Shown: piece by piece, positions 1 to 26,953 of the stretch
How positions within the stretch are numbered: the first letter of the stretch is position 1
Layout of the letters: each line of letters starts with the position of its first letter
IMG/VR virus record: IMGVR_UViG_3300020044_003294
Span: 1 to 26,953 of that record
Strand: one strand, 5' to 3'
DNA length: 26,953 nucleotides
Source: a virus
Lineage: Duplodnaviria; Caudoviricetes
Program-made: the position numbers and the translations under genes
Notes under the pieces: model-generated
What the model saw: only the letters and a program-made list of their open reading frames with translations
Databases searched by the model: none
Told to the model about the DNA's origin: nothing

Positions 1-1
1 T

Positions 2-34
2 GTAGCAGATGCTATTGGAGTAGTAATCATCTAA
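2..34 (+). CDS. 3' end of a gene truncated by the window edge (...VADAIGVVII*)
   Basis: Open frame ending at TAA 32-34, followed by an A-rich start for the next ORF. Confidence 0.45.
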   Translation, partial: VADAIGVVII

Positions 35-44
35 AACACGAAAA

Positions 45-173
45 ATGTTAACACTAAGCGAAGAACAAGTAAAGCAATTGGAAGCAATCTTGAGTGAACT
101 ACCGATGAAGTTCGGAGTTCCGATTTTGAACATCTTAAACGAAGCGAGTAAACCAACGGATGAAGCAGAGTGA
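45..173 (+). CDS. Small hypothetical protein, 42 aa (MLTLSEEQVKQLEAILSELPMKFGVPILNILNEASKPTDEAE)
   Basis: Translated by hand (below the ORF-track cutoff); AAAAATG start; overlaps next gene. Confidence 0.7.
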   Translation: MLTLSEEQVKQLEAILSELPMKFGVPILNILNEASKPTDEAE

Positions 174-666
174 GTTACAAAAAGAATTAGATAAGTTCAA
201 GAACTTCGTCATAAGCGAATCGCAGAAGAATTTGCGTAAGCTAGGAAAAGACGGAGGGAAACTTTACGATTCAATTCAAGCTCGTGTAAAAGCTAATCCT
301 AATTCATTCGAGATGGAGTTCTCAATGGAGGAGTACGGGATCTATCAAGACAAAGGAGTTTCAGGTACTGAAAAGAAATACAATACCCAGTACAAGTACA
401 CTACTAAAGCTCCTCCTCCGAAAGCGTTTGATAAGTGGATAGTTCGTAAAGGATTATCACCACGAAAAAACGGAAAGTTCCAAACGAGGAAAGGATTGCA
501 GTTTGCTTTGTCTAGATACATATTTAAGAAAGGAATCAAACCTAGTTTGTTCTTTACTAAACCATTTGAAAAAGCATATAAGAAATTACCACAAGATTTA
601 GTGGACGCATTCGGAGTGGATGCAATTAAATTATTTAATGAATCAGTATACTTAACAAAAAAATAG
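160..666 (+). CDS. Putative neck/tail-completion (virion morphogenesis, HK97 gp10-like) protein
   Basis: Basic 168 aa protein with GKLYDSI, YGIYQDKG and GIKPSLFFTKPF motifs typical of this class; structural context. Confidence 0.6.
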   Translation: MKQSELQKELDKFKNFVISESQKNLRKLGKDGGKLYDSIQARVKANPNSFEMEFSMEEYGIYQDKGVSGTEKKYNTQYKYTTKAPPPKAFDKWIVRKGLSPRKNGKFQTRKGLQFALSRYIFKKGIKPSLFFTKPFEKAYKKLPQDLVDAFGVDAIKLFNESVYLTKK

Positions 667-1713
667 ATGGCAATTTTCGCACGTTCACCTTATATTCTAA
701 CAATAAACGAAGCATCACAAACTGCTACACAAATTCAAATATTTCTCTGGAACGGAAATAGTACGTCAATGCCTGCTTCTCCTGCTTATACACTAAGTAA
801 GCAAATACCTTCATCAACTGCTCCTTCGACTTACTACGACTTATCACCTTACATCCGAGAGTTTATTAATCACAATGCTTTACAGAACATCACAACAACA
901 AGTGCTGCAAATCCATCTGCTCAATGGTGTTGGGTAGGTGTTAAAACATTTAAAAAAACCACAGGTGCATTTGTTCAGTTTGGTTCAACGCTTACTTACA
1001 GAGCTTACGAAGGGTACGGAAATTATACGGACGGAGCTAATCCTAACTTATTTAGAGTTCACTTAGACCAAGGGACTTATAACTATTATTTAGACGGAAC
1101 AGGAAGCTACGGACATTTAACAATAGAAAACATTTCAGGAGATACAATTAAATACACTAACTTAGTTTCAGGTGCAACTAATACTTCGTCTTTAGGAGCA
1201 TTAAACGTACTTGACTACCCTAGAATATTCTCATCATATTTAACTGCAGGAAACAAAGTAGAAATCATTAACGCAGGAACTACGGTATGGACTGCAACTT
1301 TTCAACCTAAAGGAGAATGTAAATACACACCTGTACGTTGCGATTTTGTAAATAAATACGGAGCTTGGCAGACTGAATGGTTTTTTAAAGCAAGCAACAA
1401 ATCTATCAGCGTTGAAAACACGGAATACAATTTAATGCCTGCAACTTATCCTTCTTACGATGTTTTAGAAGGTCAAAGAAAAGTGTTTAACACAAACGGA
1501 AAAGAACAGATTAAAGTAAATACCGATTGGGTAAACGAAAGCTACTCAGAAACGATTAAACAACTAATGTTAAGCGAAAGAATCTTACTAGACAAATCAC
1601 CTGTTAAGATAAACACGAAATCAACTGAGTTATTCAAAAGCATCAACACGCATATGATTAACTACCAACTAGACTTTGAATACGCTTACGACACAATTAA
1701 CTCAGTAGTGTAA
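667..1713 (+). CDS. Putative tail/baseplate structural protein
   Basis: 348 aa, Thr/Ser/Asn-rich beta-type composition, FVNKYGAW motif; upstream of large tail protein and tape measure. Confidence 0.5.
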   Translation: MAIFARSPYILTINEASQTATQIQIFLWNGNSTSMPASPAYTLSKQIPSSTAPSTYYDLSPYIREFINHNALQNITTTSAANPSAQWCWVGVKTFKKTTGAFVQFGSTLTYRAYEGYGNYTDGANPNLFRVHLDQGTYNYYLDGTGSYGHLTIENISGDTIKYTNLVSGATNTSSLGALNVLDYPRIFSSYLTAGNKVEIINAGTTVWTATFQPKGECKYTPVRCDFVNKYGAWQTEWFFKASNKSISVENTEYNLMPATYPSYDVLEGQRKVFNTNGKEQIKVNTDWVNESYSETIKQLMLSERILLDKSPVKINTKSTELFKSINTHMINYQLDFEYAYDTINSVV

Positions 1714-3974
1714 TGAATAGAAAAGTACAAGTATACATCGAAGGACAAAGACTCGAACTATTCAACGATGAACAGATTCAGGTAACATCAACGCAACAGA
1801 ACGTAGCAGACATTTCAAAGACTTACACGGACTTTTCACAGAGCTTTACCGTTCCTGCTTCTGAGATAAACAATGCTATCTTTCAACACTTTTACCAGAG
1901 TGATGTAGATTCAACATTAGATCACAACCTAAGAAGAAACGCATTTATAGAAATTGACTTAACTTTCTTTAGACGTGGTAAAATTCAGATTGAAAAAGCG
2001 AACCTAAAAAACGGAAAAGCGGAAAGCTATTCATTAAGTTTTTACGGAGAAGGCAGAACGTTGTTAGATTACTTTGGTGAGGACTTGCTTTCTAATTTAG
2101 ATTATACAAGTTTAAACCATTCCTATACAGGTGCGGAAGTAAAGACAAGAGTGACAAACTCTACGAATACTTACAATGTAAAATATCCATTAATTAGATC
2201 CAAAAGGATTTGGACTTGGACAGGAGAAGCACCTACTACAATTACTCCTAGTTGGTTAACGATATCTACGGCTTCTGCTAATGACATCCATCAAAAAACA
2301 GGACACATTCATTACAATGAGCTATTTCCTGCAGTTAGAGTATCAGAGATATTTAAACGCATTTCAGAAAAATACGGAGTTAACTTTTACGGAAACTTTT
2401 TGCTTGATGAAAGATTTACTAAACTTTTCTTGTGGTATAAAAATAGAAACGAGTTTAACTTTGTAACTGAAGCACAAACAATTACATTTGATGCACTAAC
2501 AACTTCTTCAAACCCTGCTACTGATTCATTCAATTTAATAGATGATTCAATAAGAGTACAATATCAAACTCTTGCGTCTGCTCACACAATTATTGTTAAT
2601 GTTATTAGTTTAACGGGTAGTGTTGATTACACTTTGGATGTATATCAAAACGGAAACCTGTATCAAAGTATTCCATTTACTACAACTGGAAACATAACTG
2701 CTGCATCTGTTTTTAATGTAACAGGATTAGATGATACATATACTTTTAAAGTCAAATCTAATTTAGCAGCAACTGTTGATTTCACAATTAATTACACAAT
2801 AGTTTATCCTACTCCTCCATCAGTAACTATTGATTATGGAGCAGCAAGTTGTAATGCAGTAACCTTAACTGCCATTACTGATTTAGCTTCTTATTCCCCT
2901 GCGATGAAGATAAGTGATTTCTTTAGTGGAATCCTAAAGATTTTCAATATGACTTGCTATGCAATCACGGAGAATAACTTTCAAATAGAACCATTAGACG
3001 ATTGGTATTCAGCAGGAGCAATAGTTAACATATCAAAATACACAGACGTAAATTCTATTGACATAGACAGAATGAAACTCTATAAGAAGATTACGATGAA
3101 GTATCAAACATCAGAATCATTCTTAAACAAGCAGTTCAGTCAATTATTTATGCGTGAGTACGGAGATACTTCATACCAATATTCTTACGATGGGGATGAG
3201 TTTACTTTAGACGTTCCTTTCGAGAATTTGTTACAGACTAAATTTACAGGCACGGATTTACAAGTAGGTTACTCTTTAAACAACGAGTTTGCTCCATACG
3301 TTCCTAAACCTGTGTTACTTTATCAATACAATAATAAGACAGTTGATTTTCACTTCAACGATGGAACGTCAACTACTAACATAACTAACTACACACCATT
3401 CGGACAAGACTTATTAACGAACTCAACAAACTACACGTTAAACTTCGCACCTGATATTAGCACAATGCTAAACGTACCTGTGCAACAAACTTTGTTTGGT
3501 ACTTATTACTTTAGTTACTTATACAATCTTTACAACTTAAAACAACGACTAGTAAGTTTAAAAACTATCCTTCCAATTGGATTGCTTACAGGTTTACGTT
3601 TAAACGATAGATTAGTGATCAGAGATAAACGCTACATCATTAACTCAATGCAATCTAACTTAACTACTGGAGAAGTAAACTTTCAGTTGATATTAGATTT
3701 TAGACCAATTGTAAATTTGACTCAAATCCCTTATGTTGGAGTTGGAGGCGGAACAATAAGAGTTGCAATCAATATGATTAACAATGCTGTATCTACTAAA
3801 ATAGGAAGTACAGTTGGCGGGGTAACAGTTTCTCCTAGCACTACGACTACAAGCCAATTTGTTGATGTTACATTACCTGCAGGAAAAGACGGAGATATCT
3901 ACCCTTTAGAAGTAGAGTACACATTAATAAACGGAGATATAGAAATTCAAACAATAAACATTATACAAAGATGA
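1713..3974 (+). CDS. Large tail-tip/baseplate hub-like protein
   Basis: 753 aa; N-terminal DISKTYTDFSQSFTVPAS and C-terminal LNDRLVIRDKRYIINS segments; variable-looking Thr-rich middle; TAATG coupling to the previous gene. Confidence 0.55.
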   Translation: MNRKVQVYIEGQRLELFNDEQIQVTSTQQNVADISKTYTDFSQSFTVPASEINNAIFQHFYQSDVDSTLDHNLRRNAFIEIDLTFFRRGKIQIEKANLKNGKAESYSLSFYGEGRTLLDYFGEDLLSNLDYTSLNHSYTGAEVKTRVTNSTNTYNVKYPLIRSKRIWTWTGEAPTTITPSWLTISTASANDIHQKTGHIHYNELFPAVRVSEIFKRISEKYGVNFYGNFLLDERFTKLFLWYKNRNEFNFVTEAQTITFDALTTSSNPATDSFNLIDDSIRVQYQTLASAHTIIVNVISLTGSVDYTLDVYQNGNLYQSIPFTTTGNITAASVFNVTGLDDTYTFKVKSNLAATVDFTINYTIVYPTPPSVTIDYGAASCNAVTLTAITDLASYSPAMKISDFFSGILKIFNMTCYAITENNFQIEPLDDWYSAGAIVNISKYTDVNSIDIDRMKLYKKITMKYQTSESFLNKQFSQLFMREYGDTSYQYSYDGDEFTLDVPFENLLQTKFTGTDLQVGYSLNNEFAPYVPKPVLLYQYNNKTVDFHFNDGTSTTNITNYTPFGQDLLTNSTNYTLNFAPDISTMLNVPVQQTLFGTYYFSYLYNLYNLKQRLVSLKTILPIGLLTGLRLNDRLVIRDKRYIINSMQSNLTTGEVNFQLILDFRPIVNLTQIPYVGVGGGTIRVAINMINNAVSTKIGSTVGGVTVSPSTTTTSQFVDVTLPAGKDGDIYPLEVEYTLINGDIEIQTINIIQR

Positions 3975-4126
3975 TAAAGAACATAATCGCAATGCTTACA
4001 ATAGATAATTTCTACGGAGTATCAGAGAACATTGACATAGCAAAAGGAAAGTATGTATTAACACATTCCTTCCGTAAAATGACAAGACAAGAGATAAGAA
4101 AAAACGCACGCAAAAAAGTTAACTGA
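3971..4126 (+). CDS. Small basic hypothetical protein, 51 aa (MIKNIIAMLTIDNFYGVSENIDIAKGKY...)
   Basis: Translated by hand; ATGA overlap upstream and TGATG overlap with the tape measure start. Confidence 0.75.
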   Translation: MIKNIIAMLTIDNFYGVSENIDIAKGKYVLTHSFRKMTRQEIRKNARKKVN

Positions 4127-5988
4127 TGGCAGAAAAGAAAGTAATAGATATACAAATCAATAGTAATGCAAAAAACGTTACTGCTGATATTAATAATGCT
4201 GCACAAGCAACAACTAATCTAGGTAACGCATCAGCAGAAGCAGGTTCTAAATCCAAAGCTTTAAATGATGTTAAAAATGTCATTACAGGAATGGTGCCTT
4301 CTCTTAAATCTGCGGAAGGTGGAGTAAATGGATTTAGCACAAGTTTAAAGGCGTTACTTGCTAATCCTGTTGTATTGGTTATTACAGGAATTGTAGGAGC
4401 ATTAAAGTTTGTCTATGAAGCATTCCAATCCAATGTAAAGATTGGTAAAGAAATTGCAACAGTTTGGGCAGGATTAAGCGGAGTAGGAAGTCAGATCGTA
4501 GATTCTGTAATGGGATTAGTTAGAGCCTTTGCATACGCAGCAGAAGCAGCATATAAATTTATTACTTTAGATTTTACAGGTGCAGCCAAAGCAATGAAAA
4601 AAGCCAATGGAGAAGCATCAACTTCATTCAATCAATTAAAAGATGCAGTTGACGGAACAACGTTTTCTATTTTAAAAGGATTAGAAAAGCAACAACAAGC
4701 AAATAATAAAGCTAAAAAAGAACAATCAGTTAGGCAATCTGAGATAAACAAATTACTCGTTCAATCTCGTGAGATTTTAACGGATGAAACTGCATCTATA
4801 AAAGATAAAAAGAAAGCGTTAGAAGAAGTAACAAAAGCGGAAAAAGATAGCTCAAAAGAAAAAGTTAGAACCGCACAAGTAGACTTGAACATTTTAAAAT
4901 CAAAAGCTAAAGCATTAGGTGGACAAGCTGAGGTTAAAATGAAGCAAGAAATACGTGAAGCTACAATTGCATTAAATGAAGCTGAAACGGAAAATGCAAT
5001 GACTGGGATTAAATTGAATAAGCAACGTAAAATGTTACTTAAACAAGAAGTTGCAGATGGAAAAGAAGCAGCAGATGCAGCGAAGGAAAGAGCAAAAGAA
5101 AAAAGCCAAGCAGAAGAAGCATATTTAAAAGCAAAAACAGATGTAGTAAATAAAATTTCTCAACTTGACAGAGATTATCAAGACTCACTTTTAACAGAAC
5201 AACAACGTGAAGTTTTAGCCGTTACCCGTAAATATGAAGCACTATATACAGACGCTGAAAAATACAAATTAGACGTTACTAAATTAAAGGAAGATGAAAT
5301 TGCTGAGTTAAAGCGTTTAGATGAAAAACACGATGAACTAAGATTAAAGGAACTTGAAGCAGACAAAGTAAAAGTTGTATCAACAAAAGATGCGGTTAAA
5401 TCTGTAATGTCTGAAAGGCAAAAAGAACTTGAAGCAGAAAAGGTAATCTCTGATAAAAAAATACAAATTGCAAAAGAGGAAGCCGATAAAATAAAAGCAT
5501 TAGAAGAAAAAAAGAAAAAAGCAAGAACTGATGCACTTGAAGCAACCGCAGCTACATTAGGTGGGATATCTAAATTATTTGGTGAACAAACAAAAGTTGG
5601 TAAAGCAGCAGCAATTGCAGAAGCAACAATTCAAATGTTCTTATCAGCACAAAAGGCATATTCAAGTACAGTTGGTATTCCAATTGTTGGCCCTGTATTA
5701 GCACCAATAAACGCAGGTTTAGCAATCGCAGCAGGTATTAAAAATATTAAAGCAATAAATGCGGTTAAAACTCCAAATGGTGGAGGAGGTGGTTCTGTTC
5801 CATCAACAGGAGGAGCAGGAGGAACTGCAGCACAACCTGCAAACTTTAACGTGGTAGGTAACTCAGGAATCAATCAGTTAGCACAACTTCAACAACAACC
5901 TGCAAAGGCATATGTCGTTTCAAGTGATGTAACATCAGGACAATCTTTGGATAGAAACAGAATTGAAAATGCAACATTAGTACAATAA
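4126..5988 (+). CDS. Tail tape measure protein
   Basis: 620 aa, Ala/Lys/Glu-rich helical coiled coil, hydrophobic segments (LLANPVVLVITGIVGAL; GIPIVGPVLAP), Gly-rich C-terminal linker. Confidence 0.8.
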   Translation: MAEKKVIDIQINSNAKNVTADINNAAQATTNLGNASAEAGSKSKALNDVKNVITGMVPSLKSAEGGVNGFSTSLKALLANPVVLVITGIVGALKFVYEAFQSNVKIGKEIATVWAGLSGVGSQIVDSVMGLVRAFAYAAEAAYKFITLDFTGAAKAMKKANGEASTSFNQLKDAVDGTTFSILKGLEKQQQANNKAKKEQSVRQSEINKLLVQSREILTDETASIKDKKKALEEVTKAEKDSSKEKVRTAQVDLNILKSKAKALGGQAEVKMKQEIREATIALNEAETENAMTGIKLNKQRKMLLKQEVADGKEAADAAKERAKEKSQAEEAYLKAKTDVVNKISQLDRDYQDSLLTEQQREVLAVTRKYEALYTDAEKYKLDVTKLKEDEIAELKRLDEKHDELRLKELEADKVKVVSTKDAVKSVMSERQKELEAEKVISDKKIQIAKEEADKIKALEEKKKKARTDALEATAATLGGISKLFGEQTKVGKAAAIAEATIQMFLSAQKAYSSTVGIPIVGPVLAPINAGLAIAAGIKNIKAINAVKTPNGGGGGSVPSTGGAGGTAAQPANFNVVGNSGINQLAQLQQQPAKAYVVSSDVTSGQSLDRNRIENATLVQ

Positions 5989-6000
5989 AACGTTTAAATA
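5966..6000 (+). promoter_or_regulatory. Putative late (ECF-sigma) promoter AAAATGCAAC-N15-CGTTTAAATA
   Basis: Near-identical bipartite motif at 6779-6814 and a partial copy at 9113-9141; AAC/CGT matches the ECF promoter consensus. Confidence 0.6.
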
Positions 6001-6002
6001 TT

Positions 6003-6593
6003 ATGAAGATTATAGAATTAGTAATTGACTCAAAGGATGAATTAAGCGGAATTGACGCAGTATCGGTAGTTCATTCTCCAGCAATAGAGGAAAACTTTAT
6101 TGCACTAGCAAAACACGAAATAGAGCTAAAAGAAATAGACGCTGAGAAAAAGATTCTTATGGGAGCAGCATTAGTTCCTAATAAACAAATCTACCGAGTA
6201 AACGAAAAAACGAAAGAGGAATATCATATTTACTTTTCTGAAAACACGGTAAGACAAGCATCAGAGTTATTTTTAATGAACTCCAATCAAAACAACGCAA
6301 CCTACGAACACGACAAGAAACTCGAAGGAATGTCAGTTGTAGAAAGTTGGATCATTGAAGATTCTAAACTAGACAAGTCAGCTAAATACGGATTTGATTT
6401 ACCAAAAGGAACTTGGATGATATCAATGAAGGTAAACAACGAGCAAGTTTGGAGTGACGTTAAAGCAGGTAAAGTAAAAGGCTTTAGCATTGAAGGTTAC
6501 TTCGCTGACAAGTTAGAAATGTCAATGATGAGTGAAGAAGATATTTTATTAGAAAAAATCAAACAAATAATTATACAAGATGAGCAAATTTAA
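6003..6593 (+). CDS. XkdF-like putative prohead protease
   Basis: Motifs SVVHSPAIE, MGAALVP, TYEH, VESWII, LPKGTWMISMKV, GFSIEG; directly upstream of scaffold and capsid. Confidence 0.75.
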   Translation: MKIIELVIDSKDELSGIDAVSVVHSPAIEENFIALAKHEIELKEIDAEKKILMGAALVPNKQIYRVNEKTKEEYHIYFSENTVRQASELFLMNSNQNNATYEHDKKLEGMSVVESWIIEDSKLDKSAKYGFDLPKGTWMISMKVNNEQVWSDVKAGKVKGFSIEGYFADKLEMSMMSEEDILLEKIKQIIIQDEQI

Positions 6594-6780
6594 AACACCA
6601 AGTTATTCTTCTCCTAAAGCAGGAAGCAAAAGAGGATGTCTATGCGAAAACGGAACATACTCAAAGAAATGTTGTGATGGAAGTCTACAAGCACAAGGCA
6701 TAGGAGCTACTACAGGAACTGAATCAGTTTCCGTAACAACTAATGGAGGAACGAGAACTATCGTGCGTCAGAACGGATAA
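6580..6780 (+). CDS. Small Cys-rich hypothetical protein
   Basis: RGCLCENGTYSKKCCDGSLQAQGIG; overlaps the protease stop. Confidence 0.7.
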   Translation: MSKFKTPSYSSPKAGSKRGCLCENGTYSKKCCDGSLQAQGIGATTGTESVSVTTNGGTRTIVRQNG

Positions 6781-6814
6781 AATACAACAGTAATATAATA
6801 CAATCGTTTAAATA
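6779..6814 (+). promoter_or_regulatory. Putative late promoter AAAATACAAC-N16-CGTTTAAATA
   Basis: Repeat of the 5966-6000 motif, in the gap before scaffold/capsid. Confidence 0.6.
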
Positions 6815-6835
6815 ATATCTAATTAAAAACAATTT

Positions 6836-7420
6836 ATGAAAAATAGCACAATTAACAAAATCAAATCACTTTTAGGAATGGAAGTGAGTTTAGAAATGAT
6901 GAAGTTAGCAGACGGAGTTACGGTTCTTGAAGCAGACGCATTTGAAATGGATAACGAGGTTTTTATCGTTACAGAAGACGAACAAAAGATTCCTTTGCCA
7001 ATAGGTGAATACGAATTAGAAAGCGGAATGATCCTAGTAGTAGAAGTTGAAGGTATCATCAAAGAAGTTAAAGAAGCAGTAGTTGAAGAAGAAGTTGCTC
7101 CAGAAGTAGAAGCTCCTGAATCAGAAGTTGAAGTAGAAGTTGAAGCAGAAGCTGCAACACCAACTGCTAAGAAAACTATCGAGTCTATCGTTAAAGAAAC
7201 TTTCTTCTCAGAAATCGAAGCACTTAAAAACGAAAATATTGAATTGAAAGCTAAATTGGAATTGCTTTCTAAAGTTGACGAAGTTACAGAAGAAGTAACC
7301 GAACTTTCAGAAGAGCCTAAACCTATCAGCTTTAATCCTGAAAACACGAATGTAGTGATCATTTCCGTTACGCTAAAAAAGGTAACCGTACAACAATGGA
7401 TTCAATCTTTGAAAAATTAA
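6836..7420 (+). CDS. Capsid scaffolding protein (probable frameshift near 7356; alternative end 7428)
   Basis: Very acidic Glu/Val-rich protein with coiled coil, between protease and major capsid. Confidence 0.7.
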   Translation: MKNSTINKIKSLLGMEVSLEMMKLADGVTVLEADAFEMDNEVFIVTEDEQKIPLPIGEYELESGMILVVEVEGIIKEVKEAVVEEEVAPEVEAPESEVEVEVEAEAATPTAKKTIESIVKETFFSEIEALKNENIELKAKLELLSKVDEVTEEVTELSEEPKPISFNPENTNVVIISVTLKKVTVQQWIQSLKN

Positions 7421-7454
7421 ACAAATAATATTAACTAACAAACATTTTTAAAAA

Positions 7455-8411
7455 ATGGCAACTACAACATCAATTACAACTACTTACGCAGGAGAATTTG
7501 CAGGTAAGTACATCGCTGCAGCTTTATTGTCTGCACCAACATTGGACAAAGGTGGTATCACTATCGTTCCTAACGTAAAATTCAAACAAGTTATCAAAAG
7601 AGTAGCTACTGATTCGATTATCGAAAACGCTACTTGTGATTTTGATGCTACATCTACAATCACTTTAACTGAGAAAATCCTTCAACCTGAGGAGTTCCAA
7701 GTTAACTTACAATTGTGTAAAAAAGATTTCGTTTCCGATTGGGAAGCTATCGCAATGGGTTACTCTGCATTTGAAGTAATGCCGAAAAACTTTACAGACT
7801 TCTTATTGGCACACGCTGCTGAGAAAGTTGCTGCTGCAATGGAAACATCTATTTGGACAGGAGTTAACGCAACTGCAGGTCAATTCGCAGGTTTGATGAC
7901 ACAACTTACTACTGATGCTGCTTTACCATCTGCTCAAGAGATTGCTGCAGTTGGTGGTGGTGTTACTGCTGCTAACGTTGTTGCTGAGTTAGGTAAAATT
8001 GTTGATGCTTGTCCTGCTGCTATCTACGGAAAAGAAGACTTGAACATTTATGTATCTAACAATATCTACCGTGCTTATGTACGTGCTTTGGGTGGATTTG
8101 CTGCATCAGGAGTAGGTGCTAACGGATATGACAATAAAGGAACAAACCAAACATTGAATGACCTTTACTTTGATGGAGTTCGTATCTTTTTAGCTAACGG
8201 ATTAGCTTCTAACACAGCTTTACTTTCTCAAAAATCTAACTTGTATTTTGCGACAGGACTGATGAATGATATGAACGAAGTGTCTGTCCTAGACCTTGCT
8301 CAAATTGACGGATCACAAAATATCCGAGTGGTAATGCGTTTCACCGCAGATGCTAAATACGGTTTTGCATCAGACGTAGTTACTTACGGAATCACAAACG
8401 CTGCTAACTAA
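7455..8411 (+). CDS. Major capsid protein
   Basis: 318 aa, strongly biased high-expression codons (GCT/ACT/AAC), follows protease and scaffold, followed by a terminator. Confidence 0.8.
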   Translation: MATTTSITTTYAGEFAGKYIAAALLSAPTLDKGGITIVPNVKFKQVIKRVATDSIIENATCDFDATSTITLTEKILQPEEFQVNLQLCKKDFVSDWEAIAMGYSAFEVMPKNFTDFLLAHAAEKVAAAMETSIWTGVNATAGQFAGLMTQLTTDAALPSAQEIAAVGGGVTAANVVAELGKIVDACPAAIYGKEDLNIYVSNNIYRAYVRALGGFAASGVGANGYDNKGTNQTLNDLYFDGVRIFLANGLASNTALLSQKSNLYFATGLMNDMNEVSVLDLAQIDGSQNIRVVMRFTADAKYGFASDVVTYGITNAAN

Positions 8412-8430
8412 AATTAACAGACAAATATTG

Positions 8431-8460
8431 AAAGGGGAGGTAAAGTGCCTTCCCTTTTTT
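8431..8460 (+). terminator. Rho-independent terminator
   Basis: AAAGGGGAGG-TAAAGTG-CCTTCCCTTT hairpin followed by T-tract. Confidence 0.8.
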
Positions 8461-8487
8461 GTTTAATCTAAATAAAATATACAGAAA

Positions 8488-9057
8488 ATGTGCGAAATAA
8501 CAACAGGCAGACTCGAAGTTTGTAAAGACGTAGTAGGTGGAATTGACGCTATCTACTTTATTAATTACGGGGATTATTCTTTCCCTGCGGACGTAACTTA
8601 CGTTGCATCAACAGATACAATCGATGCAATTGCTAACGTAACATCATTGTACAAATACCAATTGAAAGGAACTAATTCTTTTGACCAAGTAATCAACACT
8701 TCACGTGATGCAGGAACTTCATTTGTAGAACAAACTTTGTCAGTTACTTTGAAAAAACAAGACGCTGCTACACACAAGACAGTTAAGTTATTGTCTTACG
8801 GAAGACCTAATGTAGTAATCAAAACACGTAACAATCAGTTCTTCCTTGCAGGTATCGAACACGGAATGGAGTTAACTACTGCAAACGTAACAAATGGTAC
8901 TGCGATGGGTGACCTAGTTGGTTACACTTTGACATTCGTTGGAACTGAGAAAATCCTTGCTAATCTATTAGATTGTACAGGAGAAACAGGTGCAACAGGA
9001 CTTGCTGGAACTGCAGGAAGTGTATTCGGAGCAACTACAACTATTATCTCCGCTTAA
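8488..9057 (+). CDS. Major tail tube protein (putative)
   Basis: 189 aa, N-terminal C...GRLEVCKDVVGGI, GTSFVEQTLSVTL and GYTLTFVGTE strands; high-expression codon bias. Confidence 0.65.
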   Translation: MCEITTGRLEVCKDVVGGIDAIYFINYGDYSFPADVTYVASTDTIDAIANVTSLYKYQLKGTNSFDQVINTSRDAGTSFVEQTLSVTLKKQDAATHKTVKLLSYGRPNVVIKTRNNQFFLAGIEHGMELTTANVTNGTAMGDLVGYTLTFVGTEKILANLLDCTGETGATGLAGTAGSVFGATTTIISA

Positions 9058-9106
9058 TTCTTTTTTCATAGCTTAAATGAGGGGTGGCTTAGGTCATCCC
9101 TTTTTT
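9058..9106 (+). ncRNA. Candidate 3'-UTR antisense element (TTTTTTCATAGCTT + terminator)
   Basis: 12-nt perfect complements to start regions at 15797-15808 and 15983-15994; paralogous layout to 15549-15600. Confidence 0.4.
9080..9106 (+). terminator. Rho-independent terminator
   Basis: AGGGGTGGC-TTAG-GTCATCCCT stem-loop plus T-tract. Confidence 0.8.
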
Positions 9107-9112
9107 ATTTTA

Positions 9113-9141
9113 AAACGTTTTAATAGTTTGTACGTTTAATA
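9113..9141 (+). promoter_or_regulatory. Putative late promoter AAAC-N16-CGTTTAATA
   Basis: Same AAC/CGTTTAA spacing, immediately after a terminator and before the portal operon. Confidence 0.5.
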
Positions 9142-9144
9142 GAT

Positions 9145-9477
9145 ATGATAGTATTAACTCCATCAACATCAGCACAGACGTTTAGTTTCATTCCAAGATT
9201 TGAGAACTACACAACGATGACTATAACTGATGAACAAACCAACGTAACTCAAACTATAACGATTACAAGCTCAACACAAACGGGTTATGTAAACACGATT
9301 ACTGCAACATTTGCTCTTAAAAACAATCACGGATATACTTTACTATTAACAAACGGAGCAACTATCTGTCATAAGGATAGAATTTTCTGTACTAATCAAA
9401 GCATTTCGACTTTCTCCGTAAACAACGGACAATATACATCAAACACTACCACAAACACTTTCATAGTTTATGAGTGA
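9145..9477 (+). CDS. Hypothetical virion protein (Thr-rich, beta-type; possible head-tail component)
   Basis: ORF track; overlaps portal start; structural context. Confidence 0.6.
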   Translation: MIVLTPSTSAQTFSFIPRFENYTTMTITDEQTNVTQTITITSSTQTGYVNTITATFALKNNHGYTLLLTNGATICHKDRIFCTNQSISTFSVNNGQYTSNTTTNTFIVYE

Positions 9478-11245
9478 TAACGTACACATACTAAGTCTAT
9501 CGGCTTACACAACGCCTGTAATCCAAGAATCCAAGCGTGATAATTGGGTTGATTTTGGCGAGGACAATGATTTCTATTCTTTTTTGATAGATAGATACAC
9601 GAACTCCACAACGAACTCGGCAATTATAAACAACATTTCACGTCTTGTTTATGGAAAAGGATTGTCTGCTTTAGATGCTAATCGTAAGCCTAACGAGTAT
9701 GCTCAAATGATGAGTTTATTTAATAAGGATTGCGTTCGTAAAATGGTTATTGATCGCAAGATGTTAGGTCAATTTGCTATCCAAGTACACTACAACGACA
9801 AACACGATAAGATTCTAAAGGCGTATCATATGCCAGTGAACTTACTTCGTGCTGAGAAATGCAATAAAGACGGAGATATCGAAGGGTATTATTACTCTGA
9901 TGATTGGACAGACGTTAAGAAATATGCTCCCGTTCGTTATTCAGCGTTCGGAACATCGAAAGACAAGGTAGAGATTCTATTCTGTAAACCTTATGCAGTA
10001 GGGATGAAGTATTATGCTTATCCTGATTATCAGGGAGCTTTACCATACGCACTTTTAGAGGAGGAGATTGCTGATTACTTAATCAACGAAGTACAAAACG
10101 GATTCTCAGGAACACGTGTGATTAACTTTTCTAATGGAGTTCCAACAGAAGAACAACAAGATATTATATCATCTAAGATTAAAGCACAGTTATCAGGTGC
10201 TAGAGGTACAAAAACGATTATTTCATTCAATGACAATGTAGAAACAAAAACTACAATTGATGATGTTCCTTTAAACGATGCTCCAGAACACTACACTTAC
10301 TTATCTGAGGAGTGTTTACGCAAGATTATGCTAGGTCATAACGTTACTTCTCCTTTGTTATTTGGGGTTGCTTCATCAAATGGATTTAGTTCTAACGCAG
10401 ACGAGCTTAAAAACTCTGCTATCTTGTTTGACAATATGGTTATTCGTCCAATGCAAGAGGAATTATTGGAAGCGTTTGATTCTATTCTAGCAGTAAACGG
10501 AATCTCATTAAAACTTTACTTCCGTACATTACAACCTTTAGAGTTTACAGACCTTGAAAACACGCAAACCGAAGAAGAGGTAGTTGAAGAAACAGGTGCA
10601 GATGGAACTCAGTTAAGTTCAATGGATAAAGAAATTGCTGATGCGTTGATTGAATGTGGTGAAGAACCAAGTGAAGATTGGGTTTTAATTGATGAATTTG
10701 AAGTTGATTACGATCAAGAAGATGAAATTGACTTAGAAATTGAAAAAGCAAACAATCCTAGTCAATCTTTATTGTCTAAAGTTTACAATTTTGTGAGTAC
10801 AGGTACTGCTAATCCTAGAGCTAAATCAGAACAAGATAAAACGATTGATGGATTCAAGTTTATCACAAGATATCGTTACGAAGGAGGTATTAAAGATAAT
10901 TCTCGTGAGTTCTGCAAAAAGATGGTAGCTGCTGATAAAGTATATCGCAAAGAGGACATACAAAGAATGAGTGGAATGGCAGTTAACGCAGGTTGGGGGC
11001 CAAAAGGTGCAGATACCTATGATATTTTCCTTTACAAAGGTGGAGGTGCTTGTCATCATAAATGGATGCGTCAAACTTTTGTTGCTTACGAACAAGGACG
11101 TGGAATTGATCCATTAAGTCCAAACGCAAAAACAATTAGTACAAACAAAGCAGAGAAAGCAGGTTACCGAGTGAGAAATCCACAACAAGTTGCTATGCGT
11201 CCAATTGATATGCCTAATCAAGGCTTTTTACCTAAAAACAATTAA
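9470..11245 (+). CDS. Portal protein with acidic linker and C-terminal Cys/His (MuF-like) domain
   Basis: About 360 aa portal-like region (STTNSAII, HNVTSPLLFG, VIRPMQEELLEAF), then acidic linker and SREFC...YKGGGACHHKW. Confidence 0.7.
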   Translation: MSDNVHILSLSAYTTPVIQESKRDNWVDFGEDNDFYSFLIDRYTNSTTNSAIINNISRLVYGKGLSALDANRKPNEYAQMMSLFNKDCVRKMVIDRKMLGQFAIQVHYNDKHDKILKAYHMPVNLLRAEKCNKDGDIEGYYYSDDWTDVKKYAPVRYSAFGTSKDKVEILFCKPYAVGMKYYAYPDYQGALPYALLEEEIADYLINEVQNGFSGTRVINFSNGVPTEEQQDIISSKIKAQLSGARGTKTIISFNDNVETKTTIDDVPLNDAPEHYTYLSEECLRKIMLGHNVTSPLLFGVASSNGFSSNADELKNSAILFDNMVIRPMQEELLEAFDSILAVNGISLKLYFRTLQPLEFTDLENTQTEEEVVEETGADGTQLSSMDKEIADALIECGEEPSEDWVLIDEFEVDYDQEDEIDLEIEKANNPSQSLLSKVYNFVSTGTANPRAKSEQDKTIDGFKFITRYRYEGGIKDNSREFCKKMVAADKVYRKEDIQRMSGMAVNAGWGPKGADTYDIFLYKGGGACHHKWMRQTFVAYEQGRGIDPLSPNAKTISTNKAEKAGYRVRNPQQVAMRPIDMPNQGFLPKNN

Positions 11246-11248
11246 CCA

Positions 11249-11749
11249 ATGGCAGAGGCATTACTAATAACTAGAGATGACATCGTTCGTTACACGGCTT
11301 TAAACGGCAATGTAGATACTGATAAGTTCTTGCAATTTATCAAGATTGCACAGGACATTCACATTCAGAATTACTTAGGATCTAAACTATTTCAAAAGAT
11401 ACAAGCAGACATTATTGCTAATACTCTTGCGGGTAATTATTTATCACTTGTAACTACATACGTTAAACCAATGTTAGTTCACTGGGCAATGGTAGAATAT
11501 CTTCCTTTCGCTGCTTACACAATTGCAAACAAAGGAGTCTACAAACATTCATCTGAGAACGCTGAGAACGTAGATAAAAACGAAGTAGACTATTTACTAG
11601 AAAAGGAACGTAGCATTGCTCAACATTACACAGAAAGATTCATAGACTATATGAGCTTTAATCAGACTTTGTTTCCAGAATACCGAGCAAACATAAACAA
11701 CGATATGTTCCCTGATACAAACAATAACAACATAGGATGGTATCTATAA
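11249..11749 (+). CDS. Putative head-tail adaptor/connector
   Basis: Helical 166 aa protein right after portal (FIKIAQDIHIQNYLGSKLF). Confidence 0.55.
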   Translation: MAEALLITRDDIVRYTALNGNVDTDKFLQFIKIAQDIHIQNYLGSKLFQKIQADIIANTLAGNYLSLVTTYVKPMLVHWAMVEYLPFAAYTIANKGVYKHSSENAENVDKNEVDYLLEKERSIAQHYTERFIDYMSFNQTLFPEYRANINNDMFPDTNNNNIGWYL

Positions 11750-11832
11750 AAACTTACAAACCTAAAAAAACTAACGTTGAGAAACTTCGTGTTTTTCTCG
11801 CTAAACTAAACACAAAAGAAAATGGCAAATAG
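11737..11832 (+). CDS. Small basic hypothetical protein, 31 aa (MVSIKTYKPKKTNVEKLRVFLAKLNTKENGK)
   Basis: Translated by hand; fills the gap and overlaps both neighbours. Confidence 0.5.
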   Translation: MVSIKTYKPKKTNVEKLRVFLAKLNTKENGK

Positions 11833-12046
11833 CATTGATTGGGGAGAAGGTGTGCTCAACACAATTAGTTGGGGTGCTGATGGACAAATAAACGGATTAG
11901 AAGTAACAAACATACTCGCTGAAAATGGTGCGTTTATGTTTACAGAAAACGATAATTTATTAGTAACTGAAACTACTTTTAATTCAGGTGGGTTTGGTTC
12001 TATTTATGATTATTCTTGGGCAAGTGAAACATTATTAGAAAGATAA
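11822..12046 (+). CDS. Small virion-associated hypothetical protein
   Basis: 74 aa acidic; WG repeats and ILAENG..FTEND..LVTE repeat. Confidence 0.6.
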   Translation: MANSIDWGEGVLNTISWGADGQINGLEVTNILAENGAFMFTENDNLLVTETTFNSGGFGSIYDYSWASETLLER

Positions 12047-12061
12047 ATAAATAAATAAAAT

Positions 12062-12679
12062 ATGGCAGAAATAAAAATATCACAGCTCAGTTCAGCTACA
12101 ACTCCTCTTGGGGGCACTGAAGTAGTTCCAATCGTACAAGGAGGAATAACTAAAAAAGTAGCAGTTTCAAATTTTGGTGGAGCAGCGGTTAATCCAACAT
12201 CAACTTATATTCCTTTTAACAATGGAGGTGTATTCGCTAACTCCTCTTTAAGAGTTTATCCCGATACTATATATGGGACAGGTATTCCTTTTGGAATTTA
12301 CAATATTGGAAATCCTGTATTTGGTGGTTCTCCAAATTTAAACATTGATGACAATAACGCTTTATACTCTTTTGGTTCGGCACAAATAAATAACTTTGGT
12401 GGATCGTCCGCATATGCAGGTTTAGCAATAAATAATGGAAATGCTATCATTGGATGTAATATGGGAAATTCTAATGATGGAGTTTTTAGAGCATCATCAA
12501 ACGAAGGCGTTATTTTAATAGGTTTAAATACAACATATTCAATTGGAGTTAATACTGCATTAAATACAATGCGAATAGGTAGTGGATTAACAACAACAGG
12601 AACACACGTTACTATTGCAAGATGGCTTAAAGTAAACAATGAATCAGGAACAGCATATTATATACCTTTATACTCTTAA
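12062..12679 (+). CDS. Putative fibre/receptor-binding protein
   Basis: N-terminal KISQL...GTEVVPIVQGGITKKV attachment-type motif; Gly/Asn-rich body; C-terminal YYIPLY. Confidence 0.55.
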   Translation: MAEIKISQLSSATTPLGGTEVVPIVQGGITKKVAVSNFGGAAVNPTSTYIPFNNGGVFANSSLRVYPDTIYGTGIPFGIYNIGNPVFGGSPNLNIDDNNALYSFGSAQINNFGGSSAYAGLAINNGNAIIGCNMGNSNDGVFRASSNEGVILIGLNTTYSIGVNTALNTMRIGSGLTTTGTHVTIARWLKVNNESGTAYYIPLYS

Positions 12680-12691
12680 AAAATAAAAAAA

Positions 12692-12982
12692 ATGGCACTA
12701 TTAATTAACAACGCAAAATTTAAAAACACAACAGTATCTGCACCTCAAGTTTATGCTCGTTTGCAATACGTTGCACTAGCGGATGGTAAAAAAACATCTG
12801 TATCTTTATTGACAGGATTAGATAAAGAATCTGCATTAACTTGGAATGGTATTGCTACAAACTTACCTGAACAATTTTTACTTGATATGTCCGCAAATGA
12901 AACACAAGACTTATCTGTTATTCACAACAAAGTAAAATTAGAATTAGAAAATTTAGGATTTGAAGTAGTAATATCTTTATAA
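12692..12982 (+). CDS. Hypothetical protein (possible fibre chaperone)
   Basis: 96 aa ORF following the fibre gene; strong A-rich start. Confidence 0.6.
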   Translation: MALLINNAKFKNTTVSAPQVYARLQYVALADGKKTSVSLLTGLDKESALTWNGIATNLPEQFLLDMSANETQDLSVIHNKVKLELENLGFEVVISL

Positions 12983-13107
12983 TGACTAAGGAGCAAGCAA
13001 TACAAATACTTGAACAAGCGTTAAATGCAGCAACTCAAAAAGGAGTATACAATCTTAATGATGTTACTCACATTATCAATGCATTAACCTTATTAAAAGG
13101 AGAGTAA
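12982..13107 (+). CDS. Small helical hypothetical protein, 41 aa (MTKEQAIQILEQALNAATQKGVYNLNDVTHIINALTLLKGE)
   Basis: Translated by hand; TAATG overlaps at both ends. Confidence 0.75.
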   Translation: MTKEQAIQILEQALNAATQKGVYNLNDVTHIINALTLLKGE

Positions 13108-13532
13108 TGAAAACTAAATTCTCTCTCCTCGTTTTTTCGGTGCTTACAATTCTTACCCCTGTTAAACCTTTAGTAATTATTGCAATATTATCTATTATTT
13201 TAGATACGTGTTTTGGTATCTGGCGTTCAGTTAAAAAAGGAGGATGGAAGTCCATTCGCTCTCGTAGACTATCTCACACCATTTCTAAGACGCTTTTGTA
13301 TAGTGGAGCAATCGTTTTTGTATTCCTGTTAGAAAAGTATGTTATAGCTGATATTCTTGCTCACTTCATTGCAATTGATTTAGTGTTAACTAAAGCGTTT
13401 ACTTTCTTCTGCGTTTACACGGAAATAAAAAGTATTAACGAAAGTTACTTCTCAGTTACAGGAGTTAACGTATGGGATAAGTTTATTAAGTTTGCCAAAC
13501 GTAGTAAAGAAACCTTAGAAGACCTTAAATGA
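13107..13532 (+). CDS. Holin (Phage_holin_4_1/TcdE-like)
   Basis: Several TM segments; D..FGIW, I.SRRL and EIKSINE motifs; directly upstream of endolysin. Confidence 0.8.
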   Translation: MKTKFSLLVFSVLTILTPVKPLVIIAILSIILDTCFGIWRSVKKGGWKSIRSRRLSHTISKTLLYSGAIVFVFLLEKYVIADILAHFIAIDLVLTKAFTFFCVYTEIKSINESYFSVTGVNVWDKFIKFAKRSKETLEDLK

Positions 13533-14092
13533 CATTAATAGAAAAATACGTTAAGTTCACGAAGAAATGGGAGGGTGGATTATCCAGAGATAAATCAGAT
13601 TCAGCGTCTAGCTTTCCTTGTCCAACTCCTTACAAGGGAAAAACGGGATATCACACGAACGCAGGAATAACTTACAAAACATTCGTTTCGTTTTACGGAA
13701 CTGACAACGATGCAAGATTCTATTTAATGAACGCTGAGGATTGGTTTGCAATATTTAAAAAAGGGTATTGGGATGGCGTTAGAGGTGACGCTTACAACTC
13801 ACAAAACATTGCAGTATTCGTTACAGGGATGGCGTGGGGATCAGGAGTTAAACAAGCATCTAAATCTCTACAGGTGGCAATCAATCATTGTGGCTTACTT
13901 TGTACAGTAGACGGAATCATAGGAACAAAAACAATACTACTAGCTAACTCAATAGAACCTAAGAAACTATTTGATGCATTAACTGCTGAAAGAGAAAGAT
14001 TCTTTTATGCAATTGGAGTAGGAAAAAACGCTAAATTTTTAACAGGATGGTTAAACAGGCTAAACGATTATCGCTTTACATTTCGACCTTAA
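13529..14092 (+). CDS. Endolysin, glycoside hydrolase family 108 with C-terminal PG-binding domain
   Basis: EGG catalytic motif, TNAGIT, VDGIIGTKT, FLTGWLNR. Confidence 0.85.
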   Translation: MTLIEKYVKFTKKWEGGLSRDKSDSASSFPCPTPYKGKTGYHTNAGITYKTFVSFYGTDNDARFYLMNAEDWFAIFKKGYWDGVRGDAYNSQNIAVFVTGMAWGSGVKQASKSLQVAINHCGLLCTVDGIIGTKTILLANSIEPKKLFDALTAERERFFYAIGVGKNAKFLTGWLNRLNDYRFTFRP

Positions 14093-14499
14093 TTATTTTA
14101 GGTTCGTGTTCTGCTAATTATCACGTTCTACGTGCAATCAAAAAAGGATATACTTGCGGTGATACTAGCGACACAATTACTATTTCTACGATAGATTCAA
14201 TTCCTTACGTTTTAAGGGACTCAATTTATTGGGAGAAGGTAATCGTTCAGAAAGATACAATCGTTCGTTACAAGGCTTATAAAGTGCCTCAAACGAGATT
14301 TCAGACACGTATTGAATACAAGTACAAAGTAAAATACATCAAAGCAGACGCTTTAAAGACGAAATACAAAAATAAATACATAACTAAGACAAAAGTTAAT
14401 TGGTTATTTGTAATATTGGCATTCATTTTAGGATTCCTTGTTAGGTTGACCTTGAGTGAAACCTTTAGAGGTAGGTTACAACTTCTCACTAAACTTTAA
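14047..14499 (+). CDS. Putative unimolecular spanin (lipoprotein with C-terminal TM)
   Basis: Lipobox LGS-C at residue 21; C-terminal WLFVILAFILGFLV; last gene of the lysis cassette. Confidence 0.65.
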   Translation: MVKQAKRLSLYISTLIILGSCSANYHVLRAIKKGYTCGDTSDTITISTIDSIPYVLRDSIYWEKVIVQKDTIVRYKAYKVPQTRFQTRIEYKYKVKYIKADALKTKYKNKYITKTKVNWLFVILAFILGFLVRLTLSETFRGRLQLLTKL

Positions 14500-14502
14500 T
14501 AT

Positions 14503-15537
14503 ATGGGTAACTTTAGACCAAGAATAAGTCACGATGAATTTGAAGTAGTTAAACAATACAGAGCAATTAAGCGTGAATCCAACGAACTTGGTTTAGACGA
14601 TTCAGATGTAAAACACGGATGGTTAAAGTCTAAAAACGCATCGTTATTCTTTAAGAATCCAAACTTCAAAGAATCAGAGGAAACAAACTACAAGCAATTA
14701 CAAGAATCAATCATTCAGGATATCAAAGATTTTAAAGCTGAATATCCAACCATCTTCCGCAATCCATCAACTGAAGGACACTTACTAGTTATAGATCCTG
14801 CTGACATCCATATAGGAAAGCTCTGTGATGCTTTTGAAACAGGTGAGGAGTATAACAATCAAATCGCAGTTAAACGTGTTAAAGAAGGCGTTCAAGGAAT
14901 CCTTGACAAGTGTACTGGGTTTAACATTGACAAAATATTATTTATTGGAGGAAACGATATACTTCATATTGATACTCCTAAAAGACAAACTACAGCAGGA
15001 ACTCCTCAAGATACGGATGGAATGTGGTATTCTAATTTTCTAATCGCAAAACGTTTATATGTTGATATCTTGGAAACTTTGTTATCTGTGGCTGATGTTC
15101 ATTTTACTTTCAATCCCAGCAATCACGATTATACGCACGGCTTTTTTCTTGCAGACGTTATACAAACTTGGTTTAAAGATTGTGATAATATTTCTTTTGA
15201 TTGCTCTATTGCTCATCGCAAGGGGTACTTATATGGAAAGAATCTAATCGGAACTACACACGGTGACGGAGCTAAACACGGAGATTTACCTTTATTGTTA
15301 GCTACTGAGTTTCCACACGAATGGAGTATTAGTAAGCACAGGTACGTTTACACGCATCACGTTCACCACAAGACATCCAAAGATATAATGTCTGTGTGCA
15401 TTGAATCTCTTAGATCACCATCAGGTACAGACTCTTGGCATCATCGTAACGGATATCAACATTCACCTAAAGCAGTAGAAGGATTTATCCATCATAAAGA
15501 TTCAGGACAAGTTGCTAGGTTAACTCATATTTTTTAA
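14503..15537 (+). CDS. Calcineurin-like metallophosphoesterase
   Basis: Motifs DIHIG, GND, SNHD, THGD, HHVHH. Confidence 0.8.
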   Translation: MGNFRPRISHDEFEVVKQYRAIKRESNELGLDDSDVKHGWLKSKNASLFFKNPNFKESEETNYKQLQESIIQDIKDFKAEYPTIFRNPSTEGHLLVIDPADIHIGKLCDAFETGEEYNNQIAVKRVKEGVQGILDKCTGFNIDKILFIGGNDILHIDTPKRQTTAGTPQDTDGMWYSNFLIAKRLYVDILETLLSVADVHFTFNPSNHDYTHGFFLADVIQTWFKDCDNISFDCSIAHRKGYLYGKNLIGTTHGDGAKHGDLPLLLATEFPHEWSISKHRYVYTHHVHHKTSKDIMSVCIESLRSPSGTDSWHHRNGYQHSPKAVEGFIHHKDSGQVARLTHIF

Positions 15538-15545
15538 TATATTTG
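15538..15545 (+). promoter_or_regulatory. Bacteroidota -7 promoter element TATATTTG in front of candidate sRNA
   Basis: Matches TAnnTTTG; -33 element is imperfect. Confidence 0.55.
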
Positions 15546-15548
15546 CAG

Positions 15549-15600
15549 TTCATAGTTATTTGGTTTTAAATTAGGGGTATCGAAAGGTATCCCTTTTTTT
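15549..15600 (+). ncRNA. Candidate ~50-nt trans-antisense sRNA
   Basis: Bounded by -7 element and terminator; 18/20 complementary to the ERF gene start region 21744-21763. Confidence 0.55.
15573..15600 (+). terminator. Rho-independent terminator with GAAA tetraloop
   Basis: AGGGGTATC-GAAA-GGTATCCCT plus T-tract. Confidence 0.85.
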
Positions 15601-15668
15601 ATATGCTATCGGGTATAATTAAGTGAATTTCACCTCCATTATATGTTTTTGCACCCAATCGGGTATAA
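15599..15668. repeat. Two 20-bp imperfect palindromes sharing ATCGGGTATAA (operator-like)
   Basis: 15599-15618 and 15649-15668, 50 bp apart; consensus TTATACCCGA|TCGGGTATAA. Confidence 0.55.
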
Positions 15669-15736
15669 ATATTTCCTAGTAAAACCTAGCATTTTAAAAA
15701 TAAATGTAAAATAATTAAAAAAAATTGTTGAAAAAG

Positions 15737-15767
15737 TTTGGTGGTTAAGAAATAGTCTTTATATTTG
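15737..15767 (+). promoter_or_regulatory. Strong early promoter, Bacteroidota sigma-70 type
   Basis: TTTG (15737-40), 19-nt spacer, TATATTTG (15760-67): full -33/-7 consensus; AT-rich upstream. Confidence 0.85.
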
Positions 15768-15801
15768 TATATAATTAATTCACAAACAAAAATTAAAAGC
15801 T

Positions 15802-15975
15802 ATGAAAACTGCAACATTTAAATTTTACGCAATGACTTCCGAAGGTTTAAAGTACACGATTATTACTTGTCCATTATTAATGGTGTTAAGTAGTGGTGGA
15901 ATTTTAGTAGAGATGGAAGGTAAACCACAAGGTAAGTGTATTTCTGCCGAAAATGTTATATCAATTAACAATTAA
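15802..15975 (+). CDS. First early gene, 57 aa hypothetical (MKTATFKFYAMTSEGLKYTIITCP...)
   Basis: Translated by hand; A-rich start 35 nt after the promoter. Confidence 0.7.
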   Translation: MKTATFKFYAMTSEGLKYTIITCPLLMVLSSGGILVEMEGKPQGKCISAENVISINN

Positions 15976-15985
15976 AAACAACGCT

Positions 15986-16153
15986 ATGAAAAAACAAGAA
16001 ATGATTAAAATTATGATTGCAGAGGAAAAGCAATTATGGAAAGAAATGATGGAGTGTATTGACAAACTAGGAATGCGTGATTCTTTAACAGATATTGCTG
16101 TGTCACGTTGGTCAGTTATTAATAAACTAGTATGTAAACTTAGAGGAATATGA
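15986..16153 (+). CDS. Small early hypothetical protein, 55 aa (start revised from 15953)
   Basis: A-rich initiation region before ATG 15986; follows the stop at 15975. Confidence 0.7.
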   Translation: MKKQEMIKIMIAEEKQLWKEMMECIDKLGMRDSLTDIAVSRWSVINKLVCKLRGI

Positions 16154-16347
16154 AAGCACTAAACGAAAATCAAAAAGACATTTTAAACGTGGTTTTACCG
16201 TTTGTAGCATTTTGGGCGGTAATGACGTTCTTTTTATCTACGACACCAAACTACATTAAAGAAGATAAAATCATTGAGGACTTACGTACGCACGTTCAAA
16301 GTCCAGTGCTAGAAAAATACGGAGAACTAATTACTAAAAACAAATAA
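16150..16347 (+). CDS. Small membrane protein
   Basis: TM segment VVLPFVAFWAVMTFFL; ATGA coupling. Confidence 0.7.
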   Translation: MKALNENQKDILNVVLPFVAFWAVMTFFLSTTPNYIKEDKIIEDLRTHVQSPVLEKYGELITKNK

Positions 16348-16348
16348 G

Positions 16349-16690
16349 ATGAACAAATTTGAAATAACAGATTACACGCTTTCGGCTTTCCATATGAACT
16401 TGGAATATGTGTATGAAGAATACTGTTACGAAGTTCTTTGCGACTTTGAATGGTTAGAAGAATGCACAGGTCATTACACAGACTTTACTATTGTTCCCAT
16501 TTCGGGTACGTTTTTTCACGAAACTACAGACGAAAAAGGAAACATTGAAATCACGGACGATTACAAGCAATGGCTACAGGACAAAGTAAAAGAATTCAGA
16601 AACCAAACGCTTTGGCTATACAACGAATCACTTGAAAAAATGCGTGATTTAGATACTGACGAAAAAGATTGGAGCTATTATGGTATTTAA
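16349..16690 (+). CDS. Acidic hypothetical protein
   Basis: 113 aa, rich in Asp/Glu and aromatic residues. Confidence 0.7.
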   Translation: MNKFEITDYTLSAFHMNLEYVYEEYCYEVLCDFEWLEECTGHYTDFTIVPISGTFFHETTDEKGNIEITDDYKQWLQDKVKEFRNQTLWLYNESLEKMRDLDTDEKDWSYYGI

Positions 16691-16808
16691 ACTACAAAGA
16701 ATGATTAAGTTCTGGAGAACGAAGTCATCACACGAAACAATAAGAGGAAGTTTCAATGAGGAACTTTACCGTAGAATATGTGAAATAAAATTTAACCAAC
16801 AATTATGA
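16680..16808 (+). CDS. Small hypothetical protein, 42 aa (MVFKLQRMIKFWRTKSSHETIRGSFNEELYRRICE...)
   Basis: Translated by hand; tiles the gap in the ORF track. Confidence 0.6.
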   Translation: MVFKLQRMIKFWRTKSSHETIRGSFNEELYRRICEIKFNQQL

Positions 16809-16918
16809 GTTATAAAAGAAAAGAAAACTACGAAGCATCAATGCTAGGAATCGCAGTAAGTTTAGTAATCGCAGCAGTATTAATCATATTTTATCTAATA
16901 ACGTTATGTATAAATTAA
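16805..16918 (+). CDS. Single-TM microprotein, 37 aa (MSYKRKENYEASMLGIAVSLVIAAVLIIFYLITLCIN)
   Basis: Translated by hand; ATGA coupling; hydrophobic helix. Confidence 0.6.
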   Translation: MSYKRKENYEASMLGIAVSLVIAAVLIIFYLITLCIN

Positions 16919-17049
16919 GCTATATCATCGGACTAACGACCATTCAGGAGTGGCGTTTCCATTCAAAGAACTTAGCACACTGGAAAAAAATGGATTTAAT
17001 AGAAACAGGAAGATTTAACAACGGAACATTTAAAATAGAGCAAATATGA
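16906..17049 (+). CDS. Small hypothetical protein, 47 aa (MYKLSYIIGLTTIQEWRFHSKNLAHWKK...)
   Basis: Translated by hand; ATGA overlap with the next gene. Confidence 0.6.
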   Translation: MYKLSYIIGLTTIQEWRFHSKNLAHWKKMDLIETGRFNNGTFKIEQI

Positions 17050-17456
17050 AAGATAACCTAATGGACAAAGTAACGTACCTAATAGAACGAGATGGATTAA
17101 ACAAACGCAATAGACACAGAGAAATAATCTACAAGAAATGCTACCTAATGCACAGATTACGAAAAGAGCAGTTAACTCTTGGTGAAATAGGTTCGTATTT
17201 TAATCAGCATCACGCATCGGTTTTACATAACATCGAAACGCATAAGAATATGAACAAGTACAACAAACACGAGTACACAACTATTATTCGTGAATATCAG
17301 GTATTCTTAAAAAACACGGAGTATTATGTTGAACCAAGAGATTTAATTTCAGACGTTATGGATTCTACTAATTTGTACAAGCTCCAGAGAGTTAAACGAT
17401 GGATCAAAGAAGGTAGATATAAAACTTTTGATGCTAATGAAACAAATTTAGAATAA
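17046..17456 (+). CDS. DnaA C-terminal (domain IV)-like HTH DNA-binding protein
   Basis: LTLGEIGSYFNQHHASVLH resembles the DnaA domain IV signature SLPEIG..F.RDHTTVLH. Confidence 0.65.
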   Translation: MKDNLMDKVTYLIERDGLNKRNRHREIIYKKCYLMHRLRKEQLTLGEIGSYFNQHHASVLHNIETHKNMNKYNKHEYTTIIREYQVFLKNTEYYVEPRDLISDVMDSTNLYKLQRVKRWIKEGRYKTFDANETNLE

Positions 17457-17462
17457 TTACGT

Positions 17463-17470
17463 TATATTTG
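17463..17470 (+). promoter_or_regulatory. -7 promoter element TATATTTG of the replication operon
   Basis: TAnnTTTG match in the intergenic gap. Confidence 0.7.
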
Positions 17471-17473
17471 TAC

Positions 17474-17555
17474 AGGTGTTGCAGACCTTATAAAAATATT
17501 ATTGAAAGTCCATTAGGGAGTAGTGCTGCAACCACGAAACTTAATGGGCTTTTTT
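17474..17555 (+). ncRNA. Structured leader RNA: two kissing hairpins, loop-E motif, terminator-like U tract
   Basis: Complementary 7-nt loops GTTGCAG and CTGCAAC; 13-bp outer stem; AGUA/GAA internal loop. Confidence 0.65.
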
Positions 17556-17574
17556 ATTGCTTAAAATGTTGCAG

Positions 17575-18240
17575 ATGAGCGGATGGATTAAATTAGACAG
17601 GGAAATTACTTCCCATTGGATTTTTGAGGATTCTTGGAAATTTAGAAATTGGATTGACTTACTTACATTAGTTAATCATTCAGAACAAAAGGTAAATATC
17701 AAAGGAACGGTTTTAACTTGTTACAGAGGTCAAACATTATGTAGTTTAGATACTTTTGCAAGACGTTGGAAATGTGATAAATCAAAGGTAAGACGTTTTT
17801 TAAAGCTACTTGAAGATGATTCAATGATTGAATTAAAATCGGAACACATAACGACACGCTTAACTATCTGTAAATATGATACTTATCAAGGTGATGGAAA
17901 CGCAGATGAAACGAAAGTGAAACGCAAACGAAACGCAGATGAAACGCAAATGACACCAAACAAGAATGATAATAAAGAAAAGAATATATTATTCGATAAT
18001 TTTTGGACTTTATATTCAAAGTCAGTTGATAAACAAAAGTGTCAAGAAAAGTTTTTAAAGTTGACAGATGACGAAATAAAATCTATATTTGAAACCTTGC
18101 CTTTTTATATTATTCAAACTCCTGATAAAACATATAGAAAAAATCCTTTGACTTATTTAAATGGAAAATGTTGGAATGATATTGATCCAAGTAAGCCACA
18201 AATAATTAACAATACTTTACCTAACGAAATTTGGGAATGA
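17575..18240 (+). CDS. Replication initiator (replisome organizer / lambda O-like); start revised from 17557
   Basis: N-terminal MSGWIKLDR..., wHTH region, C-terminal FDNFWTLY...KNPLTYLNGKCWND; internal iterons; upstream of helicase. Confidence 0.8.
   Translation: MSGWIKLDREITSHWIFEDSWKFRNWIDLLTLVNHSEQKVNIKGTVLTCYRGQTLCSLDTFARRWKCDKSKVRRFLKLLEDDSMIELKSEHITTRLTICKYDTYQGDGNADETKVKRKRNADETQMTPNKNDNKEKNILFDNFWTLYSKSVDKQKCQEKFLKLTDDEIKSIFETLPFYIIQTPDKTYRKNPLTYLNGKCWNDIDPSKPQIINNTLPNEIWE
17897..17951. repeat. Five 11-bp iterons (GAAACG-N5); putative replication origin
   Basis: GAAACGCAGAT, GAAACGAAAGT, GAAACGCAAAC, GAAACGCAGAT, GAAACGCAAAT in tandem, then an AT-rich tract. Confidence 0.75.
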
Positions 18241-19244
18241 TGTATAAAAGACTAACAAACGTAAACAACGAACTTTTTGATATACGCTTACAAAAAGACG
18301 TAAGAGGTAAATCAATTGGTTGGGATTGGGATATACTTCCATACACAATAAAAGAAGGATGTACAACATATATCGGTTCAGCTCCTGCCAGTGGAAAGAC
18401 GGAGCTTTGGTTTGAGATATTAATTAACCTTTCGTGTTTACATAATTGGAATCACGTAATCTTCTCACCTGAAACAGGTAATAGTGCAGAGATATTCGCA
18501 GAGCTTTGTTACAAGTACATAGGTAAACCTTACGTTCAAGGACAGAACTCAATGAGTAACTCAGAGCAAATAGTTGCTGAGATGTTTATCAATGAGCATT
18601 TTATTGTGATTGATCCAATTGACGAAGACTTGACCATTACAAAATTTTACGAGTTAGTTGATGAAATCGAAAAGAAGGAAGGAATGAAGATTCACACGAC
18701 AACTATTGACCCTTGGAACGAATTAACGGAGGAGTTTTTGCCTAGTGACTTAGGACGAGAGGATAAATACCTAAGTAGAATTTTGGGAACTGTACGAAAA
18801 AACGCAAGAAAGACAGGCAGACATAACTGCGTAATTAATCACGTTCGTGACCAACCTATGGTAAGTTCTAAGACAATAGCAGGAACTGACATTAGTTACT
18901 TTCCTATGCCAAGTGCAAGAGATTTCGCTGGAGGTCAAGTTTGGTTTAGAAAAGGACTAAGCGTTTTAATACCTTGGAGACCTCCATTTGGATTGTTGGA
19001 TGGAGATGGACGAGGAGCAGAGAAAAACGAAGTACATTTGAAGGTTGCAAAGAGTAAACCTAAAGGCGTATCAAAAAACGGAGTATACAAAATGTTTTTA
19101 GACCTAGATAAATATCAATACTATATGCTAGATTTTAAAGGCAACCGTATCTACGCAAACCGAACAAAGAAAGTACCTGAACAAAAAAAGCTCACAATGA
19201 CAGAACAAAAGTTAAACGCATTAAACAACAAAGGATGGACATAG
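18237..19244 (+). CDS. SF4 (DnaB/T7 gp4-like) replicative helicase
   Basis: Walker A GSAPASGKT, FSPE, Walker B-like IDPWN, INH motif; coupled to the initiator stop. Confidence 0.75.
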   Translation: MMYKRLTNVNNELFDIRLQKDVRGKSIGWDWDILPYTIKEGCTTYIGSAPASGKTELWFEILINLSCLHNWNHVIFSPETGNSAEIFAELCYKYIGKPYVQGQNSMSNSEQIVAEMFINEHFIVIDPIDEDLTITKFYELVDEIEKKEGMKIHTTTIDPWNELTEEFLPSDLGREDKYLSRILGTVRKNARKTGRHNCVINHVRDQPMVSSKTIAGTDISYFPMPSARDFAGGQVWFRKGLSVLIPWRPPFGLLDGDGRGAEKNEVHLKVAKSKPKGVSKNGVYKMFLDLDKYQYYMLDFKGNRIYANRTKKVPEQKKLTMTEQKLNALNNKGWT

Positions 19245-19531
19245 GATTAAAACTACTTTACATCAAAGGACTTATACAAAAGAACATTTGGAAAGTAAAG
19301 CTAACTAGAGAAGAATTACAGGAAAAGCGACCATCAGCAGAAGCGTACATAAACGGAGCTAAAGACACGGAGAACGATTTAAAACAGGTGCAGTTAGCAA
19401 TAGTTGAACTTGAAACAGAACTACGCTTACACGGACGAGAAATCAACCGTTGTCTGCATATCAACGGAGAACTAAAAAAAAGGATTGAAGAACTAGAACA
19501 CGAACTTAAATTTAAAAACGTAGAATTATGA
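19235..19531 (+). CDS. Coiled-coil hypothetical protein
   Basis: ORF track; heptad pattern. Confidence 0.7.
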   Translation: MDIGLKLLYIKGLIQKNIWKVKLTREELQEKRPSAEAYINGAKDTENDLKQVQLAIVELETELRLHGREINRCLHINGELKKRIEELEHELKFKNVEL

Positions 19532-19707
19532 CAAAGGAATTAGCAAGAGATATTTTACACAATTATCTTGAAGAAAAATTTGAAAACAAATCAGAGCTTC
19601 CAATATGGGATGAGAGAATTACAACTACCTATGAAAATAATGTTTTAGCAACTTGGACATTCAGAGGGATAATAAAATTTTTGTACAACTTAGAAGATAA
19701 ATTATGA
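19528..19707 (+). CDS. Hypothetical protein, 59 aa (MTKELARDILHNYLEEKFENK...)
   Basis: Translated by hand; ATGA overlaps at both ends. Confidence 0.7.
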   Translation: MTKELARDILHNYLEEKFENKSELPIWDERITTTYENNVLATWTFRGIIKFLYNLEDKL

Positions 19708-19961
19708 TTAAAGAAAAAAAGTTAGTGGCACTATCAGCAGTGCTTCCTGTATTAGCAGACTTCATTGAGGATCTTAATGACCAGTATGTCTTCAAACAAG
19801 ACTTAAAACGTAAAGCAAATATCCTAGCAGATGAAATTAGGAAAGTAGATTACAAAGTTTTACAGGTATATGGAGAAAAACGAGATGAAATATACGAGCA
19901 ACAAGTACAGTTGCAGTTGTTATTTAGACAATGGATTGAAGAAACGATAAACTTAGACTGA
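19704..19961 (+). CDS. Hypothetical protein
   Basis: ORF track; translationally coupled. Confidence 0.7.
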   Translation: MIKEKKLVALSAVLPVLADFIEDLNDQYVFKQDLKRKANILADEIRKVDYKVLQVYGEKRDEIYEQQVQLQLLFRQWIEETINLD

Positions 19962-21208
19962 TGAAAGTAGGAAGTGATTTTAGTGGAGTAGGTGCATTTG
20001 ACCAAGCTCTGAAGCGTTTAGGCGTAAACTATGAAACAGTTTTTGCCTGTGATATGGATAAGTATGCAAGAGATACATTTATTCACAATTACGGAGAACC
20101 TAAATACTATCCAACGAATGTTTATGACCGAGAGATTCCAACCGAATCACTTGACATCTATATGACTTCTCCACCATGCCAAGCATTCTCACTTGCTGGA
20201 AAGCGACTTGGTAAGGATGATAAACGAGGAGTATTGTTCTTTAACTCACACGAATTTATTCAGGTAAACAAACCTCGCTTTTTTATATTCGAGAACGTGA
20301 AAGGATTGCTTTCAGATGATGGAGGTAAAACATTCCAGGAATGGGTGAATATGTTAGGTGGAAAATCAGTAAATGGATTGCCGATATTGTTCGCTCACGA
20401 TGATGCAGTTCCATATCACTTGTATTGGAAAGTTCTAAATGCAAAGCATCACGGTGTTCCGCAGAATCGAGAGAGAGTTTTCTTGATTGGTATTCGTGAT
20501 GATGCAGACAATCACTTTCAATTTCCACGAGAAGAACATTTGAGTAAACGATTAAAGGATGTACTTGAAGAGGAAATATTCGGAAAATATTATTTAAGTG
20601 ATGAACGTATTGGAACAATTACAAAATCAAAACGTGGAATTGGATGGACTGACACTGATACAAAGCCAATATCAAATTGTTTGCTTACGGCATATTCAAA
20701 AATTCCAACTGATGGAGAATATTTAAAGGTTAAAAGTAATCTTGAAAAATATTTTTTAAGTGAAAAAATGTTAGAGTTAATTACATTCCAGAAAAAAACG
20801 AATGGAGAAATAGCAAACCTAAACAAAGGTGGTGAACGTGGCTCTGTATATGATGCAAATACTGATTCAATGAGCTGTTTAAGTGCAACTGATTACAAAC
20901 AACCTAAACAAATAATGGTTGTAGATTATCGTAAAGATGAGGGATTTAGATGGAGAGAAGATGGCAATTCACCTTGCCTTCATACTCAATTGAAAGACAT
21001 TGATTTCAATGAAAAACGAGGACAAAGTGCAATCTATATAAACAATGAATACAAAATCCGCAGATTAACTCCAAGAGAATGCTTTCGACTAATGGACTTC
21101 CCAGATACATTTACTTGGAAGGTAAGCGACTCTCAAGCATACAAACAAGCAGGTAACTCAATCGTGGTAAACGTACTTTACAAAATCTTAAAACAATTGC
21201 CATTATGA
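19961..21208 (+). CDS. DNA (cytosine-5)-methyltransferase
   Basis: Motifs I FSGVG, IV PPCQ, VI ENV, VIII QNRER, IX RRLTPRECFRL, X GNS. Confidence 0.95.
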   Translation: MKVGSDFSGVGAFDQALKRLGVNYETVFACDMDKYARDTFIHNYGEPKYYPTNVYDREIPTESLDIYMTSPPCQAFSLAGKRLGKDDKRGVLFFNSHEFIQVNKPRFFIFENVKGLLSDDGGKTFQEWVNMLGGKSVNGLPILFAHDDAVPYHLYWKVLNAKHHGVPQNRERVFLIGIRDDADNHFQFPREEHLSKRLKDVLEEEIFGKYYLSDERIGTITKSKRGIGWTDTDTKPISNCLLTAYSKIPTDGEYLKVKSNLEKYFLSEKMLELITFQKKTNGEIANLNKGGERGSVYDANTDSMSCLSATDYKQPKQIMVVDYRKDEGFRWREDGNSPCLHTQLKDIDFNEKRGQSAIYINNEYKIRRLTPRECFRLMDFPDTFTWKVSDSQAYKQAGNSIVVNVLYKILKQLPL

Positions 21209-21723
21209 GATGTAAAAACTGCAAACAAAAGTTTGAGCCTATCCGTTTTTTACATAAATACTGCTTAGCTGATGATTGCATAAGAGCATTTGTAGCAGAA
21301 GTAAAAGAGAAGACTTGGAAAGAAACGAAAACACGAATGAAGACAGACCTAAAAACTACTCAGGATTGGTTAAAAGAAGCTCAGACAATATTCAACAAGT
21401 ATATAAATTTACGAGATAAAGGACTTCCTTGCGGTTCTTGTGGTAAACCAATTAAAGGTAGAGTAAATGCTTCTCACTTTTGGAACGCAAACAATCATCA
21501 TAACGTAAGATTCGATGAAGATAATGTACATTCAAGTTGCATTACCTGTAATCAATTCTTATCAGGTAACTTGTTGGAATATCGAACAAGGTTATGTTCT
21601 AAAATCGGACAAAAAAGATTTGATGAACTGGAAGCAAAAAGACACGTTACAAAAAAATGGACGAAAGACGAACTAAAAGAAATCATAAAAAAATATAAAG
21701 ACTTAGTAAAAGGAATGAAATAA
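21205..21723 (+). CDS. ninG: NinG/Rap-like recombination endonuclease
   Basis: CKNC..C...C N-terminus; FNKYINLRD, CGSCG, ASHF, RFDEDNVH, CITCN, SGNL motifs. Confidence 0.85.
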   Translation: MRCKNCKQKFEPIRFLHKYCLADDCIRAFVAEVKEKTWKETKTRMKTDLKTTQDWLKEAQTIFNKYINLRDKGLPCGSCGKPIKGRVNASHFWNANNHHNVRFDEDNVHSSCITCNQFLSGNLLEYRTRLCSKIGQKRFDELEAKRHVTKKWTKDELKEIIKKYKDLVKGMK

Positions 21724-21728
21724 AGTAT

Positions 21729-21736
21729 TATATTTG
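21729..21736 (+). promoter_or_regulatory. -7 promoter element TATATTTG of the recombination operon
   Basis: TAnnTTTG in a 35-nt gap before the ERF gene. Confidence 0.7.
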
Positions 21737-21758
21737 CATCTAATAAAAACAAATCACT

Positions 21759-22283
21759 ATGAAAAATTTACTAAAAATTCAGGCAGAATTAAAATGTCCA
21801 AAAGGTAGCTTTAACTCATTCGGTAAGTACAAGTATCGAAGTGCTGAGCAGATTCTTGAATCACTTAAACCATTACTACAAAAACACGAATCAACATTAG
21901 TTCTAACTGATGACATTATTCAAGTAGGTGATAAGCTATTTTTAAAAGCTACTGCAACACTTTCTGATGCTGATAGTGTAATTCATTCAAACGGATTTGC
22001 AGAGATGAGTGAACACAAAGGAATGTCATCTGAGCAATGTACAGGAACTGCGTCTAGTTATGCACGTAAATACGCATTAAATGGATTGTTCTTAATTGAC
22101 GAAACGGAATCAGATCCCGACTCAAAGGACAATACTCCATCACAACCAAAAAAACAAACCTTAGACGCTAAGAGATTCCAAGACGCAGTCAAAGCAGTAA
22201 CTGAAGGAAAGATAACACGTGAGTCTTTAGAAAGCAAGTTCACGTTAACGGATGGTCAAATTGATATATTGAACGCGTTATGA
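21759..22283 (+). CDS. erf: ERF-family single-strand annealing protein
   Basis: FGKYKYRS and GTASSYARKYALNGLF signature. Confidence 0.85.
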   Translation: MKNLLKIQAELKCPKGSFNSFGKYKYRSAEQILESLKPLLQKHESTLVLTDDIIQVGDKLFLKATATLSDADSVIHSNGFAEMSEHKGMSSEQCTGTASSYARKYALNGLFLIDETESDPDSKDNTPSQPKKQTLDAKRFQDAVKAVTEGKITRESLESKFTLTDGQIDILNAL

Positions 22284-22951
22284 AAATTAGATGCTCTGCT
22301 ATAGGAAAAATTATGTCAGCTCCGAGAAACAAATCGGAGTTGCTTAGTCAAACTGCAAAGACATACATTCACGAGATGGTCTTGCAGGATAAATACGGAA
22401 TCAGAAAAGAATTTAGTTCACGCTACACGGACAAAGGAAACGAAGTAGAAAACGAATCAATCAACCTAGTTAATGAAGTTCTGGATGTAGGATTTATTTA
22501 CAAGAACGAGGAGCATTACGAGAACGATTGGATTACAGGAACACCTGACGTAAACACGGAGCAAGTGTTGTTAGACGTAAAAAGCTCTTGGGATGGATCT
22601 ACGTTTCCTTTCTTTGAAACTGAGATACCTACAAAGGACTATTACTACCAACTTCAAGGATATATGTGGCTAACAGGTAAACAACAGTCAATGTTATGTT
22701 ACTGCTTAGTTGACACACCTGAACTAATGGTTGAAGACGAAATAAGAAGAACGCACTGGAAACTTAATCTAATGGAAGAAAGCTTAGAGCTAAGAGATGA
22801 GATCCAGAAGAAACATATTTTTTCACACATTCCTAAGAATCGCAGAGTCAAAGTATTCTACGTACAAAAAGACGAAGCAGTTATAGAACGAATCAAAGAA
22901 CAGGTAGAACTTTGTCGTGAGTATTATAACACCTTAATTAATTTCCTATGA
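22280..22951 (+). CDS. YqaJ/lambda-type exonuclease
   Basis: RCS, G.EVE, GTPD, DVKS (PD-D/ExK), YYYQLQGYM; paired with ERF. Confidence 0.8.
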   Translation: MKIRCSAIGKIMSAPRNKSELLSQTAKTYIHEMVLQDKYGIRKEFSSRYTDKGNEVENESINLVNEVLDVGFIYKNEEHYENDWITGTPDVNTEQVLLDVKSSWDGSTFPFFETEIPTKDYYYQLQGYMWLTGKQQSMLCYCLVDTPELMVEDEIRRTHWKLNLMEESLELRDEIQKKHIFSHIPKNRRVKVFYVQKDEAVIERIKEQVELCREYYNTLINFL

Positions 22952-23226
22952 ATCAGCAAATAGAAGACCAAATAGTAATACGTGTTCTTAGCCGATTCAG
23001 CGAACGTTCGCAAGTAGGAATAAACAAGTATAAGACTACGCTAGAAAGAACTGATTTAAGCACGTTAGAATGGCTTACACACGCACAGGAGGAAGCTATG
23101 GACTTTGTTTTATATTTGGAACGACTCAAAGACGAATACAGAGGTGGCTTATTAACTAAGATGGTAAAGCAATCGGAACAAGACGGATTGTATGAAGAAA
23201 ATGTAAAACGAACAATGCCTAAATAA
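22948..23226 (+). CDS. Hypothetical protein, possibly all-alpha NTP pyrophosphatase-like
   Basis: G..KY motif and EE..D...Y acidic helix (HAQEEAMDFVLY). Confidence 0.45.
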   Translation: MNQQIEDQIVIRVLSRFSERSQVGINKYKTTLERTDLSTLEWLTHAQEEAMDFVLYLERLKDEYRGGLLTKMVKQSEQDGLYEENVKRTMPK

Positions 23227-23232
23227 ACACGG

Positions 23233-23415
23233 ATGAAAATAACAATCGAACAATACGAACATAAGATTATTCACGAAGTACCTCATAACGATGTAACTCT
23301 AGAAGAAGCTTTACAAATGATTGAAGGACTTTTAAAAGCTACTGGATATTGTTTTAGTGGAAATCTTGAAATAGTGGATGAGTGGGTAGATAATGATGAA
23401 ACCTTTAAAGGATAA
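23233..23415 (+). CDS. Hypothetical protein
   Basis: ORF track, 60 aa. Confidence 0.65.
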   Translation: MKITIEQYEHKIIHEVPHNDVTLEEALQMIEGLLKATGYCFSGNLEIVDEWVDNDETFKG

Positions 23416-23470
23416 GTCCCAATTTTTACCACATAAACTAAATAGAAATGATAACTAAACAACAAGAACA

Positions 23471-23575
23471 ATGAAAGAGAAAACAAAAGCAATAGTATTT
23501 TTGCTATTCGTAATATCCGTTTTTTGCTACGGATTCCTACACTTCGTAGGTTATATATGGCGAGGAGCATTTTAA
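23471..23575 (+). CDS. Single-TM microprotein, 34 aa (MKEKTKAIVFLLFVISVFCYGFLHFVGYIWRGAF)
   Basis: Translated by hand; A-rich start; hydrophobic helix. Confidence 0.55.
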   Translation: MKEKTKAIVFLLFVISVFCYGFLHFVGYIWRGAF

Positions 23576-23582
23576 ACGTAAT

Positions 23583-23933
23583 ATGAAAATAGATTGGGAT
23601 GATTTCAATGTTAAAGCTGATTATGTCATCGAAACAATTGTCAAACCACAAGTAGCAAAATACGAATTAAGTAAACAATTAAATAAACATAAAATGGAAA
23701 ACAAGTTAAACACGGGAGCAATCTTCAAAAACACGAACAAGAAAGCTGAGAATCACCCCGACTACAAAGGAAAGGTAAACGTAAACGGTAAAGAAATGGA
23801 AGTTGCGTTATGGGTAAAACAAGGCAAAGCAGGTTCATTCTTCTCTGCAGCTTTCTCAGAACCTTACGTTGCACCTGAAAAAATGGAAAGAGTTCCTGTA
23901 TCTGATTCAATGGATGACGATTTACCTTTCTAA
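23583..23933 (+). CDS. Small single-stranded DNA-binding-like protein (core probably starts at 23694)
   Basis: GAIFKN...HPDYKG...ALW beta-rich core and C-terminal DDDLPF tail typical of SSBs. Confidence 0.7.
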   Translation: MKIDWDDFNVKADYVIETIVKPQVAKYELSKQLNKHKMENKLNTGAIFKNTNKKAENHPDYKGKVNVNGKEMEVALWVKQGKAGSFFSAAFSEPYVAPEKMERVPVSDSMDDDLPF

Positions 23934-24154
23934 TGTACATTGATGAAGGAGGATTGCGAAAGCAATTGGAGATGTTGCTTCGTACCAAAACACGAAACCA
24001 AATTGTGCAGGAGATCAAATCAAACACAGGAAGATTCCACCAATACCAAATTGACAAATTCTTACAGGGAAAGGATGTTACACTTTGCACAGTCGTCAAG
24101 ATTGACAACTACGTCAGCAGAGAAATCTACTTAAACAATTTAGAGCCACTTTAA
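23933..24154 (+). CDS. Small HTH (Cro/XRE-like) protein
   Basis: QYQIDKFLQGKDVTLCTVVKI resembles an XRE recognition helix region. Confidence 0.5.
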   Translation: MYIDEGGLRKQLEMLLRTKTRNQIVQEIKSNTGRFHQYQIDKFLQGKDVTLCTVVKIDNYVSREIYLNNLEPL

Positions 24155-24168
24155 CAGGTGGCTTTTTT
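24143..24168 (+). terminator. Rho-independent terminator
   Basis: GAGCCAC...GTGGCTT stem plus T-tract. Confidence 0.75.
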
Positions 24169-24209
24169 ATTGTTGAAAACTTTTTAGCAACGTGATTAGA
24201 TTTTCATCG

Positions 24210-24217
24210 TAAGTTTG
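24210..24217 (+). promoter_or_regulatory. -7 promoter element TAAGTTTG for the sigma factor gene
   Basis: TAnnTTTG between the terminator and ATG 24233. Confidence 0.65.
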
Positions 24218-24232
24218 ATTAGAAATTAATCA

Positions 24233-24757
24233 ATGGATAAGCTCACATTATTAACTAAGCATCACAAAGATTGGGTCAAGGTAGTCAATAGCTTTGGCGA
24301 ATACTTTTTTGCTGATGATATCGTCCAAGAAACATATTTAAAGATTCTTCGTTTAAATCATATAGACAAGATAGTTACTACAACGATTAACAGGAGTATG
24401 ATGTGGTTAGTATTGAGAAGCGTTTACATTGATCATCTCAGACTACAGAAACACGATAAGGTAAGTTTAGATTTAATTTATAGTTTAAGCAGCGAGGATT
24501 CAATAGAAAGCCAACAGGCAATAAACCGAATAGACGAACTGATAGAAGAAGAAACAAAGAAGTGGCATCACTACGATAAAATGTTATTTGATTTGTACAG
24601 AAAAACGGAACTATCAATGCGAGAAATAGCAGAAGCTACTAACATACATTACACTTCTATCTTCCATACGTTAAAAAGATGTAAGAAAAGACTACAGGAA
24701 GCAGTAGGAGAAGATTATAGAGATTATTTGAATAAAGATTTTGAACTAATAAAATAA
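24233..24757 (+). CDS. ECF-type RNA polymerase sigma-70 factor (probable late-gene sigma)
   Basis: Region 2 ADDIVQETYLK, YIDHLR; region 4 HTH LSMREIAEATNIHYTSIFHTLKR. Confidence 0.85.
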   Translation: MDKLTLLTKHHKDWVKVVNSFGEYFFADDIVQETYLKILRLNHIDKIVTTTINRSMMWLVLRSVYIDHLRLQKHDKVSLDLIYSLSSEDSIESQQAINRIDELIEEETKKWHHYDKMLFDLYRKTELSMREIAEATNIHYTSIFHTLKRCKKRLQEAVGEDYRDYLNKDFELIK

Positions 24758-24760
24758 ACA

Positions 24761-25132
24761 ATGGAAAAACGAACAACAAAAAAGAAAGCAGAAGGACTAG
24801 GAGACACAGTAGAGAATGTACTTAAACTAACAGGTATATCCAAACTAGTAAACTTTGTAGCAGGAGAAGATTGCGGATGCGAAGCGCGTAAAGAGAAACT
24901 CAACGCATTGTTTCCTTACAGAACACCTAAGTGCCTAACAGAAGACGAATACACGTACCTAACAGAATCACAGGTATTAAACAAGCAAACACTGAAACCA
25001 AGTGAGCAGGATGCAATCTTAAAGATTTACAATCGTATCTTTGGAATCAGCAGAGAGCCTACTTCTTGTGCAACTTGCTGGTTAGAGATTATCAATAAAA
25101 TGCAAAAGGTATTTAACGAATACGCTGAGTAA
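24761..25132 (+). CDS. Phage hypothetical protein with Cys pairs
   Basis: GLGDTVE, DCGCEARKEKLN, SCATC. Confidence 0.75.
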   Translation: MEKRTTKKKAEGLGDTVENVLKLTGISKLVNFVAGEDCGCEARKEKLNALFPYRTPKCLTEDEYTYLTESQVLNKQTLKPSEQDAILKIYNRIFGISREPTSCATCWLEIINKMQKVFNEYAE

Positions 25133-25332
25133 TGAAATACTATCTCATTGACCACGGAAAAGAAATGATTGCAGAAGCAAACGTTTTAACTGACCATCTA
25201 ACAAAGCAAGGACATCACTACGTGATTTACTTGACCAATGCTGATGGATTAATGTGCGTTGAAGAGATAGACGAAAACGAATTTTTAGATCACTTTAAAA
25301 AACAACCAAAACACGAAACCAATGAAAAATAA
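25132..25332 (+). CDS. Hypothetical protein
   Basis: ORF track; TAATG coupling. Confidence 0.65.
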   Translation: MKYYLIDHGKEMIAEANVLTDHLTKQGHHYVIYLTNADGLMCVEEIDENEFLDHFKKQPKHETNEK

Positions 25333-25735
25333 AGTAGGAAGACCAAGAAACCTAGACTCACCAGAACAACTAAGTGAACTATTTGACAAGTACAAAGCAG
25401 ACGTAAAAGCAAATCCAAGAATTAAAAGCGTATTCGGAGGTAAGGAATTTGAAGAGAGAGCAGAGCCACTAGAAAGACCATTAACACTAGAAGGATTTGA
25501 ATTGTTTTGCTTTGACCAAGTAGGATGCGTTGAAGATTATTTCCGAAACAAGGATAAAAGATACGATGAATTTTCCACTATCTGCACGCGTATACGAAAA
25601 GCAATACGTCAAGACCAAATCGAAGGAGGTATGGTAGGACAGTACAATCCGTCCATTACACAACGTCTGAACGGCTTAACAGAGAAAGTTGAAAGCACGA
25701 TTATAACAGAGCAACCATTGTTCCCTGAGGAGTAA
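25322..25735 (+). CDS. terS: Terminase small subunit (P22 gp3-like DNA-packaging protein)
   Basis: VGRP N-terminus, RPLTLEGF, G.YNPSITQRLNGL; directly before TerL. Confidence 0.8.
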   Translation: MKNKVGRPRNLDSPEQLSELFDKYKADVKANPRIKSVFGGKEFEERAEPLERPLTLEGFELFCFDQVGCVEDYFRNKDKRYDEFSTICTRIRKAIRQDQIEGGMVGQYNPSITQRLNGLTEKVESTIITEQPLFPEE

Positions 25736-25737
25736 GT

Positions 25738-26898
25738 ATGTTTAAAAGAACGACTGCGATTAATAAGATTCTTTCGTTGAAAAAACGGATTAAGATTATT
25801 CAAGGAGGAACATCTGCAGGAAAGACATTCGGGATTCTACCTGTATTGATAGACAAGTGCGCAAAGGAAGCAGGACTTGAAGTATCGGTAGTTGCAGAAT
25901 CAATCCCTCACCTACGAAGAGGAGCGTTAAAAGACTTTATCAAAGTGATGAGGTGGACAGGACGCTACAATGACGACAGGTTTAACAAGACGCTATTACG
26001 TTACGAGTTTGGCAATGGTTCTGTAATAGAGTTCTTCTCAGCAGACGATGCATCTAAACTCAGAGGAGCAAGAAGAGACATCTTATACATAAACGAATGT
26101 AATAACGTAAGCTTTGAAAGTTATAACGAATTATCAATAAGAACTAAGCGAGAAGTATTCTTAGACTTTAATCCTGCAAATGAATTCTGGGTACATAAGG
26201 AACTAAAAGACGAACAGGACTCAGACTTTATAATCTTAACCTACAAAGACAACGAAGCATTAGATGAATCAATCGTTAGTCAAATCGAAAAGAATCGTGA
26301 GAAAGCATCAACGAGTTCTTATTGGGCGAATTGGTGGAGGGTTTACGGACTCGGAGAGATAGGAAGTTTAGAAGGAGTAATCTTTAACAACTGGAAGACG
26401 ATTGACACAATACCAAGCGATGCAAAGTTGATAGGAATAGGATTAGACTTTGGATACACGAACGATCCTACTTCTGCAATAGAAATATACAACTACAACG
26501 GACAAAGAATCATTAACGAGATTTGTTACCGCACAGGAATGGTAAACTCTGACATTGCAAAAGTCCTACCTAATAGCGTTACTATTTACGCTGATAGCTC
26601 AGAGCCTAAATCAATCGAAGAAATCAGGAGATTCGGAAAGATGATCAAAGGAGTAACCAAAGGAGTTGACTCTATCAAGTTCGGAATCGATGTAATGCAA
26701 CGACAAGACTATCTAGTTACCAGTGCAAGTACAAACCTAATCAAAGAACTTAGAAGCTATTGTTGGAGCGTAAAGAAAGACGGTGAAAAAACGAACGTAC
26801 CTATCGATCATTTTAACCACGCTATTGACGCATTAAGATATCACGAGATGGAAACACTAGGACTAAAAAAGAACTATGGACAATACAACATCAGATGA
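25738..26898 (+). CDS. terL: Terminase large subunit (PBSX XtmB / Terminase_3 type)
   Basis: Walker A QGGTSAGKT, Walker B LYINE, DFNP, nuclease GLDFG..NDP, NHAIDALRY. Confidence 0.95.
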   Translation: MFKRTTAINKILSLKKRIKIIQGGTSAGKTFGILPVLIDKCAKEAGLEVSVVAESIPHLRRGALKDFIKVMRWTGRYNDDRFNKTLLRYEFGNGSVIEFFSADDASKLRGARRDILYINECNNVSFESYNELSIRTKREVFLDFNPANEFWVHKELKDEQDSDFIILTYKDNEALDESIVSQIEKNREKASTSSYWANWWRVYGLGEIGSLEGVIFNNWKTIDTIPSDAKLIGIGLDFGYTNDPTSAIEIYNYNGQRIINEICYRTGMVNSDIAKVLPNSVTIYADSSEPKSIEEIRRFGKMIKGVTKGVDSIKFGIDVMQRQDYLVTSASTNLIKELRSYCWSVKKDGEKTNVPIDHFNHAIDALRYHEMETLGLKKNYGQYNIR

Positions 26899-26953
26899 TT
26901 TACCAATGATGAAAAGAGTAGTTGAGGACTACATCTATCAGCGTACAGGAAAA
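26876..26953 (+). CDS. 5' part of a gene truncated by the window edge (MDNTTSDDLPMMKRVVEDYIYQRTGK...)
   Basis: Open to the window end; overlaps the terL stop. Confidence 0.5.
   Translation, partial: MDNTTSDDLPMMKRVVEDYIYQRTGK

What the first reader, a model, noticed from the sequence alone, without database searches (positions are those of the whole stretch)
15538..15600. Self-contained ~50-nt sRNA antisense to the start region of the recombination operon
A Bacteroidota -7 element (TATATTTG, 15538-45) is followed within a few nt by TTCATAGTTATTTGGTTTTA (15549-15568) and a GAAA-tetraloop terminator, with no ORF on this strand. The reverse complement TAAAACCAAATAACTATGAA matches 18/20 nt, ungapped, to TAAAAACAAATCACTATGAA (21744-21763): nearly the whole 5' UTR plus start codon of the ERF gene, 6 kb away. 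The CTATGAA seed also occurs at the starts of 15802, 15986 and 22948. Established: Bacteroidota initiate on A-rich, SD-less leaders. Inference: an unstructured U-rich anti-AUG seed on a terminator scaffold could be a phage trans-acting translational silencing system for early genes, host genes or superinfecting relatives. I do not recognise it as a described family.
Basis: partly seen in the sequence, partly recalled or inferred. Interest (0 to 1): 0.88.

Follow-up and report, generated by a model that had tools for sequence, protein, structure and literature searches.

The report
Phage small RNA co-evolving with target
A family of uncultured bacterial viruses carries a tiny RNA gene whose free end mirrors the start of a DNA-recombination gene 6 kb away, and the two sequences change together across related viruses, so the RNA likely switches off production of that protein and of a few other early proteins.

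Summary
The element (promoter box, anti-start seed, terminator) follows the phosphoesterase stop in 49 of 77 sequences. All 9 terminator pairs covary, and no minus-strand ORF is conserved.

The exact 18/20 match is not kept in relatives, but the pairing is. The ERF start is the best-pairing called start in 25 of 50 loci and in the top three in 36. Four seed types each match their own ERF start through compensatory changes at -1, -2 and -3. Cross-clade pairing is weaker, and 0 of 23 control elements rank ERF in the top three. The first early genes are secondary targets.

It works like Bacteroides FopS/GibS but fails the FopS model (15.1 versus 56 bits). Limits: no transcript shown, few independent changes, and host targets not excluded (about 1% of Flavobacterium starts pair as well). 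This scan noted similar RNAs in other Bacteroidota phages. Verdict: new variant of a known kind.

The parts
15538..15545 (+). Bacteroidota -7 promoter box of the small RNA gene, abutting the stop codon of the upstream gene
   Evidence: Sequence. T1, A2, T5-T7 and G8 are invariant in 44 of 44 aligned elements (the set was collected with a promoter pattern, so this is partly by construction). A box also precedes copies that lie away from the phosphoesterase. The TAHHTTTG consensus and the 4-5 nt distance to the start site are from PMC6847099.
15550..15600 (+). Predicted ~50-nt small RNA (5' end inferred at 15550-15551)
   Evidence: Start inferred from the box-to-start distance. The 5' part is largely unpaired in the predicted ensemble. 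One copy per genome in the window and four complete relatives. Transcript not shown.
15549..15568 (+). Anti-start region: UCAUAG seed plus U/G-rich block complementary to the A-rich leader
   Evidence: 18/20 to 21744-21763. CATAG lies in the single-stranded part of 44 of 49 elements found after the phosphoesterase stop. Compensatory changes with the ERF start.
15573..15600 (+). Intrinsic terminator (9-bp stem, GAAA loop, U run); probably also ends the late transcript
   Evidence: 93.4% of cells paired and 9 of 9 pairs with two-sided changes in 44 sequences; 0 of 500 shuffles as high on covariation.
14503..15537 (+). Upstream gene, PHROG 'DNA repair exonuclease'-like (called phosphoesterase here; that label is my recall), last gene of the late and lysis block
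   Evidence: phrog_704, E 1.4e-68; used as the anchor.
21729..21736 (+). -7 promoter box of the recombination operon; gives an ~18-nt leader
   Evidence: Sequence. A box lies within 45 nt in 71% of 51 ERF starts.
21744..21763 (+). Main predicted target: leader and start codon of ERF
   Evidence: -13.9 kcal/mol with the predicted RNA; the mRNA 5' end is unstructured. The ERF family has median relative rank 0.05 and 38 of 51 in the top three.
21759..22283 (+). ERF single-strand annealing protein, first gene of the operon (followed by exonuclease 22280-22951 and SSB-like 23583-23933)
   Evidence: PF04404, E 6.7e-33; PHROGs.
15788..15806 (+). Secondary predicted target: start of the first early gene (15802), behind its own -7 box at 15760-15767
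   Evidence: -13.3 kcal/mol. The first-early-gene family has median relative rank 0.15 and 25 of 60 in the top three.

Best explanation
This is a conserved promoter-seed-terminator unit of a Bacteroidota phage lineage, predicted to make a ~50-nt RNA that likely pairs in trans over the leader and AUG of the phage's own ERF recombination operon and first early genes and would block ribosome loading there. Shown: the anatomy, its conservation, terminator covariation, and matching changes between seed and ERF start. Inferred: transcription by host RNA polymerase from the same type of box that drives its targets, so that the RNA accumulates alongside them and sets a ceiling and delayed shut-off on early recombination proteins. 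Also inferred: late transcripts running out of the lysis block end at the same terminator and may add more antisense late in infection. The repression step is inferred from FopS, which blocks translation by pairing next to the start codon.
For: Element after the phosphoesterase stop in 49 of 77 sequences. ERF start ranks first in 25 and top three in 36 of 50 loci among 15-47 called starts; shuffled seeds give relative rank 0.62 against 0.09. 18 further distinct pairs: first in 6, top four in 16; 23 other promoter-plus-terminator elements: top three in 0. Six elements found by the covariance model alone in loci with an ERF start rank it 1, 1, 1, 3, 4, 4 of 21-41, and include a fourth seed type. 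Own-clade versus cross-clade energies, self pairs excluded: -17.4 vs -11.7/-11.1; -13.6 vs -10.3/-10.6; -15.2 vs -6.4/-4.6. Register over 62 pairs: -1 A:U 57, C:G 2; -2 G:C 33, A:U 15, G:U 13; -3 U:A 35, C:G 24, U:G 3; 4 of 186 cells unpaired. Two deeply split ERF subfamilies each occur with both leader types, matching the seed. Two variants that lost CAU still rank ERF first through the upstream block. The sigma-factor gene, also promoter-proximal, is not a target (rank 0.71). Mechanism precedent: PMC11697453.
Against: No transcript: one RNA run holds part of the region, as contigs of mixed relatives. Few independent events: seed changes on the exonuclease tree are 1, 1 and 4 at -1, -2 and -3, and the formal test found only 2 independent pairs, too few for significance. 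Against every ATG on both strands of six genomes, ERF ranks 1, 1, 5, 10, 25 and 40 of 800-912. Duplexes are often modest (-11 to -14 kcal/mol in the window's clade). Position -4 pairs in only 39 of 62. Early starts as a class pair better than late ones in only 25 of 36 loci. 28 of 77 sequences lack the element directly after the phosphoesterase stop; in some it lies elsewhere. Energies are RNAduplex values without target accessibility.
Confidence: 0.74

Rival explanations
1. The RNA is real, but its main job is superinfection exclusion. RNA from the resident genome would silence the first early genes and ERF operon of an incoming phage with the same seed type, so seed types act as exclusion groups, as with c4 RNA of P1/P7. 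This is compatible with the best explanation and adds to it.
For: Four seed types with weaker cross-clade pairing. Targets are the promoter-proximal genes expressed first. Precedent: c4 heteroimmunity (PMC12197685 passage). One complete relative has a repressor-like gene right behind the element.
Against: No tyrosine integrase in 5 of 5 near-complete relatives, and none among 60 extra ORFs of three of them, so a resident state is not evident. Drift with compensation also yields clade-specific seeds. G:U wobble lets some seeds cross-react (GT seed on GCT-type ERF starts -14.4).
Confidence: 0.25
2. The main targets are host mRNAs (FopS-like, for example outer-membrane receptors), and the match to phage starts reflects a shared start-codon context.
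For: It shares the TTCATAGT core and architecture with FopS, which targets host susC mRNAs. About 1% of 320 starts from one Flavobacterium genome pair at least as well as ERF (median 0.9% over 70 RNAs, 1.2% for the window). One look-alike lies in a Flavobacterium genome beside ORFs with no obvious phage character (judged by eye).
Against: A host target would not explain seed changes that track the phage's own ERF leader. The context matched by one seed type (CGCT before ATG) was found in 0% of the 320 host-genus starts but in 15% of early starts of that clade. The true host is unknown, so this was tested only on a stand-in.
Confidence: 0.12
3. It is only the terminator of the late operon with an inverted copy of an early leader, kept alike by DNA-level recombination or conversion and with no RNA function.
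For: The element usually sits at the 3' end of the late block. The phage encodes ERF and an exonuclease. No transcript shown.
Against: Departures from perfect complementarity at -2 and -3 are G:U (16 cells), with no A:C there, as RNA pairing predicts; most of these cells come from one clade. The promoter box travels with the seed to other places. 23 other promoter-terminator elements show no such match.
Confidence: 0.1
4. The site is the start of an expressed minus-strand gene.
For: The reverse complement looks like a Bacteroidota start, with ATG at 15553-15551 on the minus strand.
Against: The frame is 12 aa in the window and 1-93 aa over 66 loci, mostly 4-13 aa, in different frames. Promoter box and U run both point to the + strand.
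Confidence: 0.03

Closest known systems
FopS family of paralogous sRNAs (Rfam RF04319) and GibS (RF04182) of Bacteroides thetaiotaomicron (PMC11697453; passages plus sections 8 and 14 read)
   Same: Canonical Bacteroidota promoter, single-stranded 5' region plus intrinsic terminator, similar size, shared TTCATAGT core complementary to a start codon; repression by pairing at the first gene of an operon. The paper also notes one copy in a Caudovirales phage.
   Different: Scores 15.1 bits against a cut-off of 56. Single copy per genome rather than 12-15. Predicted targets are the phage's own recombination and early genes, not host susC genes. The seed diversifies into four types in step with the target.
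c4 antisense RNA of phages P1 and P7 (PMC12197685 and PMC8198154, passages read; the 1990 primary paper not read)
   Same: Phage RNA that pairs at the translation start of a phage gene; sequence differences between related phages set specificity (heteroimmunity).
   Different: No Rfam match of any family in the window. c4 lies in the same operon as its target and controls an antirepressor in a temperate phage. This RNA is a stand-alone unit 6 kb from a recombination gene in phages without a detected integrase.
Phage trans-acting sRNAs VpdS, PreS, 24B_1, sar (table of PMC12197685, passages read)
   Same: Short phage-encoded base-pairing RNAs that tune phage development.
   Different: All from proteobacterial phages. 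The main text of that review has 0 occurrences of 'Bacteroid', and none of the passages seen names a recombination operon as target.

Membership tests
FopS (RF04319) | Reaches the Rfam gathering score (56 bits) | tested here: not met
   15.1 bits, E 3.2, on a 151-base stretch; no match in the whole window. Positive control L102 gave GibS 112.3 and FopS 40.8 bits.
FopS (RF04319) | [quoted passage not shown] | tested here: met
   feature from section 8 of PMC11697453.
FopS (RF04319) | Canonical sigma-ABfr -7 promoter | tested here: met
   TATATTTG at 15538, by sequence only.
FopS (RF04319) | R1/R1' seed sequence | tested here: inconclusive
   The 8-nt core is shared with the published consensus; flanks differ in the alignment to the model, and other clades change the core.
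FopS (RF04319) | Multicopy (12-15 per genome) | tested here: not met
   One strong match each in the window and four complete relatives. The fifth relative has the short seed type, left out of the model; its best match was 0.
FopS (RF04319) | Binds RbpB; represses susC-type mRNAs | not testable with these tools
   Host unknown; needs biochemistry.
GibS (RF04182) | ~140 nt with R1 and R2 seeds; Rfam match | tested here: not met
   Element is ~50 nt; no GibS match at E up to 10.
P1/P7 c4 RNA | Rfam C4 model match | tested here: not met
   0 matches of 4227 families at E up to 1.
P1/P7 c4 RNA | Sets heteroimmunity between related phages | not testable with these tools
   Only predicted cross-clade energies are available.

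The most novel reading that the evidence does not exclude
Non-integrating Bacteroidota phages use a 50-nt anti-start RNA as their main early-gene brake, and its seed types form RNA-based exclusion groups. The RNA of the first phage in a cell shuts down the recombination operon and first early genes of incoming kin with the same seed, but not of kin with another seed, and so decides which relatives can co-infect and recombine.
Probability: 0.22. Interest if true: 0.87.

Novelty: new variant of a known kind. Interest (0 to 1): 0.66.

Why it matters
Targets of trans-acting small RNAs can rarely be fixed from sequence alone; here RNA and target change together across dozens of genomes. That gives ready-made natural seed-target pairs for a reporter matrix in Flavobacterium. 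It suggests that Bacteroidota phages, whose hosts lack Shine-Dalgarno initiation, regulate their own early program with FopS-like anti-start RNAs, a layer that protein annotation misses. Control aimed at the recombination operon also bears on how these mosaic phages limit or time gene exchange. My literature searches (open-licence PMC and bioRxiv only) listed no paper on such a phage-targeting RNA in Bacteroidota phages. Unchecked notes of this scan describe similar RNAs in several other Bacteroidota phages, so the kind recurs.

Tried and rejected
Rfam scan of the window: 0 matches.

A first ungapped 20-mer comparison in relatives suggested that the ERF match was not kept. This was superseded by wobble- and bulge-aware pairing.

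Pattern scan TATATTTGN{3,9}TCATAG in viral contigs: only 10 of 121 matches had a terminator, so the bare pattern is mostly chance; the scan covered 2 of 64 parts.

RNA run X1 (contigs of mixed relatives; X2 and X3 near empty): covers the region, and one contig ends at 15600, but contigs show neither strand nor ends; no inference drawn.

Model search in 61 genomes of the Flavobacterium MAG's genus: 1 match, but only 80 of thousands of candidates per genome were scored, so this is no evidence of absence. Pattern search in 5 MAGs gave one element with a terminator.

A -33 TTG at 19 nt is absent from the RNA's promoter (seen at 15, 22-23 nt). This is not held against it, because PMC6847099 finds the -33 motif weak.

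The RNA does not pair with the replication-gene leader consistently better than shuffles. Unanchored all-ATG ranking was only partly supportive. The independent-pairs test was underpowered. Part of the output (phosphoesterase tree) was cut and not seen.

Rows dropped: 4 truncated loci; 7 loci with other element types and 3 duplicate contigs; L362; the short seed type and five other elements (L001, L035, L041, L305, L306) in the alignment. My ORF caller mis-started the 15986 gene in the window. Supplements of PMC11697453 (the phage copy in its Supplementary Fig. 5a) were not read and may bear on how far FopS-like RNAs were already seen in phages.

Full report
Setting. The window is a 26,953-base virus record with nearly all genes on the + strand. 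A structural and lysis block ends in a 344-aa gene at 14503-15537. Small early genes, replication genes, NinG, ERF (21759), an exonuclease, an SSB-like gene, a sigma-like gene and the terminase follow. TAnnTTTG boxes stand before 15802, the replication gene, ERF and the sigma-like gene, and leaders are A-rich. This points to a Bacteroidota host. 7 of 11 genome contigs with the anchor gene are binned with Bacteroidota MAGs, three labelled Flavobacterium, which is a weak hint. No tyrosine integrase was found in 5 of 5 near-complete relatives, nor an integrase family among 60 extra ORFs of three of them.

Observation. All stated features are present. The 18/20 match was reached in 1 of 300 dinucleotide shuffles and by 4 of 1613 distinct non-ERF starts of relatives, all early genes. 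With the 4-5 nt box-to-start distance reported for F. johnsoniae (PMC6847099, passages), the RNA would start at 15550-15551, right at the seed, and be about 50 nt long. The ERF leader would be about 18 nt, nearly all covered. Seed and target are both predicted to be largely unpaired.

Conservation of the unit. Of 80 loci fetched with the anchor protein, 76 reach its C-terminus. With the window, 49 of 77 have a box and terminator directly after the stop, and 44 of those 49 carry CATAG in the single-stranded part. In others the element lies behind an inserted gene or elsewhere with its own box, and one keeps seed and terminator without the box (L056). In 44 aligned elements all 9 terminator pairs show two-sided changes, with 93.4% of cells paired. 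A covariance model finds one strong copy in the window and in each of four complete relatives. The minus-strand frame from the anti-sense ATG is 12 aa here and 1-93 aa over 66 loci, so it is not a conserved gene.

Target. A first ungapped test suggested that the ERF match was lost in relatives, and none of 40 relatives' ERF starts reaches 18/20 with the window's 20-mer. With each genome's own element and wobble allowed, the picture reverses. In 50 loci holding both (46 distinct pairs), the ERF start is the best-pairing called start in 25 and in the top three in 36. Shuffled seeds give a mean relative rank of 0.62 against 0.09. By gene family, ERF has median relative rank 0.05 (38 of 51 in the top three) and the first early gene 0.15 (25 of 60). 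The equally promoter-proximal sigma-like gene has 0.71, SSB 0.88 and the major capsid-like gene 0.78. In loci from two further scans, 18 new distinct pairs rank ERF first in 6 and in the top four in 16, while 23 other promoter-plus-terminator elements never rank it in the top three. These 18 were picked for holding an anti-AUG core, which favours all AUG starts alike. Six more elements found by the model alone, in loci with an ERF start, rank it 1, 1, 1, 3, 4 and 4; 7 other hits examined had no ERF start in the locus.

Co-evolution. Four seed types exist (bases after CAU: AGU, AGC, AAU, CGU), and each faces the matching ERF context. Over 62 pairs: -1 is A:U 57, C:G 2; -2 is G:C 33, A:U 15, G:U 13; -3 is U:A 35, C:G 24, U:G 3; 4 of 186 cells are unpaired. 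A second block further upstream also changes in step (duplexes, sequences). Own-clade pairing beats cross-clade pairing in all three large groups. Two ERF subfamilies separated by a very long branch each occur with both main leader types, always the one matching the seed, so the coding region was exchanged while the leader followed the RNA. Two variants without CAU still rank ERF first through the upstream block.

Limits of that evidence. The number of independent events is small: 1, 1 and 4 seed changes at -1, -2 and -3 on the exonuclease tree, and only 2 independent pairs in the formal test. Position -4 pairs in 39 of 62. Among all ATGs on both strands of six genomes, ERF ranks 1, 1, 5, 10, 25 and 40 of 800-912. 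Early starts as a class beat late starts in 25 of 36 loci, although the matching contexts are concentrated in early genes (ACGCT before ATG in 13% of early and 0% of late starts of its clade).

Mechanism. Shown: anatomy, conservation, terminator structure and seed-target covariation. Inferred: host polymerase makes the RNA from the same kind of box as its targets. The RNA would cover the AUG and the A-rich positions that promote initiation in Bacteroidota (A at -3, -6, -12, -13; PMC6847099) and block loading, as shown for FopS-10 on susC (PMC11697453). The most likely role is a ceiling and delayed shut-off on ERF-exonuclease and the first early proteins, possibly reinforced by late transcripts that end at the same terminator (0.74). 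Exclusion of incoming kin by seed type is a compatible extension (0.25). Host targets remain possible, since about 1% of 320 starts of a stand-in Flavobacterium genome pair as well, but they do not explain the covariation. No transcript could be shown.

Comparison. It works like FopS/GibS (same architecture and core) but is not a member: 15.1 bits against 56, single copy, shorter. In logic it recalls P1/P7 c4 RNA, without sequence or structural kinship. Papers seen: PMC11697453 passages and sections 8 and 14; PMC6847099, PMC9723704, PMC12197685 and PMC8198154 passages; the rest as search listings only. I had the FopS lead and the c4 analogy (note) before the look-ups that named them. Earlier unchecked notes of this scan report like RNAs in other Bacteroidota phages; none matched this sequence.

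Verdict. Real feature and a new variant of a known kind, with unusually good comparative evidence for a specific phage-internal target; expression and function untested. Interest 0.66.

Noticed in passing
window 17463-17556: Structured leader before the replication-initiator gene: -7 box, then a 5' segment complementary to a segment inside the loop of a terminator hairpin. 36 of 36 collected look-alikes keep a 6-8 bp helix in many compensatory forms (the set was collected with motif filters). Likely a pseudoknot or antiterminator switch, separate from the small RNA; no Rfam match.
   Followed up: partly
L443:10673-11215 (minus strand): One complete relative has a repressor-like HTH gene inserted directly behind the small RNA, facing away from the early operon.
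   Followed up: no
L013:11023-11730 and L019: An extra gene lies between the anchor gene and the small RNA, and the end of the anchor gene appears repeated in front of the promoter box; it looks like a homing-type insertion.
   Followed up: no
L035:5380-5459 and 11089-11604: A relative with a non-ERF gene of unknown family (phrog_21613) behind an ERF-like leader. It has two promoter-terminator elements; the second pairs with that start (-12.9), but other early starts pair better.
   Followed up: partly
L102:18-149 (minus strand): A GibS-like RNA (112.3 bits, cut-off 115) and a BTnc049-like RNA in a viral contig.
   Followed up: no
L454 (G046:C1:2309586-2309658): A look-alike element (49.7 bits) in a Flavobacterium-genus genome beside ORFs with no obvious phage character, judged by eye; it may be a host FopS-like RNA.
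   Followed up: partly
L096, L124, L139, L141, L145, L163, L176, L177, L196: Other viral contigs with box, anti-start core and terminator; their gene context was not examined.
   Followed up: no

Follow-up and report, generated by a model that had tools for sequence, protein, structure and literature searches.

Background

P4 is a lysogenising element that bears an integrase, and its CI RNA, a small RNA excised from the leader transcript that brings about premature termination in trans, confers immunity. The c4 RNA carries two addresses in a cloverleaf fold and gates icd/ant, and in the rep control of I-complex plasmids translation of a leader peptide is coupled to pseudoknot formation. Kissing-loop riboswitches (lysine, cobalamin) combine invariant core nucleotides with a competing antiterminator helix. 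As summarised in PMC4825925, the P4 CI RNA pairs with seqA upstream and seqC downstream, stopping transcription of the replication genes, and both CI and IsrK are precedents there for same-strand control in trans. c4 RNAs have been listed for Proteobacteria and their phages (PMC2864571). Hardly any work has addressed how phages of the Bacteroidota, a dominant group in aquatic habitats, time the replication of their DNA when they have neither repressors nor integrases.

Organisation of the initiator leader and its gene setting

The window, i.e. the whole stretch of DNA that was analysed, is an entire virus record of 26,953 nt with an estimated completeness of 89%. The closest cultured relatives of its capsid-like protein belong to the Nonlabens phages P12024L/S (31%) and, in a comparison with cultured phages, its helicase is closest to those of Flavobacterium and Riemerella phages, so that a Bacteroidota host is likely. 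The window contains an element that begins with a promoter of the Bacteroidota type, continues with a 5' loop (L1) and an A/U linker, and ends in a terminator hairpin whose tip (L2) is complementary to L1; the initiator gene follows. The first-pass annotation had correctly located the -7 box, hairpin 1, both loops, hairpin 2, the U-run and the ATG at 17575, and its proposal of an attenuator agrees with this layout, in which a promoter precedes a predicted terminator hairpin with a pairing tip.

The Bacteroidota-type -7 box TANNTTTG (17463..17470, + strand) was recognised from its sequence and the consensus given in PMC6847099, according to which transcription starts 4-5 nt past the box; the predicted start is therefore at 17475-17476 (+). 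Taken alone, the motif occurs at chance frequency in the window (21 versus 21 expected); it was present upstream of 38 of 40 elements in a set found by a pattern without promoter. Hairpin 1 (17474..17488, +) is a weak stem of 3-4 bp displaying the L1 address GTTGCAG (17478..17484, +), whose complementarity to L2 is seen in the sequence and in covariation. This hairpin exists as first drawn but is marginal in the window, with an energy of -2.6 kcal/mol and with three pairs or none left by a start 4-5 nt past the box. The A/U-rich linker that follows (17489..17504, +; linkers are 79% A+T across elements) is a candidate cleavage site or spacer, and an AA-N(N)-TT motif occurs in the linkers of 25 of 29 address types.

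Hairpin 2 (17505..17552, +; -17.0 kcal/mol) is a predicted intrinsic terminator. The 13 bp attributed to its outer stem (17505-17/17540-52) can all form, except that the last three are in fact the beginning of the U-run. Its interior has AGTA (17519-22) opposite GAA in an internal loop and a 3-bp GTG/CAC inner stem, at the tip of which sequence and folding place the L2 address CTGCAAC (17526..17532, +). From its AGUA/GAA geometry, we take the internal loop to be an S-turn of the sarcin-ricin type. The terminator U-tract (17550..17558, +; U-run 17550-55), whose T-run is nearly invariant in alignment A1, is the predicted 3' end of an RNA of ca. 82 nt. In silico, hairpin 2 displays the features of an intrinsic terminator, namely a stable hairpin, a U-run directly after it and conservation on the transcribed strand; a simple terminator scan allowing loops of 3-8 nt did not call it.

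A third copy of the address (17568..17574, +) lies in the translation start region. It does abut the ATG at 17575, as previously noted, but it also overlaps an in-frame ATG at 17566. The latter has a favourable A at -3 and the former a C, so that the third copy probably lies over the first codons rather than abutting the start. The gene itself (17566..18240, +; start at 17566 or 17575) encodes a replication initiator or DnaD-like helicase loader (phrog_2514, E 6e-29; phrog_270, E 5e-12) and is followed, as second gene of the gated operon, by a gene of the primase/helicase family (18240..19244, +; phrog_239, E 9e-11, and phrog_5482). Repeat analysis of the sequence revealed within the initiator gene an iteron-like array with an 11-bp period repeated 5.2 times (17897..17953, +), which by analogy with lambda O is likely to be the replication origin.

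Searching the window with the R1 model returned a single full copy of the element, the remaining matches being promoter boxes or unrelated weak ones. Identical TATATTTG boxes occur four times (15538, 15760, 17463 and 21729, all +), heading early and DNA-metabolism units, and only the one preceding the initiator (17463) is followed by a kissing leader. At 15538-15605, the box is followed by a simple hairpin and U-run in which no kissing partner was seen; this unit is predicted to give a short terminated transcript, and comparable units with promoter and plain terminator were observed in L253, L255, L257 and L259. A small HTH protein gene (17046-17456) located directly upstream of the gated promoter is a candidate regulator (Bac_DnaA_C, E 4e-6, below cut-off). 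Further downstream, a sigma-factor-like phage gene (24233-24757, phrog_1740) lies ahead of the terminase and is a likely activator of late genes.

Covariation of the loops and of the terminator stem

Folded as a single sequence, the leader is only mildly non-random on the + strand (z -1.75, with 13 of 200 shuffles equally good; z -0.38 on the - strand), so that the case rests on homologues. Relatives collected through their protein (80 loci, of which the 69 with an N-terminal match were examined) already had altered yet complementary loops. A loop-blind pattern in which promoter and S-turn were fixed retrieved 120 viral loci (out of ca. 260 estimated in the collection) and 15 GTDB loci, five of the latter being real, all on MAG contigs. 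An outer stem together with a U-run was present in 84 of the 105 distinct cores; one of the 21 that failed this filter is a real element (L120), and one that passed (L105) is a chance match, the removal of which leaves 83 elements.

A Watson-Crick complement of L2 of 6-8 nt was found within the first 32 nt of 83 of the 84 terminator-bearing elements versus 1 of the 21 rejected cores, and the complementarity of the 7-nt loops first seen in the window is maintained by covariation across 40 loop types. With a single element per loop type, the cognate complement was detected in 39 of 40 cases versus 89 of 1560 non-cognate combinations, with a permutation maximum of 11/40, all counted by loop type. 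A second loop-blind search, in which only the promoter and a GCCY...RGGC-U6 terminator were fixed, gave 93 promoter-proximal terminators once 10 weak hairpins out of 103 had been dropped; an L2 complement was present in 76 of them versus 250 of 3906 non-cognate pairs. The kissing design is the usual one among the promoter-proximal terminators sampled in Bacteroidota phages, and L1:L2 covariation across the 40 loop types is, from sequence comparison, very strong.

The terminator stem is paired in 91% of cells (61.7% when shuffled) and its covariation reaches 0.767 versus at most 0.295 when slid, its inner pairs being partly fixed by the pattern. In the 216 anchored cells of the stem, G-U occurs 45 times and A-C three times, which points to a function as RNA transcribed from the + strand. 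In 82 of the 83 folds made without constraints, the midpoint of the address is located in a hairpin loop, and the kissing helix, 6-9 bp in total, stops short of the stems. Several types of internal loop occur besides the S-turn, which is absent or replaced in many kissing elements; beyond promoter and U-run, no nucleotide is invariant across architectures. Over 97 addresses, the centres of L1 and L2 are ca. 50 nt apart and the terminator ends ca. 90 nt past the -7 box, irrespective of the height of hairpin 2. The height of hairpin 1 is traded off against linker length (rho -0.48); the difference in hairpin height shows no significant relation to the linker in a test of side-by-side geometry (rho 0.16, p 0.16). 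The element is likely to be a genuine structured RNA with kissing loops, made from the + strand.

One subtype (L022-L059) has a tall hairpin 1 and a short terminator, with a further small hairpin formed in the linker; most of its genomes encode an HTH_3 protein, in contrast to those of the S-turn subtype, most of which do not. HTH_3 matches were detected in 15 of 38 virus records, mostly of the subtype without S-turn; the window is not among them.

The third address copy

The third copy was found in 31 of the 83 elements, all with loops of the CTGC type, and is cognate in seven loop types. In a blind test, only its GCAG core was fixed, yielding 74 matches, 40 with a stem and 34 without. Its two free bases match both L1 and L2 in 38 of the 40 stem-bearing matches, the two misses being chance matches without promoter, and in none of the 34 stemless ones. 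The expectation of the first-pass annotation that all three 7-mers should co-vary is thus borne out in the subfamily of the window (38/38 real elements), in which, from these alignments, the three-site covariation holds. L248 represents an eighth loop type with a cognate third copy, and a lineage without S-turn (L277, L300, L322, L340 and L369) has gained a third copy of its own. Exceptions are the 52 of 83 elements that have no third copy and L305, whose copy has a one-base mismatch. Since the third copy occurs in only 31/83 elements, the two mutually exclusive partners first proposed for L2 are an add-on and not part of the core. As judged by covariation, then, the L1:L2 pairing, the + strand terminator stem and, in the subfamily, the third copy at the start codon are the established parts of the structure.

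In L004 and L191, the third copy lies just 8 nt from the end of the stem, a distance that by estimate is too short for it to reach in cis the tip of an intact hairpin of ca. 19 steps; this argues that the third copy is bound in trans. At L056:1003-1126, AGGCAG loops in the leader are joined to an old, non-cognate third copy and initiator start; this leader is probably a recent recombinant.

Downstream genes, carriers and exchange of the element

Among 67 first ORFs located after elements, 23 match annotated initiator, loader or primosomal families and 9 more belong to the same families without annotation; the others are 5 primase/helicase-like genes, 17 endonucleases, 2 methyltransferases and 11 without useful match. 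Several of the small unknown ORFs are followed by an initiator, and HNH genes by NinG, Erf, helicase or exonuclease genes. Where homologues of the initiator have no adjacent element, a divergent element is mostly found 300-750 nt upstream, at the head of the operon; none was seen within 1.2 kb upstream of the homologues in L020, L067, L069, L072 and L075. No element was detected in the Nonlabens phage P12024S, but such misses carry little weight since elements known from G024 and G033 also escaped the detector. In some genomes two or three elements occur and their addresses differ, which is expected by chance because many address types are available.

Cultured carriers are the Croceibacter phage P2559S, the F. 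columnare FCV-1 group (65 records) and the Flavobacterium phages FCL-2 and FL-1. FCV-1 has one element before the initiator operon and a second before an HNH gene. FCL-2 lacks this HNH gene together with its promoter and its element, and has a different address ahead of its own initiator. The HNH unit of Ficleduovirus FCV-1 lies at L216:5000-5810 and the empty site of FCL-2 at L441:10515-10650. The absence of the HNH cassette from FCL-2 and the variety of first ORFs indicate that the element is a portable unit, independent of the protein encoded downstream. Within the FCV-1 HNH gene, a reverse -7 box is present (L216:5178, -) that is not general in the element family and that could direct an antisense transcript across the HNH leader.

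Once four self-pairs had been dropped, there were 50 disjoint pairs in each of which the identity of one flank was 90% or more; in 9 of them the elements are only 54-71% identical, which suggests cassette exchange. Substitutions affect 30 of 260 address positions, 72 of 679 in the unpaired linker and 76 of 1377 in the terminator stem (address versus stem p 8e-4): addresses change as rapidly as the linker and roughly twice as rapidly as stems. The difference from the stems is inflated, as part of the stem positions were set by the search patterns and certain pairs represent swaps of entire cassettes.

A plasmid-like carrier state of the lambda-dv kind finds no positive support here. A scan of 37 virus records, 25 of them at least 90% complete, revealed no tyrosine integrase, and neither ParA nor a resolvase was present in 38 (0/38 each). 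According to PMC9304149, F. columnare phages, which include cultured carriers, have no ORFs tied to lysogeny, and earlier F. columnare isolates were called lytic (PMC7761591). The plasmid-like or immune state initially proposed for the window is therefore not supported. R1 found no prophage copies in 150 further genomes from the family of the Lacinutrix MAG, among 22 candidates per genome.

Proposed mechanism and alternative explanations

Our preferred reading, held tentatively, is that the element may act as a self-made feedback brake on the replication operon, kissing in cis giving read-through and the short RNA in trans giving termination and a block of translation. In the nascent transcript, L1 would catch L2 before the 3' arm of the terminator is made and so delay closure of the hairpin; a fraction of the polymerases would then continue into the genes for initiator and helicase, with the start region left free. 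As genome copies multiply, so would the terminated RNA of ca. 82 nt or, if the A/U linker is cleaved, the half of it that carries the terminator. The unoccupied L2 of this RNA would bind in trans to L1 where it is exposed on newly made transcripts, resulting in termination, and to the third copy, blocking translation of mRNAs that have been read through. Owing to its address, such a loop would act on a single operon or phage lineage. If such a switch is real, accumulation of the phage's RNA would lead it to damp its own replication genes.

In step-wise folding, the L1:L2 helix has the lowest energy at transcript lengths 17535-17545 (-10.9 to -12.1 kcal/mol) and is replaced by the terminator (-21.9 kcal/mol) only once the 3' arm is out. 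Equilibrium favours the terminator by 9.8 kcal/mol in the window (median 7.2 over 83 elements, the best non-terminator fold lying within 3 kcal/mol in 15), so that the ON state rests on kinetics. No extended antiterminator helix was found, the pairing totalling 6-9 bp. The conserved third copy implies that L2 must at times not be engaged with L1, and pairing that covers the start region of a Bacteroidota gene is expected to repress its translation (PMC6847099); free L2 would therefore be the OFF state and cis kissing the ON state. Canonical -7 boxes, the only type searched for, are not in excess on the reverse strand (13/82 versus 62/318 background windows) and their positions are scattered, so that the IncI/IncB analogy drawn at first fails on its defining antisense RNA. 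Partner sites are not enriched elsewhere in the elements' own genomes either (194 observed versus 143 expected, a few records driving the difference; Wilcoxon p 0.69, 26 addresses). With no sign of a counter-transcript and no enriched partner site, any regulator RNA must come from the leader. In the only RNA run available, which covers contigs only, 0.11 of the words are present and depth is zero at 17510-17643.

Six TGTTGCAG matches in the window, four of them in coding regions, were not taken as targets. In G011 (L423-L425), the address hexamer occurs 51 times elsewhere in the record versus 13.7 expected from other genomes, an excess that is possibly compositional.

Against a feedback brake, intramolecular kissing could keep L2 of the short RNA occupied, and feedback on copy number is less obviously needed in phages that are described as lytic (PMC7761591, PMC9304149). 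The stems into which the pairing does not run, the step-wise folding, the third copy, the 8-nt spacing, the fast addresses and the cassette swaps nevertheless lead us to favour trans feedback over its rivals. A broader reading, on which we are more hesitant still, is that Bacteroidota phages, lytic ones included, might count their own genomes with RNA: portable terminator RNAs of ca. 85 nt with private addresses of 6-9 bases would head every operon for replication, recombination or homing endonucleases and, once released, shut only operons of the same address, providing orthogonal feedback without protein as well as interference in co-infection.

The rival that survives best, although we consider it unlikely, is a throttle or timer acting purely in cis, in which kissing would fix the fraction of read-through (with either sign) and the third copy would later capture L2 in the same mRNA and limit translation, with no RNA acting in trans and addresses drifting by compensatory change. 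The conserved L1-L2 spacing is in line with it, the trade-off between hairpin-1 height and linker (rho -0.48) fits a folded cis complex, no second address copy is enriched in the elements' own genomes, and any downstream gene would be compatible. It is harder to reconcile with the 8-nt spacing in L004 and L191, and addresses that change faster than stems, together with swaps of cassettes between near-identical phages, are more expected of a specificity element.

Distinctly less probable is a protein-dependent gate (lambda N/Q-like or host NusG-type), in which read-through would occur only when a factor sits on the kissing structure and the loop sequence would be incidental. A constitutive promoter followed by a terminator is the classic layout of antitermination and S-turn motifs are often protein sites; an HTH gene also lies just upstream, its Bac_DnaA_C match being below cut-off. 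But many kissing elements lack the S-turn or have another loop in its place, nucleotides other than promoter and U-run are not invariant across architectures, and the co-varying third copy is left without explanation.

Slightly more doubtful again is an activation of the IsrK kind, whereby L2 over the start region would silence the read-through mRNA until L1 of the short RNA frees it in trans, resulting in a delayed switch-on. There is a precedent for a short terminated isoform that activates its read-through isoform (PMC4825925), and L1 and the third copy, being identical, compete for L2. The read-through mRNA, however, already bears its own L1, the scheme applies only to the 31/83 elements with a third copy, and positive feedback on HNH nucleases seems unlikely.

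Very improbable is copy-number or incompatibility control of the plasmid type (IncI/IncB, pT181) by a counter-transcribed antisense RNA in a plasmid-like prophage. The position before an initiator with iterons and the lack of integrase (0/37) would suit it, and initiation by kissing is a hallmark of RNAI/SLI (PMC10724649); yet reverse-strand -7 boxes are not in excess, the unrelated downstream coding sequences leave no possibility of a shared reverse promoter, ParA is absent (0/38) and cultured carriers are without lysogeny genes (PMC9304149). Finally, L1 and L2 form an inverted repeat in DNA, to which the third copy adds a direct one, but an effect at the DNA level, with repeats kept alike by template switching or serving as protein operators and loops without RNA function, is hardly credible given pairing confined to hairpin tips, G-U far above A-C (45 versus 3), spacing conserved in RNA terms and 97 different addresses, which are incompatible with one operator.

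Comparison with known systems

The suggestion that this RNA is undescribed agrees with the Rfam searches, in which no family was matched: the window gave no match at E<=1, the 181-nt region three matches far below gathering, and 16 homologous loci none at gathering. By blastn, the window leader gave only three chance matches of 26-28 nt in cultured phages. A full-text literature search, to which most subscription journals are external, returned nothing on kissing or loop-loop RNAs in Bacteroidota phages; the word 'kissing' is absent from the main text of Fremin et al. 2023 (PMC10690425), neither 'kissing' nor 'Bacteroidetes' occurs in that of Weinberg 2017 (PMC5737381), and no matching motif was found in the available portion of Weinberg 2010 (PMC2864571). 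Fremin et al. describe unnamed Caudovirales RNAs (DNAVirus_1203, 4940, 773, 3557, 8377 and 8401) located within 25 nt of NUMOD4/HNH or VirE_N genes, the same contexts as here; an aquatic habitat is given for DNAVirus_1203, 4940 and 773, all three of which are flagged as non-terminators (PMC10690425). These candidates may overlap the element family, as compared by tables and gene context (PMC10690425). On the covariation evidence, the family is a real and widespread RNA control element of the same-strand antisense/attenuator kind; it is absent from Rfam and apparently uncatalogued. To this, the window adds covariation across three sites, carriers in culture and a cassette with an HNH gene.

A ligand-binding kissing-loop riboswitch was considered and rejected: internal loops vary by architecture and the best non-terminator fold is worse by a median of 7.2 kcal/mol (less than 3 in 15/83). 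As in I-complex plasmid rep (RNAI/SLI kissing, repZ pseudoknot), the tip of a stem-loop pairs beside the initiator start and the loop is the specificity determinant (PMC10724649), although here this arrangement is found in the third-copy subfamily only. The plasmid system, in contrast, requires a counter-transcribed RNA, of which there is no sign here, and its control is translational, while the loop studied here tops a terminator (PMC10724649). The likeness to IsrK of Gifsy-1 is that a single promoter yields both a short, terminated RNA and, by read-through, an mRNA whose translation start is under pairing control; IsrK, however, activates translation of an antirepressor operon, and that account describes no kissing-loop address for it (PMC4825925). 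The c4 RNAs of P1/P7 (RF01695, a1b1 targets) likewise are same-strand antisense RNAs with short variable specificity sequences in phages (PMC2864571). They differ in that the present element does not match Rfam, has one address instead of two and no cloverleaf, and gates DNA-metabolism operons instead of icd/ant.

FCV-1 and FCL-2, which are cultured and share a host species but have different addresses, make the mechanism directly testable. If the RNA acts in trans, the family would offer a collection of naturally occurring, mutually orthogonal RNA attenuators to a phylum in which genetic parts are few; if address-specific RNA counting is true, some hundred specificities that phages exchange in cassette form are already available from nature.

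The closest parallel, P4 CI, was already drawn in the first-pass annotation and holds: the antisense lies on the strand of its targets, which are located both upstream and downstream, in the leader of replication genes (PMC4825925). Both targets are found here when L2 is set against L1 and the third copy (31/83 elements), and control by premature termination, as in P4, is predicted by analogy (PMC4825925). The differences are that here the antisense sequence sits at the tip of an intrinsic terminator hairpin and forms a loop-loop helix of 6-9 bp, that the downstream target is optional, and that hosts are Bacteroidota and carriers lack integrases, with no match in sequence or Rfam. P4-type immunity in an integrase-bearing lysogen has no counterpart here, integrase (0/37), resolvase (0/38) and, according to PMC9304149, lysogeny ORFs being absent. 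With no Rfam match, no lysogeny genes and a differing architecture, the element is not a member of the P4 CI family, but it is P4 CI that it works most like; if it acts in trans, it would extend same-strand antisense control of the P4/c4 style to non-lysogenic phages.
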